From: an uncultured Clostridia bacterium
GTDB lineage: Bacteria; Bacillota; Clostridia; Peptostreptococcales; Anaerovoracaceae
Length of the DNA stretch: 64,000 nucleotides
Direction of reading: 5' to 3'
Assembly (NCBI GenBank): GCA_945828095.1
Contig: CALZOZ010000001.1
Coordinates: 4,652-68,651, forward strand
Shown: positions 1 through 64,000 of the stretch, in pieces
How the letters are laid out: each line of letters starts with the position of its first letter
Numbering within the stretch: the stretch's first letter is position 1
Program-made: the position numbers and the translations under genes
The notes under the pieces: model-generated
Seen by the model: the letters and a program-made list of their open reading frames with translations, nothing else
Database searches by the model: none
Told to the model about the DNA's origin: nothing

Positions 1-1
1 A

Positions 2-829
2 GGAAAGGCACATAAGATCAAGGCTTATGAAATACCTGAGGCAACAAGAACCGCCAAGGGAACTCCTGTTGTCAACTTCCTCAGCTTAATGCAGAGAGAG
101 CGTGTAACAGCAGTAATTCCAATCAAGGAATTTGCAGATGATAAGTATCTTATCGCTGTGACCAAGGACGGTATCATAAAGAAGACTGCCCTTTCCAACT
201 TTGATACCAACAGAAAGACGGGACTTATCGCCATGAACCTGAAGGAAGGCGATGAGCTCATCGGAATCAAGCAGACTACAGGCACTAACAACGTAATCAT
301 CGTAACCAAGCAGGGTAAATGCATCTGCTTCTCCGAAGACGATGTACGTCCGATGGGAAGAATCGCCGGCGGTGTAAGAGCAATCAAGCTTGACAAGGAT
401 GATGAAGTTGTGGCTATGGAATTGGTTGAGCCTAATCAGGAACTTCTGGTTGTAACCAAGAAGGGCTTCGGTAAGAGAACCAAGGCCTCCGATTACAAGA
501 TTCAGGTAAGAGGCGGCAAGGGACTTCTAACCTATGACAAGGCTAAATTCAAGAAGACCGGAGAACTGGTAGGAGCCATGGTTGTTGATGAAGAAGATGA
601 TGTGCTGCTTATAAACTCCAGCGGCGTAATTATCAGAATTCCGGCCAAGGAGATTTCAAAGCTCGGACGAGCCACTCAGGGCGTCAAGATAATGAATGTT
701 GGCGAGGATGTAAACATCATCGCTCTGGCAAAGGTTATCAAGGAAGACGAGCTTGAGGCCGAAGGCGATGGCGAAAAAGATGAAAAAGCTTTACAGGAAG
801 ATGATGGTCAGGAGCAGATGAAACTCTGA
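2..829 (+). CDS. gyrA: DNA gyrase subunit A, C-terminal domain (5' end lies outside the window)
   Basis: Frame is open from nt 2 (GKAHKIKAYEIPEATRTAKGTPVVNF...). Repeated beta-pinwheel blade signatures (VTKxG, GGVRAIKL, GGKGL) and an acidic tail. ORF-track 89..829 is the in-frame continuation. Confidence 0.9.
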   Translation, partial: GKAHKIKAYEIPEATRTAKGTPVVNFLSLMQRERVTAVIPIKEFADDKYLIAVTKDGIIKKTALSNFDTNRKTGLIAMNLKEGDELIGIKQTTGTNNVIIVTKQGKCICFSEDDVRPMGRIAGGVRAIKLDKDDEVVAMELVEPNQELLVVTKKGFGKRTKASDYKIQVRGGKGLLTYDKAKFKKTGELVGAMVVDEEDDVLLINSSGVIIRIPAKEISKLGRATQGVKIMNVGEDVNIIALAKVIKEDELEAEGDGEKDEKALQEDDGQEQMKL

Positions 830-855
830 AAATGAGGAAGGAAGTGTCATAAAAA

Positions 856-1257
856 ATGGCAGATAAAATTAAATTTATAATTCCGGGAAAACCCGAGTAT
901 TTAACTATGGTTAGACTGGCCATCGGCTCTGTAGCGGGAGTTGCAAATTTCAACCTGGATGAGATTGAAGACGTAAAAACCGCTGTAGGAGAAGCGTGCA
1001 AGAATATTTCATGCCATGGAAAGGATGGCTTTGCGGAGGAGTACACGTTAGAGTGTATATGTGAAGAAGGCTGTCTTGAAATTTACGTTACCGACACCAG
1101 TGCCGGACACAAGATAAAAAAGCTCTCAAAGATTTGTGCTGACTGCCCTAACGAAGGGGATTTAGGCATTTTCGTAATAAAATCGCTGATGAACGAAGTA
1201 GAGCTCATAAATAATCCGGAAGGGAATAAAACCATTAAGATGGTAAAGAGAAAATGA
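856..1257 (+). CDS. anti-sigma factor / serine protein kinase (SpoIIAB/RsbW-like GHKL)
   Basis: 133 aa. N-box-like EACKNISCHG and G-box-like GDLGIFVIKSLMNEV. Its 4-nt ATGA overlap with the downstream sigma gene indicates translational coupling. Confidence 0.7.
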   Translation: MADKIKFIIPGKPEYLTMVRLAIGSVAGVANFNLDEIEDVKTAVGEACKNISCHGKDGFAEEYTLECICEEGCLEIYVTDTSAGHKIKKLSKICADCPNEGDLGIFVIKSLMNEVELINNPEGNKTIKMVKRK

Positions 1258-1997
1258 CACCACAGGAAATACAGGATTTTAACGAGTACGCAGCCCACCC
1301 GACTACTGAACTCAGGAATAAAATCGTAGAGGAAAATCTCTACATTGTGGACATTTTAATAAGAAAATACCTGGGCAAGGGCGTTGACTACGATGACCTT
1401 TATCAAGTCGGCGCCATAGCCCTGGTTTCTGCTGTAGAAAGGTTTGATCCGAGCCGTGGATACGAGTTTCGGAGTTTTGCCACGCCTACAATTCTCGGAG
1501 AGATAAAAAAATATTTCCGTGACAAGGAATGGAGCCTTAAGGTGCCTCGCAGAATGAAAGAAATTGCGGGCAAAGTGCAGGAAGTCAAGGACAGACTTAC
1601 ATCTGAGCTTGGGAGAGTGCCCAGCGTAGACGAGGTTGCAGTTGAAACGGGCTTTACACCGGAGCAGATAATGCAGGCTATGGAAAGCGCAAAGGCATAT
1701 GGAACCTATTCACTGGAAAGCGCGGGACTTGGCACTGACGATGACGAGGCCGGAAGTGTTCTTGAGAAGTATATCGGTTTTGAGGATACAGGCTATGAGC
1801 GCGTGGAGCTCAGTGAGATTATAAATTCTGTTCTGTCAGGTTTAAGCGACACCTACAGGTATATTTTCAAGCAGAGATTTATAGAAAACAAGTCTCAGGC
1901 TGAAATCGCTCAGAAACTGGGGGTTTCACAGATGACCATTTCCAGATCTGAAAAGGCCATTGTGGAAAGTTTTAAGCGCGAGCTTAACAGACATTAG
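1254..1997 (+). CDS. RNA polymerase sigma factor, SigB/SigF/SigG subfamily
   Basis: Region 2 DDLYQVGAIALVSAVERFDPSRGYEFRSFATPTILGEIKKYFRD; region 4 HTH SQAEIAQKLGVSQMTISRSEK. Confidence 0.85.
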   Translation: MTPQEIQDFNEYAAHPTTELRNKIVEENLYIVDILIRKYLGKGVDYDDLYQVGAIALVSAVERFDPSRGYEFRSFATPTILGEIKKYFRDKEWSLKVPRRMKEIAGKVQEVKDRLTSELGRVPSVDEVAVETGFTPEQIMQAMESAKAYGTYSLESAGLGTDDDEAGSVLEKYIGFEDTGYERVELSEIINSVLSGLSDTYRYIFKQRFIENKSQAEIAQKLGVSQMTISRSEKAIVESFKRELNRH

Positions 1998-2042
1998 ATT
2001 TTATGCGTCTTAGGGCGCACCATATATGGAGGCAAAGAAAAA

Positions 2043-3026
2043 ATGAAAAGAGTATTTTCCGGCGTTCAGCCGACAGGGAACATACATTTAGGCAATTATC
2101 TGGGAGCCTTGAAGCAGTTTGTTGAGCTTCAGGATGACCATGAGTGCATCTACTGCATTGTAGATATGCATGCCATCACAGTTCCTCAGGATCCTAAAGA
2201 ACTGAGAGAGCATATTCTGGATGTGGCCGCACTTTATCTTGCGGTAGGCGTTGACCCTAAGAAGTCCATAGTCTTCGTGCAGTCCGATGTACCGGGACAT
2301 GCTGAACTTTCCTGGATTCTCACCTGCAACTCCTACACAGGGGAACTTTCCAGAATGACTCAGTTTAAGGATAAGAGTAAAAACAAAGAGTCGGCTCCGA
2401 CAGGACTTTTCTCATATCCTGTACTCATGGCTGCAGATATTCTCCTTTATGATACCGACATTGTACCGGTGGGAAATGACCAGAAGCAGCACATCGAGCT
2501 CTGCCGTGACATCGCTACAAGAATTAACAATAAATATAAAAAGACCTTCGTAGTGCCTGACGGAAGATTCCTTAAAGAAGGCGCACGTATCATGGCCCTT
2601 GACGATCCGACTAAGAAGATGAGCAAGAGTGCAGAAAACGTTCACTCACGAATTTCACTTCTGGATGAGCCTTCCAAGATTAAAAAATCCATCATGAAGG
2701 CCACCACAGATTCTGACGGCGTAGTAAAGTTTGACATGCAGAACAAGCCTGGCATCAGTAACCTGCTGAATATCTACAGCGTGCTTTCAGGCATGAGCAT
2801 TCCTGAGCTGGAGACCAAGTACGAAGGTAAGGGCTACGGCGATTTCAAAAAGGATCTTGTTGAGGTTGTTGTAGAAGCACTGGCACCTATTAAGGCAAGA
2901 TATGAGGAAATCAGACATTCCGATGAGCTTATCGAAATCCTTAAGGACGGAGCTCAGCGTGCAGACGCAATCGCACAGCAGACCATGAAGAGAGTAAAGG
3001 AAAACTTCGGACTGGGAATTGAATAA
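2043..3026 (+). CDS. trpS: tryptophan--tRNA ligase
   Basis: Class I aaRS motifs: GVQPTGNIHLGNYLG (HIGH-like) and KMSKS. 327 aa is typical for TrpS. Confidence 0.95.
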   Translation: MKRVFSGVQPTGNIHLGNYLGALKQFVELQDDHECIYCIVDMHAITVPQDPKELREHILDVAALYLAVGVDPKKSIVFVQSDVPGHAELSWILTCNSYTGELSRMTQFKDKSKNKESAPTGLFSYPVLMAADILLYDTDIVPVGNDQKQHIELCRDIATRINNKYKKTFVVPDGRFLKEGARIMALDDPTKKMSKSAENVHSRISLLDEPSKIKKSIMKATTDSDGVVKFDMQNKPGISNLLNIYSVLSGMSIPELETKYEGKGYGDFKKDLVEVVVEALAPIKARYEEIRHSDELIEILKDGAQRADAIAQQTMKRVKENFGLGIE

Positions 3027-3072
3027 AACATGATGAAAAAACTTTATATGAAATCCATATAAAATTTAAGAA

Positions 3073-3116
3073 CTCCACCATTTTTGCTGAAAAATGCAAA
3101 TTTGGTGGAGTTTTTG
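3073..3116 (+). terminator. rho-independent terminator after trpS
   Basis: Hairpin CTCCACCA-loop-TGGTGGAG followed by TTTTT. Confidence 0.6.
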
Positions 3117-3163
3117 GCCTTCTTTATGGATTCTGGATGTTGCAGCTAAAATTGTTGTGCTTC

Positions 3164-3189
3164 TAAAACGTTGAAATTTCAACGTTTTA
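3164..3189. repeat. 26-bp perfect palindrome TAAAACGTTGAAATTTCAACGTTTTA
   Basis: Read directly. It lies between the convergent trpS and radical-SAM genes. A 13-nt half-site AAACGTTGAAATT recurs at 46537..46549. Confidence 0.8.
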
Positions 3190-3287
3190 CATTTTATTAC
3201 AAACACTTAGCCGGTCAACACCACCGAAATTTTCCACCAAAATCACATAAAACAGCAAAAATGGTGGGGTTTAAGTGTTTGCGCAAA

Positions 3288-3893
3288 CTACCTTACTCTG
3301 AATTTCACTCCCAGCTGTTCCTCGGCAATCTGTCTGCAGATTTCCACGTCTTCCTTCGGAATAGTTCCTCCAACCACAGACATAGTCACATCAGGTACAT
3401 AATGTTTAACGTCTTCAGTGAACTTCAGAATGGCAGGCCAGGATTCAAGGCCGAACTTTGGATGGCATAGCGCATTGTATTTTTCTGCGCTGGCTGCATT
3501 GAGGCTGATAGAAATGGCATCCACCAGATCTTCAAGTTCCGGTGCTGTTTCCCGTCCGTGGAGAAGGTCAGACAGACCGTTGGTATTGATTCTTGTTTTA
3601 AGATTAGTGGTCTCCTTAATATATCTGCACAGATACAGCACGTCATCGAGTCTTTCCATGGGCTCTCCGTAACCGCAGAAAACCAGTTCTGTGTATTTTG
3701 AGAGATCCCATTCTTTCAGCAATTCTTTTACTTCGTCAACTGCAGGCTCACGCTTCAGCCACAGACTGTCCGCATCTCCAAGAGAATCTACCATAGTCCG
3801 GATGCAGAACTCACATCTGCAGGGACAGCGGTTTGTAAGATTAGCATACAGCCCGCTGGCATAATCATAAAGTACATCTCCGATATATTCCAT
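3288..3893 (-). CDS. radical SAM protein (TatD-associated type)
   Basis: N-terminal CPCRCEFC contains a CxxxCxxC 4Fe-4S/SAM motif. About 200 aa, with a GYGEP motif. Confidence 0.75.
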   Translation of the reverse strand: MEYIGDVLYDYASGLYANLTNRCPCRCEFCIRTMVDSLGDADSLWLKREPAVDEVKELLKEWDLSKYTELVFCGYGEPMERLDDVLYLCRYIKETTNLKTRINTNGLSDLLHGRETAPELEDLVDAISISLNAASAEKYNALCHPKFGLESWPAILKFTEDVKHYVPDVTMSVVGGTIPKEDVEICRQIAEEQLGVKFRVR

Positions 3894-4074
3894 TTAAAAC
3901 CCTTCTTTCTTAAGTTTCGGATTCTGCTTTACATCTATAAATATATTTTACCACACACCGGAATAAAATGAAATATAGAAAAAGTCGGAAATAAAACGGA
4001 AATTTTATTGCAACTAAAGAAATAATGTGGTAATATAATGGCAATATAGAACAAGTGTCGAAAGGAGTACTATC

Positions 4075-4884
4075 ATGACTGTCGCAGAAATGAAAGAACG
4101 TAAGACTCAGCTTGGCTATACCAATGAGATGATTTCAGAGCTTTCCGGAGTGCCTCTGAGTACTGTACAGAAGATATTTGCAGGTGTGACGGAGAAGCCC
4201 AGATATGAAACTCTTAAAGCCATTGAAAGCATACTGAATATAACTCCGGGGGGAGCCAGCAGAGTAGGCGAGGAGGCATTCTCCTATATGGCGAAAAAGC
4301 AGGGAGAGTACACGGTAGAGGATTATTTTAAGATACCTGACGAGAGGCGTGTGGAACTTATCGACGGGGTGATTTACGATATGACCGCACCATTCTCCGT
4401 GCATCAGATGATTCAGGGTGAAATATATTTTACAATTTCTACTTTCATAAAGAAAAACGGCGGCAAGTGTATAGCAGGAATTCCGCCTTTTGATGTACTC
4501 CTCAATGCTGGCCGCCACGACGAAAACAGAACAATGGTTCAGCCTGATGTTATTGTGGTATGCGACCGGAGAAAGGTGACAAGAGCCAGAATTGAGGGTG
4601 CTCCTGATTTCGTGGTTGAAATCCTGTCACCGTCAACTAAGAAGAAGGACGCTTTTATCAAGCTCCATAAGTATGAGGACGCAGGGGTTCGGGAGTACTG
4701 GATGGTTGATCCTGATAAAAAGAAGATTATAATATATGTATTTGACCGTGAAGAGGATGATATTTACCCGACCATTTACGGTTTCAGCGACAAGGTGCCG
4801 GTAGCCATATTTGACAACAAGTGCGAAGTGGATTTTGCCGAAATATATGAGGGGATAAAGTTTCTGTACGAGGATGAGGAATAA
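4075..4884 (+). CDS. XRE-type HTH domain fused to a Uma2 (DUF820) restriction-endonuclease-like domain
   Basis: N-terminus LGYTNEMISELSGVPLSTVQKIF (HTH). C-terminus PDFVVEILSPSTKKKDAFIKLHKY, typical of Uma2 PD-(D/E)xK proteins. Confidence 0.7.
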   Translation: MTVAEMKERKTQLGYTNEMISELSGVPLSTVQKIFAGVTEKPRYETLKAIESILNITPGGASRVGEEAFSYMAKKQGEYTVEDYFKIPDERRVELIDGVIYDMTAPFSVHQMIQGEIYFTISTFIKKNGGKCIAGIPPFDVLLNAGRHDENRTMVQPDVIVVCDRRKVTRARIEGAPDFVVEILSPSTKKKDAFIKLHKYEDAGVREYWMVDPDKKKIIIYVFDREEDDIYPTIYGFSDKVPVAIFDNKCEVDFAEIYEGIKFLYEDEE

Positions 4885-4945
4885 CAAAAAAGCTGTACGT
4901 TCCAGAGTTCGCAACTCGAAGAGCATACAGCATTTGTTTTATTGT

Positions 4946-5704
4946 TTATTCGGTTTTAGAATATTTTCCTGCCAGAATGTCTTCTAAGCCGCCGCGTACA
5001 ATGTCCTCCACTTTTTTAGGAAGCTCAGCAAGCTCCTGGCGGGATAAACCGGCAGTTTCGATGGCTGGATGAACCATAAAGTCGATGTGAGCACCTTTGG
5101 TCATTACCCCATGTTCCTCGAAGGTCTTGTATCCACCGTCTATAGTGACAGGTACGATAGGAACCCGTGCTTTAGTAGCAAGCTTAAAGCTTCCCGGTTT
5201 GAATTCTCCCATCTGTGAAGAACGGCTGCGGGTACCCTCAGGAAAGATTACCAGAGAAAAGCCCTGCTTAAGATATCCTACGCCTTCATTAATTGTTTGC
5301 AGAGAAGCTCTGGCATCACCTCTGTGGATGCAGATGCCACGTGTTTTCAGAATCCAGCCTCCGAAAACAGGAATTTTACCAAGGGCATCCTTCGCAATGA
5401 AACTTACCTGATGGTTTCTGATTACATAGAAAAAAGTCAGGATATCCGCATATGACTGATGATTGCAGATATAAACAACAGGTCCTGAAAGCGGCATATT
5501 TTCCGGGTTGATTACGTTAACATCAGCCTCAAAATACTTCACAACTTTGGAACCCCATTCATTGGTAGCCTTGATAATTTCCTCTCTCTCCCTGTCAAAA
5601 TCCCCGGCAGCTTTAGCAGCATCGATGGTCTTGCGATATCTTCCTACAGATAAAACTGCGCCGGCTATGGCATTAAAACCTGCTATATTATCAATTAATT
5701 TCAA
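4946..5704 (-). CDS. plsC: 1-acyl-sn-glycerol-3-phosphate acyltransferase
   Basis: NHQSYADIL (HX4D) and FPEGTRS motifs. Start moved to TTG at 5704, which has a GGAGG 8 nt upstream (5713..5717 on the complement). The ORF-track ATG at 5767 has no RBS. Confidence 0.8.
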   Translation of the reverse strand: MKLIDNIAGFNAIAGAVLSVGRYRKTIDAAKAAGDFDREREEIIKATNEWGSKVVKYFEADVNVINPENMPLSGPVVYICNHQSYADILTFFYVIRNHQVSFIAKDALGKIPVFGGWILKTRGICIHRGDARASLQTINEGVGYLKQGFSLVIFPEGTRSRSSQMGEFKPGSFKLATKARVPIVPVTIDGGYKTFEEHGVMTKGAHIDFMVHPAIETAGLSRQELAELPKKVEDIVRGGLEDILAGKYSKTE

Positions 5705-5815
5705 ATCTAGTTCCTCCAAATTATTTATCCAAGAGCATTGTACCACAAAACAGGTGGTGTTTTCCACAGGAAAAGTGTATAATATCCTAAAAGAACAGAG
5801 AAAAGGAGAATTAAG

Positions 5816-6469
5816 GTGGAAAAAAATATGATTTCAAGGAAAGGCAGAAGGTGTATGATCGGGCTGGCTGCCGTGCTTGCGGTGCTTGCAGCATATATAA
5901 CCTATCAGGTAGGAGTCGTCTACCAGACAGACCCGCTGCCCCTGGATCTGGCAGTGCAGAAGGCGTTTTTCTCACTAAGAGGACCCCTTCTCAATCCCCT
6001 GGTGATTGCGGTTACTCATCTGTCGGATACGGTAACTATCGTAGCATTCTGTGCCATACTCCTCATACTGCCTAATCGGAAAAAATATGGATTGCCTGTT
6101 TCTCTTGCGTCTTTGGGAGGCCTGGTAATTTACAAGCCCATGAAACATATTTTCCTCAGGGCAAGGCCGGATGCAGCACTTCATCTGGTAAAGCAGGGAG
6201 GCTTTTCTTTTCCGAGCGGCCACTCTGTTACATCGGTGATTTTTTATGGTGTTCTCATTTATCTTTTGAACAGACACTGCAAAAATGATAAGCTGAGAAA
6301 AGTACTTACAGTAATTTGCGGCTTTTTGGCTTTGACTATAGGGCCGAGCAGGATTTATGTGGGAGTCCACTGGCCTACAGATGTTTTGGCAGGATGGTGC
6401 ATAGGAGGTGCCGTTCTGATGGTTTCAATATGCATATTAGAAAGGATTTACTATGGGCCTGACCGTTAA
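5816..6469 (+). CDS. PAP2-family phosphatase (membrane)
   Basis: KxxxxxxRP, PSGHS and SRIYVGVHWPTD acid-phosphatase motifs; several TM segments. Confidence 0.8.
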   Translation: MEKNMISRKGRRCMIGLAAVLAVLAAYITYQVGVVYQTDPLPLDLAVQKAFFSLRGPLLNPLVIAVTHLSDTVTIVAFCAILLILPNRKKYGLPVSLASLGGLVIYKPMKHIFLRARPDAALHLVKQGGFSFPSGHSVTSVIFYGVLIYLLNRHCKNDKLRKVLTVICGFLALTIGPSRIYVGVHWPTDVLAGWCIGGAVLMVSICILERIYYGPDR

Positions 6470-7622
6470 AGACTTATTCGATATAGAGATATTTAAGAAT
6501 TTTAAGCTTATAGCTGGGGAAAAAGGATTGAACAGGCCTATAACCGCTACGGAGATTTTGGACTTTGAATTTGTTCAAGGTGCTGAAGGCATGAGCCGTG
6601 ACAAGGTGTTTGAGGGAAAAAGTATAATCCTGTCGAGTTTACTCTTTGCCAAGGATGATCCTGCGATTATTACTGATGCGGTTAAAAGACTGAATGAACT
6701 TAACATAAGCTGTCTGGCATACAAGCCGGTTTTCATAAAGGAGATGCCGAAGGAAGCTATTGAGTACGCTAATCGGCATAATTTTCCCATACTTGAATTT
6801 GGGGGAGATGAATTCTTTGAGGACATAATCGTTGCTGTAAAGACGGAGATAGGCGCAGGAACTGATATGGCCGAAATAGAGCTCAAGCTTGAGAGCATTA
6901 TCGACGGCGATCTTTCAGCCAAGGAAACAGCTAGATTTGCCAGAAGACTTAATCCGGAATTCAGACGATATATCCGGGTAGTAGGAATTCTGGACAGAAA
7001 TCTGACAGCGGAAATGGCCGGCACCTTTATAAAAAGATTTTCCTCGGTAGAAAAACTGCGGAGAAAAGCGGCACTGACCCGGTTTCGTGATGGCTGCTTT
7101 ATTTTCCTGAGTCAGGAAACAGATGAGACAAGCAGATTTGACGCTATGCTAAGCGATATATATTCCGTTCTGGGCATAGAGGCAAAAAGCCTTAGAATAG
7201 GCTACAGCTCCATAAGGCGGGTTGATTTTGAGTTCGGCAAGGCGGTGAAGGAGGCATTTTGGTCCTGCATTGTTGCTGACCTTGAGGAAGTTGATCATAA
7301 AAATTACGAGGACCTGGGAATTTACCGCTTTATAGTGCCGGAAATAAATTCCCATAGCATGAAGGAGTATATGGAAGAGTACCTGACCCCTCTTCTGGAA
7401 GATGAAGGGGAGCTGCTCAGGACAGCCAAGACATATGTGCTTACAGGCGGCGAACTGGAGGAGACTGCCCAAAGACTTTATTGCCATAAAAATACGGTAA
7501 GATATCGCCTGGCCAGAATGCAGGAAATGCTGGATCCCCACAGCACTGAAAAGGAATTCTTTGAGAATCTGGCACTGGCAATAAGGATATACATGCTCAT
7601 GAAATATAAGGAAAACGATTAA
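6453..7622 (+). CDS. PucR-family transcriptional regulator
   Basis: 389 aa. C-terminal PucR-type HTH (LEETAQRLYCHKNTVRYRLARMQEML). Confidence 0.8.
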   Translation: MGLTVKDLFDIEIFKNFKLIAGEKGLNRPITATEILDFEFVQGAEGMSRDKVFEGKSIILSSLLFAKDDPAIITDAVKRLNELNISCLAYKPVFIKEMPKEAIEYANRHNFPILEFGGDEFFEDIIVAVKTEIGAGTDMAEIELKLESIIDGDLSAKETARFARRLNPEFRRYIRVVGILDRNLTAEMAGTFIKRFSSVEKLRRKAALTRFRDGCFIFLSQETDETSRFDAMLSDIYSVLGIEAKSLRIGYSSIRRVDFEFGKAVKEAFWSCIVADLEEVDHKNYEDLGIYRFIVPEINSHSMKEYMEEYLTPLLEDEGELLRTAKTYVLTGGELEETAQRLYCHKNTVRYRLARMQEMLDPHSTEKEFFENLALAIRIYMLMKYKEND

Positions 7623-7772
7623 GAAATAAAAGGACGGTTTGTACGATATACAAAAACCGCCCTTATTTTTTGGACTAAAATCTAAAGACATCAGCCGTGC
7701 TGCCTGCTATAATCTAGTTAACAAGCCACACAAAACATTATACCCTTAAAAAGTTCATTAAGAGTTCATCGT

Positions 7773-8321
7773 TCAGCGGAGCACGGCGCCGGGGTTTCTA
7801 TCAAAGTATATACTCTTCGAGCTTATGCTCAGAGGAATACCGTAAGCGATTCTCACATCGGGCGGCAGCATACCTGATTTCAGAGCGCCTTTCCCTGCTG
7901 AATACATAACTCGATTGTCGATTCGGTTATCTGCTGCAACAGAAACAGCGGAGCCAACGGCAATGCCAAGGTCGGTCACATTGAAAACACAATTTGTGCC
8001 GGCTTTTTTCATTTCTCCACAGTTTTTAAATCCGCACATGCTGCAGTTATCAAGGCCAAAAGGAGTGCTTTTGCAGCCTATGAGAACGACACAGATACTT
8101 CTGTCTACATTTCCCGCATCTCTTGTGATGAAATCTTCGTTATATTCCTTTCCCAGTTCCAGCATGGCATCTCTGAGAACATCCTTTTCTTCTCCGGAAA
8201 CCACCATTGCAACAACAGTATCGCGACCGCTCCCTTTTGGCGCTGATATTGCCGCTGATACCATAAGGTCAGCTACGTGCATAGCGGCATCTATTTCGCA
8301 TTTTTCCATAGTTTTTATCAT
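7773..8321 (-). CDS. DUF2148 ferredoxin-like domain protein
   Basis: SAPKGSGRD...CSMCGFKNCGE cysteine cluster, typical of DUF2148. Start set at MIKTMEK (8321). Confidence 0.65.
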   Translation of the reverse strand: MIKTMEKCEIDAAMHVADLMVSAAISAPKGSGRDTVVAMVVSGEEKDVLRDAMLELGKEYNEDFITRDAGNVDRSICVVLIGCKSTPFGLDNCSMCGFKNCGEMKKAGTNCVFNVTDLGIAVGSAVSVAADNRIDNRVMYSAGKGALKSGMLPPDVRIAYGIPLSISSKSIYFDRNPGAVLR

Positions 8322-8461
8322 TTTGCACCTCTTTACATAAATAGTTACATAATTATACCACATTATGCTCCGTTAGCAAACAACACATCTTTTCATAGTA
8401 ATCATAATAATCATAGTAAGTTCGCGAGATCCGCAGTCGGTTTGGCAGTACTGGAGGACGG

Positions 8462-8502
8462 ATGTTGGCATAAACAGATTTTTTTTTCAATATTGCCAAC
8501 AT
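8462..8502. promoter_or_regulatory. inverted repeat ATGTTGGCA-N23-TGCCAACAT (copy 1)
   Basis: Perfect 9-bp arms at 8462..8470 and 8494..8502. Confidence 0.4.
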
Positions 8503-8661
8503 ATTTTGGCCTTTGTAACCGTTTAAATAGCAAAATATTCTATAAATAATATAAATTAACAAGAAGAAAATTTACATATCTAGCAAAACATATATAAACT
8601 TACAGGAGAACTGTAATTAATTAAAAATAAGCCCATATAATTCCATAATGGGTTTTGAAAG

Positions 8662-8702
8662 ATGTTGGCATAAAGTGACTGCGAAAGTAAATTTGCCAAC
8701 AT
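8662..8702. promoter_or_regulatory. inverted repeat ATGTTGGCA-N23-TGCCAACAT (copy 2)
   Basis: Perfect 9-bp arms at 8662..8670 and 8694..8702, exactly 200 bp from copy 1. Confidence 0.4.
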
Positions 8703-8818
8703 CGCTATCGTTTGCTCTAGTTTATAGACTCAATTGCAGGATGCACCTCTTGCGCCTTTGGCAAAGATGATATATTATTATGTTTGAAATATTGTTCCAA
8801 AAAAATTGGGAGGAAAAA

Positions 8819-9754
8819 ATGAAAAAGCAACCAGTATTAGTTATTATGGCTGCCGGAATGGGCTCAAGATTCGGCGGTCTGAAACAGATAGAACCGGTCA
8901 GCGACAAAGGAGAACTTATCATCGACTTTTCGCTGTACGATGCGGTGATGGCAGGATTTAAAAAGGCCATATTCGTAATCAAAAAGGAGAACGAGGAAGA
9001 CTTCAGAAGGCTTCTTGATGATAAGGCAGGAAAATATATAGACATAGAGTATGTATATCAGGAGCTTGAGGACCTGCCTGAAGGATATAGCGTGCCTGAA
9101 GGAAGGCAGAAGCCGTGGGGAACGGCCCATGCAGTTATGGCGGCAAGAAAGAAAGTGGACGGACCTTTTGCTGTAGTCAATTCTGATGACTACTATGGTC
9201 CGGGGGCTTTCCAGTCCATGTATGACTTCCTGGAAAATGCAGAAGACGATGAAAAGTATAACTACTGCATGGTAGGCTACGATATAGAAAACACCTTGAC
9301 CGAAAACGGATTCGTGTCTCGCGGGGTATGTGAAATTTCAGAGAAAGGACTTCTCGCCAAAATCACCGAGAGAACCAAAATCCAGTGGCAGGGCGAAAAA
9401 ATCGTCTTTGAAGAGGATGGCGGAGATGGTGCGGAGCCTGTTCTTACGGAGCTTTCCAGAGGTACCGTGGTGTCCATGAACTTCTGGGGCTTTACAGCAT
9501 CCATGCTGGCTGAGATGGAATCGGGATTCCCTGCTTTTCTGGATAAAGCACTGGCCGAGAACCCTATGAAGGGAGAATACTTCCTGCCGGGTGTGGTGGA
9601 CAGACTGATTCATGAAAACAAGGCACAGGTTAAAGTCCTTCGCTCCCGCGACCGCTGGTACGGCGTGACCTACAAGGAAGACAAGCAGAGCGTGGTGGAT
9701 GCGCTCCAGTCTATGAAGGATAAGGGTGAATACCCGGATGTACTGTGGAAGTAG
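8819..9754 (+). CDS. sugar-phosphate nucleotidyltransferase family protein
   Basis: N-terminal VLVIMAAGMGSRFGGLKQ (GxGxR NTP-transferase loop). Start at ATG 8819 behind GGGAGG. Confidence 0.7.
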   Translation: MKKQPVLVIMAAGMGSRFGGLKQIEPVSDKGELIIDFSLYDAVMAGFKKAIFVIKKENEEDFRRLLDDKAGKYIDIEYVYQELEDLPEGYSVPEGRQKPWGTAHAVMAARKKVDGPFAVVNSDDYYGPGAFQSMYDFLENAEDDEKYNYCMVGYDIENTLTENGFVSRGVCEISEKGLLAKITERTKIQWQGEKIVFEEDGGDGAEPVLTELSRGTVVSMNFWGFTASMLAEMESGFPAFLDKALAENPMKGEYFLPGVVDRLIHENKAQVKVLRSRDRWYGVTYKEDKQSVVDALQSMKDKGEYPDVLWK

Positions 9755-9769
9755 GAGGATATAAAAATT

Positions 9770-10798
9770 ATGGATAAAAGGTACTATGTCAGCGCCATGG
9801 ACTGCTGGACAGGGCGTGTGGACAGCGCAGATGATTACGATGCTTTCAGGTGGCACCAGTGGGTTAAGCCGCTGGATTTAAACGAAGACAATAAGCCTTT
9901 TAAGGGAAAGCTGGCTTTTGGAATTGTGGGCTTTTGCAGTGAGCAGGGCGTGCAGAGAAACAAGGGCAGAGTGGGTACGGCTCTGGCACCGGACTTTATA
10001 AGAAAGCAGATGTCAAACCTGCCATGCAGCTTTTCAGAAAAGGTTGAGATATACGATGCAGGAAACATACTTTGTCAGGAGATTTCCATGGAGGAAGGAC
10101 AGCGCATGCTTGGAGAAGCTGTGGAGAAACTTCTCGACCTGAATCTTTTCCCTATAGTGCTGGGAGGCGGCCATGAGACAACCTTCGGACATTTTCAGGG
10201 ACAGTTTAACAGCATAAAAAAGAAAGGTAAAAAGCCGGACATCGGCATCGTAAATTTTGATGCTCACTTCGACCTGAGACCTTATGATAACGGCAGTTCC
10301 TCGGGTTCCATGTTCAGACAGATTTACGATATATGCATGGAGGAGGGCTGCAAATACGGATACCTGCCTTTGGGAATCCAGCAGCACAGCAACACAGTGA
10401 GCCTGTTTAAGAAAGCCAAGGAAATAGGCGTAAACTATGTGCTGGCCAGAATGTTCCAGTACGGCAGCACCGCTTCTGTTCTCGAAAAGATCGACACCTT
10501 TATGTATAGTCATAAGGATGCGTATATAACGATCTGCACCGATGTGTTCAGTTCGGCATTTGCGCCGGGAGTAAGCGCAACCCAGTCTCTGGGACTTGAT
10601 CCGGAGGTTGTGATCCCGATGATTAAGCATATTCTCAGAACCAGGAAGGTAAAGGGCTTTGATATATGTGAAATTTCACCGAGATTCGACCAGGATAACA
10701 CCACAGCCAATCTGGGAGCCGTTATAATCTTTTCTGTGGTGAATACTCTCTGCAAGCTTCACGGACTGGGGCTTACCATGGAGGGAGACATTTTCTAA
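9770..10798 (+). CDS. hutG: formimidoylglutamase (arginase/ureohydrolase family)
   Basis: GGGHETTFG, NFDAHFDLR and DVFSSAFAPG Mn-ligand motifs, plus a HutG-like N-terminus (WTGRVD...). Confidence 0.8.
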   Translation: MDKRYYVSAMDCWTGRVDSADDYDAFRWHQWVKPLDLNEDNKPFKGKLAFGIVGFCSEQGVQRNKGRVGTALAPDFIRKQMSNLPCSFSEKVEIYDAGNILCQEISMEEGQRMLGEAVEKLLDLNLFPIVLGGGHETTFGHFQGQFNSIKKKGKKPDIGIVNFDAHFDLRPYDNGSSSGSMFRQIYDICMEEGCKYGYLPLGIQQHSNTVSLFKKAKEIGVNYVLARMFQYGSTASVLEKIDTFMYSHKDAYITICTDVFSSAFAPGVSATQSLGLDPEVVIPMIKHILRTRKVKGFDICEISPRFDQDNTTANLGAVIIFSVVNTLCKLHGLGLTMEGDIF

Positions 10799-10805
10799 AA
10801 AACAC

Positions 10806-10833
10806 TTGCAATTTCCGGATTTTATAGTATAAT
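10806..10833 (+). promoter_or_regulatory. sigma-70-like promoter for rpsF-ssb-rpsR
   Basis: TTGCAA-N16-TATAAT. Confidence 0.5.
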
Positions 10834-10838
10834 AAATA

Positions 10839-10886
10839 GGCATGGTTTTGTCCATGCGAATCTCTGCGACGAGACAGGCTCGTCGC
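10839..10886 (+). promoter_or_regulatory. structured rpsF 5' leader (two hairpins); possible S6:S18 autoregulatory leader
   Basis: Hairpins GCATGG-TTTTGT-CCATGC (10839..10856) and GCGACGAG-ACAGG-CTCGTCGC (10866..10886), between the promoter and the RBS. Confidence 0.35.
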
Positions 10887-10913
10887 CATACAGTCCACAG
10901 GGAGGTGAAAAGA

Positions 10914-11201
10914 ATGACTAAATATGAAGTTATGTTCATTATCAATCCTACTTTAGAAGACGAAAAGAAAGATGCGACAGTAGAGACAGTTCAGTCCATT
11001 ATTGCTGCAGATGGTGAAGTTGAAAAAGTAGACGTTTGGGGAATGAGAAAGCTTGCATATCCTATCGACAAGAAGGAAGAAGGATACTATGTTGTAGTTG
11101 AATTCGCAGGAAGCCCATCATTACCTAAGGAACTTGACAGAAGACTGAGAATCTCAGACAACGTTATGAGACACATCATCATCAACAAGGACGAAAAATA
11201 G
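10914..11201 (+). CDS. rpsF: 30S ribosomal protein S6
   Basis: MTKYEVMFIINP...VWGMRKLAYPI. Start at ATG 10914 behind GGAGG. Confidence 0.95.
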   Translation: MTKYEVMFIINPTLEDEKKDATVETVQSIIAADGEVEKVDVWGMRKLAYPIDKKEEGYYVVVEFAGSPSLPKELDRRLRISDNVMRHIIINKDEK

Positions 11202-11211
11202 GAGGGTGTAA

Positions 11212-11655
11212 ATGAACAGTGTTGTACTAATCGGAAGATTGACCAGAGACCCGGAGGTCAGATACACAGCAGGAACACAGATGGCGGTATGCACTTTCAC
11301 AGTTGCAATCGACAGACCTGTAAGATCCGGCGGCGAAAAGCAGACCGACTTTCCGAGAGTAACGGTTTTCGGCAAGCAGGCTGAGAACTGCGAAAGATTC
11401 CTTGCCAAGGGCAGACTGGTCGGAGTCCAGGGAAGACTGCAGACAGGCAGTTATACAAACAAAGACGGTGCAACCGTTTACACCACAGATGTCGTAGCTG
11501 ACAGAGTAGAATTTTTAGAATGGGGAGACAGACCTCAGGGCGGACAGAGCCAGTCATATTCACGTGGCGAAGCTCAGCAGTCACAGCCGCAGTCAACGGG
11601 CTTTGATGAAGCACCTGCAGGATTTTCTGCTATTGACGAAGATATCCCGTTCTAA
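11212..11655 (+). CDS. ssb: single-stranded DNA-binding protein
   Basis: MNSVVLIGRLTRDPEVRYT OB-fold; Gly/Gln-rich linker; acidic tip DEDIPF. Confidence 0.95.
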   Translation: MNSVVLIGRLTRDPEVRYTAGTQMAVCTFTVAIDRPVRSGGEKQTDFPRVTVFGKQAENCERFLAKGRLVGVQGRLQTGSYTNKDGATVYTTDVVADRVEFLEWGDRPQGGQSQSYSRGEAQQSQPQSTGFDEAPAGFSAIDEDIPF

Positions 11656-11673
11656 GAGAAAGGAGATAAAGAC

Positions 11674-11910
11674 ATGATGGAAAAGAGACGCGGCGGCGGA
11701 ATGAGAAGAAAGAAAGTTTGTCAGTTCTGCGCCGATAAGACAGAAAGAATCGATTACAAGGACGTAGAAAAGTTAAGAAGATACGTTACTGAAAGAGGCA
11801 AGATTTTACCTAAGAGAATCACTGGTACTTGCGCTATGCACCAGAGAGAAGTAACTACTGCTATCAAGAGAGCAAGAATCGTAGCATTACTTCCTTATGT
11901 TGCTGAGTAA
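11674..11910 (+). CDS. rpsR: 30S ribosomal protein S18
   Basis: [10 protein letters not shown]...[26 protein letters not shown]. Confidence 0.95.
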
Positions 11911-11936
11911 TCGACAATATAACAAAGAACTTGAGA

Positions 11937-11968
11937 ACAGACCTTCAAATGCGAGGGTCTGTTTTTTT
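11937..11968 (+). terminator. rho-independent terminator after rpsR
   Basis: ACAGACC-loop-GGTCTG followed by T7. Confidence 0.75.
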
Positions 11969-11971
11969 ATT

Positions 11972-12039
11972 GCATTTCAGGCCGAAAAAAAGGCATTTCA
12001 GGCGAAATTCGACATTTTTTGACAAAAAGTAGATATACT
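11972..12039 (+). promoter_or_regulatory. LytTR-type direct-repeat box plus -10 hexamer
   Basis: GCATTTCAG (11972..11980)-N12-GCATTTCAG (11993..12001), then GCGAAATTCGACA, then TATACT (12034..12039) 32 nt after repeat 2. Matches the ComE-type aCAnTTcaG-N12 architecture. Confidence 0.6.
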
Positions 12040-12089
12040 TTGTGTATACCATAATATAAACAAAGTAAGAGAAAGGACTGAAAAATAAA

Positions 12090-12947
12090 ATGACTGTGAG
12101 GCAGTGGAAAAGAGTCATAACAGGATTTGTAGTTTTACTTATAATAACACTGGGAGCCACGGCCGCGTATGCAGAAGTCAGGTATCAGAGACTAGCAACA
12201 GAATTTGAAGGAGAAGCGGTGGAAGAGTCCGCAGATAGTGAACAGAACCTAAGCATTGATTATCAGAAAAAATATGATAATTTATATGTTCAAAATGACT
12301 TTGAATACAAGGAAGCCCAGGACAGTATCTGCTATTTGACCTTTGATGACGGACCAAGTACGGAGAATACAGAAAAAATTCTCGACATATTGAAAAAATA
12401 CAATATTAAAGCAACCTTCTTTGTTATTTACAAAGACACAGAGAAAGAAAAGGCCATGTATAAACGTATTGTGGAAGAGGGGCACACCATAGGTGTACAT
12501 ACAGCCTCCCACGATTACGAAAAAATCTATTCTTCCGTGGATGCATATCTGAAGGATTTTAATAAAATTGCCAGCCATATTGAAGAAATAACCGGCGAAA
12601 AACCGGAAATATTCAGATTTCCGGGAGGCTCTGTAAACTCATATAACGGAGCTGTATATATGCAGATTGTATCAGAAATGATGAGGCGTGGGTATACATA
12701 CTACGACTGGAATGTGGGATCAGGAGATGCGAGCTATGGAACAGCCTCGAAGAACTGGATTGTAGGAAATGTGGTAAACGGGGTAGCAAAGGAAGGCAGT
12801 AATATAATTCTCATGCACGATACAAACGCAAAAGATACAACAGTACAGGCATTGCCGGAGATTATAGAAAGGCTTTCGGCTCAAGGCTATAGATTTGATA
12901 AGCTGACAAAGGAAGTTAAACCGGTAACATTCAGCTATCTCAGCTAA
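12090..12947 (+). CDS. polysaccharide deacetylase (NodB/CE4) family protein, membrane-anchored
   Basis: TFDDGPS and HTASH motifs; N-terminal TM segment. Confidence 0.85.
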   Translation: MTVRQWKRVITGFVVLLIITLGATAAYAEVRYQRLATEFEGEAVEESADSEQNLSIDYQKKYDNLYVQNDFEYKEAQDSICYLTFDDGPSTENTEKILDILKKYNIKATFFVIYKDTEKEKAMYKRIVEEGHTIGVHTASHDYEKIYSSVDAYLKDFNKIASHIEEITGEKPEIFRFPGGSVNSYNGAVYMQIVSEMMRRGYTYYDWNVGSGDASYGTASKNWIVGNVVNGVAKEGSNIILMHDTNAKDTTVQALPEIIERLSAQGYRFDKLTKEVKPVTFSYLS

Positions 12948-12974
12948 AGGATAAATATAAGGAAAGGAAAAACA

Positions 12975-13544
12975 ATGAACAGCAAAGAAAATTTTGTACA
13001 GGCAATCAGGGAGCTTACGGGCTTTAATGATGGAACGTTTAATGAGGAAAAAACAATTTCTCAGGATGCGGAAGCAGCCGGATACGGCGAAGGTCAGGAG
13101 CGCAGCATATATCCGGTCCGCTTTTCTACAGAGAATAAAACCCATATTTCCGCAGGCATGGCAGTAAAAGGAATGATTCAGTCAAAAAGCAATGTTCTGG
13201 TAGAGGGCAGCGTGCAGGGTGACATTCATTCAGAAAACGTTCTTTTGAGGGGTGCCGAAGTAAAGGGCAATCTGCATATTTCTTCAAAGGCAGATATATG
13301 TGAAAACACGAAAATTGTTGGAAACATCTTTGCAGAAAACATAGTTGTTTCCGGACATATCAAAGGAAACCTGCAGATAGGAGATACAACCGCGCTTAAA
13401 CCCGGCGGATACGTTGAAGGCGATATTAAAACAGGAAGTATAATATCGGAATACGGCTCAGGAATAAGAGGTGCCGTTTCCACAGAGCACAGCTGTATTT
13501 GTGATGATGTAAAGTTTGATTTAGGAGGTGCCATCAATGAGTAG
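12975..13544 (+). CDS. bactofilin family protein
   Basis: Beta-helical repeats: V(E/K)G.V.GDI... (VEGSVQGDIHS, VKGNLHIS, VSGHIKGNLQI, VEGDIKTG). Confidence 0.8.
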   Translation: MNSKENFVQAIRELTGFNDGTFNEEKTISQDAEAAGYGEGQERSIYPVRFSTENKTHISAGMAVKGMIQSKSNVLVEGSVQGDIHSENVLLRGAEVKGNLHISSKADICENTKIVGNIFAENIVVSGHIKGNLQIGDTTALKPGGYVEGDIKTGSIISEYGSGIRGAVSTEHSCICDDVKFDLGGAINE

Positions 13545-14118
13545 AAAGAAAAGAAAACTAAATTCGAAAGAACAGGAAACAAGAGCCGCAAATCAAAATA
13601 TAGAGCTAATACAGGAAGATGAAATAGTTGAAGAACAAGAGACAATGGAACAGCAGGAAGGGCAGGAGCTGATAGGAGAACAGGAACCTGTCCAGGATGC
13701 GCCTGCTCAGCAGCTGGGAATTATATCGACAGATACCATGGTTACAGGCGATATTTTTACAGACGGACATCTTCTGATTGATGGTATTGTTGAGGGAGAT
13801 GTTTTTGCAAAGGGAGATATTAAGGTTACAGGAAAAATAAAGGGCAGAGTATGCTGCCTTAATATAGAATCCTTCGGTCAGATTCAAGCTGATGAAATAG
13901 AAGTAAAAGACACAGTAATCCTCGGAGAAGGTATGACCATAAAGGGTGATGTTATCTGCAGGGATGCTGTTATAAGCGGGAGAGTAGACGGAAACCTGTG
14001 TGTTTCAGGCAATCTGTCGCTGTCCAAATCTGCTGTCATCACCGGAGATATAAAGACCTCATCAATGAGTGCAGAGATGGGTGCAAAGATTAACGGAAAC
14101 ATTTTGATGGACAAATAG
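13537..14118 (+). CDS. bactofilin family protein with E/Q-rich N-terminal tail
   Basis: IDGIVEGDVFAKGDIKVTGKIKG...ISGRVDGNLCVSG...ITGDIKT repeats. ATG 13537 lies 7 nt after AGGAGG. Confidence 0.8.
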   Translation: MSRKKRKLNSKEQETRAANQNIELIQEDEIVEEQETMEQQEGQELIGEQEPVQDAPAQQLGIISTDTMVTGDIFTDGHLLIDGIVEGDVFAKGDIKVTGKIKGRVCCLNIESFGQIQADEIEVKDTVILGEGMTIKGDVICRDAVISGRVDGNLCVSGNLSLSKSAVITGDIKTSSMSAEMGAKINGNILMDK

Positions 14119-14122
14119 CCAA

Positions 14123-15403
14123 TCAGTTTTGTCTGAGGACAACACGCATTGTAAAAACGCCGTCTGCTGCATCGAAAGAATACATTCCGCCGTGACGGGC
14201 TGCAATGTTGCTTATGCTTTTTACACCCAGCCCATGGAGAGGCCGTGTTGACAGTGGAAGACCGTCTTTTATTATGACTTCATCCACATAGGAGTTTCTT
14301 ATTGAAATCAGGAGATTATCTTTTCGGGTATTGAAATCAATCTCAATCCATCTGTTGTCACTGCTGCATCTGGATGCGGCATGAATGGCGTTTTCTATTC
14401 CGTTTGACAAAAGGGTGCAAATCTCAGTTTCAGGAATAGTAAGAATCTCAGGGATGTTCACCTTGGCAGCAAACCTTATACCTGATCTTTCGGCCATCGT
14501 TCCATAATAAGATAGGATAAGATTGGTGGATTTATTTTTGCAGTACTGCTTAGGTGTGAGACGGTCAATGTCCCCCTGAGCAGAGCTGATATACTGCAGT
14601 GCTTTTTCTGTATCGCCATTTTTGACATATTCTCCAAGAATCATAAAATGATGACGCATATCATGGCGGTATGTAGCTGTCTCTTCCAGAGATTTCTTAA
14701 GAATGGCAAGTTCGGAATCAGACTGTTTCAATTCCATGGAAAGAACGGAATTCTCAAGCTCTGTCGAATACCTCTTTTTTAGTTCTCTGTGGTACATAGA
14801 TATGAACACAATGTAAAACAGGATTGAAATTGTGGGAAGGGACTCATTGACTACAATGATATCTGCATAGAGAATATTCGAATACACCGTTGAAGCATAA
14901 TCAAAAATATAGTAGAAAGCCGGCAGGCTGCCGAGAAAGAAAAGGGTCTGCCTGGAGTAGTTCATGGCCTCGTATGCAGGTTTTACCAGGAATATATGAA
15001 GAATTGCATAGGAAATAAATACCGCAATCGTATAACATATCTCAGAAAGCAGTGCAGAGTTTGAAATATACAGAACTAAGATGCTCGTCCATTTTGGAAT
15101 CTGGCAGCACAGGTATGCTGTAAACACGGACACAATGGAAATCCATACAGGCCTTTTCATAAAAAGGAACAATGCGCATATAAGGGGAATATGTGTAATC
15201 AGAGGATAGAGCTTCTCTGTTGCCTGAGTTCCGAATATGAAGCTGACAACTATCTGCGCAATGAGAAGAACTGCGATAATGACTGCAGTAAGATGTTTAT
15301 CTTTTTTTGAAGTCCATCCTCCCGAGATGTCGATGGACAAAAGAACTCCATAAATTAAAATCAGACCATAATTTAATAAGGCCATAATTGCAGCGAAATT
15401 CAT
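14123..15403 (-). CDS. HPK10-type (AgrC/ComD-like) GHKL sensor histidine kinase
   Basis: About 6 N-terminal TM helices; H-box ATYRHDMRHH; N-box LLSNGIENAIHA; G-box HGLGVKSI. Confidence 0.85.
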   Translation of the reverse strand: MNFAAIMALLNYGLILIYGVLLSIDISGGWTSKKDKHLTAVIIAVLLIAQIVVSFIFGTQATEKLYPLITHIPLICALFLFMKRPVWISIVSVFTAYLCCQIPKWTSILVLYISNSALLSEICYTIAVFISYAILHIFLVKPAYEAMNYSRQTLFFLGSLPAFYYIFDYASTVYSNILYADIIVVNESLPTISILFYIVFISMYHRELKKRYSTELENSVLSMELKQSDSELAILKKSLEETATYRHDMRHHFMILGEYVKNGDTEKALQYISSAQGDIDRLTPKQYCKNKSTNLILSYYGTMAERSGIRFAAKVNIPEILTIPETEICTLLSNGIENAIHAASRCSSDNRWIEIDFNTRKDNLLISIRNSYVDEVIIKDGLPLSTRPLHGLGVKSISNIAARHGGMYSFDAADGVFTMRVVLRQN

Positions 15404-15404
15404 T

Positions 15405-16124
15405 TTATACCTCTTTAGTAAACAGATAGTTCATATACTGCTCCTTTATATCCTTGGCCAGAAGTCTGGAAACCGGGAAATGTCTGCCACTGTATGTTGT
15501 GATTTCTCCGCTTTCAAAAGAACGGATGTAGTCCATGTTGAGTATATATGAACGGTGGATTTTTATAAATTCTTTTCTCTCTAAAAATTTATTTTCATAA
15601 TCGGAAAGGGCTCCCCTTGTTTCTTTTTCACTTCCGTCATTTAAGTAAAAAACAAGATGTTTGTTATATACCTCGAGACATTCGACCCTTTCAAAGGGAA
15701 GATTTAAGATCCCCATAGGCGTATATATTACAAAGGATTCCTGTTTGGCTGTAATCTCATGAACAATCCTGTCTAATACAGGAAACAATGTTTCTTCCCG
15801 CACAGGTTTCAGCAGGTAATAAAAGGCACCTACGGAGTAGCTTTCAATCGCAAATTCCTTTGAGGAGGTCAGGAAGACTATTTTTATTTCTTCGTTGTAT
15901 TTCCTTATTTCTCGAGCAGCATGCATTCCCGTGAACCCCGGCATAATAATATCCAGAAGCAGAATGTCATAGTATGTTTTTTTAAGACCGTCCAGTAAGT
16001 CCTCAGCACAGATATAGGTATCAACTGCAACAGGAATATTTTTAACTTTTTCGTATTCAAGCAGAATCTCTTCAACCTTCTCAAGCAGTTCCCTGCTGTC
16101 GTCACATACTGCAATCTTAAGCAT
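15405..16124 (-). CDS. LytTR-family response regulator
   Basis: Receiver domain (MLKIAVCDD...LLLDIIMPG) plus C-terminal LytTR domain (FIKIHRSYILNMDYI). Confidence 0.9.
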   Translation of the reverse strand: MLKIAVCDDSRELLEKVEEILLEYEKVKNIPVAVDTYICAEDLLDGLKKTYYDILLLDIIMPGFTGMHAAREIRKYNEEIKIVFLTSSKEFAIESYSVGAFYYLLKPVREETLFPVLDRIVHEITAKQESFVIYTPMGILNLPFERVECLEVYNKHLVFYLNDGSEKETRGALSDYENKFLERKEFIKIHRSYILNMDYIRSFESGEITTYSGRHFPVSRLLAKDIKEQYMNYLFTKEV

Positions 16125-16179
16125 ATGTTGCCCTCCTTATACAATTTTAGCATAGCACAGGCGATTAGTAAAGTAGGCA

Positions 16180-16247
16180 ACATTTCAGACCGCCAAAATG
16201 ACATTTCGGGCGAAATTCGACAGTTTTCGCCTTAAAAAGACTATAAT
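16180..16247 (+). promoter_or_regulatory. LytTR-type direct-repeat box plus -10 hexamer
   Basis: ACATTTCAG (16180..16188)-N12-ACATTTCGG (16201..16209), the same GCGAAATTCGACA block, and TATAAT (16242..16247), again 32 nt after repeat 2. Confidence 0.6.
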
Positions 16248-16315
16248 TTCGATGTATAGTTATACGAAAATTTTGAAAAAGAAAAAAGAGATGCGAGAAG
16301 GAAGGAGTGAGCGCC

Positions 16316-17815
16316 ATGAAAAAAAGACTATTCACTATGCTCCTGGCATTGGCTATAGTTTTCACCATGAGCTTTGCAAGTGTGCCGGCTTTTGCGGCAT
16401 CGGCAGAAGGAATCGCTATTTCCACGCCGGAAGACCTTAAGGCTATGGAAAACAACCCGTCAGGCAGCTATTATCTGGCAAACGACATCGAGGTGCCTGC
16501 CAATCTGACGCTGTTTACAAGCTATAATAATCCGTTTACCGGCACATTGGACGGCAACGGACACGCCATCAAGGGATATACCTACATTTCCAATGGGGAG
16601 TGGAACGATAATATCGCACTCTTTGCCTATGCGAAAAATGCGACCTTCAAAAACCTGAAGATGACGAATGTCAATATCAGCCTAAACCAGGCAGGTACTG
16701 TGGCTGCACTGGTTGCTGCTTCCGAAAACTGTAAATTCACCGACATCAGCGTTTACGGCAAAATCACCGGTAAGTGGCTGCGTCAGGCTGCAGGCGTCGT
16801 TGCTTACAGCTATGAAGGCGGCACACTGACAGGTTGCAAGAACACTGCAGATATTACGGTTACGGACGCCACTGAGGGAAGCAGCGCAGCAGGTGTTGCC
16901 GGGTTCATAGGTACTGAGGGCTCCATGAAAAACTGCTCCAACACCGGAAATATCAGTATCAGCGGTAACATCGAAGAAGACGGTTTCAGCGCAGCAGGTG
17001 TTGCCAATTTCATAGGAAAGACCACTTCCTGCAAGAACTCCGGTGCCATCACCGTATCGGCAACAGGAAACGGACAGATGATTGAAGCCTGCACGGCTGC
17101 AGGTGTTGCAGGCGAAGTTGAAACTGCGGTTTCCTGCAGCAATACCGGCAAGGTCAGCATGAACGCCACCATTTCGGCCGTAGAACCGCATAAGGTAGGT
17201 GGCGTATTTGGGTATGTATCAAAGTCGGCAAGCAAATGTTACAACAAAGGTGCAGTCAGCTATAGCGGCAGCTCCTATCGGGGTGTTTATGCGGGCGGCC
17301 TGGCTGCAAGAGCTATTAAGGTCAGCCAGTCCTATAACAAGGGGGCTGTAACCGTCAAGATGCTGAGTACCAAGAGAGCGGATGAAAACAAGGCCGGCGG
17401 ACTCTGCGGCATGGTTACGGACATGCGCTACTGCTATAACACAGGCAGCATCACTGTAACCGGTGTAGCTTTTGTCGGCGGTATCGCAGGCTATGCAGAT
17501 CCTTGGGATAACAAGGTCGTATCCAACTACAATACCGGCAAGATCAAAGCCTCTACAAAGGGAACATTCAAAGGCCAGGTCATCGGCGGTTATGAAGGAG
17601 CAGAAGTCGTACGGACGCGCAATATCTACGATAACTACTATACCGGTTCGGGCAAGGCGTACGGTGCTGCGTCGGTTACATGGAAGGACTGGGTTGCCAA
17701 GGCCACCAAGGTTTCCTCCATCAGTGAATCAAAGTGCCCTAAACTAAGCTCTAAATACTGGACATATTCCAGCAAATATAAGAGGATGATCCTGAAGAAC
17801 AATAAGGAAAAATAA
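16316..17815 (+). CDS. secreted GLUG-repeat protein
   Basis: Signal peptide ...SVPAFAASAEG. About 8 GLUG-like repeats (AAGVAGF...CSNTGNI, AGGLCGM...CYNTGSI, VGGIAGY...NYNTGKI). Confidence 0.7.
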   Translation: MKKRLFTMLLALAIVFTMSFASVPAFAASAEGIAISTPEDLKAMENNPSGSYYLANDIEVPANLTLFTSYNNPFTGTLDGNGHAIKGYTYISNGEWNDNIALFAYAKNATFKNLKMTNVNISLNQAGTVAALVAASENCKFTDISVYGKITGKWLRQAAGVVAYSYEGGTLTGCKNTADITVTDATEGSSAAGVAGFIGTEGSMKNCSNTGNISISGNIEEDGFSAAGVANFIGKTTSCKNSGAITVSATGNGQMIEACTAAGVAGEVETAVSCSNTGKVSMNATISAVEPHKVGGVFGYVSKSASKCYNKGAVSYSGSSYRGVYAGGLAARAIKVSQSYNKGAVTVKMLSTKRADENKAGGLCGMVTDMRYCYNTGSITVTGVAFVGGIAGYADPWDNKVVSNYNTGKIKASTKGTFKGQVIGGYEGAEVVRTRNIYDNYYTGSGKAYGAASVTWKDWVAKATKVSSISESKCPKLSSKYWTYSSKYKRMILKNNKEK

Positions 17816-18029
17816 AAACTAAGGAAAGGAATGAAAAAACATAAGGAACTAAATACTACTACAAAGTACGCGGATATGTACTGATTGACGGTCAGAAGTA
17901 CTACACCGAAGACTCCCTTAAGGCAATCAGAACAATAAAATAGGGCTTGACTGGTGCAACGCTATTTTATATTATTAATATAACTGAAGCATTCAGTAAA
18001 AACATTCGCAGAAGGAGGTTTTTGAGACC

Positions 18030-19193
18030 GTGAAAAAGAAAATTGCTATAATCCTGTCTTTATTGATGTGCGTGAGCATGTTCCCGATGGATGCACAAGC
18101 TGCCATAAAGAGCGCAGGTGAGCCTGCAGAGGTAGAAAGCCTCATTTCCAGCGAAAACTTAGAGCATAACTTCGTAAAAGTGACAGCTATGGGGAATACA
18201 CTTCAGGTTGAGGTGGAAACATCGGTGAAAGCAGCGGAGTACAATTATAATTTGGTGAAAGTCGGGGCTACAAAGGGTGAATGGGCTGGCAGAGTATATC
18301 CAACCGATATGGGGGAATATAATAAGTTCTCTTTTTCCCTTAATAATACCGGAAACAAGATGGCTCGTGCATTAAACGGGGATTACATTTTGATGATTAC
18401 CAAGAAAATTGGGGCAAAAAATAATCCTGTCATCTACAAAAACTGCTGCTTCCGTGTTACCAGCGGACAGTTTAAGATTTTGCAGTACGATAAAATCATA
18501 GAAGAAAACGCACGCCTTAACAGCAAGGCTAACAAAGTCAGCGTAAGTAACTTTAAAAAGACCAACTTAAGCGACTTAAAGACTCTTGTATTCCGTGACC
18601 CGGTGACTAAGAAGGTTGCTCCTGTAACCACCAAGAAGGTAAAGTATTTCAAGACCGTTTCCGATAAGGTGGTGAAAGGCGCAGATTCCGACTACGAGAA
18701 GCTGCTTAAAATCTATGAATACATCGCAGAGAATTTTTACTACGATAATATTGCCTTTTCCACCGGTACGAAGCAGTATGTAGACCCATATCGCAATCTA
18801 TACAACATGCGAAACAAAAAAAAGAGTGCTAATAGCGAAAACGGAAAGGTTGCAACCACCTGCGTAGGTTATGCCGCAGCTGTGGCTGCACTGGCGAGAG
18901 CTCAGGGCATTCCGACCAGAATTGTAAACGGACACCACATCAGTTTAGGCACCGGCGGCTTCAACAGCTGGTCCACAGAGAAGGGCATAACCACCCTGGA
19001 TCACTGGTGGGCAGAGTGCTATGTGGACGGACGCTGGATAACCGTGGATGCTACCCCGGGCAACAGCAACAAATGGAACCGCAGCACCAACAAATGGACC
19101 TACACCGGCATTACAAACTACATCTACTTTGACCCGACTCCTGAGCAGCTGGCAACATCACACATGATACTGGAGACCAAAGGAGTCAAATAG
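18030..19193 (+). CDS. secreted transglutaminase-like (cysteine protease fold) protein
   Basis: Signal peptide. Core TTCVGYAAAVAALARAQGIPTRIV...DHWWAECYVDGRWITVD (Cys-His-Asp). GTG start. Confidence 0.8.
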   Translation: MKKKIAIILSLLMCVSMFPMDAQAAIKSAGEPAEVESLISSENLEHNFVKVTAMGNTLQVEVETSVKAAEYNYNLVKVGATKGEWAGRVYPTDMGEYNKFSFSLNNTGNKMARALNGDYILMITKKIGAKNNPVIYKNCCFRVTSGQFKILQYDKIIEENARLNSKANKVSVSNFKKTNLSDLKTLVFRDPVTKKVAPVTTKKVKYFKTVSDKVVKGADSDYEKLLKIYEYIAENFYYDNIAFSTGTKQYVDPYRNLYNMRNKKKSANSENGKVATTCVGYAAAVAALARAQGIPTRIVNGHHISLGTGGFNSWSTEKGITTLDHWWAECYVDGRWITVDATPGNSNKWNRSTNKWTYTGITNYIYFDPTPEQLATSHMILETKGVK

Positions 19194-19211
19194 CAAATAA
19201 TAAGACAAACT

Positions 19212-19259
19212 AACGAAACGGACAATCTTGCAGCTAAAACCGCAGATTGTCCGCTTTTT
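19212..19259 (+). terminator. terminator hairpin; copy 1 of a 48-nt direct repeat
   Basis: CGGACAATCTTGCAG-loop-CGCAGATTGTCCG followed by T5. 46/48 identical to 20265..20312. Confidence 0.65.
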
Positions 19260-19540
19260 CTTTGGAAACAGATCCCGGTTTTGTCTGTCTTTTTATTGGC
19301 GTTGTACAATTTGACCTGAAACGAGATTATTTACAACATGACACCCATGAAACGGTCTCCAAAAGCTTTGGAAAATGTGTGATGTTGTAAAAATAGGGGC
19401 TTCTTTGATTTTTTTACAACATCGGAGTGTTCCTGTCAAACCATCGAAAAAGTTAGAGAGCCTTGATTTTTTGTCAATTGCAGGGTATAGTATTGGTACA
19501 GGAAAGTGTACGGAAAATACCGGTGTGAAAGGAATCTGCC

Positions 19541-19828
19541 ATGGTGAATCTAAAAGAGAGCATAATAAGTGAGATAAAAGATTTGGCCATAAAATGTGGG
19601 GTAGAGAAAGTTATTCTCTTTGGATCCCGGGCACGTGGCGACAATAAAGAGCGGAGTGACATTGATTTAGCAATTGAAGGAGGCAATGCGGCGTTATTTG
19701 CCGTTGAGGCCGAGGAGGAGATACAGACTTTGCTCATGTTTGACATTGTCGATTTGGGCGGATTCGTACAGGATGAACTCAGACAGTCCATCGAGAGAGA
19801 GGGGAAGATTATCTATGAAAAAATTTGA
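19541..19828 (+). CDS. MNT-type nucleotidyltransferase (antitoxin of an MNT/HEPN pair)
   Basis: ILFGSRARGD...SDIDLAI (GSxxxG...DxD pol-beta NTase motif); 95 aa. Confidence 0.85.
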   Translation: MVNLKESIISEIKDLAIKCGVEKVILFGSRARGDNKERSDIDLAIEGGNAALFAVEAEEEIQTLLMFDIVDLGGFVQDELRQSIEREGKIIYEKI

Positions 19829-20210
19829 AAACTTTCAGCGTGCACTCAGAAACTTAGAGGAAATCAGAAAGTGCAAGGAGCCTTATGAGATGATTGTACT
19901 TACGGGGCAGGTGGCGCTGTTTGAGATGTGCTTTGAACAGAGCTGGAAAGCGATGAAGGAGATTCTCGAATACAATGGTTACGATGAGAGCCGGACAGGT
20001 TCCCCGCACAGCATATTAAAGCTTGCATACCAGGCGGGCATGATAGACAATGAGGAATTGTGGGTTGAGGCTCTGGCTGCTCGAAACAATGTGTCCCATG
20101 CGTACAATGAAGGAATTGCTACCAAAATCGTTTCTGAAACAAAGGCTAAATATATTGATATGTTTGAGGCCTTAGAAGAAAAAGTCCAGAGTGACTGGGT
20201 AAGCGTGTAA
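19815..20210 (+). CDS. HEPN / HI0074-family nucleotidyltransferase substrate-binding protein (toxin)
   Basis: MKKFENFQRAL... with an RNNVSH (Rx4H) motif. 14-nt overlap with the MNT gene. The ORF-track start at 19674 is upstream read-through. Confidence 0.85.
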   Translation: MKKFENFQRALRNLEEIRKCKEPYEMIVLTGQVALFEMCFEQSWKAMKEILEYNGYDESRTGSPHSILKLAYQAGMIDNEELWVEALAARNNVSHAYNEGIATKIVSETKAKYIDMFEALEEKVQSDWVSV

Positions 20211-20264
20211 CCCGGGTAACTGAATAAGCGTGGTAAACTAAGGCAACTGAATAGGCGTGTAACA

Positions 20265-20312
20265 AACGAAACGGACAGTCTTGCATCTAAAACCGCAGAT
20301 TGTCCGCTTTTT
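20265..20312 (+). terminator. terminator hairpin; copy 2 of the 48-nt direct repeat
   Basis: Same hairpin plus T-tract as 19212..19259. Confidence 0.65.
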
Positions 20313-20462
20313 TTGTTCTGGAGGCTCAAAACCAGCCTGTTTTAATACAAAAAATGTAAGCGTGGGACATTTGTCCGCTTTTCAAGAGGTTTTGTCCGCG
20401 TTTTTGTCAATAAGCACGGACAACAGCCCCGAGATAAAGGGGTGGCTGTCCGCATACCCTTT

Positions 20463-21344
20463 TTAAAGCCTGTATTTCTCTTCAACCCATCGGCACACAT
20501 AGTCATAAAACCTTGAAGCCGCCGCAGAAAGAAGCCGGCGGTCACGGCATGCAATACCCAGATCTCTGTGTCCTGGCGGGTCCAGCGGAACTGCTGTGAT
20601 ACGGCGATTAAAACCCTGCAGCATCATCATGGACATCAGACTGATGCCCAGACCCTGCTCCACCATGGCGATTACTGCGTGGTCATCGCTTTCCACAAAC
20701 CGGGCATCCGGTTGTATTCGATTCTGATTCAGGATTGCAGTAATCTCGTCCTCTACACCCTCGTTGAGAGCTATATACGGCAGGTCAGGCAGCATGGAGA
20801 TAGAAAAAGTCTCCAAAGCAGCATGTGGGTCATCATCCGCAAAGATTGCCACAATAGGATCTCGGTACATGAACGAAGCTTCCAGTTCAGGATTTGTAGG
20901 ATAAGCCACAAAACCTACATCCACACGGCCGTCAGCAATCCAGCTGACAATCTGGGTGTCAGTTCCATGGAGCAGCTCGAACCTTATTCCCGGATAGTCC
21001 TTATGGAACTTGCTGATAATACCCGGGAGCCACTGAGCAGATACGCTGTTGAAGGTTCCGATGCGGATTAACCCTTCCTTAAGACCGTTGATTTCATCAA
21101 TGAATTCCGAAAGCCTCCGCTGATCATGTAATACCGTTCGTATATACGGAAGCAGAAGCTGCCCTTCCGGAGTAAGCTGCACCCCGTTTCTTCCCCGATT
21201 TAAAAGGCGCACATTCCACTGCTCCTCCAGGGAGTTCAGTGCACGTGTCAGACCGGACTGGGTATACCCAAGTTCCTCCGCGGCCTGTGTCATAGTTCCC
21301 GTTTCCACGGCTTTGATCAAAGCTTCATATTGAGATAGATTCAT
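20463..21344 (-). CDS. LysR-family transcriptional regulator
   Basis: MNLSQYEALIKAVETGTMTQAAEELGYTQSGLTRALNSLE HTH. Start ATG 21344 with GGAGG upstream. Confidence 0.9.
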   Translation of the reverse strand: MNLSQYEALIKAVETGTMTQAAEELGYTQSGLTRALNSLEEQWNVRLLNRGRNGVQLTPEGQLLLPYIRTVLHDQRRLSEFIDEINGLKEGLIRIGTFNSVSAQWLPGIISKFHKDYPGIRFELLHGTDTQIVSWIADGRVDVGFVAYPTNPELEASFMYRDPIVAIFADDDPHAALETFSISMLPDLPYIALNEGVEDEITAILNQNRIQPDARFVESDDHAVIAMVEQGLGISLMSMMMLQGFNRRITAVPLDPPGHRDLGIACRDRRLLSAAASRFYDYVCRWVEEKYRL

Positions 21345-21490
21345 TCCCTTTCCTCCCTCGTATAATCCATGACTATTTCGCATGAAAATCATGATAAACC
21401 TGCGTTTGACGAATGTTATTTTTTATTATACTATAAACGCAAGAAAAGTCAATTAACGATACAGTTTTGAAAATAACAGGAGGCATTAAT

Positions 21491-22264
21491 ATGTTTACAA
21501 GAGCAATTACAAGAAAACCATGCAAAGCACTCATCGATGGAATTTCCACCGGTCAGTTCTGCGAAGGAACTCCGGATTATGAAAGCGCAGTTAAGCAGCA
21601 CGATAAATATGTTGCAACTTTAAGAGAATTAGGACTTGAGGTTACAGACCTGGAAGCAGACGAAAGATTCCCGGATTCCTGTTTCGTTGAGGACCCTGCA
21701 GTAGTTATGGAACGCTGTGCTGTTATCACCAACCCTGCTACAGACTCCAGAAACGGAGAAAAGTTTGAGATCATCGACACTATCAGAAAGTTCTACGATG
21801 AATCACAGATTTTCCACATTGAAGCACCCGGCACAATGGAAGGCGGCGACGTAATGAGAGTTGGCGATCACTTCTATGTAGGACTGTCCGATCGTACTAA
21901 CGAAGAAGGCGCAAAGCAGTTCAATGATATCGTAACCAAGTTCGGATACACATCATCAACAGTTCCGGTAACAGAAGGTCTGCATCTTAAAGACTTTGCT
22001 ATCTATCTGGAAAACAACAACATGCTTGTAACAGAAGTAATGAATGCTCAGCCTGCATTCAAGGATTTCAACCGCTTCGTTGTTGATCCTGATGAACTTT
22101 ACGCTATTAACAGCATGAACATTAACGGCACTGTTCTTGTACCTGAAGGCTATCCAAAGACCCAGAAGATCATTGAAGACCTCGGATATCCTGTAAAGCT
22201 GATGGATACCAATGAATTTAAAAAGATTGACGGCAGCCTGACTTGCCTGTCCTTACGCTTCTAG
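21491..22264 (+). CDS. dimethylarginine dimethylaminohydrolase-like amidinotransferase-fold protein
   Basis: MFTRAITRKP...; C-terminal GSLTCLSLRF with the catalytic Cys context. Divergent from the LysR gene. Confidence 0.7.
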   Translation: MFTRAITRKPCKALIDGISTGQFCEGTPDYESAVKQHDKYVATLRELGLEVTDLEADERFPDSCFVEDPAVVMERCAVITNPATDSRNGEKFEIIDTIRKFYDESQIFHIEAPGTMEGGDVMRVGDHFYVGLSDRTNEEGAKQFNDIVTKFGYTSSTVPVTEGLHLKDFAIYLENNNMLVTEVMNAQPAFKDFNRFVVDPDELYAINSMNINGTVLVPEGYPKTQKIIEDLGYPVKLMDTNEFKKIDGSLTCLSLRF

Positions 22265-22319
22265 GCATTTAATTTTACCCTTTATAGGTAATATAAATAA
22301 TCCCATAAAAGTTTAATAG

Positions 22320-22359
22320 AAAACCTTCCCGGCAATGTATTTGATTGCGGGAAGGTTTT
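22320..22359. terminator. bidirectional terminator between convergent genes
   Basis: AAAA-CCTTCCCG-loop-CGGGAAGG-TTTT. Confidence 0.6.
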
Positions 22360-22379
22360 CGTTTATTTTGCTATTTATT

Positions 22380-23519
22380 CTATTCTTCGACGCTTACCTC
22401 TATACCGTTTACCTCTACGCTGCCGTCAGCGGGGATGAGTATGTATTTTTCGCCGTCTATGACCTTGGTTTTGATTCGGTAGGCGTATTCCGGGTCAACG
22501 GTAATCTTGACTTCCGGGGTAACCATTTCGAACTTCTTTGTTTCTATAAGGTTGCCCGGGTTAAAGGTGTCTGAGCTTCCCAGCTGCCTCTGACATTCCT
22601 CGTTAAATGAATTAATCTTTTCGTCAGGGACACCGCTTTTCCTCAGTATATCATCCACATCTTCGATATAGATTTCCGGAAGTTCCGGCTCTTTGCTTTC
22701 CTTATGGATGGCCAGCTTTTCTCTGATATCTTCGAAAGCAGTCTGCACCACCTCAAGGCTGCAGTCAGTTCCCAGCGCTGTGGAAAGGGAGCCACTAAAC
22801 GCGTCTTTTTGGGCACCTGCCGACATAGGCACATCTTCTATGTTAAAGATGCCCTTGATAAACTCGTCGTGAATCTCTGAAACATTACGGCTGTAATACA
22901 GCAGGTTATAAATATTGGCGCATCTGTCATCAAAGGCCGGGAACATGAAGCCGATTTCAGGAGCACCCAGGACATGACCTGTGGAAGCACCTCTGAAAGC
23001 CTTTTCCTCCGACTCGTATCTCAGTGCCGCCTTGGCGTCCTTTACCGGGCACACACAGCAGATAAAGTAGTCAAAGACTTCGCTTGAGCCCTCGTCAAAC
23101 ACCTCGTCATCGCCGCCCTTATACGGCACATCGTAGGAATCTGATGCCATGAGAATCACAAAGCTTTCATCTCCCAAGTCAAGAGTTTCGATGATTCTTT
23201 CGTACATGAACTCTCTCATGGATTCGTCGGAAAGATGTGATGTGCGCAGAGCCTGAAGCAGTCTGTGCTCGTCGCTTGATTCCACCTGGGCTGTAGAAAA
23301 TTCGATATCTATGAGATTCCTGCCCAAGGTCCCGGAAAGTGATTTCTTAAGAATCTTATAGTACATTTCCGTTTCTTCCTGCTCCATAAGGCCCAGAGAC
23401 ATGTCGATGCGGGTGACGATTTCCTTGGCGGCGTTTACGTAACAACCATAAATGCGGCTGATATTATCTTTGTCAGGTTTGAATCGCCTGCGGATTTCCT
23501 TTAATTCGTTCTGGTTCAT
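22380..23519 (-). CDS. DUF4317-like conserved hypothetical protein
   Basis: N-terminus MNQNELKEIRRRFKPDKDNISRIYGCYVN recalled as typical of the family. Not verified by search. Confidence 0.55.
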   Translation of the reverse strand: MNQNELKEIRRRFKPDKDNISRIYGCYVNAAKEIVTRIDMSLGLMEQEETEMYYKILKKSLSGTLGRNLIDIEFSTAQVESSDEHRLLQALRTSHLSDESMREFMYERIIETLDLGDESFVILMASDSYDVPYKGGDDEVFDEGSSEVFDYFICCVCPVKDAKAALRYESEEKAFRGASTGHVLGAPEIGFMFPAFDDRCANIYNLLYYSRNVSEIHDEFIKGIFNIEDVPMSAGAQKDAFSGSLSTALGTDCSLEVVQTAFEDIREKLAIHKESKEPELPEIYIEDVDDILRKSGVPDEKINSFNEECQRQLGSSDTFNPGNLIETKKFEMVTPEVKITVDPEYAYRIKTKVIDGEKYILIPADGSVEVNGIEVSVEE

Positions 23520-23796
23520 TAGTGTTTCTCCGTTTTCATATTAGATGGAACCATTATAACATATTTTGAGGCTTTTTTCATGAAAAAGCGCGCGCTACCC
23601 ACCAAATGGTAAAAATAACCATGCGCCGGTTTTCCAAAATGTCCAAATTGTTTTCCCGGGGAAAACAAAAAGGCCGATATGGAAAACTTTCCATTAAAAA
23701 CGGCGTCAAAATCCTCTTTGAAACATAACTTTTCCAGTATACGCCATGAATTTTAATACAGTAAAATAAAAATATTACAAATTGTTTTCCGAAAGG

Positions 23797-25206
23797 CTAA
23801 AAAAGTTTTCCTATAGAAAACAAAACGGCCTTTTTGGAAAACCGCCTCAATCCTGAGCCAAGTCTTCCAGCACCCAGATATCCGTACTTCTTTCCCAACC
23901 CGAAAATCAGGGAACCGGCCAGCAGCGCAGCGAAAACCTCAGCCACAGGAACCGCCAGCCACACGCCATCGATACCCCAAAGCACAGGGAAGACAATGAG
24001 AGCACCGCAGCGGAGAAGAAGTGTTCTCACAAGAGAAATCAGCGCAGAAATCAGGCCGTTGTTTAAAGCAGTAAACAGGGATGAGCCGAAAACGCTTATG
24101 CCCCCAAGCAGGTAGCTGAAGGAGAATATTTTCAGTCCATGGAGAGCCAGATCCTGAAGTACAGCGTCACTTCCTGCGAAGGCACCGATAATAGGGCGTG
24201 CAAGCACCTGTGCCGCAATGAACATAGCCGCCGATGATACCGCGATAAAACCGAAGCTTATCTTAAACAGAGCAGAAAGCCTCTTTTTCTTTCCTGCACC
24301 GTAGTAGTAACTGAACAGCGGCGCCGCACCTGAGGAGAACCCAAGGAACACGCTGATAAACAATGATTCCACATAGAGCACCGCACTGATTGCAGCCACA
24401 CCCTTTTCTCCTGCCAGATGCATCATCTGCAGATTAAAAAGCATAGTGGTAACAGCAGTTGCAAGGTTTGTGACCATTTCTGACGAACCGTTTGCCATGG
24501 CAAAACCAAGAGTGCGAAGCTTTAGCGCAGGCTTTTCAAAGTGAAGTGCCTGAGACCTTCCTGCAAACATAAAAAGGGGCGGAATTCCTGCCACCATCAT
24601 ACTGATAACAGAGGCCAGAGCAGCACCTTCAATTCCCATGCCAAGACCTGGGATAAACACCAGGTCCAGACCTATATGAACGCAGCCTGCTGCAATGGTA
24701 AGTCCCATGCCTGTGCCCGGTCTTTCTGCTGTTACCAGGAAATTCTGGAACAGTATCTGAAGGGAGAAAAAGACAGAGCCGGCGATAATTACAGTTCCGT
24801 AGGATACACAGTAAGGCATCAGCTCGGAATCTGCGCCCAGTAATGCATACAGTTTTGTATCAAAGGCCAGCATGATAACAGAAAGCAGAGCAGTCACCCC
24901 TACTGCCGTAATGACTACAAGAGAAAGGAAACGGTTTGCTTCCTGCTGCTTGCCTTCGCCCATTTTCTTGGCTATTATAGCATTGCTGCCGGTGGCAAAC
25001 ATCAGGTTTACCGCCATCACAACTGTAATCAGCGGATAAACGATATTGTTTGCAGACAGAGCTTTGCTGCCGATAAAGTTTGAGAGAAATATTCCGTCGA
25101 TGATGCCGTACATGGACGAAAAGACCATCATTATCACCGTCGGAAAGGTAAACCGCAGAACGCTGAAAAGCCGCGGATTACTTTCGTAAATTGATATAGT
25201 TTTCAT
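23797..25206 (-). CDS. MATE-family efflux transporter
   Basis: About 12 TM segments and MATE-like N-terminus (FPTVIMMVFSSMYGIIDGIFLSNFIG). The last ~15 codons run through the GTTTTCC repeat cluster, so the true stop may be earlier or the tail fortuitous. Confidence 0.8.
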   Translation of the reverse strand: MKTISIYESNPRLFSVLRFTFPTVIMMVFSSMYGIIDGIFLSNFIGSKALSANNIVYPLITVVMAVNLMFATGSNAIIAKKMGEGKQQEANRFLSLVVITAVGVTALLSVIMLAFDTKLYALLGADSELMPYCVSYGTVIIAGSVFFSLQILFQNFLVTAERPGTGMGLTIAAGCVHIGLDLVFIPGLGMGIEGAALASVISMMVAGIPPLFMFAGRSQALHFEKPALKLRTLGFAMANGSSEMVTNLATAVTTMLFNLQMMHLAGEKGVAAISAVLYVESLFISVFLGFSSGAAPLFSYYYGAGKKKRLSALFKISFGFIAVSSAAMFIAAQVLARPIIGAFAGSDAVLQDLALHGLKIFSFSYLLGGISVFGSSLFTALNNGLISALISLVRTLLLRCGALIVFPVLWGIDGVWLAVPVAEVFAALLAGSLIFGLGKKYGYLGAGRLGSGLRRFSKKAVLFSIGKLF

Positions 25207-25328
25207 ATATAAAACCCCCTTGAATTAGTTTCTGAATTGCTGTATGATACTAGCATAAACTGTGTTGTAACAACACGGTCAAGAGGAAATTTAATTTTCC
25301 ACAGAACCTTCACAGAAAGGACAAGAAC

Positions 25329-26150
25329 TTGAAACAGACATATTTTACATCGGGAGAATTTGCGAGGCTTTGCGGAACCACAAAGGAAACGCTGAGACAT
25401 TACAACAATATCGGCCTTCTCAAACCGGACAAAACAACGGAGAACGGGTATCAGTATTATTCGGCCTTTCAATTCTATGACTTTTACTTCATTTCCACAT
25501 TCAAAGGGACGGGAATGCACCTGAAAGAGCTGGAGGAAAAGCTGGCTGAAACTGATGAAAGGGCCTTTTGCGATACCCTGCGCCAGCAGCTTAAAAAGAT
25601 ACAGGCGGAAAAAAGGGAGCTGATAAAAAAAGAAAAACTCCTTAAGCGAACCATAGAAAAGTTTGACTATCTTTATGAAGGCGACCGGGTAGGGAGCCTT
25701 GAGCTGTACGAAATGGAAGAGGAATATTATATTGCTACACCTGTAAAAGGAAATGCGGACGATGACAGGGTATGGATGGAAACACTGAAGGATCACCTGG
25801 ACTATTGCAGCAGGGACAATCTCAACGAGGAGTATCAGCTGACCTACTGCTGGAATATGGAGGATATGCAGGAAAGGCGGACGGGAAATGGATGGTCCGT
25901 CATGAGCCAGCTTTCGGAGCCGGCAGATGATCCACGGCTTCATGTCAAGCCTGCCGGGACTTATGCCTGCGCTCTGTTTAGGGGATATGATTTTACCACA
26001 GAACAGCTGGAAAAGGTTAAAAACCAAATTGAGAAACGGGGACTCAAAATATGCGGAGATGCATATGAAGCCGATGTGTCTTTGTTTTCACCGGGGATGA
26101 AGGCGGGATATGTGACAGAGATTTCTATAATGGTGGAAAAAAATGATTAA
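25329..26150 (+). CDS. MerR-family regulator with GyrI-like effector domain
   Basis: FTSGEFARLCGTTKETLRHYNNIGLL HTH; coiled-coil linker; C-terminal GyrI-like part. TTG start. Confidence 0.8.
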   Translation: MKQTYFTSGEFARLCGTTKETLRHYNNIGLLKPDKTTENGYQYYSAFQFYDFYFISTFKGTGMHLKELEEKLAETDERAFCDTLRQQLKKIQAEKRELIKKEKLLKRTIEKFDYLYEGDRVGSLELYEMEEEYYIATPVKGNADDDRVWMETLKDHLDYCSRDNLNEEYQLTYCWNMEDMQERRTGNGWSVMSQLSEPADDPRLHVKPAGTYACALFRGYDFTTEQLEKVKNQIEKRGLKICGDAYEADVSLFSPGMKAGYVTEISIMVEKND

Positions 26151-27267
26151 GAAAGTAAAAGCGATTATTAAGTCGGAGCCAGTTCTTGCCGCAGCATGGC
26201 TGCTGGCGGTGCTGTCAGCTTTTTGGGTAAGGCCGGACCTGAAGTACATTGACTATATAGACATGGACACGTTGTTTTTGCTTTTCGGGCTTATGGCAGC
26301 CATGGCGGGATTTAAGTCCCTGGGGCTTTTCCAAAGTCTGGGCGGGGCACTGCTTTCAAAGGTAAGGACAAGCCGCGGGATAGAACTTTCACTGGTTCTG
26401 CTCTGCTTCTTTTCTTCCATGTTCATAACAAACGATGTGGCCCTCATAACCTTCGTGCCATTTGGGATAGTAACCCTTAAGATGGCCAGGCTGGATGAAA
26501 TGATAGTACCGGTGGCCGCTCTGCAGACAGTGGCCGCCAATTTAGGCAGCATGGTAACCCCTATGGGAAATCCCCAGAACATATATCTGTATTTCAAGTC
26601 AGGGATGACGGCAGCGGAATTTATAAAACTGACATGCCCCTACGCGCTGCTTGCTTTGGCCATGTTATGGGCCTGCTGCATGCTGGGGAAAAAATATTCC
26701 ATTCAGTTTGGACAAGGCGATGACGGCAGCGGGAAATTAAATCTAAATCTTGAGTTTTGGGTTTATTCAGCTATTTTTGCCCTTTGTCTCTGCGCTTTGG
26801 GAAAGCTCATTCCATCATATATTGCTGCCGCAGCGGCAGTGATTGCAGTGTTCGCAGTGAACAAGGAGGTTTTAAGAAAAGTTGATTACGGGCTGCTGCT
26901 CACCTTTGTAGGCTTTTTTATATTTGTGGGGAACATGGGAAGACTTCCTGCATTCAGTCAGGTCCTGGCCAGCGTGCTTGAAGGACATGAGATGGCCGTT
27001 GCTGCAGGAGCCAGTCAGGTTATAAGCAATGTGCCTGCGGTTCTGCTGCTTACGGGATTTACCCATAACTGGAAAGCCCTCATAATAGGAAGCAACCTTG
27101 GCGGTCTGGGAACGCTCATCGCATCCATGGCAAACCTTATTTCCTACAAATGGGTATGCAAAGAGGCGGCCCACTTCCGCCATGCCTATGTGAGATTGTT
27201 CACTTTGCTGAGTCTGCTGTTTCTGGCTGTGGAGTGCATGCTTTATTTTTGTATAAAAATTGTATAA
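26143..27267 (+). CDS. ArsB/NhaD (SLC13-like) anion permease family protein
   Basis: About 10 TM segments; SMFITNDVALITFVP and GSMVTPMGNPQN motifs, typical of the CitMHS/ArsB superfamily. Confidence 0.6.
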   Translation: MIKKVKAIIKSEPVLAAAWLLAVLSAFWVRPDLKYIDYIDMDTLFLLFGLMAAMAGFKSLGLFQSLGGALLSKVRTSRGIELSLVLLCFFSSMFITNDVALITFVPFGIVTLKMARLDEMIVPVAALQTVAANLGSMVTPMGNPQNIYLYFKSGMTAAEFIKLTCPYALLALAMLWACCMLGKKYSIQFGQGDDGSGKLNLNLEFWVYSAIFALCLCALGKLIPSYIAAAAAVIAVFAVNKEVLRKVDYGLLLTFVGFFIFVGNMGRLPAFSQVLASVLEGHEMAVAAGASQVISNVPAVLLLTGFTHNWKALIIGSNLGGLGTLIASMANLISYKWVCKEAAHFRHAYVRLFTLLSLLFLAVECMLYFCIKIV

Positions 27268-27331
27268 AAAGAAAAACAAAATGAAAAATTGCATTTTCGA
27301 TAAGAAAAAGGTATAGAATTTTGTATACAGA

Positions 27332-27370
27332 ATCCGAGGGAGAACGACAGACTTTTCTCTTGGATTTTTT
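27332..27370 (+). terminator. rho-independent terminator
   Basis: 13-bp stem (3 G-U pairs), ATCCGAGGGAGAA/TTCTCTTGGAT, followed by T5. Confidence 0.55.
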
Positions 27371-27688
27371 ATTGGTTCAAAAGTCCCTTTTTTCAACGGA
27401 TAAGCCCTCACGCGGACGCAAAATACTTGATAGAAAAAATACAATTTAATAATTATTCACGATAAAGTGGTAAAACTTTAGTGTGATAAACCGCAGAAAC
27501 AACCCTTCGCCAAATGAAAAAAATTTATGAAAAAAACCTCGAAAAGTGCAGAAATTAGCAAACTATAAACAAAAAAGACTAGCATAACAGGCAAAAAAAG
27601 TTTATAATATTATGTAAAGAAAAATGGTATGTAAAGCTGTATAATTATGCAATACAGTGAATATTAATAATGAAATGGAGAGAAGAAA

Positions 27689-29230
27689 ATGGCAGTAATT
27701 ATTAATGGACGCGACCTGACAGTCGAACAGGTTATTGCGGTATGTCGTCATCACGAAAAGGTTGAGATTGCTCCTGAAGCAGTTGAGGCCGTAAAGAAGG
27801 CGAGAGCTTACGTAGAAAAGAAAGTTGCAGATAAGGCTGTAGTATACGGTCTTACTACAGGCTTTGGTAAGTTTGCAAATGTTTCTATTTCCACAGAGGA
27901 AACAGCACAGCTTCAGAAGAACCTTATTATGTCACACACTTGTGCCCTCGGAAAGCCTTATGAGCAGAAATATGTAAGAGCGGCAATGCTTCTCAGAGCA
28001 AACTCTTTATCAAGAGGAAATTCAGGCATCAGACTTGAAACTCTGCAGACCCTTGTTGACATGCTTAACAAAGGAATTCACCCTATTGTTCCTGAAAAAG
28101 GTTCCGTTGGTGCATCCGGCGACTTAGCCCCTCTTTCATGTATTGCATTAGGTCTTATCGGAATGGGTAAGGTTGAATATAAAGGAGAAGTTGTAGACGC
28201 TCAGGAGGCCTTCGATGCAGCAGGGCTTAAGCCTGTAGTGCTGGCTTCCAAAGAAGGTCTTGCACTTAACAACGGAACTCAGATGCTTACAGCTGTAGGT
28301 CTCAACACATTATACGATGCTATGAATCTGATGAAGATCGCTGACATTGCAGGCGCAATGACAGGTGAAGCCCTTCACGCTATCGCTAAAGCATATGACC
28401 CTAAGACTCACGAATTGAGAGGACATAAGGGACAGATTGATGTGGCAGAAAACATGAGAAACCTTCTTGCAGGTTCAAAGAATGCACTTCCGCTTCACCC
28501 TACAAAGGTTCAGGACCCATATTCACAGAGATGTCTGCCGCAGATTCACGGTGCATCAAGAGACGCTATCAATTATGTTTATGAAGTTGTTTCAAGAGAA
28601 ATCAATGCTGTAACAGACAACCCTATCGTATTCCCTGACCACGATGAAGTAATTTCAGGCGGCAACTTCCACGGACAGCCGATGGCACTTGCTTTTGACT
28701 TCCTGAAGATAGCTATTTCAGAATTAGCAAACGTATCCGAGAGAAGACAGGAAAGACTGGTTAACCCTGCACTTTCCGAAGGACTTCCTGCATTCCTGGT
28801 TAAGAACGGCGGATTAAACTCCGGCTACATGATTGCTCAGTATGCTTCAGCATCAATGGTATCCGAGAACAAGGTTTATGACCACCCTGCATGTGTAGAC
28901 TCAATTCCTACATCAGCAAACCAGGAAGACCACGTATCCATGGGTTCAACTTCCGCAAGAACTGCTGCAATGGTACTGGATAACGCACAGAAGGTTATCG
29001 GTATTGAGCTTTCCACAGCAGCTCAGGCAATCTGGCTCCGTCAGGAAATGGGCGAACACGGAATTGACAATCTTGCACCGGCTACAAGAGCAGCTTACGA
29101 TTTCATCCGTGAGACAATTCCGCCTGTAGAGGAAGACATCATCATGCACGACCAGCTGCAGAAGTTCGATGAAATGGTTAAGGACAATTCAATTCTCGAA
29201 GCAGTAGAAAAAGTAGTAAAGTTAAAATAA
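27689..29230 (+). CDS. hutH: histidine ammonia-lyase
   Basis: GASGDLAPL (MIO-forming ASG triad); 513 aa. Confidence 0.95.
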   Translation: MAVIINGRDLTVEQVIAVCRHHEKVEIAPEAVEAVKKARAYVEKKVADKAVVYGLTTGFGKFANVSISTEETAQLQKNLIMSHTCALGKPYEQKYVRAAMLLRANSLSRGNSGIRLETLQTLVDMLNKGIHPIVPEKGSVGASGDLAPLSCIALGLIGMGKVEYKGEVVDAQEAFDAAGLKPVVLASKEGLALNNGTQMLTAVGLNTLYDAMNLMKIADIAGAMTGEALHAIAKAYDPKTHELRGHKGQIDVAENMRNLLAGSKNALPLHPTKVQDPYSQRCLPQIHGASRDAINYVYEVVSREINAVTDNPIVFPDHDEVISGGNFHGQPMALAFDFLKIAISELANVSERRQERLVNPALSEGLPAFLVKNGGLNSGYMIAQYASASMVSENKVYDHPACVDSIPTSANQEDHVSMGSTSARTAAMVLDNAQKVIGIELSTAAQAIWLRQEMGEHGIDNLAPATRAAYDFIRETIPPVEEDIIMHDQLQKFDEMVKDNSILEAVEKVVKLK

Positions 29231-29245
29231 GGAGGCACATTTACA

Positions 29246-31270
29246 ATGCTGGACAACAACACAATCAAAGGGGCAATGACCATTCAGCTGGGAGCTGAAT
29301 ATCCTGATTACCCTAAGTTTGAAGAAGATAAGAGAAGAGCACCGGACAGAGGATTCAGACTGACCAAGGCTCAGACTAAGATTGCTCTTAAGAACGCTTT
29401 AAGATATGTACCTGAAGAACTCCACGAAAAGCTGGCTCCTGAATTCATGGAAGAGCTTACAACACGCGGCAGAATCTATGCTTACAGATACAGACCTGAA
29501 GGCAGAATCTACGGTAAGCCGATTAACGAATATAAGGGCAAATGCCTGGCAGGCAAGGCTTTCCAGGTAATGATGGATAACAACCTTGACTTCGAGGTTG
29601 CTCTTTACCCATACGAACTGGTTACATACGGCGAAACAGGACAGGTTTGCCAGAACTGGCTTCAGTACAGACTTATCAAGAAGTATCTTGAAGAGCTTAC
29701 AGAAGATCAGACTCTGGTAGTAGAATCAGGACATCCTCTTGGATTATTCCCTTCCAAGCCGACAGCACCGAGAGTAATCATCACAAACTCCATGATGATC
29801 GGTATGTACGACAACCTTGACGACTGGGAAGTTGCTGAGGAAATGGGTGTAGCCAACTACGGACAGATGACTGCAGGCGGCTGGATGTACATAGGACCTC
29901 AGGGAATCGTTCACGGTACTTTCAATACAATCCTCAACGCAGGCAGAAAGGAACTGGGAGTTCCTGAAGACGGCGACCTGGCAGGATACGTATTCGTATC
30001 ATCAGGCCTGGGCGGTATGAGCGGTGCTCAGCCTAAGGCTGCAAACATCGCCAATGCTGTAGGTATTTTCGCTGAGGTAGACTACTCAAGAATCAAGACA
30101 AGACATGATCAGGGCTGGGTAGATGTAGTTCTCGATGACCTGGACGAAATCTTCAAGCTGGCAGAGGAAAAGAAGGCAGCTAAGGAAAGCATCTCCATCG
30201 CTTACCACGGCAACATCGTAGACCTTCTTGAAGCTGCAGTTGCAAAGGATTTCCATATCGATCTCCTTTCCGACCAGACTTCATGCCACAACGTATATAA
30301 CGGCGGATACTGCCCTGTAGGATTAACCTTCGAAGAAAGAACAGAGCTTCTTCACGAAGACAGAGATCTCTTCTGCAAGAAGGTAGACGAGACACTTCAC
30401 AGACATTATCACGCAATCAAGGCGTTAACAGCTAAGGGAACATACTTCTTTGACTACGGCAACTCCTTCATGAAGGCTATGTATGACGCAGGCATCAAGG
30501 AAATTTCCAAGAACGGATACGACGATAAGGACGGATTCATCTGGCCTTCATACGTTGAAGACATCATGGGACCTGTACTCTTTGACTACGGATACGGACC
30601 ATTCAGATGGGTATGCTTATCAGGAAAGCCTGAAGACCTTGACGCTACTGACCAGGCTGCTATGGACTGCATCGACCCTAACAGAAGAGCTCAGGACAGA
30701 GACAACTGGGTATGGATCAGAGACGCTAAGAAGAACAAGCTGGTAGTAGGAACTCAGGCAAGAATCCTTTATCAGGATGCAGAAGGCAGAACAAGAATCG
30801 CTCTTAAGTTCAACGAAATGGTAAGAGAAGGCAAGATCGGTCCTGTAATGATGGGTCGTGACCACCACGACGTATCCGGTACAGACTCACCGTTCAGAGA
30901 AACCTCCAACATCAAGGACGGTTCCAATGTAATGGCTGACATGGCTGTTCAGTGCTTCGCCGGAAACGCAGCAAGAGGAATGTCCCTCTGCGCACTCCAC
31001 AACGGTGGCGGTGTAGGTATCGGCAAGGCTATCAACGGCGGTTTCGGACTCCTTCTTGACGGCAGCGAAAGAACCGATGAAATCATCAAGTCCGCAATGA
31101 TGTGGGACGTAATGGGCGGCGTTGCCAGAAGAAACTGGGCAAGAAACGAAAACGCTCTTTCAACTTCTGTTGAGTACAACAAGAACTACGCAGGAAAGGG
31201 TCACATCACCATTCCGTTTATCGCATCAGACGACTTAGTTGACAAGACAGTAGACAAATTTGTAAAATAA
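29246..31270 (+). CDS. hutU: urocanate hydratase (long form)
   Basis: GLGGMSGAQPKA NAD-binding loop; 674 aa; urocanase signatures (TYGETGQV, GGGVGIG). Confidence 0.95.
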   Translation: MLDNNTIKGAMTIQLGAEYPDYPKFEEDKRRAPDRGFRLTKAQTKIALKNALRYVPEELHEKLAPEFMEELTTRGRIYAYRYRPEGRIYGKPINEYKGKCLAGKAFQVMMDNNLDFEVALYPYELVTYGETGQVCQNWLQYRLIKKYLEELTEDQTLVVESGHPLGLFPSKPTAPRVIITNSMMIGMYDNLDDWEVAEEMGVANYGQMTAGGWMYIGPQGIVHGTFNTILNAGRKELGVPEDGDLAGYVFVSSGLGGMSGAQPKAANIANAVGIFAEVDYSRIKTRHDQGWVDVVLDDLDEIFKLAEEKKAAKESISIAYHGNIVDLLEAAVAKDFHIDLLSDQTSCHNVYNGGYCPVGLTFEERTELLHEDRDLFCKKVDETLHRHYHAIKALTAKGTYFFDYGNSFMKAMYDAGIKEISKNGYDDKDGFIWPSYVEDIMGPVLFDYGYGPFRWVCLSGKPEDLDATDQAAMDCIDPNRRAQDRDNWVWIRDAKKNKLVVGTQARILYQDAEGRTRIALKFNEMVREGKIGPVMMGRDHHDVSGTDSPFRETSNIKDGSNVMADMAVQCFAGNAARGMSLCALHNGGGVGIGKAINGGFGLLLDGSERTDEIIKSAMMWDVMGGVARRNWARNENALSTSVEYNKNYAGKGHITIPFIASDDLVDKTVDKFVK

Positions 31271-31285
31271 TATGAAATGAAGGCG

Positions 31286-31316
31286 CAGGCTGCTGACCGA
31301 AAGAGGCAGCAGCCTG
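31286..31316 (+). terminator. intra-operon hairpin between hutU and hutI
   Basis: Perfect 10-bp stem CAGGCTGCTG/CAGCAGCCTG. Weak U-tract (TAATTTTA), so it may be an attenuator or stabiliser rather than a full terminator. Confidence 0.35.
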
Positions 31317-31370
31317 TAATTTTACAGTCTTCCGGCGGTAGGGCGGAGGACATGAAAAAGGAAAGAAAAT

Positions 31371-32609
31371 ATGGCAACTTTACTTGTAAAAAATATAGGA
31401 ACCCTGCAGACTCCCGTAGGAAGCTATGCGCACAAGGGCAAGGAGCAGGGCGAAAACCTCAAACTGCACAATGCAGCAATTCTGGCAGAGGACGGCATAA
31501 TCAAGGCGATCACTTCCGACGGCCAGCTGCCTTGCAGCGAGGAGGAGGCCGATTCCGTCATCGATGCAGAGGGCAATCTGGTAACACCGGGACTTGTGGA
31601 AGGACATACCCACATGATTTTCGGCGGCTACAGACAGAATGAAATCCCTCTCAAGCTGAAGGGTGCAGGCTATCTTGATATCCTTAGAGCAGGCGGCGGC
31701 ATCATGGATACCGTAAGAAAGACCAGAGAGGCCACTTCCGAGGAGCTTTATGAAAAGACAGAAGGCTTCCTCGACGAAATGATGAGCCTTGGTGTAACTA
31801 CATGCGAGGCCAAGAGCGGATACGGCATAAACCTTGAAACAGAGGTTAAGATGCTGGAAGTGCTCAAGAAACTCAACGAGGATCACCCTATGGACATCGT
31901 TTCCACCTTCATGCCGGCTCACGTTGTAGAAGAGCAGTGGAAGGGCAGAGAAGCAGAATTCATCAAGCTTTGCTGCGATGAATGGATGCCTTATGTTAAA
32001 GAAAGAGATCTGGCAGAGTTTATAGATATCTTCACAGAGGATTCTGTTTTCAATGCAGAAGAAAGCAAAATCTATCTGGAAAGAGCAAGAGAGCTGGGAT
32101 ATGGCCTTAAGATTCACGCAGATGAAATCGAGGCTATCGGAGGTTCCGTCCTGGCAGGCGAGATGAAAGCCACATCAGCAGAGCATCTTATCGTAATCGA
32201 TGATGCCGGAATGGCTTCCCTTGCAAAGGGCGGCACAGTGGCAATGCTCCTTCCTGCAACATCCTTCTATCTGGGAGCAACCTTTGCACCGGCAAGAAGA
32301 ATGATAGACGAGTTCGGAGTACCTGTTGCAATGGCATCAGACTTCAATCCGGGCTCATGTCCGTCCCTGAACCTGCAGTTCGTAATGAATCTGGGATATC
32401 TGAAGTACAGAATGACACCGGAGGAAATTCTTACAGCTGTAACAATCAATCCGGCAGCAGGAATCAACAGAGAGAAAACAGTTGGAACTCTCGAAGTAGG
32501 CAAGCAGGCTGACATGGTAATCTGGAATGCACCGAACATGGAAATGCTTTGCTACCGTTTTGGCTCCAACCTTGCATTACAGACCATAAAGAAAGGAATT
32601 TTAGTGTAA
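31371..32609 (+). CDS. hutI: imidazolonepropionase
   Basis: Amidohydrolase HTH motif (VEGHTHMIFGG), KIHADE, and DFNPGS near the C-terminus. Confidence 0.95.
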   Translation: MATLLVKNIGTLQTPVGSYAHKGKEQGENLKLHNAAILAEDGIIKAITSDGQLPCSEEEADSVIDAEGNLVTPGLVEGHTHMIFGGYRQNEIPLKLKGAGYLDILRAGGGIMDTVRKTREATSEELYEKTEGFLDEMMSLGVTTCEAKSGYGINLETEVKMLEVLKKLNEDHPMDIVSTFMPAHVVEEQWKGREAEFIKLCCDEWMPYVKERDLAEFIDIFTEDSVFNAEESKIYLERARELGYGLKIHADEIEAIGGSVLAGEMKATSAEHLIVIDDAGMASLAKGGTVAMLLPATSFYLGATFAPARRMIDEFGVPVAMASDFNPGSCPSLNLQFVMNLGYLKYRMTPEEILTAVTINPAAGINREKTVGTLEVGKQADMVIWNAPNMEMLCYRFGSNLALQTIKKGILV

Positions 32610-32610
32610 T

Positions 32611-33234
32611 ATGAAATTAGTAGATATGACCGTAAAGGACTATTTAGACCTTCTTAAATCAGACGCACCGGCACCGGGCGGCGGATCCGTAAGCGCTTTA
32701 TCGGCAGCACAGGGTGTTGGCCTTGTAGCCATGGTAGCAGACCTTACAATCGGCAGAGAAAAATATGCTGAATACGAAGAAGTCTGCAAGGCAGCCAAGG
32801 AAGGAGCTCTTAAACTTTATGAAGAGCTGGTTGCAGGAATCGATAAGGATACAGAGGCTTTCAACAAGGTTTCTGCAGCGTACAAGCTTCCTAAGAATAC
32901 CGACGAGGAAAAGGCCGCAAGATCAGCTGCTATCAGAGAAGCCAACGTCGGCGCAACAGAAGTTCCTTTTGAAACTGTAAAGCTTTGCCTCGAAGGACTT
33001 AAGATTACTGAAACCATGGTAGGAAAGTCAAATCCTAATGCGGCATCCGACCTTGGAGTTGCAGCACTGAATCTGCTTTCAGGAATCAGAGGAGCATGGC
33101 TTAATGTGAAGATTAACCTTCCGGGAATCAAGGACGAAGCATTAAAGGCAGAGTTTGAGAGCGGCGAGGCAATGGTTGACGAAGCGTATGTTATTTCAAA
33201 GAGAATTTATGAAGAAGTTTTAGCTTCATTATAA
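32611..33234 (+). CDS. formimidoyltetrahydrofolate cyclodeaminase domain protein
   Basis: APAPGGGSVSALSAAQGVGLVAMV, typical of the FTCD C-terminal (cyclodeaminase) family. Confidence 0.85.
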   Translation: MKLVDMTVKDYLDLLKSDAPAPGGGSVSALSAAQGVGLVAMVADLTIGREKYAEYEEVCKAAKEGALKLYEELVAGIDKDTEAFNKVSAAYKLPKNTDEEKAARSAAIREANVGATEVPFETVKLCLEGLKITETMVGKSNPNAASDLGVAALNLLSGIRGAWLNVKINLPGIKDEALKAEFESGEAMVDEAYVISKRIYEEVLASL

Positions 33235-33261
33235 TAGGTAATATTACGGAGGAAAATTAAA

Positions 33262-34158
33262 ATGGCACAGATTATCGAAAGTATCCCTAATATTTCAGAG
33301 GGAAAAAATCAGGAAGTTATAGAGGCAGTTGTAGATCAGATCAGAACTACGCCGGGCTGCACACTTTTAAACTATTCATCAGACCCTAACCACAACAGAA
33401 CCGTAATCACATATATCGGAGATGCTAAGGGCGTTGAAGAAGCAAGCGTTAAGCTGGCTAAGAAGGCTGTAGAGCTTATTGACCTTAACAAGCACACAGG
33501 CGAACACCCTAGAATGGGCGCTGTTGACGTAATGCCTTTCGTACCTATTAAGGATGCAACCAATGAAGAATGTATCGAACTTTCACAGGTGGTAGGAAAG
33601 AGAATTGCAGAAGAAGCAGACCTGCCTGTTTTCCTCTATGAAATGTCAGCAACCAAGCCTGCAAGAAAGAACCTGGCAACCATCAGAAAGGGCCAGTTCG
33701 AAGGCATGGCAGAAAAGGTTAAGGATCCTGAATGGGAACCTGATTTCGGCGGAGCCAGAATCAATCCGACCGGCGGAGTGGTTGCAGTAGGAGCAAGACC
33801 TCCACTGGTAGCATACAACCTGAACCTTGACACTTCAGATGTTCAGATTGCTAAGAACATTGCTAAGATCATCAGAGAAAAGGACGGCGGTTTAAACTGC
33901 GTTAAGGCTATGGGCTTCATGCTTGAGGACAGAAATATCGCTCAGGTTTCCATCAACATGACAGACTACAGAGTAACACCGCTTTACAGAGTAACTGAAC
34001 TGGTTAAGGCTGAAGCAAGAAGATACGGAGTGCGCGTAACAGGCACAGAGGTTATCGGTCTTTGCCCTATGAAGGCTTTAATCGACTCTGCAGAATATTA
34101 TCTTCAGATTGAAGACTTTGATTTTGATGCCCAGGTATTGGAAAACTACATTTTATAG
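33262..34158 (+). CDS. ftcD: glutamate formimidoyltransferase
   Basis: IESIPNISEGKN...HPRMGAVDVMPFVP signature. Confidence 0.9.
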   Translation: MAQIIESIPNISEGKNQEVIEAVVDQIRTTPGCTLLNYSSDPNHNRTVITYIGDAKGVEEASVKLAKKAVELIDLNKHTGEHPRMGAVDVMPFVPIKDATNEECIELSQVVGKRIAEEADLPVFLYEMSATKPARKNLATIRKGQFEGMAEKVKDPEWEPDFGGARINPTGGVVAVGARPPLVAYNLNLDTSDVQIAKNIAKIIREKDGGLNCVKAMGFMLEDRNIAQVSINMTDYRVTPLYRVTELVKAEARRYGVRVTGTEVIGLCPMKALIDSAEYYLQIEDFDFDAQVLENYIL

Positions 34159-34226
34159 TGTATAATACGGGGTGTATACGGCTGTACATGCGCAGCAACT
34201 ATAGTTATTTTTCAGGAGTGTAAATA

Positions 34227-34895
34227 ATGTCGACAAACAGCAAGAACTTTTCCAATTCATTTTCACTTACAGACGAAATTGCGGATGTAGTAAGAGAGAG
34301 AATATTAAAGGGCGAGTATGAGATAGGGGAGAAAATCAAGGAAAACCAGATAGCTACAGAGTTAAAGGTCAGCAGGACCCCTATAAGGGAGGCATTTAAG
34401 CTTTTGGAAAACGAGGGTCTCATAGACTACATTCCTAACAGAGGATGCTTTGCAAAGGGCTTCACCAAGCAGGATGTGGATGATATCTACGCAGTAAGGG
34501 AGGCTTTGGAGGAGCTTGCCGTAAGGTGGGCTGTTGCCAGAATTACCGAGCCGGAACTGCTTGCACTGGAAGAGCAGGTTGACCTGATGGAGTTTTATAC
34601 TAAAAAGAAGGACAAAAAGAAGGTCCTGGAGCTGAACACCTCTTTCCACGAGGTAATATACGCTTCCGCAAGAAGCCGTTTCCTGGCACAGGTTCTTCGC
34701 TCATATAAGGAGTACATAGAAAAAACCAGAAAATCAATATTCTATGAGCAGTCCTACTTAGAGGGAATTCTCAGCGAACACAGGGCAATCTTTGAGGCTA
34801 TTAAAGACAGGGATGAAGAAAGAGTTGTAGAGGCGATTTCAAAGCACCTTGAAGCCTCACAGGAAAGAGCATTTGCAGTCTGGAATTTGAAATAG
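34227..34895 (+). CDS. GntR-family regulator (FadR/FCD subfamily)
   Basis: ENQIATELKVSRTPIREAFKLLENEGLI wHTH; helical FCD-like C-terminus. Confidence 0.85.
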   Translation: MSTNSKNFSNSFSLTDEIADVVRERILKGEYEIGEKIKENQIATELKVSRTPIREAFKLLENEGLIDYIPNRGCFAKGFTKQDVDDIYAVREALEELAVRWAVARITEPELLALEEQVDLMEFYTKKKDKKKVLELNTSFHEVIYASARSRFLAQVLRSYKEYIEKTRKSIFYEQSYLEGILSEHRAIFEAIKDRDEERVVEAISKHLEASQERAFAVWNLK

Positions 34896-34934
34896 ACTGC
34901 GAGGGCGGTTTGAGATAATCAGGGGAGACAAATA

Positions 34935-35672
34935 ATGAAAGAATTAAAGAAACACAGAGGCAGACTTTTTTTGCGAATAATCGGAATCGCAGTTTGTCTT
35001 GCTGTGTTTCTTTTTTCATTGTTTAATGTGATTTCTATAATTCAGAACTATCGTGAAATTGATAAAACATACGACGAAGCGGCCGGACAATTTACGGAGA
35101 TTCCCTCGCAGACATCAGAGGAAGAGTCAGGTGGCATAGGGGTGCCCGAGGTGGATTTTGATGCCCTGCTTCAGGTTAACAATGATGTAATAGGCTGGAT
35201 ATATATAGAGGGCACAGACATCAGTTACCCTCTGCTTTGCGGCCGTGACAATCAGCAGTACCTCTTTCAGTCCTACGAAAAGAAGTATTTGACGGCAGGC
35301 AGTATCTTTATCGACTACAGATGCAGCCGGGACTTTACCGACAGCCGCATGGTGGTTTACGGACATAACATGCATAACGGAAGTATGTTCGGGAAGCTTG
35401 ACAAGTTCACCAAGGAAAGCTACATGAAAAAGCATCCTTATGTATATATTCTCCTGCCCGGCGGTGAAACGCTCAAATATGAGGTGAAGAAGACATATAA
35501 GGCAGACATTGAGGGTGAAGTTTACAAACTGCCTTCCGGTGAAGCTAAAGATTCTGAAGACAGGAAACTTTACCTTTCCACCTGCACCGAGGACAGCAGC
35601 GATACCCAAAGGTTTGTGGTGGAATGCGATTTTGCTGAATCAGAGGCTGAATCAAGGTCAGAGAAGCAGTAA
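34935..35672 (+). CDS. srtB: class B sortase
   Basis: N-terminal TM; VIGWIYIEGTDISYPL, VVYGHNM and LSTC (catalytic TLxTC-like) motifs. Confidence 0.8.
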   Translation: MKELKKHRGRLFLRIIGIAVCLAVFLFSLFNVISIIQNYREIDKTYDEAAGQFTEIPSQTSEEESGGIGVPEVDFDALLQVNNDVIGWIYIEGTDISYPLLCGRDNQQYLFQSYEKKYLTAGSIFIDYRCSRDFTDSRMVVYGHNMHNGSMFGKLDKFTKESYMKKHPYVYILLPGGETLKYEVKKTYKADIEGEVYKLPSGEAKDSEDRKLYLSTCTEDSSDTQRFVVECDFAESEAESRSEKQ

Positions 35673-35690
35673 TGAAAAAAGGAGATATTT

Positions 35691-35879
35691 ATGAAAAAGA
35701 TCTGGAAGACAATGCAGCCGTGGTTTTTGTATTTTTTAATGTATGCCATCGTGGGATGGGCTTACGAGGTGTTTCTTGAGGTAGTAGTTTACCAGTGGGG
35801 ATACTCAGATCGCGGTGTTTTGTTCGGACCATATTGTCCGGTATATGGGGTAGGCAGCTATCGGCTTTTTCAGATATAA
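35691..35879 (+). pseudogene. 5' fragment (62 codons) of a CmpB-like putative ABC-transporter membrane protein (PF06541-like)
   Basis: FLYFLMYAIVGWAYEVFLE...RGVLFGPYCPVYGVGS matches the N-terminus of a family I recall as roughly 200 aa. The reading frame ends abruptly where the AT-rich island begins. Confidence 0.5.
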
Positions 35880-35900
35880 TTAGAACTTTTATCCATAAAA

Positions 35901-35972
35901 ACGACCACTTAGAACAAAAAACGACCACTCAGAACATTGCGCTTGTAATCAGGCGCAATTTGTGTTTATACT
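35901..35972 (+). promoter_or_regulatory. direct-repeat box (ACGACCACTYAGAACA x2, 20-bp period) plus TATACT
   Basis: Repeats at 35901..35916 and 35921..35936; TATACT at 35967..35972, 30 nt after repeat 2. Lies immediately upstream of the LytTR regulator gene. Confidence 0.55.
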
Positions 35973-35977
35973 AAGGT

Positions 35978-36682
35978 ATGAAGATTTATATTTGTGATGA
36001 CATGATTGAAATAGTGGAAGCCGTAAAGGCAGAATGTGAGCATTACCTCCAGGCTAAAAATATGGAAGCCGAGGTAGCGGGTGATGTGTTCTTTCCTGAC
36101 GAGCTTGAGGAAGAGGACAAGCGGCCTGATATACTGCTCCTTGATATTGACATGCCAACAAGCAGCGGCATAGAGATAAAAGACCGCATGGAAAAGTATG
36201 AGGACGGACCGTTTATAATATTCATCACCAGCCATGACGAGATGGTTTACGAGGCTTTCGGTAAGAATGTCATAGGCTTCCTTAGAAAACCTGTGGACAG
36301 GGTGCTCTTTGAAAAGGTCATGGACAAGGCGGTGGATTTTTACGAGAGCCGTTTTCTCAGCGTGCAGCTTCCGGGAGGGATTGAGCTGATGTGCCGCGAT
36401 ATTATAGGAATCAAGTCGGAGCATGTGTACAGCACCATAGTGCTGGCTGACGGTGAGCTGAGTATAAGGCGAAGCCTCAAGGAATGGGAGACGCTGCTTC
36501 CGGAGAAGGACTTTCTCAGGATCAATGAGAAGTGGATAATCCACTATGCTTATGTGGATAAGATAAAAGACGATAAGGTAACGCTTAAGAACGGAGAAAG
36601 GCTGGCGGTGAGCCGCAGAAGGAAGCTGCAGCTTCGGGACGGCTACATATCGTATTGTTTGCGAAAGGGAAGGTATAGATGA
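35978..36682 (+). CDS. LytTR-family response regulator
   Basis: MKIYICDD...ILLLDIDMP receiver domain; LytTR C-terminus (FLRINEKWIIHYAYVDKI). Confidence 0.9.
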   Translation: MKIYICDDMIEIVEAVKAECEHYLQAKNMEAEVAGDVFFPDELEEEDKRPDILLLDIDMPTSSGIEIKDRMEKYEDGPFIIFITSHDEMVYEAFGKNVIGFLRKPVDRVLFEKVMDKAVDFYESRFLSVQLPGGIELMCRDIIGIKSEHVYSTIVLADGELSIRRSLKEWETLLPEKDFLRINEKWIIHYAYVDKIKDDKVTLKNGERLAVSRRRKLQLRDGYISYCLRKGRYR

Positions 36683-45449: not shown

Positions 45450-46235
45450 ATGACGAGAACCGAGCTGCAAAGGGAATATGAAAGGATATGCCGGGATTGG
45501 ATATCTAATGAAATTCGCTCCGCAGAGGATCTGGATGTACTTCTTCATAATTATAGAATATTGTTTGCATATAACTCCAACGTTATTGAAAATCCTCAGA
45601 CTACCATTCATGACACACGGGAGATATTTGAGAACGGCAAGGTGATCAACTATACCGGGGATTTGCGAACATTGTTTGAAATTGAAAATCAGAAAATCTG
45701 CTATGATTATCTGAAGGATTATATTATACGCAGAGAGCCTCTTTCTCCGGAACTTATCTGTTCCATTCATAAGAAGCTGATGGCAAAATGCTATGATGAA
45801 AGCAGGTATCAAAAGGGTGAGCGACCGGGAACCTTTAAGATTCATGACTATATTACAGGTGACGGTGTCGGGGCACTTCCGGAAGACGTTCCGGGGGAAA
45901 TATCTGAGCTTTGCAGGGAGGTCAATGATTTTGACGGCAGCGGCGCAGATGTGCTGACGGCAGGTGCATATCTGCATCTTGTGTTTGAATCTATTCATCC
46001 CTTTGCCGATGGAAACGGAAGAGTTGGCAGGACATTGATGAATTATTATTTTATGACCCATGATCACCCGCCGCTGATTATTTTCGAGGATAACAAAGAC
46101 ACCTATTATGCGGCATTGGCCGTTTTTGATAAGACCGGCAAGTTGGATGGATTTAAACTCTTTCTCCAGGATCAGACGGTCAGAACATGGAAGAGAGAGA
46201 ATATGAGAAGAAAGAATCTGAACGCATATCTTTAG
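45450..46235 (+). CDS. Fic-family protein
   Basis: HPFADGNGRVGR (HxFx[D/E]GNGRxxR). N-terminal SNVIEN fits the inhibitory (S/T)xxxE(G/N) motif. Confidence 0.85.
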   Translation: MTRTELQREYERICRDWISNEIRSAEDLDVLLHNYRILFAYNSNVIENPQTTIHDTREIFENGKVINYTGDLRTLFEIENQKICYDYLKDYIIRREPLSPELICSIHKKLMAKCYDESRYQKGERPGTFKIHDYITGDGVGALPEDVPGEISELCREVNDFDGSGADVLTAGAYLHLVFESIHPFADGNGRVGRTLMNYYFMTHDHPPLIIFEDNKDTYYAALAVFDKTGKLDGFKLFLQDQTVRTWKRENMRRKNLNAYL

Positions 46236-46298
46236 TGCAGGTAAGTAAACTATAACAAACTATTTGAAATCTGCTGCTGTAAGGTGTATACTAAGCAT

Positions 46299-46462
46299 AC
46301 GGATCAGAAGGTTCGGGACTTCTTTAGAAAAAGAAGCAAGCAAAAGCGGGTAGATTTAAAACGGGGAAATAACGAGAAAATAACGAGAAAATACAAAGAT
46401 ATTATTGCCACGAAGGCAGTGCGAAAGTGGAGAAGCACTTGTTTTCGTGGTTTTTTGTTTTT
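46299..46462 (+). ncRNA. candidate small RNA (orphan promoter plus terminator unit)
   Basis: TTGAAA-N17-TATACT at 46264..46292. Internal hairpins (CTTCTTT-AGAA-AAAGAAG). Terminator CCACGAA...TTCGTGG (46408..46450) followed by T6GT5. No RBS/ATG ORF inside. The TSS is predicted, not observed. Confidence 0.3.
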
Positions 46463-46837
46463 GGAAAACGGGTATCGTATCCAAAGTTGATTGTGTGCCA
46501 AGAGTTTTATGCATTATTTTCTCATAGAACCTCGCAAACGTTGAAATTAAACACGCAGTGAGAAAAACGACTTAAAGACAAATAGTGATAAAATACAATA
46601 AATCCTATATTATAACAAATATGGGTGTCATTACGCCCGCTTCAGAGTGCTTTTTTGTTGATATGAGGTAATTAAAAAGCAGTTGCGAATTTCCTTTTTC
46701 CCATTTTAATTATTTTTATGCGGGATACAGGGTTTCGTAAGAAAAAAATGTATAAAATGTAGCGCAGATCAGCTGCAAGTTGAAAAACTAGTGCAATTGC
46801 TACTGTTTTGTTTTTGAATATATTGGAGGAAATTGAA

Positions 46838-47584
46838 ATGGAGTTAAGAGAATTCTTCATTGAAAATAGTGAGGCGGCAATAGCCTTTTCCGGCGGTGTT
46901 GACTCGGCATATCTTTTAAGTCAGGCGGTAAAGTATGCCACCAGAGTAAAGGCATATTATGTGAAAAGCTGTTTTCAGCCGGAGTTTGAGCTGGAAGATG
47001 CCCTGAGGCTGGCAGAAGAGCTTGGTGCCCATATGGAGGTCCTGGAACTGGGAGCTTCGGTTCTGGACGAAAAGGTTGCATCAAATCCGCCCGACCGCTG
47101 CTATTACTGCAAGAAAAAAATCATGGGAGCAATCAAGGAGGCTGCTGCAAAGGACGGGTTTGGCATAATTCTGGACGGCACCAATGCTTCCGACGATGCG
47201 GGAGACAGACCGGGAATGAAGGCTCTCGGCGAAATGAAGATACTTTCGCCCCTGAGAATATGCGGATTGACTAAGGATGAAATCAGGAGGCTTTCCAAGG
47301 AGAAAGGGTTGTTTACCTGGGATAAGCCGGCATATGCCTGCCTTGCCACAAGAATTCCGACGGGCGTGGCTATTTCCCCGGAAATCCTCATGAAAGTGGA
47401 AAAGGCTGAGTCAGCCCTCATGGCTATGGGATTTTCAGATTTCAGGGTAAGAGCATTCGGTGGCGGTGCAAGGCTGCAGCTTAAAGAATCGCAGATGGCA
47501 GATGCTCTTAATAAACGAGAAGAAATAGTAAAGGCACTGAAGCCTTTCTTTAATGAAATACTGCTGGACATGGAGGCAAGATAA
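46838..47584 (+). CDS. larE: ATP-dependent sacrificial sulfur transferase
   Basis: PP-loop AFSGGVDSAYL; conserved CYYCK. ATG 46838 behind GGAGG. Confidence 0.85.
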   Translation: MELREFFIENSEAAIAFSGGVDSAYLLSQAVKYATRVKAYYVKSCFQPEFELEDALRLAEELGAHMEVLELGASVLDEKVASNPPDRCYYCKKKIMGAIKEAAAKDGFGIILDGTNASDDAGDRPGMKALGEMKILSPLRICGLTKDEIRRLSKEKGLFTWDKPAYACLATRIPTGVAISPEILMKVEKAESALMAMGFSDFRVRAFGGGARLQLKESQMADALNKREEIVKALKPFFNEILLDMEAR

Positions 47585-48342
47585 TGGAAAACAAAGATAT
47601 AAAAGAATTAATTACAGGAGTTGCAGAAGGAAGCGTCTCGGTGGAAGATGCACTGCTTGAGCTAAAAAAAGCTCCTTTTGAGGAAATCGGAATAGCGTCC
47701 CTGGACCACCACAGAGCCATAAGGCAGGGTGCTGCAGAGGTGGTCTATGGAGCAGGCAAGACGCCGGAACAGATAAACCCTATAATAAGGAACCTCTGGG
47801 AAAGAGGACAGAGAACAATCCTCATAACCAGACTTTCCCCGGAAAAAGCCGATAAAATAGACCCTTCACTTCCTTTCACATATTACGAGGAAGCAAGGCT
47901 TGGTCTGGTGGGAGAAAAGCAGAAGCCGAAGCACAGCGGATATATTCTGGTCGCCACAGGAGGCACCAGTGACATTCCTGTGGCCGAGGAAGCGGCACTC
48001 ACTGCCGAAATTATGGGAAACAATGTGAAGCGTATATACGATGTGGGAGTGGCCGGCCTTCACAGGCTTCTTGCTCACATGGATGACATTATGAATGCGA
48101 GAGTCATAATCGCCATCGCCGGAATGGAAGGAGCTTTGGCCAGCGTAATCGGCGGACTGGCAAGCTGCCCTGTTATTGCAGTACCTACCAGTGTTGGTTA
48201 CGGCACGGCACTGGGCGGTGTGACGGCCCTTCTTTCTATGCTCAACTCCTGTGCCAGCGGAGTCAGCGTGGTAAACATCGATAACGGCTTTGGAGCAGGA
48301 TATCTGGCAGGACAGATTAACAATATGGAGGCGGCAGAATAA
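47584..48342 (+). CDS. larB: nickel-pincer cofactor biosynthesis protein (NaAD carboxylase/hydrolase)
   Basis: LDHHRAIRQGAAEVVYGAGK plus a PurE-like C-terminus (ATGGTSDIPVAEEA). TAATG overlap with larE. Confidence 0.85.
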   Translation: MENKDIKELITGVAEGSVSVEDALLELKKAPFEEIGIASLDHHRAIRQGAAEVVYGAGKTPEQINPIIRNLWERGQRTILITRLSPEKADKIDPSLPFTYYEEARLGLVGEKQKPKHSGYILVATGGTSDIPVAEEAALTAEIMGNNVKRIYDVGVAGLHRLLAHMDDIMNARVIIAIAGMEGALASVIGGLASCPVIAVPTSVGYGTALGGVTALLSMLNSCASGVSVVNIDNGFGAGYLAGQINNMEAAE

Positions 48343-49547
48343 TGAAAACTTTATATATAGAATGTAAGATGGGAATAGCAGGTGACATGCTCATGGGGGC
48401 GTTGTACGAGCTGCTTGATGATGATAAACGCACAGAATTTCTCAAAGCCATAAACGGTGCCGGAATACCGGGGGTTCAGGTAAAGGTTCAGGAAAGCATC
48501 AAGTGCGGAATAAAGGGTACTCACATGAAGGTTAAGGTCTTTGGCGAGGAAGAGGGCCACAATCACGGAAATGGTCATCACCACCATGAACATCACGGTC
48601 TGCATGACATAGAAGAGATAATAAGGGGATTGAAGCTTTCTCAGAAAGTAAAAGAAAAAGCCCTCATCGTTTACAGCCGAATTGCAGAGGCAGAGGCAGC
48701 TGTTCACGGAGAAAAGCCGGAGCACATTCATTTTCACGAGGTGGGAAGTCTAGATGCGGTCACCGATGTAACCGGCTGCTGCCTTCTCATGGAAATGGTG
48801 GGCGCGGAGAAAGTAATCTTTTCGCCGATAAACACGGGAAGCGGCACTGTTCATTGTGCCCACGGAATTCTCCATGTGCCGGCTCCGGCTACAGCAATGC
48901 TGCTTAAGGGAATTCCGGCATACAGCGGACAGATTGAGAGTGAGCTTTGCACGCCTACAGGAGCGGCTCTGGCAGGAGTGCTTGCAGATGAGTTCGGTCA
49001 TATGCCGGTTATGAGCACATCCCGAATTGGATACGGAATGGGTAATAAGGATTTTGAGCAGGCAAATTGCGTGAGAGCAATGGTGGGTGAGACAGGAGAA
49101 GGCGGTTTGACGACAGTTCCAAAAGAGTGCAGCCAGGTGGTTGAACTTGCCGCCAACATTGACGATATGACGGGAGAGGAACTGGGCTTTGCTGTAGAAA
49201 TGCTTCTTGAAGGCGGCGCGCTGGATGTCTACACACAACCGATTTACATGAAAAAGTCAAGGCCGGCGGTAAAGCTCTGTGTAATTGCAGCTCCTGAGGA
49301 AGCAGAGAGGATGGCACAGCTGATTTTCCGCTATACTACAACTCTGGGTATCAGGCAGTACCTCTGCCATAGGTATGAACTTGAAAGACATTTTGATAAG
49401 AAAGCCACACCTTTTGGAGAAATTACCGTAAAGATTTCTAAAGGGTATGGCGTTACCAAAGAGAAATATGAATATGAAGAATTGGCTGAGATTGCCCGCA
49501 GAGAGGGTATTTCTCTGGCTGAAGCAAGGAAAAGAATAGATGAGTAA
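48342..49547 (+). CDS. larC: nickel insertion protein
   Basis: MKTLYIECKMGIAGDM N-terminus; His-rich HNHGNGHHHHEHHGLHD. TAATG overlap with larB. Confidence 0.85.
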   Translation: MKTLYIECKMGIAGDMLMGALYELLDDDKRTEFLKAINGAGIPGVQVKVQESIKCGIKGTHMKVKVFGEEEGHNHGNGHHHHEHHGLHDIEEIIRGLKLSQKVKEKALIVYSRIAEAEAAVHGEKPEHIHFHEVGSLDAVTDVTGCCLLMEMVGAEKVIFSPINTGSGTVHCAHGILHVPAPATAMLLKGIPAYSGQIESELCTPTGAALAGVLADEFGHMPVMSTSRIGYGMGNKDFEQANCVRAMVGETGEGGLTTVPKECSQVVELAANIDDMTGEELGFAVEMLLEGGALDVYTQPIYMKKSRPAVKLCVIAAPEEAERMAQLIFRYTTTLGIRQYLCHRYELERHFDKKATPFGEITVKISKGYGVTKEKYEYEELAEIARREGISLAEARKRIDE

Positions 49548-50553
49548 GCTTTGGAAAGGGAGAATTGAATATGCTGCAATGATGCTGGCAAGGATGGTCG
49601 TGCTGATGTTGCTGCTTTCCATAATCATCTTTGTAATTGCAGATAAATGCCCGGGGGACCCCCTCAAGTCCTATTACGGCGACGGGGTGGAAAGGCTCAG
49701 CATAGAGGAAAGACAGGCTGCAGAGGCGAGGCTGGGTTTAGATCAGCCCCTTCCCACACGATATGGCAAATGGGTGAAGAATTTTATCAGAGGAGACCTG
49801 GGACTTTCCTATAAATACAAGCAGCCGGTGTCTGAGGTAATCGGCAGGATGTGGACAAACACTCTCATACTTGGAGGACTGGCCTATGTGCTGACCTTTG
49901 GACTTGCTGTCTGGCTGGGGAAGTTCTGCGCTCTTCATGAGGACAGCCCGGCCGACAGAGTAATCTGCAAAATCGGCGTAATAAGCGGCAACATTCCAGC
50001 TTTCTTCATGGCACTTCTGCTCATACTGATTTTTTCGGTGAATCTGAGGGTTCTTCCTGCGGGGGGTGCATATTCCTACGGCATGAGCGGAAGCATCGCC
50101 GACAGGCTCTATCATCTGGTGCTTCCGGTGACGGTGCTGGTGCTGGAACATCTCTGGTACTACGCCTACATGATCAGAAACAAGCTGGTGGAGGAAACCC
50201 GGCAGGATTACGTACTCCTGTGCAAGGCGGAAGGCATGCCGCGGAAGACCATTATAAGCAAAAGCTGTATGCGTAACATCATGCCGTCTTTGCTGGTTAT
50301 GATGGCTGTTTCGGTGCCTCACATTCTAGGCGGAACCTATGTGGTGGAGACGGTGTTTTCATATCCGGGACTTGGTACCCTCAGCTTCGAAAGTGCCATG
50401 TACAAGGACTATAACATGCTGATGGCACTGTGCATGATCACAGGGCTGGTGATGCTTGTTTTTAATATGATGGCAAAGGTTATCAACGAATTTATAGATC
50501 CGAGGATGCAGTATGAAAAGACGGCTGAGGAGGTGGCAGGATATGAAGCGTAA
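49540..50553 (+). CDS. ABC transporter permease (NikB/DppB/OppB type)
   Basis: BPD-transporter fold; 8-nt overlap with larC. Confidence 0.85.
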   Translation: MSKLWKGRIEYAAMMLARMVVLMLLLSIIIFVIADKCPGDPLKSYYGDGVERLSIEERQAAEARLGLDQPLPTRYGKWVKNFIRGDLGLSYKYKQPVSEVIGRMWTNTLILGGLAYVLTFGLAVWLGKFCALHEDSPADRVICKIGVISGNIPAFFMALLLILIFSVNLRVLPAGGAYSYGMSGSIADRLYHLVLPVTVLVLEHLWYYAYMIRNKLVEETRQDYVLLCKAEGMPRKTIISKSCMRNIMPSLLVMMAVSVPHILGGTYVVETVFSYPGLGTLSFESAMYKDYNMLMALCMITGLVMLVFNMMAKVINEFIDPRMQYEKTAEEVAGYEA

Positions 50554-51355
50554 GCCATATTTATCCGGGGCCATTCTGGCGATTATAATTTTATGCTGCC
50601 TTCTGGCAAAGGTTATAGCTCCTTTTGGAAGCTCGGAGATGGACCCGGCGGCTGTGAGCATGGCTCCGAATGCAGGACATATATTCGGAACGGACGCCAT
50701 GGGAAGGGACCTTTTTTCTATGCTTTTATACGGAGGCAGGGCATCTATATATATAGGCCTTATGGCGGCGGCTGTTTCTACAGTTATAGCTGTGGTTTAC
50801 GGTGCTGTCAGCGGCATGGCGGGCCGGATAGCTGACAGTATGATGATGGGATTTGCGGAGCTTATCATGAGCGTTCCATCTATTTTACTCATACTGTTTT
50901 TGCAGGCCATATGGGGCAATCCGTCGGCTACATCCATTGCGCTGGCTATCGGATTAACGGGATGGATGAACATGGCTAAAGTGGTAAGAAGCGAAGTTCG
51001 CCAGATAGGAAAGAGCGATTATATTCTGGCGGCCAAGACCATGGGGGCGGATTTTGGGTATATCTTAAAAAAACATCTGCTGCCAAACTTCATTTCTTCC
51101 ATAATGTATATGGTAGTGACCGCCATAGGACAGGCTATGATAACAGAATCCACACTGAGCTTTTTGGGGCTGGGGCTTCCCCTGACCACCGTTTCCTGGG
51201 GCAGTCTCATGTCCATGTCAGAGTCGGTGCTGCTGTCAAACTGCTGGTGGCTCATCGTGATACCGGGAACAATACTTGTAATTACCTTGGTATGCATCAC
51301 CCAGCTTGGAGAGTACATAAGGAGAGGAAACAACCGGATGCACAGTAATTTATAG
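50543..51355 (+). CDS. ABC transporter permease (NikC/DppC/OppC type)
   Basis: GTDAMGRDLFS motif. Start at ATG 50543 behind GGAGG. Confidence 0.85.
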   Translation: MKRKPYLSGAILAIIILCCLLAKVIAPFGSSEMDPAAVSMAPNAGHIFGTDAMGRDLFSMLLYGGRASIYIGLMAAAVSTVIAVVYGAVSGMAGRIADSMMMGFAELIMSVPSILLILFLQAIWGNPSATSIALAIGLTGWMNMAKVVRSEVRQIGKSDYILAAKTMGADFGYILKKHLLPNFISSIMYMVVTAIGQAMITESTLSFLGLGLPLTTVSWGSLMSMSESVLLSNCWWLIVIPGTILVITLVCITQLGEYIRRGNNRMHSNL

Positions 51356-51370
51356 GAGAAAGGAGTTTTT

Positions 51371-52957
51371 ATGAGGAAGAAATCCGTAGTTTATATCCTG
51401 TGTCTGCTGATTATTGCAGTAATGCTGTTTACGGCAGGATGCGCAGGAAATGGAGAAAACTCAAATATAGACAGAAGCAATACGCTGATATACGGCAGCG
51501 GTGATTATACGGCTATTAATCCGGCCCTATACGAGCATGGTGAAATAAATGCCCTGATTTTTGCGGGTCTGACGGCACATGATGCACAGAACAACGTGGT
51601 GCCGGGGCTTGCCGAAAGCTGGGACTTTGACAAGAAAACCAATACATATACCTTTAAACTGCGAGAGGGTCTTACCTTTCATGACGGGGAGCCTTTGACA
51701 TCTGAGGACGTGAAGTTTACACTGGAGGCCATCCTTGACCCTGCCAACGGGTCTGAGATCATTTCAAACTATACAGATATCGAGGAAATCGCCTGCCCGG
51801 ATGAGATGACAGTAAAGATAAAACTATCGCAGCCCAATGTGGCCTTTCCTGATTATATGACCATAGGAATTCTGCCTAAGCATATCCTTGAAGGAGAGGA
51901 CCTTGCCACCTGCGACTTTAACCGCAATCCTGTGGGAGCAGGACCTTACAAGCTGACAGATTGGGATATGGGACAGAGCATCACCATGGAGCGTTTTGAA
52001 AATTACTACGGGGGAGAGCCCAATATTGAAAAAGTTATCTTCAAAATTGTTCCGGACACGGACGCTCGTGCCATGCAGCTGAAGTCCGGCGCAATAGACA
52101 TGGCGCAGATAACTGCCAAAACAGCAGCCTCTTTTGATGAAGAGGACTATCCGGGAGCCCATGAGTTTGTTGTATACAGAATGAAAACTGCCGATTACCG
52201 GGCTATAGCGTATAACTTCAATCACCCGTTTTTTGCTGAAAATCCGGAGCTTGCCAACATACTAAGCTATGCCATAGACCGTCAGGCCATTGTGGAAAGC
52301 GTGCTTCTGGGAGAAGGTGAGGCGGCGTATTCACCTCTTCAGGCCGGGGAATACAGCAATGACAGTATAGAAAAATTTGAGTATAATCCGGATAAATGCA
52401 AGGAACTTTTGGAGGCTGCAGGCTGGAAAAAAGGAGCAGACGGATATTATGAAAAGAACGGACAGCAGCTGGCTTTTGTGATTTCAGCTATGGCTGATGA
52501 TAAAGTGCGTGTGGACATGGCGGTTATGTGTGCGGCACAGCTTCAGAAAGTTGGAGCAAATGTTACCGCAGAAACCAGACCTTCTCTGGACTGGACAGGG
52601 CAGTACGCCTGCATTATCGGCTGGGGCAGTCCTTTTGATCCGGATGACCATACATACAAGGTGTTTTCTACGGACGCCGGGGACAATTACACCGGATACT
52701 CCAACGCTCAGATTGACCAGCTGCTTGCAGAGGCAAGACACACTGAGAATGCTGCCAAGCGAACAGAGCTTTATGACCAGTTCCAGGCGGTTATGACTGA
52801 AGCTATGCCATACACCTTCATAGCCTACGTGGATGCAGACTATGCAATGAAGGCCAATATTAAGGGAATCACTGAAAACACAGTATTGGGACACCACGGA
52901 GTGGGTGTATTCCACAACATTGCAGAATGGACTATAGAAAATGAACAGAATTCTTGA
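51371..52957 (+). CDS. ABC transporter substrate-binding lipoprotein, family 5 (Nik/Opp/Dpp)
   Basis: Lipobox FTAGCAG; 528 aa; family-5 SBP signatures. Confidence 0.85.
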   Translation: MRKKSVVYILCLLIIAVMLFTAGCAGNGENSNIDRSNTLIYGSGDYTAINPALYEHGEINALIFAGLTAHDAQNNVVPGLAESWDFDKKTNTYTFKLREGLTFHDGEPLTSEDVKFTLEAILDPANGSEIISNYTDIEEIACPDEMTVKIKLSQPNVAFPDYMTIGILPKHILEGEDLATCDFNRNPVGAGPYKLTDWDMGQSITMERFENYYGGEPNIEKVIFKIVPDTDARAMQLKSGAIDMAQITAKTAASFDEEDYPGAHEFVVYRMKTADYRAIAYNFNHPFFAENPELANILSYAIDRQAIVESVLLGEGEAAYSPLQAGEYSNDSIEKFEYNPDKCKELLEAAGWKKGADGYYEKNGQQLAFVISAMADDKVRVDMAVMCAAQLQKVGANVTAETRPSLDWTGQYACIIGWGSPFDPDDHTYKVFSTDAGDNYTGYSNAQIDQLLAEARHTENAAKRTELYDQFQAVMTEAMPYTFIAYVDADYAMKANIKGITENTVLGHHGVGVFHNIAEWTIENEQNS

Positions 52958-54443
52958 TATAGAAAACTTCAAATTGTCATTTTACGGTTCCCACGGCAGG
53001 GTGCCGGCTGTGCGAGGAGTAAATCTTTATGTGGAAGCAGGAGAGACGCTGGCATTAGTGGGAGAATCGGGATGCGGTAAAACTGCTCTCTGCCGGTCCA
53101 TCCTGGGACTTCACCGCAGCCATGCAAAGGTGGAGGACGGAAGTATAACTTTGTCAGGACTTAAGGTCACGGAAATGACCGATAGGCAGATGGAAAAGGT
53201 AAGAGGAAAACAGGCCGCAATGATTTTTCAGGACCCGATGACATCTCTCAATCCCACCTTTTCCATTGGAAGCCAGATAAGAGATGCAATTCTCCTACAT
53301 GAGGACATAAGCAAGGCGGGAGCCAAAGCCAAGACCGTTGAGCTGCTTAAGATGGTTGAAATTCCTCAGGCAGAAGAGAGATACAGACAGTATCCTCATC
53401 ATTTCAGCGGCGGTATGAGGCAAAGAGCAGCTATAGCCATAGCTCTGGCCTGTAATCCTGCACTCATTATTGCCGATGAACCCACCACAGCTTTGGACAT
53501 AAAAACACAGAACGAGATAATGGGGCTGTTGAAGCGGATTTGTCGGGAGCAGGGAAAGGCTATGCTGTTTGTTACCCATGATTTGGGACTGGCTGAAAAA
53601 CTGGCTGACAGAACGGCAGTCATGAAGGAAGGGCTCATTATAGAACAGGGTGAGACAGCGGAGATTTTCAGCAATCCTAAGGAGGAATATACCAAGAAGC
53701 TACTGGGCTATGTGGCCTACGGCAAAGGCACCTCCCACTATCACGGCCGTCGCCATGGGCAGGCAGAGGAATCGGGGACATCTCGAATTTATGAGAGAGA
53801 GCCGGCAGTTATCATAGAAAATCTAAAGAAATCATTTCCTCTGGGCAAGAAAAACTTCAGGCCTGTGCTTAAAGGGTTTAATCTTACTATTGAAAAAGGT
53901 GAAATCGTAGGCCTGGTTGGGCCATCGGGCTGCGGCAAATCTACACTGGCCAGATGCATTATGGGCATCTATAAGCCGGAGGGAGGTACCATAACCATTG
54001 CAGATGGATTGAAGAAGCAGATGATATTTCAGGATTCAGCCTCAGCATTTAATCCCAGAATGAAACTTTGGGAGATAATAGCCGAACCGGCGGAAATCGA
54101 AGCCTTAAACAAACATAGAAAGCTGAAAAAAACAGAGCTTTACAATATGGCAGCGGAAGCAGCAGACTCCTGCGGTCTTGAAAAGGAGCTGCTTGACAGA
54201 TATCCTTATGATGTGTCAGGGGGACAGCGACAAAGAGCCGCAATAGCCAGAGCGCTGATAACATCGCCTGATTTTATAATTGCTGATGAACCTATATCAT
54301 CCCTTGATGTTCCGGTTCAATCGCAGATCATCCACCTGCTTAAAAAACTACACGACGAAAGAAATCTGACTATGCTGATTATCTCTCACGATATTACCAT
54401 GGTGGAGCACGTCAGCGACCGCGTTTTGTATATTGATGAATAA
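52941..54443 (+). CDS. fused double ATP-binding protein of a Nik/Opp-type ABC transporter
   Basis: Two Walker A motifs (GESGCGKT, GPSGCGKS) and two signature motifs (FSGGMRQR, VSGGQRQR). Confidence 0.9.
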   Translation: MNRILDIENFKLSFYGSHGRVPAVRGVNLYVEAGETLALVGESGCGKTALCRSILGLHRSHAKVEDGSITLSGLKVTEMTDRQMEKVRGKQAAMIFQDPMTSLNPTFSIGSQIRDAILLHEDISKAGAKAKTVELLKMVEIPQAEERYRQYPHHFSGGMRQRAAIAIALACNPALIIADEPTTALDIKTQNEIMGLLKRICREQGKAMLFVTHDLGLAEKLADRTAVMKEGLIIEQGETAEIFSNPKEEYTKKLLGYVAYGKGTSHYHGRRHGQAEESGTSRIYEREPAVIIENLKKSFPLGKKNFRPVLKGFNLTIEKGEIVGLVGPSGCGKSTLARCIMGIYKPEGGTITIADGLKKQMIFQDSASAFNPRMKLWEIIAEPAEIEALNKHRKLKKTELYNMAAEAADSCGLEKELLDRYPYDVSGGQRQRAAIARALITSPDFIIADEPISSLDVPVQSQIIHLLKKLHDERNLTMLIISHDITMVEHVSDRVLYIDE

Positions 54444-54490
54444 AATTTCAAGGCGTATAAGAACGAAAATATAAGACAAAAACGGAAAAA

Positions 54491-54515
54491 GGCTTCTCTT
54501 GCGAGAAGCCTTTTT
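54491..54515. terminator. bidirectional terminator
   Basis: AAAAA-GGCTTCTC-TTGC-GAGAAGCC-TTTTT. Confidence 0.7.
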
Positions 54516-54645
54516 CCTGAAAGTGTGTGTGTATTCAATAAAAGAAGGAAAGTTTGCTATTTGTTCCTCATCCCCTCAGAACACCTTAATAATAACATTC
54601 AAAAGTGAAGGATGAGTGATGTTTTTATAAATTATTGTGTTTATT

Positions 54646-55086
54646 TTACCATGCTATTGCTGAAAAGTCAATAAACTCCCAGGCGATTTTATCGCCTTCC
54701 TGAATAATCTGCTCTTCTGCGGTGAGCATTCCCATTTCTCCATTGACCGTGAAAACCCAGCCTGTCTGTTTATTGTAATCGCCTTCGGTTAAACCGGCAA
54801 TTTCGGTAACATAGCCCTTTGATGTGTCTACAGAAATGGAAATGTCGTGGGATATGCAATAAAGCTGGGTAGCCTCAAGAACGCTAGACCCCTCTTCGGC
54901 GATGAATGGATCATCCTTTATTTCATCGAATTCCTCAAGTGTCAGGTCGTCTTCGCCGTCAAGAAGCGAAAAACTCAGATTGACAGGATTCACAATAGGG
55001 GTTTCCTCTGTCTGAGGTTTGTCTGTGCAGGATGACATTGCAAAAATTAATGCCAATATGCAAAATACGCTTAATAGTTTTTTCAT
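54646..55086 (-). CDS. DUF4430-domain lipoprotein
   Basis: Lipobox AMSSC; C-terminal GWVFTVNGEM...GDKIAWEF, typical of DUF4430. Confidence 0.6.
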   Translation of the reverse strand: MKKLLSVFCILALIFAMSSCTDKPQTEETPIVNPVNLSFSLLDGEDDLTLEEFDEIKDDPFIAEEGSSVLEATQLYCISHDISISVDTSKGYVTEIAGLTEGDYNKQTGWVFTVNGEMGMLTAEEQIIQEGDKIAWEFIDFSAIAW

Positions 55087-55106
55087 CTGAATTTTCCTCC
55101 TGAAAG

Positions 55107-56531
55107 TTATAATTGCTGCGAAGCCATTAAATTATACATCTCCATGTCGTTTTCAACATCGGCATCGTAAACGATTTCTCCGCCAAGCACTGTAATGGAT
55201 GCATGAATTCTAGGCAGCAATTTAAGGTCAAGATCGAAAAGATTTTCATCGAAGATAGCCATATCGGCCAGCTTGCCCGGCTCTAAAGAGCCCAGTTTAT
55301 CGGACATTCCGACTACTGCAGCAGCATCTACAGTTAGATGGTCTATGGCTTCCTCCACCGAAGTTACGCTGCCTGTCAGGCTGCCTGGGGAGAATACGTT
55401 TGTCCCCCAAGTTTTGAAGGCGCTTTCCCAATAAATAAGGTCTGTTGTATCCTCTGATGAAAGCTGGCAGTCTGAGGCTATTACAAACATGTTTTTATAA
55501 CCCTTGCTGCGAACATGCTCCAGTGCATCGTAAGCCATCAGAAGGTCTTCCTTTTCGATTGCCTCCAGGAAAATTCCGAAGCCTTTGTCACATACATCTT
55601 CCAGAATCTTATTCAGTGAGTCCTGAGTGAAAGGAACAGGTGAATTGCTGTTGTCCAGGTATAGGTTCAGCATTTCAGCGTGAATCATGCCGCCCAGCTC
55701 CAGGCAGTTAGTGCGTCTGGCCATAAGGCGGTGAATAAGACCTTGCGGCAGCAGCGGACGGTTCATAAAATAGGAACCGAAAAATCTCTGACGCATCTGT
55801 CCTTCGTTATACAGTCCGATAATGGAGTCCTGATAGAGGCTCTCGAAGTAGTCCGGAGACTGCAGGTTCAGCACCGATGTAAAGCCCTTGTCTGCCAGAT
55901 CTGAAATTTCGGTGCGGACGGTTTCTTCTATAATATCAAAGTCAAAAGGTATGAGCAGATTGAGTACATATCCCACAGTGACAGTATCCACACATTCCTC
56001 TTCGGCGGTATCTACGATGATTCTGTCTGCAGCACTGTTGGTCCAGCAGTCAATGCAGTTGGTGCAGAGGAGCAGTACAGGCTTGTCAGGGCAAACCTCA
56101 TCAAGGAGTCTTGATGATGCTGAGAATTCATCCTCTTCTCCGTCCTCCGGCTTCAGATCGTCTCTGTAGCCGTAGCCGAATATGATTTCATTATCCGGGT
56201 TTTCGTCCGCCCAGTCTCTTATTGCTTCAGCCACATCTTCGGGACAGCTGCATTCTGACAGGTCAGCATACCGGCCCTCAAATGTCTTGAGCACCGGGCT
56301 TCTGTGAATATCTATGAAGCCGGGGAATACATACTTTCCGTCTAAATCTATGATTTGTGTATCATTTCCGATGATTCCGTCCATATCGTCAAAATTGCCT
56401 ACGGCCATAATTTCCTCGCCTTTGCAGGCAACGGCGGAAGCCCACGGCAGTTCGGGATTCTGTGTAAATACATGCCCGTTATGTAAAATTAAATCTGCTG
56501 CTTCTACTTTCTTAAAAAAACCAAAAGCCAT
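55107..56531 (-). CDS. amidohydrolase-3 (YtcJ-like) family protein with a degenerate metal motif
   Basis: ADLILHNGHVFT...PGFIDIHRSP, where family members usually carry an HxH metal motif. Confidence 0.7.
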   Translation of the reverse strand: MAFGFFKKVEAADLILHNGHVFTQNPELPWASAVACKGEEIMAVGNFDDMDGIIGNDTQIIDLDGKYVFPGFIDIHRSPVLKTFEGRYADLSECSCPEDVAEAIRDWADENPDNEIIFGYGYRDDLKPEDGEEDEFSASSRLLDEVCPDKPVLLLCTNCIDCWTNSAADRIIVDTAEEECVDTVTVGYVLNLLIPFDFDIIEETVRTEISDLADKGFTSVLNLQSPDYFESLYQDSIIGLYNEGQMRQRFFGSYFMNRPLLPQGLIHRLMARRTNCLELGGMIHAEMLNLYLDNSNSPVPFTQDSLNKILEDVCDKGFGIFLEAIEKEDLLMAYDALEHVRSKGYKNMFVIASDCQLSSEDTTDLIYWESAFKTWGTNVFSPGSLTGSVTSVEEAIDHLTVDAAAVVGMSDKLGSLEPGKLADMAIFDENLFDLDLKLLPRIHASITVLGGEIVYDADVENDMEMYNLMASQQL

Positions 56532-56641
56532 GTGTTTTCCTCCTGTGTTAGTGTCTGTGTATATGAATTATTGTATCATAAATCCTCAGGCTGTGGTATA
56601 CTAAATGCAGGAAAAACTAAAAAGGGAGAGGATGATGGGCC

Positions 56642-57172
56642 ATGTACACACTTCAAAAGTTTGAGAGAAAGATACCTGTAACAGACTACATAAGTGACTA
56701 TGTAAATGTGAATGAGTTTCTTGAATACTGCCGCAGCTGCCCTAATTTTGATAAGGTCTGGTCATGTCCGAGTTATGATTTTGAACCGGAGGAATACTGT
56801 AAAAACTACAGCAGCCTTTATGTGCTGGGATATAAGATAAATTTCGACGGGTCTGAGTCTGAGGAAAGAAGTCTTGAAATCATGGCGGAGGTCAAGGAGA
56901 AGATTACCACTGAACTCTTTGATATGGAAAGCACCCGCCCGGGGTCCGTATCTCTTTCGGCGGGAAGCTGCAGTCTCTGCGGCAAAGGGAACTGCACCAG
57001 AACATCGGGCAAGCCATGCAGATATCCGGAGAAAATGCGATATTCCATAGAGTCTCTTGGCGGCAATGTGGGAAAGACTGTCCATGACCTTTTAGGAATA
57101 CCCCTGGAATGGATTGAAGAGGGCAAAGTGCCTTCATACTTCGTTTTGGTTGGCGGCCTCCTTGAAAAATAG
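56642..57172 (+). CDS. DUF2284-like Cys-rich metal-binding protein
   Basis: CRSCPNFDKVWSCP and CSLCGKGNCTRTSGKPC clusters. Confidence 0.55.
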   Translation: MYTLQKFERKIPVTDYISDYVNVNEFLEYCRSCPNFDKVWSCPSYDFEPEEYCKNYSSLYVLGYKINFDGSESEERSLEIMAEVKEKITTELFDMESTRPGSVSLSAGSCSLCGKGNCTRTSGKPCRYPEKMRYSIESLGGNVGKTVHDLLGIPLEWIEEGKVPSYFVLVGGLLEK

Positions 57173-57184
57173 AGATTTATGTAC

Positions 57185-57213
57185 TTGATTGAAGACACGG
57201 AATGGAGTATAAT
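57185..57213 (+). promoter_or_regulatory. sigma-70-like promoter
   Basis: TTGATT-N17-TATAAT. Confidence 0.5.
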
Positions 57214-57264
57214 TATATAGTTATAGGAAAAGTAAACAATTTCACTTTTTAAAAGGAGATATAC

Positions 57265-58455
57265 ATGGAAAGAAGAATAGGAACCGTCTCCCGCGGACTT
57301 CGCGGACCGATTATCAAAGAAGGCGATGATTTAAAGAAGATTGTAGTTGACACTCTTATGGGATGCCTTGAGGCAGGCGATTTTGAAATCGGCAGCAAGG
57401 ATGTGCTGGCGGTTACGGAATCCATTCTGGCTCGCGCACAGAAAAACTATGCTACTACCGACCAGCTTGCTGAGGATGTAAGAAACAAGCTCGGCGGAGA
57501 GACTGTAGGTGTTGTTTTCCCTATCTTAAGCAGAAACAGATTCGCAATATGTCTCAGAGGAATTGCAAAGGGATGTAAAAAAGTTGTGCTTATGCTCAGC
57601 TATCCGAGCGACGAAGTGGGAAATCACCTGCTGGATTTAGATCTGCTTGACGAAAAGGGAGTAAATCCTTATACCGATGTTCTCACACAGGAAGAGTTTG
57701 AGGCAACTTTCGGAAAGTCCAAGCATACTTTCACAGACATCGACTATGTAAACTACTATAAGGGAATTATTGAAGAGGAAGGTGCAGAGGCTCAGATTAT
57801 CTTTGCAAACAACGCTCGTAAAATTGTAGAGTACACTGACAAGGTTATCTGTGCTGACATTCATACCAGAAAGAGAACCAAGAGACTTATCACTGAAGCA
57901 GGCGGAAAGGTTGTACTCGGCATGGACGAGCTTCTTACAGCTCCGGTCAACGGTTCAGGCTACAATCCTGACTACGGAATTCTGGGTTCAAACAAGGCTA
58001 CAGAGGATACCATCAAGCTGTTCCCGATTAACTGCCAGGAATTCGTTGAAGGTGTTCAGGCTGACATCAAGGAAAGAACCGGAAAGACTGTTGAGGTTAT
58101 GGTTTACGGCGATGGCGCATTCAAGGACCCTGTAGGAAAGATCTGGGAACTTGCAGACCCTGTAGTTTCTCCTGGGTTCACTTCAGGACTGGTAGGCCAG
58201 CCTAATGAGCTTAAGCTTAAGTACCTTGCAGACAATGATTTTGCAGACCTCCGCGGCGACGAGCTTAAGGCAGCTATCGAGGACGCTATCCGCGAAAAGG
58301 ATGACAATCTGGTAGGACAGATGGCTACAGAAGGAACCACACCTAGAAGATTAACAGACCTTTTAGGTTCACTGTGCGACCTTACCAGCGGCTCCGGAGA
58401 CAAGGGAACCCCGTTCATCTATATTCAGGGATACTTCGACAATTACACAGACTAA
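57265..58455 (+). CDS. F420-0:gamma-glutamyl ligase (CofE)-like family protein
   Basis: N-terminus GPIIKEGDDL...VLAVTESILARAQ resembles the CofE fold. Call made from memory. Confidence 0.5.
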   Translation: MERRIGTVSRGLRGPIIKEGDDLKKIVVDTLMGCLEAGDFEIGSKDVLAVTESILARAQKNYATTDQLAEDVRNKLGGETVGVVFPILSRNRFAICLRGIAKGCKKVVLMLSYPSDEVGNHLLDLDLLDEKGVNPYTDVLTQEEFEATFGKSKHTFTDIDYVNYYKGIIEEEGAEAQIIFANNARKIVEYTDKVICADIHTRKRTKRLITEAGGKVVLGMDELLTAPVNGSGYNPDYGILGSNKATEDTIKLFPINCQEFVEGVQADIKERTGKTVEVMVYGDGAFKDPVGKIWELADPVVSPGFTSGLVGQPNELKLKYLADNDFADLRGDELKAAIEDAIREKDDNLVGQMATEGTTPRRLTDLLGSLCDLTSGSGDKGTPFIYIQGYFDNYTD

Positions 58456-58528
58456 AAAACAGAATTGACTTACTGCCGGCTTATAGTGCCGGCAGTTTTT
58501 ATAAGGCACATAATATGGAGGAACAACA

Positions 58529-59419
58529 ATGATAAAGATACCTTGCACATCTAAAATAGATATAATGTCCGCTTCAAACGCGCCTGCAGCCCGCTGTAAG
58601 GACGGAGATACAGTAATATTTGAAACCATGGACTGCTATGACGGCGCAGTAAGCCGTGATGGAATCCGTGACTGGGAAGGAAAGGTGTGCGGAAAGTACA
58701 TGGCTAACCCTGCCACAGGTCCGCTTTATGTAGAGGGCGCTGAACCGGGAGATGCACTTGGGGTAGAGATTTTATCCATCAAAACACGGGGCTGGGGAGC
58801 TATGGGTACCGGCTTCGGTGAGCACGGCTTCAAAAACTATGAAGGTGAATATGTGATGCGTGCCTTTGAGTTTGAAGACGGTTTTGTTAAAATCGGCGGA
58901 AAGAAAATTGCAATTGAGCCCATGATAGGAGTAATAGGCGTAGCTCCTGCGGGAGACGGAATACCAACCGTAACACCGGATTCCCATGGCGGCAATATGG
59001 ACTGCAACAAAATTGTGGAGGGCTCAACTATCCTTTTCCCTGTGGCGGCAGAAGGAGGACTTTTGGCTATGGGCGATCTCCACGCTCTCATGGGCGACGG
59101 AGAGGTATTCGAATACGGCCTTGAGACTTCAGGTGAAGTGACAGTGCGAGTAAAGGTAATAAAAAAAGCAGAACTGCGTCAGCCGACACTGGCTGAGGCT
59201 GATGAAAAAGGCCGTGTGATGACTATAGCATCTGCTCTTACATATGAGGATGCTATCCGTCTGGCACTGGAGGCCATGTATGAACTGCTGTTGGCAAAGG
59301 GCTGGGACAAAACAGAGGCAGGTATGCTCATGAGCATGAAGTGCGACCTGGCAATCTGTCAGATTGTGGACCCGCAGGTTACAGTAAGAGCTATGATGGA
59401 CAAGGAGTTTTTTGAATAA
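58529..59419 (+). CDS. acetamidase/formamidase family protein
   Basis: ANPATGPLYVEGAEPGD, HGGNMD and GDLHALMGDGE motifs. Confidence 0.75.
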   Translation: MIKIPCTSKIDIMSASNAPAARCKDGDTVIFETMDCYDGAVSRDGIRDWEGKVCGKYMANPATGPLYVEGAEPGDALGVEILSIKTRGWGAMGTGFGEHGFKNYEGEYVMRAFEFEDGFVKIGGKKIAIEPMIGVIGVAPAGDGIPTVTPDSHGGNMDCNKIVEGSTILFPVAAEGGLLAMGDLHALMGDGEVFEYGLETSGEVTVRVKVIKKAELRQPTLAEADEKGRVMTIASALTYEDAIRLALEAMYELLLAKGWDKTEAGMLMSMKCDLAICQIVDPQVTVRAMMDKEFFE

Positions 59420-59562
59420 AGTGTATCGGGAATTATACCGGAGGTGTTTTAGGAAGTGCAACCGATGGTTGCCAAGGTGCTAGAGAAAATTGGCAGACAT
59501 AGAGGCAGGCTTATGCTATACTTATGCTACAGATGAGGAAATAAGAAAGGAATGAGAATGGT

Positions 59563-60426
59563 ATGAGTTTAGGGGAGAGAATAGCGGAATATCGCACAAA
59601 ACAGCATATGTCTCAGAATGATCTGGCAGATGCCCTTGACGTATCCCGTCAATCAGTATCTAAATGGGAAACGGACGCATCGGTTCCCGAACTTGAGAAA
59701 CTGGTGCAGCTCTGCGATATTTTCGGTGTTTCCATGGATGTGCTGGTGCGCGGAAAGGAGGGAGCCCCGGATTATATTGATAATGGAACTGTTGATAAAG
59801 AACCTAATGATGGCTGTAGAAATGGAAAAGCAGAAATATATACAGGGGCTTACGGAATCGAAAAAAGAAAAATTGCCGGAACTATACTGCTATGTATGGC
59901 TTTCACCGTAATGATGCTGATTGGTGCAATAAGCAGGGATTTTCTCGCAGCAATGTGCATGGCAGTTCCTTTCGTGGCTTGTGGTGTGGTCTGCTTTTGC
60001 TTTCAAAGGCGAGTTGGGCTCAAATGTGCATGGACCATTTATTTTATGGCAGAGCTTGTCTTGAGATTTGCGACATCAATACAACCGGGGTATATACTGA
60101 CAGTAATTGAAGGATATGGGGAACCTTACATTGTATTTTGGTTTGCACTTTTGGAACAGCTGCTCAAGGTGGTACTGATTATATGTACAGTGTGGAGTTA
60201 TAGAAATATTGAAATAACGATGAATCAAAGGGTAAAGAGCCTACTGAAGACAGGCTGGGCAGATTTCATAATACTTTGCGCAGGATTATTTTTTATGAGA
60301 TATCAAAGCCCGGGATGGTATCTTGTGTATGTATTGCTGCGTGACTGGGCAGCATTTACATTTCTAGCGGTACTGCTGGTATTTACATATAATGTTTGGA
60401 TTCAAAATAAAGAGATCTCGAGATGA
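59563..60426 (+). CDS. XRE-family HTH protein with multi-TM C-terminal domain
   Basis: MSQNDLADALDVSRQSVSKWE HTH, then about 5 TM helices. Confidence 0.75.
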   Translation: MSLGERIAEYRTKQHMSQNDLADALDVSRQSVSKWETDASVPELEKLVQLCDIFGVSMDVLVRGKEGAPDYIDNGTVDKEPNDGCRNGKAEIYTGAYGIEKRKIAGTILLCMAFTVMMLIGAISRDFLAAMCMAVPFVACGVVCFCFQRRVGLKCAWTIYFMAELVLRFATSIQPGYILTVIEGYGEPYIVFWFALLEQLLKVVLIICTVWSYRNIEITMNQRVKSLLKTGWADFIILCAGLFFMRYQSPGWYLVYVLLRDWAAFTFLAVLLVFTYNVWIQNKEISR

Positions 60427-60904
60427 GGTCTTTTTTCTTTTGACCTTTTTCTTTGCAAAAAGAAAAGATTTTCGACCAAAAAGAAAAAACAGCATCAGTT
60501 TTATGCATTTTTTTCCTTCGAAACCCTCAAACCCTTGAAAATAAAATCAAAGTTAGAAAACGTTTTTCAGACCCATTTCTCAATGATGCAATAAATGCCG
60601 GAGAATATGGAATTGATTCCATATAATATAAAAATTATTCAGCGTTTCCAGCCTCCTAATTAGAAGAACACTTACCACGCAGAGAGTGGTTTTCCGATTC
60701 CTAAAATTTTTATGCGCTCTGTAGCTCTTGGTGAGAAAAAAATGTATAAAACCGGAGAGGTATTCTCTCGATGAGAAAAACACACAGCTGTACCACCGAG
60801 ACAAACACCCAGCAGCCTCTCATGGTTTCGGCCAACTCAACCGACGGTTTGTTGCCATATTTTCTAAAAGGTGATAAGATTAACACTGTGAAAGGAGTAT
60901 CACC

Positions 60905-61666
60905 ATGGATTATGAAAAGACAGGAAAACTCATACAGGAGATACGAAAAGAAAAAGAGCTGACACAGATGTCGCTGGCAGATAAACTGGGCGTTACTGAC
61001 CGGGCTGTATCCAAATGGGAACGGGGAAAAAGCTTTCCTGATGTCTCTATGCTGAGACCTCTCGCAGAGGTGCTGGACGTGTCGGTCAGCGAGCTGCTGG
61101 ACGGAGAGCGCAGGTCACAGGATAAAGTCCTGTATCCGGACGGAGCAGCAGCCATAACGGTTGAGGCTGCGGATAATGCGGCAATAAAGGGAATCAGTAC
61201 ATATATAAATGAAGCCCAGAAAAAGGAACGACTTTGGATGATTGCCTTTGCCATATTGATTCTGCTTTATATCTTTACAGTAAGCTGGATTTGCAGGGAG
61301 CGCAATTCGCCGGTAAACTTTCAGGAAGATGATCTGGATTTTACTGAAATTCGTTTGGTCATGGAAGACAGAAGTGTGGAAATGATATATCTGGATGATC
61401 CTGAGGGCGAGGAACTGAAGGCAGAAATACAGGAAGTCCTGCGCAATCAGATGCCGGAGGCAGAAACCATGGGAAAATTGGTTGTTTTGCCGGGCGAGTC
61501 GGCTCAGGGAGCTTCTGTACAACTGAGAGGGCTGGTTACCGTCTATGAGGGTGTCTACTATGATGGTAAAAGCTATGAATACTATACCTTCCCCGACATA
61601 GATCGGATTTACCGGACGCTTTTAAGTATGTGCAGCGATCAGCTAGCTGAAACGGGGGTGTTCTGA
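60905..61666 (+). CDS. XRE-family HTH protein with a single TM and an extracytoplasmic domain
   Basis: LTQMSLADKLGVTDRAVSKWERG HTH; TM helix LWMIAFAILILLYIFTVSWI. Confidence 0.75.
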   Translation: MDYEKTGKLIQEIRKEKELTQMSLADKLGVTDRAVSKWERGKSFPDVSMLRPLAEVLDVSVSELLDGERRSQDKVLYPDGAAAITVEAADNAAIKGISTYINEAQKKERLWMIAFAILILLYIFTVSWICRERNSPVNFQEDDLDFTEIRLVMEDRSVEMIYLDDPEGEELKAEIQEVLRNQMPEAETMGKLVVLPGESAQGASVQLRGLVTVYEGVYYDGKSYEYYTFPDIDRIYRTLLSMCSDQLAETGVF

Positions 61667-63094
61667 TTGAACAAATTTTTATCTTTAATTTTCCTGTACA
61701 ACAGAGCAAGTTATAAAAAAATCCTGCTTATTTTAGGAGCCATTCCATTATGCTTTCTGGCAATTTTCTTATTGAGAATAGGTAATCCTTACGAAACCAG
61801 CTCCTATATGCTTATGGAACGCGCTTTTGGAGGAGTATGGGCGGTTCTGGTACTTATTGCTGTAAATCTTTTGGGACTGATATTGGTAGTAAACTCTTTA
61901 AATGGGAAAAAAGCCTTGAAGGCGGCCCATTCAACCACCGGGTATACAATGAGAAGACTGCACTTGTCACCTATTTCATCTTACCTTACAATTTTCGTTT
62001 ACTATCTTGCTATGATTCTGATATTCTGGGGCGCGGCAATAGCTTCTTTATACGCAATCGGAAAGCTGGGGCTGGTCATGACAGGAGCCACAGGCATTGA
62101 CACAAAACTTGCACTGGGCCTGTTAAGGACGAAAATAGGGTCCGCTTTGATTCCGATTTCACATCCGACAGTAATCGCATTTAATATTGTTTCGGTATTG
62201 GCTTTGGCAGGCGAATGCGCCAGGTCATGTTATTTAAGCTGGCATAACGGGACCCCATCAGCAGGGGTGGTACTGGTCATAGTTCCCATGTTTCTTATCT
62301 GGACCTATACCCCTGAGAGCAGTTACACACTCATAGCAATTATGATTATTATTATTTACGCTTTATTTTGCTTTGGAGATGTGCTTTCCAGAGAAAAACG
62401 TCCTAAGGGTGATCCATTCAAGGTTAATAAATACGCAGGATTAATGGATCTAGACAGCGACGAATTTGATGACAGCGTTCACCTTGCGGTGAATAGCCCC
62501 GCCTTACATTCTGATTCATCATCCTCGGACACATCCCTTCTGCAGCGCTACGGCAGAGCCGCGGAAAATGTTGAAAGAAAAGGTCTTAAATTTGTTAATC
62601 CGGGCTGGCTGAGACGCAGATTTATGCCGCTGGGAATAAACATGGAAAAATCAAATGCCTTATTTGGAGGGTGTATTTTTGTAGGCTTTGCCGGGCATCT
62701 CCTTTTCTTTGGCAGATACCTCCTGCAGCTGAACGTAATAAATAACAGCATCAAAGGAATAACAATAGATTCGGGCCTGAAAATGCCTTACTTCTGGGAG
62801 CTTCAGCAACACACATATTACGGATACATTATAGCCATTCTATTGGTTTTATTCATTCAGGCATACTGGAATTACGCATACTACAATAAGGAGACTAAAA
62901 GTGTGTACGTTATGAAAAGGCTTCCTGACAGAAAAGAGTATCAGAGAACTATCTGGATATCACCTGTCATAGAGGCCCTTTCCATAGCAGGGATAATGGT
63001 GGCGCATACCGTAATTGATTTACTTATGTATGCTGTCGCGACACCGGAAATCGCACTTTATCCGGATTATCTATCGCATATTTTACCATTTTAG
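61667..63094 (+). CDS. polytopic membrane protein, hypothetical
   Basis: TTG start directly abuts the upstream TGA. About 10 TM helices; no family recognised. Confidence 0.5.
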   Translation: MNKFLSLIFLYNRASYKKILLILGAIPLCFLAIFLLRIGNPYETSSYMLMERAFGGVWAVLVLIAVNLLGLILVVNSLNGKKALKAAHSTTGYTMRRLHLSPISSYLTIFVYYLAMILIFWGAAIASLYAIGKLGLVMTGATGIDTKLALGLLRTKIGSALIPISHPTVIAFNIVSVLALAGECARSCYLSWHNGTPSAGVVLVIVPMFLIWTYTPESSYTLIAIMIIIIYALFCFGDVLSREKRPKGDPFKVNKYAGLMDLDSDEFDDSVHLAVNSPALHSDSSSSDTSLLQRYGRAAENVERKGLKFVNPGWLRRRFMPLGINMEKSNALFGGCIFVGFAGHLLFFGRYLLQLNVINNSIKGITIDSGLKMPYFWELQQHTYYGYIIAILLVLFIQAYWNYAYYNKETKSVYVMKRLPDRKEYQRTIWISPVIEALSIAGIMVAHTVIDLLMYAVATPEIALYPDYLSHILPF

Positions 63095-63105
63095 GAGGGC
63101 GTAAA

Positions 63106-63828
63106 ATGATTGAGGTAAAAAACGTATCTAAGGAATACAAGGGAAAGGTTGCCCTTTCAAACTGCAATATCCAGATTCCCAAGGGACAGATAATCGGTCT
63201 CTTCGGAGCTAACGGAGCAGGTAAAACCACATTGATGAAATGCATAATGGGCTTTCTGACCTTCGAGGGCGAAATAACACTGGATGGAGAAAAGATAGAT
63301 GAGAGCAACATCGCTAAGTTATCTTTTGCAACCGGTGATCATTCTTTCTTTCCGTCTATCACGGCAGATGACCACAAGTGGTTTTATAAGATGCAGTTTC
63401 CGACCTTCAGGGAAAAACGTTATGAAGCCCTGATGGAATTTTTTGAACTGCCGACAAAGAAGAAAATCAGCGAATTCAGTCTGGGGCAGCAGAACCAGTT
63501 TGAAGTGGTCCTGGCAATCAGCCAGGGTGCCGAATATATCTTCATGGATGAACCTTTCGCCGGTAACGATGTGTTTAACAGAGAGGACTTTTATGAAGTG
63601 CTGGTAAGCGTTTTAGATGATGACGAGACGGTAATCATATCCACTCATTTAATTGAAGAAATTGCCGATTATATCGACAGAGCCATTCTCATAAGAAAGA
63701 GTGAGATTATAGATGATCTGAGCGTGAAAGAGATAGAAGAATCCGGAAGAACCTTAATTGAAATTGTAAAGGAAAAATATGATTACAGGGCAGACCGTAT
63801 CAGAACAGCTGTAGATCAGATGAGATAA
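63106..63828 (+). CDS. ABC transporter ATP-binding protein
   Basis: Walker A GANGAGKTT; signature-like FSLGQQ; Walker B IFMDEP. Confidence 0.85.
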   Translation: MIEVKNVSKEYKGKVALSNCNIQIPKGQIIGLFGANGAGKTTLMKCIMGFLTFEGEITLDGEKIDESNIAKLSFATGDHSFFPSITADDHKWFYKMQFPTFREKRYEALMEFFELPTKKKISEFSLGQQNQFEVVLAISQGAEYIFMDEPFAGNDVFNREDFYEVLVSVLDDDETVIISTHLIEEIADYIDRAILIRKSEIIDDLSVKEIEESGRTLIEIVKEKYDYRADRIRTAVDQMR

Positions 63829-63843
63829 GGAGAGTCATTAATT

Positions 63844-64000
63844 ATGAAAAAATCTATTATTATATTTTTGACGTCGGCACTTCTCTCAGTTGTGATGGTT
63901 GCCTACGGCTGGGCTTTCGTGGATGAACGGATTGGTGAAGCTGAGCTGACGGAAGAAACCATTACAGGAAACAGAGACGCGGCAGACGGACTTATGGTGG
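63844..64000 (+). CDS. hypothetical membrane/secreted protein (3' end outside window)
   Basis: MKKSIIIFLTSALLSVVMVAYGW signal/anchor. The ORF runs to the window edge. Confidence 0.4.
   Translation, partial: MKKSIIIFLTSALLSVVMVAYGWAFVDERIGEAELTEETITGNRDAADGLMV

Follow-up and report, generated by a model that had tools for sequence, protein, structure and literature searches.

The locus described here lies in the window, that is, the whole 64-kb stretch of DNA that was analysed. It comprises a two-component gene pair on the minus strand enclosed by two direct-repeat boxes, each followed by a promoter and by genes on the plus strand (Table 1). The gene calls around the boxes were confirmed by Pfam, and all coordinates of the boxes, the 13-mers and the -10 hexamers in the initial annotation proved correct when read directly from the sequence.

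Table 1 Features of the two-component locus and its flanking boxes
Feature	Position	Strand	Details and evidence
rpsR terminator	11938..11968	+	Stem CAGACC/GGTCTG, then T run; sequence; rpsR by Pfam
Box 1, where the neighbouring LytTR regulator is predicted to bind as a tandem dimer	11972..12001	+	GCATTTCAG-N12-GCATTTCAG (repeats at 11972-11980 and 11993-12001); sequence, pattern, matrix
Box 1 core promoter	12002..12039	+	13-mer GCGAAATTCGACA (12002-12014), -10 TATACT (12034-12039); layout compared with PMC6001120 Table 2
Deacetylase (polysaccharide or peptidoglycan), membrane-anchored	12090..12947	+	Polysacc_deac_1 PF01522, 3.6e-32
Bactofilin 1	12975..13544	+	Pfam PF04519, 2.9e-17
Bactofilin 2	13528..14118	+	Pfam PF04519, 2.8e-23
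Histidine kinase, AgrC/ComD type	14123..15403	-	HATPase_c_5 (PF14501, 63.6 bits), H-box RHDMRHH, hydropathy
Response regulator, REC + LytTR	15405..16124	-	Pfam; translation
Regulator-kinase operon promoter	16144..16172	-	TTTACT-17-TGcTAAAAT; invariant in all orthologues examined
Box 2	16180..16209	+	ACATTTCAG-N12-ACATTTCGG (repeats at 16180-16188 and 16201-16209); adjoins the regulator in all orthologous lineages examined
Box 2 core promoter	16210..16247	+	13-mer GCGAAATTCGACA (16210-16222), TCGACA (16217-16222), -10 TATAAT (16242-16247); sequence
GLUG-repeat/M26-N-like secreted protein, first gene past box 2	16316..17815	+	Pfam Peptidase_M26_N/GLUG; translation; hydropathy
Secreted transglutaminase-core protein	18030..19193	+	Pfam Transglut_core

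The response regulator combines a receiver domain (PF00072, 64.4 bits against a cut-off of 30.2), with the phospho-acceptor pocket D8, D9, D58, T86 and K106 intact in the translation, and a LytTR domain at residues 139-230 (PF04397, 53.7 bits against a cut-off of 22.6). Its best full-length match in the PDB was ComE (4cbv, residues 2-227), a remote one (E=1.3e-10), and its best NCBIfam match, BtsR, was far under the cut-off (76.9 against 246 bits). Residues 1-200 of the kinase hold 5-6 hydrophobic segments and form a polytopic sensor, without 5TMR-LYT or GAF domains. The reading frames of the two genes abut (15403/15405), and the kinase stop codon is 4 nt from that of the convergent bactofilin 2 gene. 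For the deacetylase, hydropathy gave one N-terminal transmembrane segment, and its PgdA/PdaB-like NCBIfam matches were all under the curated cut-offs. The GLUG-repeat protein carries a signal peptide, as judged from its translation and hydropathy. Box 2 had been described as facing both the GLUG and the transglutaminase genes. The GLUG gene is indeed the first one downstream, but since the transglutaminase gene lies 215 nt further on and has a promoter-like site of its own (17947-17975), its place in the operon is uncertain, and it may be co-transcribed with the GLUG gene. This gap, with its promoter-like site, had been overlooked.

Both boxes consist of 9-bp direct repeats with a 12-nt spacer, and their assignment to the LytTR/ComE architecture was borne out by the published ComE-box table, in which the S. 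pneumoniae/S. mitis box reads aCAnTTcaG-12-aCAgTTgaG with 31-32 nt to the -10 hexamer (PMC6001120). As in the ComE box, the -10 hexamer of both window boxes lies 32 nt past repeat 2 and the -35 is poor. When compared with the left-repeat consensus aCAnTTcaG (PMC6001120), ACATTTCAG matched at 9/9 and GCATTTCAG and ACATTTCGG at 8/9, so three of the four repeats are 8/9 matches. The earlier statement that neither promoter has a good -35 holds in that none is usable, but a -35-like TCGACA (5/6) does lie inside each 13-mer (12009-12014 for box 1) separated from the -10 by a long 19-nt spacer, and the box 1 promoter also contains a perfect TTGACA at 12019-12024, only 9 nt before TATACT; no -10 was found in the sequence 16-18 nt past this TTGACA. 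In both boxes, an inverted repeat, ATTTC-N4-GAAAT, extends across repeat 2 and the 13-mer. Upstream of box 1, the predicted rpsR terminator separates the downstream operon from ribosomal-protein transcription. The conserved promoter of the regulator-kinase operon, which had also been overlooked, lies on the opposite strand with a gap of 7 nt to the first repeat of box 2. It is a near-consensus sigma-70-type promoter with an extended -10, and box 2 could activate it, repress it or do nothing to it.

The pattern CATTTCRG-N13-CATTTCRG had exactly 2 zero-mismatch matches on both strands of the 64 kb, compared with 1.4e-4 expected from base composition; both lie on the plus strand and at promoters. 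A 30-nt weight matrix was derived from box 2 and from seven boxes that adjoin the regulator in relatives, leaving box 1 out. With this matrix, box 1 reached 34.0 bits and box 2 reached 44.3 bits, against 11.3 bits for the next-best site in the window and 13.1 bits for the best of 20 shuffles. From repeat 1 through the -10, the two promoters are identical at 50/68 positions. No third box was found with the matrix on either strand of the 64-kb window, and "mini-regulon" is used here in this sense, for the 64 kb scanned. When metagenomes were scanned with a strict pattern, no additional clade-type sites turned up away from the regulator. A paralogous LytTR system in the window (35978-37959, with its regulator at 35978-36682) has its own box pair, ACCAYTYAG-N11-ACCACTCAG, 34 nt from a -10 hexamer. 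Since the boxes of this second system are different, the CATTTCRG boxes can be assigned to the adjacent regulator. The same box type also occurs in L056, an unrelated metagenomic locus with a LytTR regulator and kinase, where ACATTTCAG-N12-ACATTTCAG-N32-TATAAT precedes AgrB (PF04647, 6.5e-37) and a 44-51-aa peptide gene, and in L077, where it lies beside a LytTR regulator and is followed by a CstA gene. These two loci argue for a genuine class of LytTR operators.

Box 2 was kept beside the regulator in every orthologous lineage examined, at response-regulator identities of 65-86%. TATAAT or TATACT was found exactly 32 nt past repeat 2 in all seven lineages examined in detail (read in L001/L018, L002/L012, L004/L015, L017, L022 and L098). 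Both repeats, the A-tract of the spacer and the -10 at +32 were retained across these lineages, while the intervening 32 nt and the downstream genes vary. The 13-mer, to which the initial annotation had drawn attention, is present after both boxes but is not separately conserved: the L012, L015 and L022 lineages keep the direct repeats and lack both the 13-mer and the inverted repeat. When L015 is compared with the window, the flanking genes are unrelated, yet the box stays with the regulator. With the exception of L017, which has a membrane-anchored deacetylase there, every lineage carries a gene for a secreted or surface protein past box 2. The downstream genes of the relatives encode GLUG/M26-N and transglutaminase proteins, Big_3/Flg_new_2, a Big_2 protein, a deacetylase, or an 832-aa protein together with S26-like, M73/TasA-like and VWA/SpaA proteins. 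Judged from this comparison, box 2 is the ancestral conserved output, predicted to drive a divergent secreted, surface or cell-envelope gene, and the ancestral target is a surface-protein gene exchanged between lineages.

The CATTTCRG box pair with its adjacent LytTR regulator is well supported at the sequence level as an ordinary case of a known type of switch, and both boxes are probably operators of this regulator. The local mini-regulon proposed earlier, with the adjacent LytTR regulator, two ComE-type sites and two putatively activator-dependent promoters, was strengthened by the published box layout, by the ComE match of the regulator and by the relatives. By analogy with ComD/ComE and AgrC/AgrA, the kinase would sense a signal and phosphorylate D58 of the regulator, which would then dimerise and bind both 9-bp repeats head-to-tail, 21 bp centre to centre. 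Relative to each target promoter, the repeats would thus span about -74 to -45, and the bound regulator would bring RNA polymerase to a promoter with a good -10 and no usable -35. The regulator-kinase operon itself is predicted to be read from the promoter abutting box 2 on the opposite strand.

The two boxes differ in their conservation. Box 1 was seen only in near-identical DNA, namely the window, the strain contig L019, where it is identical, and L017, which has exactly the same repeat 2 and following promoter but a different repeat 1 and spacer. We infer that box 1 is a recent paralogue of the box 2 promoter which captured the deacetylase/two-bactofilin operon in one lineage, and this may illustrate how a regulon grows through a copy of an operator-promoter module. 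The earlier link of the regulator to cell-wall, cytoskeletal and surface genes is therefore retained for the conserved surface output of box 2, whereas the deacetylase-bactofilin link through box 1 is lineage-specific. Since only near-identical copies were seen and L022 has the same operon layout without a matrix-detected site, box 1 could be a neutral recent duplicate. It is conceivable, though unlikely, that box 2 is the sole working operator. In that case box 1 would have arisen recently from the box-2-type promoter, through duplication or gene conversion, and might be redundant or have no function, and the deacetylase-bactofilin operon would be expressed without the regulator. Its restricted occurrence would fit such an origin. 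In L022, deacetylase-bactofilin-bactofilin genes occupy the same place with no box found by the matrix and TTGACT-19-TATACT instead, and more distant relatives carry a bactofilin-bactofilin-deacetylase trio behind an ordinary sigma-70-type promoter, TTGACA-17-TAGAAT. The perfect TTGACA near box 1 points the same way, but it has the wrong distance to TATACT and no other -10 at 16-18 nt. Furthermore, box 1 has two perfect repeats at exactly the 12-nt and 32-nt spacings, the strong rpsR terminator upstream leaves no other evident promoter for the deacetylase operon, and L017 has the deacetylase gene with its box1-type promoter directly divergent to the regulator.

Two other explanations concern what the repeats serve. 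LytTR boxes normally lie about 10 bp upstream of the -35, a norm to which the layout of the window boxes comes close, and LytTR systems are commonly autoregulated through boxes 4-11 bp upstream of it (PMC6193735). Box 2, 7 nt from the TTTACT -35 that is invariant in all orthologues examined, would lie at about -43 to -72 of the regulator promoter, and might mainly autoregulate the regulator-kinase operon, with the outward promoter being incidental. This is rather improbable, as the repeats face away from the regulator gene while published LytTR boxes are sense-oriented, and the regulator promoter, being near-consensus with an extended -10, should need no activator. The outward -10 was moreover kept at exactly +32 in seven lineages despite sequence turnover, and box 1 exists without any divergent gene. 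It is very improbable that a different protein binds the repeats, for example the second LytTR regulator or an unrelated protein recognising ATTTC-N4-GAAAT, or that they are a non-regulatory dispersed repeat. A second regulator is indeed encoded in the window and the inverted repeat is found in both boxes; however, the system of that regulator comes with a distinct box pair, and three lineages (L012, L015 and L022) keep the direct repeats without conserving the inverted repeat or the 13-mer. There are just two copies in 64 kb, both at promoters, and the box has moved together with the regulator into unrelated genomic surroundings.

The regulator had also been called "quorum-sensing-type", which reflects family resemblance only, as no linked peptide precursor, AgrB, exporter or sense-oriented box was detected. 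Neither the window nor the orthologous loci showed anything resembling AgrB in a tblastn search with the L056 AgrB as query (best E=0.39), and their called gene lists held no pre-peptide, AgrB/AgrD or ComC/ComAB genes. The matrix found no sense-oriented box before the kinase-regulator operon on either strand of the window, box 2 being inverted relative to the regulator promoter, and classic auto-induction is thus not apparent. Pherotype-like sensor divergence was not found between the window and L012 (sensor 74-88% identical, catalytic end 66-72%). On these three points (peptide gene, sense box and hypervariable sensor), the window and the orthologous loci give no support to a peptide quorum-sensing circuit of the agr/com/blp type, although a peptide gene may lie elsewhere in the genome.

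The system is like ComD-ComE in its REC+LytTR regulator with D58 and its polytopic HATPase_c_5 kinase. Unlike ComD-ComE, it has no linked comC-like peptide gene or ComAB exporter and no sense-oriented box preceding the two-component operon, and its outputs are secreted and cell-envelope proteins, not competence genes. With agr (AgrC-AgrA, P2/P3 repeats; clostridial agr-like loci) it shares the regulator and kinase families and the paired 9-bp direct repeats in a divergent intergenic region; however, AgrB/AgrD is absent from the window and every orthologous locus, the divergent region has a single box and not one per promoter, and divergence between kinase alleles is uniform along the length, not concentrated in the sensor. 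The S. mutans HdrRM/BrsRM systems follow the same general logic of 9-N12-9 direct repeats upstream of a weak -35 (PMC6193735). The ACCACTTAG-type repeats of S. mutans LytTR systems are exactly the repeat type of the second system in the window, whereas the CATTTCRG boxes differ in sequence. The HdrRM/BrsRM regulators have no receiver domain and are restrained by a membrane inhibitor protein, in contrast to the classical kinase-regulator pair found here. The small size of the regulon, with its one or two local targets, the BtsR match and the CstA gene after the same box type in L077 recall BtsS-BtsR/YpdA-YpdB, but those have a LytS-type kinase, while the present kinase is AgrC/ComD-like and its targets are not transporters.

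These results leave the understanding of how LytTR regulators work unchanged; what is new is the putative link of bactofilins and a cell-wall deacetylase to a ComE/AgrA-family regulator. For an uncharacterised two-component system that belongs to abundant, uncultured Clostridia of the pig and human gut, they define a regulon open to testing, down to its operator, spacing, target genes and predicted start sites. The conservation of the bactofilin-bactofilin-deacetylase trio in more distant relatives hints at a functional unit, of which no description was found in the literature searched. A more speculative reading, to which we give little weight, is that an orphan AgrC/ComD-like receptor that lacks a cognate peptide gene, perhaps eavesdropping on other species, switches on an exchangeable surface-protein cassette and, in this lineage, the conserved bactofilin-bactofilin-peptidoglycan-deacetylase module, and that the convergent box 1 operon, with no terminator before the kinase gene, adds antisense negative feedback on the two-component genes. 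If true, this gut Clostridia bacterium would couple an extracellular cue directly with cytoskeleton-guided modification of its cell wall.

Two predicted ComE-type direct-repeat sites, box 1 and box 2, lie on either side of a two-component pair consisting of a LytTR regulator and an AgrC/ComD-like kinase. The initial annotation had read this arrangement as a putative mini-regulon of a quorum-sensing-type regulator. The finding is real and its interpretation largely right: the sites were observed, as were their layout, conservation and inheritance together with the regulator, and the part of the reading that lacked support was quorum sensing. The gene calls in the box region were checked by Pfam and all confirmed, so the proposed genes, from the deacetylase through the transglutaminase-like protein, stand as assigned. 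The regulator contains the residues D8, D9, D58, T86 and K106, and its top full-length match among solved structures is ComE (entry 4cbv). The kinase has an RHDMRHH H-box and 5-6 hydrophobic segments within its first 200 residues. A signal peptide is present in both the GLUG and the transglutaminase protein, and a single membrane segment at the N terminus of the deacetylase; the bactofilins have neither feature.

Positions of features in the box region and in the second LytTR system of the window
Feature	Position	Strand	Basis or remark
rpsR terminator (good)	11938-11968		directly 5' of box 1
Box 1 repeat 1, GCATTTCAG	11972-11980	+	read from sequence; 12 nt to repeat 2
Box 1 repeat 2, GCATTTCAG	11993-12001	+	read from sequence
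Box 1 13-mer, GCGAAATTCGACA	12002-12014	+	read from sequence
Box 1 -10, TATACT	12034-12039	+	read from sequence
Polysaccharide deacetylase	12090-12947	+	Pfam
Bactofilin	12975-13544	+	Pfam
Bactofilin (second)	13528-14118	+	Pfam
HATPase_c_5 kinase	14123-15403	-	Pfam
REC+LytTR regulator	15405-16124	-	Pfam
Box 2 repeat 1, ACATTTCAG	16180-16188	+	read from sequence; 12 nt to repeat 2
Box 2 repeat 2, ACATTTCGG	16201-16209	+	read from sequence
Box 2 13-mer, GCGAAATTCGACA	16210-16222	+	read from sequence; as in box 1
Box 2 -10, TATAAT	16242-16247	+	read from sequence
M26-N/GLUG protein	16316-17815	+	Pfam
Transglutaminase-core protein	18030-19193	+	Pfam
Second-system box, ACCACTTAG-N11-ACCACTCAG	35904-35932		upstream of own regulator, sense orientation
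-10 of this box, TATACT	35967-35972
Second LytTR regulator	35978-36682		28% identical to first regulator
Second LytTR kinase	36679-37959
Second-system box, ACCATTCAG-N11-ACCACTCAG	37972-38000		faces two unknown genes (38077-38913, 39035-39982)
-10 of this box, TGcTATGAT	38032-38040

Direct reading of the sequence recovered every box, 13-mer and -10 feature that had been described, with 32 nt from repeat 2 to the -10 hexamer in both boxes. Published ComE boxes follow aCAnTTcaG-12-aCAgTTgaG and then 31-32 nt to the -10 (PMC6001120 Table 2), and LytTR repeats are generally 9-12-9, located ~10 bp upstream of the -35 (PMC6193735). The 9-12-9-32 layout of the window is the same as that of the published ComE sites, as had been claimed. 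The match to the pattern is far beyond chance, since two exact CATTTCRG-N13-CATTTCRG matches occur in the window and 1.4e-4 are expected from its base composition. A 30-nt weight matrix built on six relatives' boxes plus box 2, with box 1 left out, scored box 1 at 34 bits, compared with 11.3 for the runner-up in 64 kb and 13.1 for the maximum of the shuffled window. At 17-nt spacing the -35 position is occupied by GACATT or GACAGT, and the sole -35-like hexamer is TCGACA, 19 nt from the -10. This agrees with the earlier remark that neither promoter has a good -35, so that both look activator-dependent, as would be predicted for such sites.

Other signals in the same stretch were considered. 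The 13-mer was rejected as an independent operator because it was present, in full or in part, only in the related loci L017, L018 and L001 and was absent in the L012, L015 and L022 lineages; its identity between the boxes reflects common origin and the -35-like TCGACA. Conservation was also missing for an inverted repeat ATTTC-N4-GAAAT over repeat 2 and the 13-mer, and for a possible third copy of the repeat 21 bp downstream (16202), which is degenerate with 3 mismatches. No riboswitch or other structured RNA turned up in the leaders, as Rfam gave no match at E<=0.1 over 10500-20500.

Orthologues of the regulator, with 65-99% identity, were found in uncultured Clostridia of pig and human gut, and both repeats and the A-tract of the spacer are kept beside them. 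Each of the seven lineages examined closely has TATAAT or TATACT at exactly 32 nt past repeat 2, and the intervening 32 nt largely differ among them. The regulator-side promoter TTTACT-17-TGcTAAAAT is invariant among orthologous loci, and the repeats of box 2 lie at about -43 to -72 of this abutting promoter, in inverted orientation. The gene that the box faces encodes the GLUG/M26-N protein in the window, L012-14 and L022 (regulator identity 100%, 81% and 78%), a 671-aa Big_3/Flg_new_2 protein in L015/16 (74%), a 680-aa Big_2 protein in L098 (65%), and the deacetylase in L017 (86%). In L018/L001 (79%) it encodes an 832-aa protein, followed by signal-peptidase-like, camelysin/TasA-like and VWA/SpaA-like proteins. 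Because the faced gene varies by lineage while the box persists, the operator-promoter module remains with the regulator and its cargo is exchanged. Every lineage except L017 has a secreted or surface protein as this cargo, and L017 has the membrane-anchored deacetylase. The box-led operon of L018 (3120-7762) has Ig-like (the 832-aa protein), S26, M73 and VWA/SpaA-like Pfam matches, all weak, and its predicted products are reminiscent of a TasA/SipW-type fibre or pilus locus. In L019 (1456-1555; same species, regulator 99% identical) a UPF0236-family transposase gene lies within box 2, right after repeat 1 (window ~16189), so that repeat 1 and the regulator are parted from repeat 2 and the outward promoter. 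The insertion is a putative natural operator knock-out in some strains.

A function for box 1 is plausible, though less well secured than one for box 2. The terminator after rpsR adjoins box 1, so the deacetylase-bactofilin operon needs its own promoter. The operon is wholly absent from the L012-14 locus, whose flanks are those of the window: rpsF-ssb-rpsR on one side and GLUG-transglutaminase on the opposite one, at 93-98% amino-acid identity. L022 has deacetylase-bactofilin-bactofilin at the equivalent place, and the candidate box 5' of it is only a degenerate remnant with no matrix match. In distant relatives a bactofilin-bactofilin-deacetylase trio stands behind an ordinary TTGACA-17-TAGAAT promoter with no LytTR system nearby, and the three genes form a conserved module in these more distant Clostridia. 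These loci (L023:1533-3783, L024:148-2398 and L025:6698-8930) have a deacetylase 63-65% identical and a conserved leader sequence. The box 1 and box 2 promoters are identical at 50/68 positions, including all 13 nt past repeat 2, and L017 has a box1-type promoter directly divergent to the regulator; the best reading of box 1 is that it arose recently by copying of the regulator's output promoter. The literature searched gave no report of bactofilins functionally paired with a membrane-anchored deacetylase, and none of a LytTR-bactofilin link.

The quorum-sensing type proposed for the system was weighed against what a peptide auto-induction circuit contains. Neither the window nor the orthologous loci contain an AgrB-like gene, their gene lists show no gene for a peptide or an exporter, and the matrix scan gave no sense-oriented box 5' of the two-component operon. 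Membership of this circuit class is thus not supported by what could be tested, although the pair does resemble ComDE and AgrCA in family. Between the window and L012 the kinase is 78% and the regulator 81% identical, versus 93-98% for the flanking genes, which could be taken for pherotype-like diversification. The kinase sensor is not its most variable part, and the divergence is uniform along both proteins, which argues against this explanation and suggests that the kinase-regulator cassette was replaced between the two lineages, rather than diversified by selection on the sensor. The locus (window 11900-16300 versus L012/L014) looks like a recombination hot spot swapping two-component and surface-protein cassettes. 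The L017 regulator is a mosaic, with the first ~100 residues window-type and the remainder L012-type.

Binding of the CATTTCRG boxes by the second LytTR regulator of the window was also rejected, because that system has its own boxes (consensus ACCAYTYAG-N11-ACCACTCAG), which differ in type and in their 20-bp period; this assigns the CATTTCRG boxes, by prediction, to the adjacent regulator. Both second-system boxes are followed by AACATTG and lie 34 nt before a -10, and the system repeats the same predicted mini-regulon design. A sortase gene (34935-35672) lies upstream of it.

The initial annotation had suggested a motif scan; in the 64-kb window the matrix found no third box. Metagenome contigs were also scanned, in a collection that, like the genome collection, does not include the window's own species. 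A strict box-plus-(-10) pattern gave 79 loci there, ~30 of them chance matches that fall in a 301-aa coding frame of a single abundant organism. The rest are intergenic, several adjoin LytTR regulators or kinases, and every match of this clade lies beside the regulator. In L056, a locus unrelated to that of the window which also encodes a LytTR regulator and kinase, two boxes of the same type (5856-5922, +; 8988-9054, -) precede AgrB (PF04647, 6.5e-37) and an AgrD-like 44-51-aa peptide gene, and at L077:6150-6216 one precedes a CstA gene beside a LytTR regulator. The operator type is thus common among LytTR systems, and the present system is one more case of that kind.

By analogy with ComDE and AgrCA, a signal would reach the kinase, which would phosphorylate D58 of the regulator; a tandem dimer would then assemble on the repeats, which lie at about -74 to -45, and transcription from the box promoters would start near 12046 and 16254. 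Novelty is confined to the predicted targets, namely the bactofilins and deacetylase, and a surface protein that can be exchanged; the system is otherwise a further example of an already known kind of LytTR switch. Bactofilin 2 (+) and the kinase (-) converge, with 4 nt between their stop codons (14118-14123) and no terminator predicted there, so box 1 transcripts would enter the kinase and regulator genes antisense, which could provide negative feedback on both. At the matching junction L022 has a MerR/GyrI-like gene, and the kinase of L015 is followed by a group II intron reverse transcriptase. A nucleotidyltransferase and substrate-binding-protein pair 3' of the transglutaminase gene (19541-20210), kept in relatives, is a candidate MNT/HEPN-type toxin-antitoxin.
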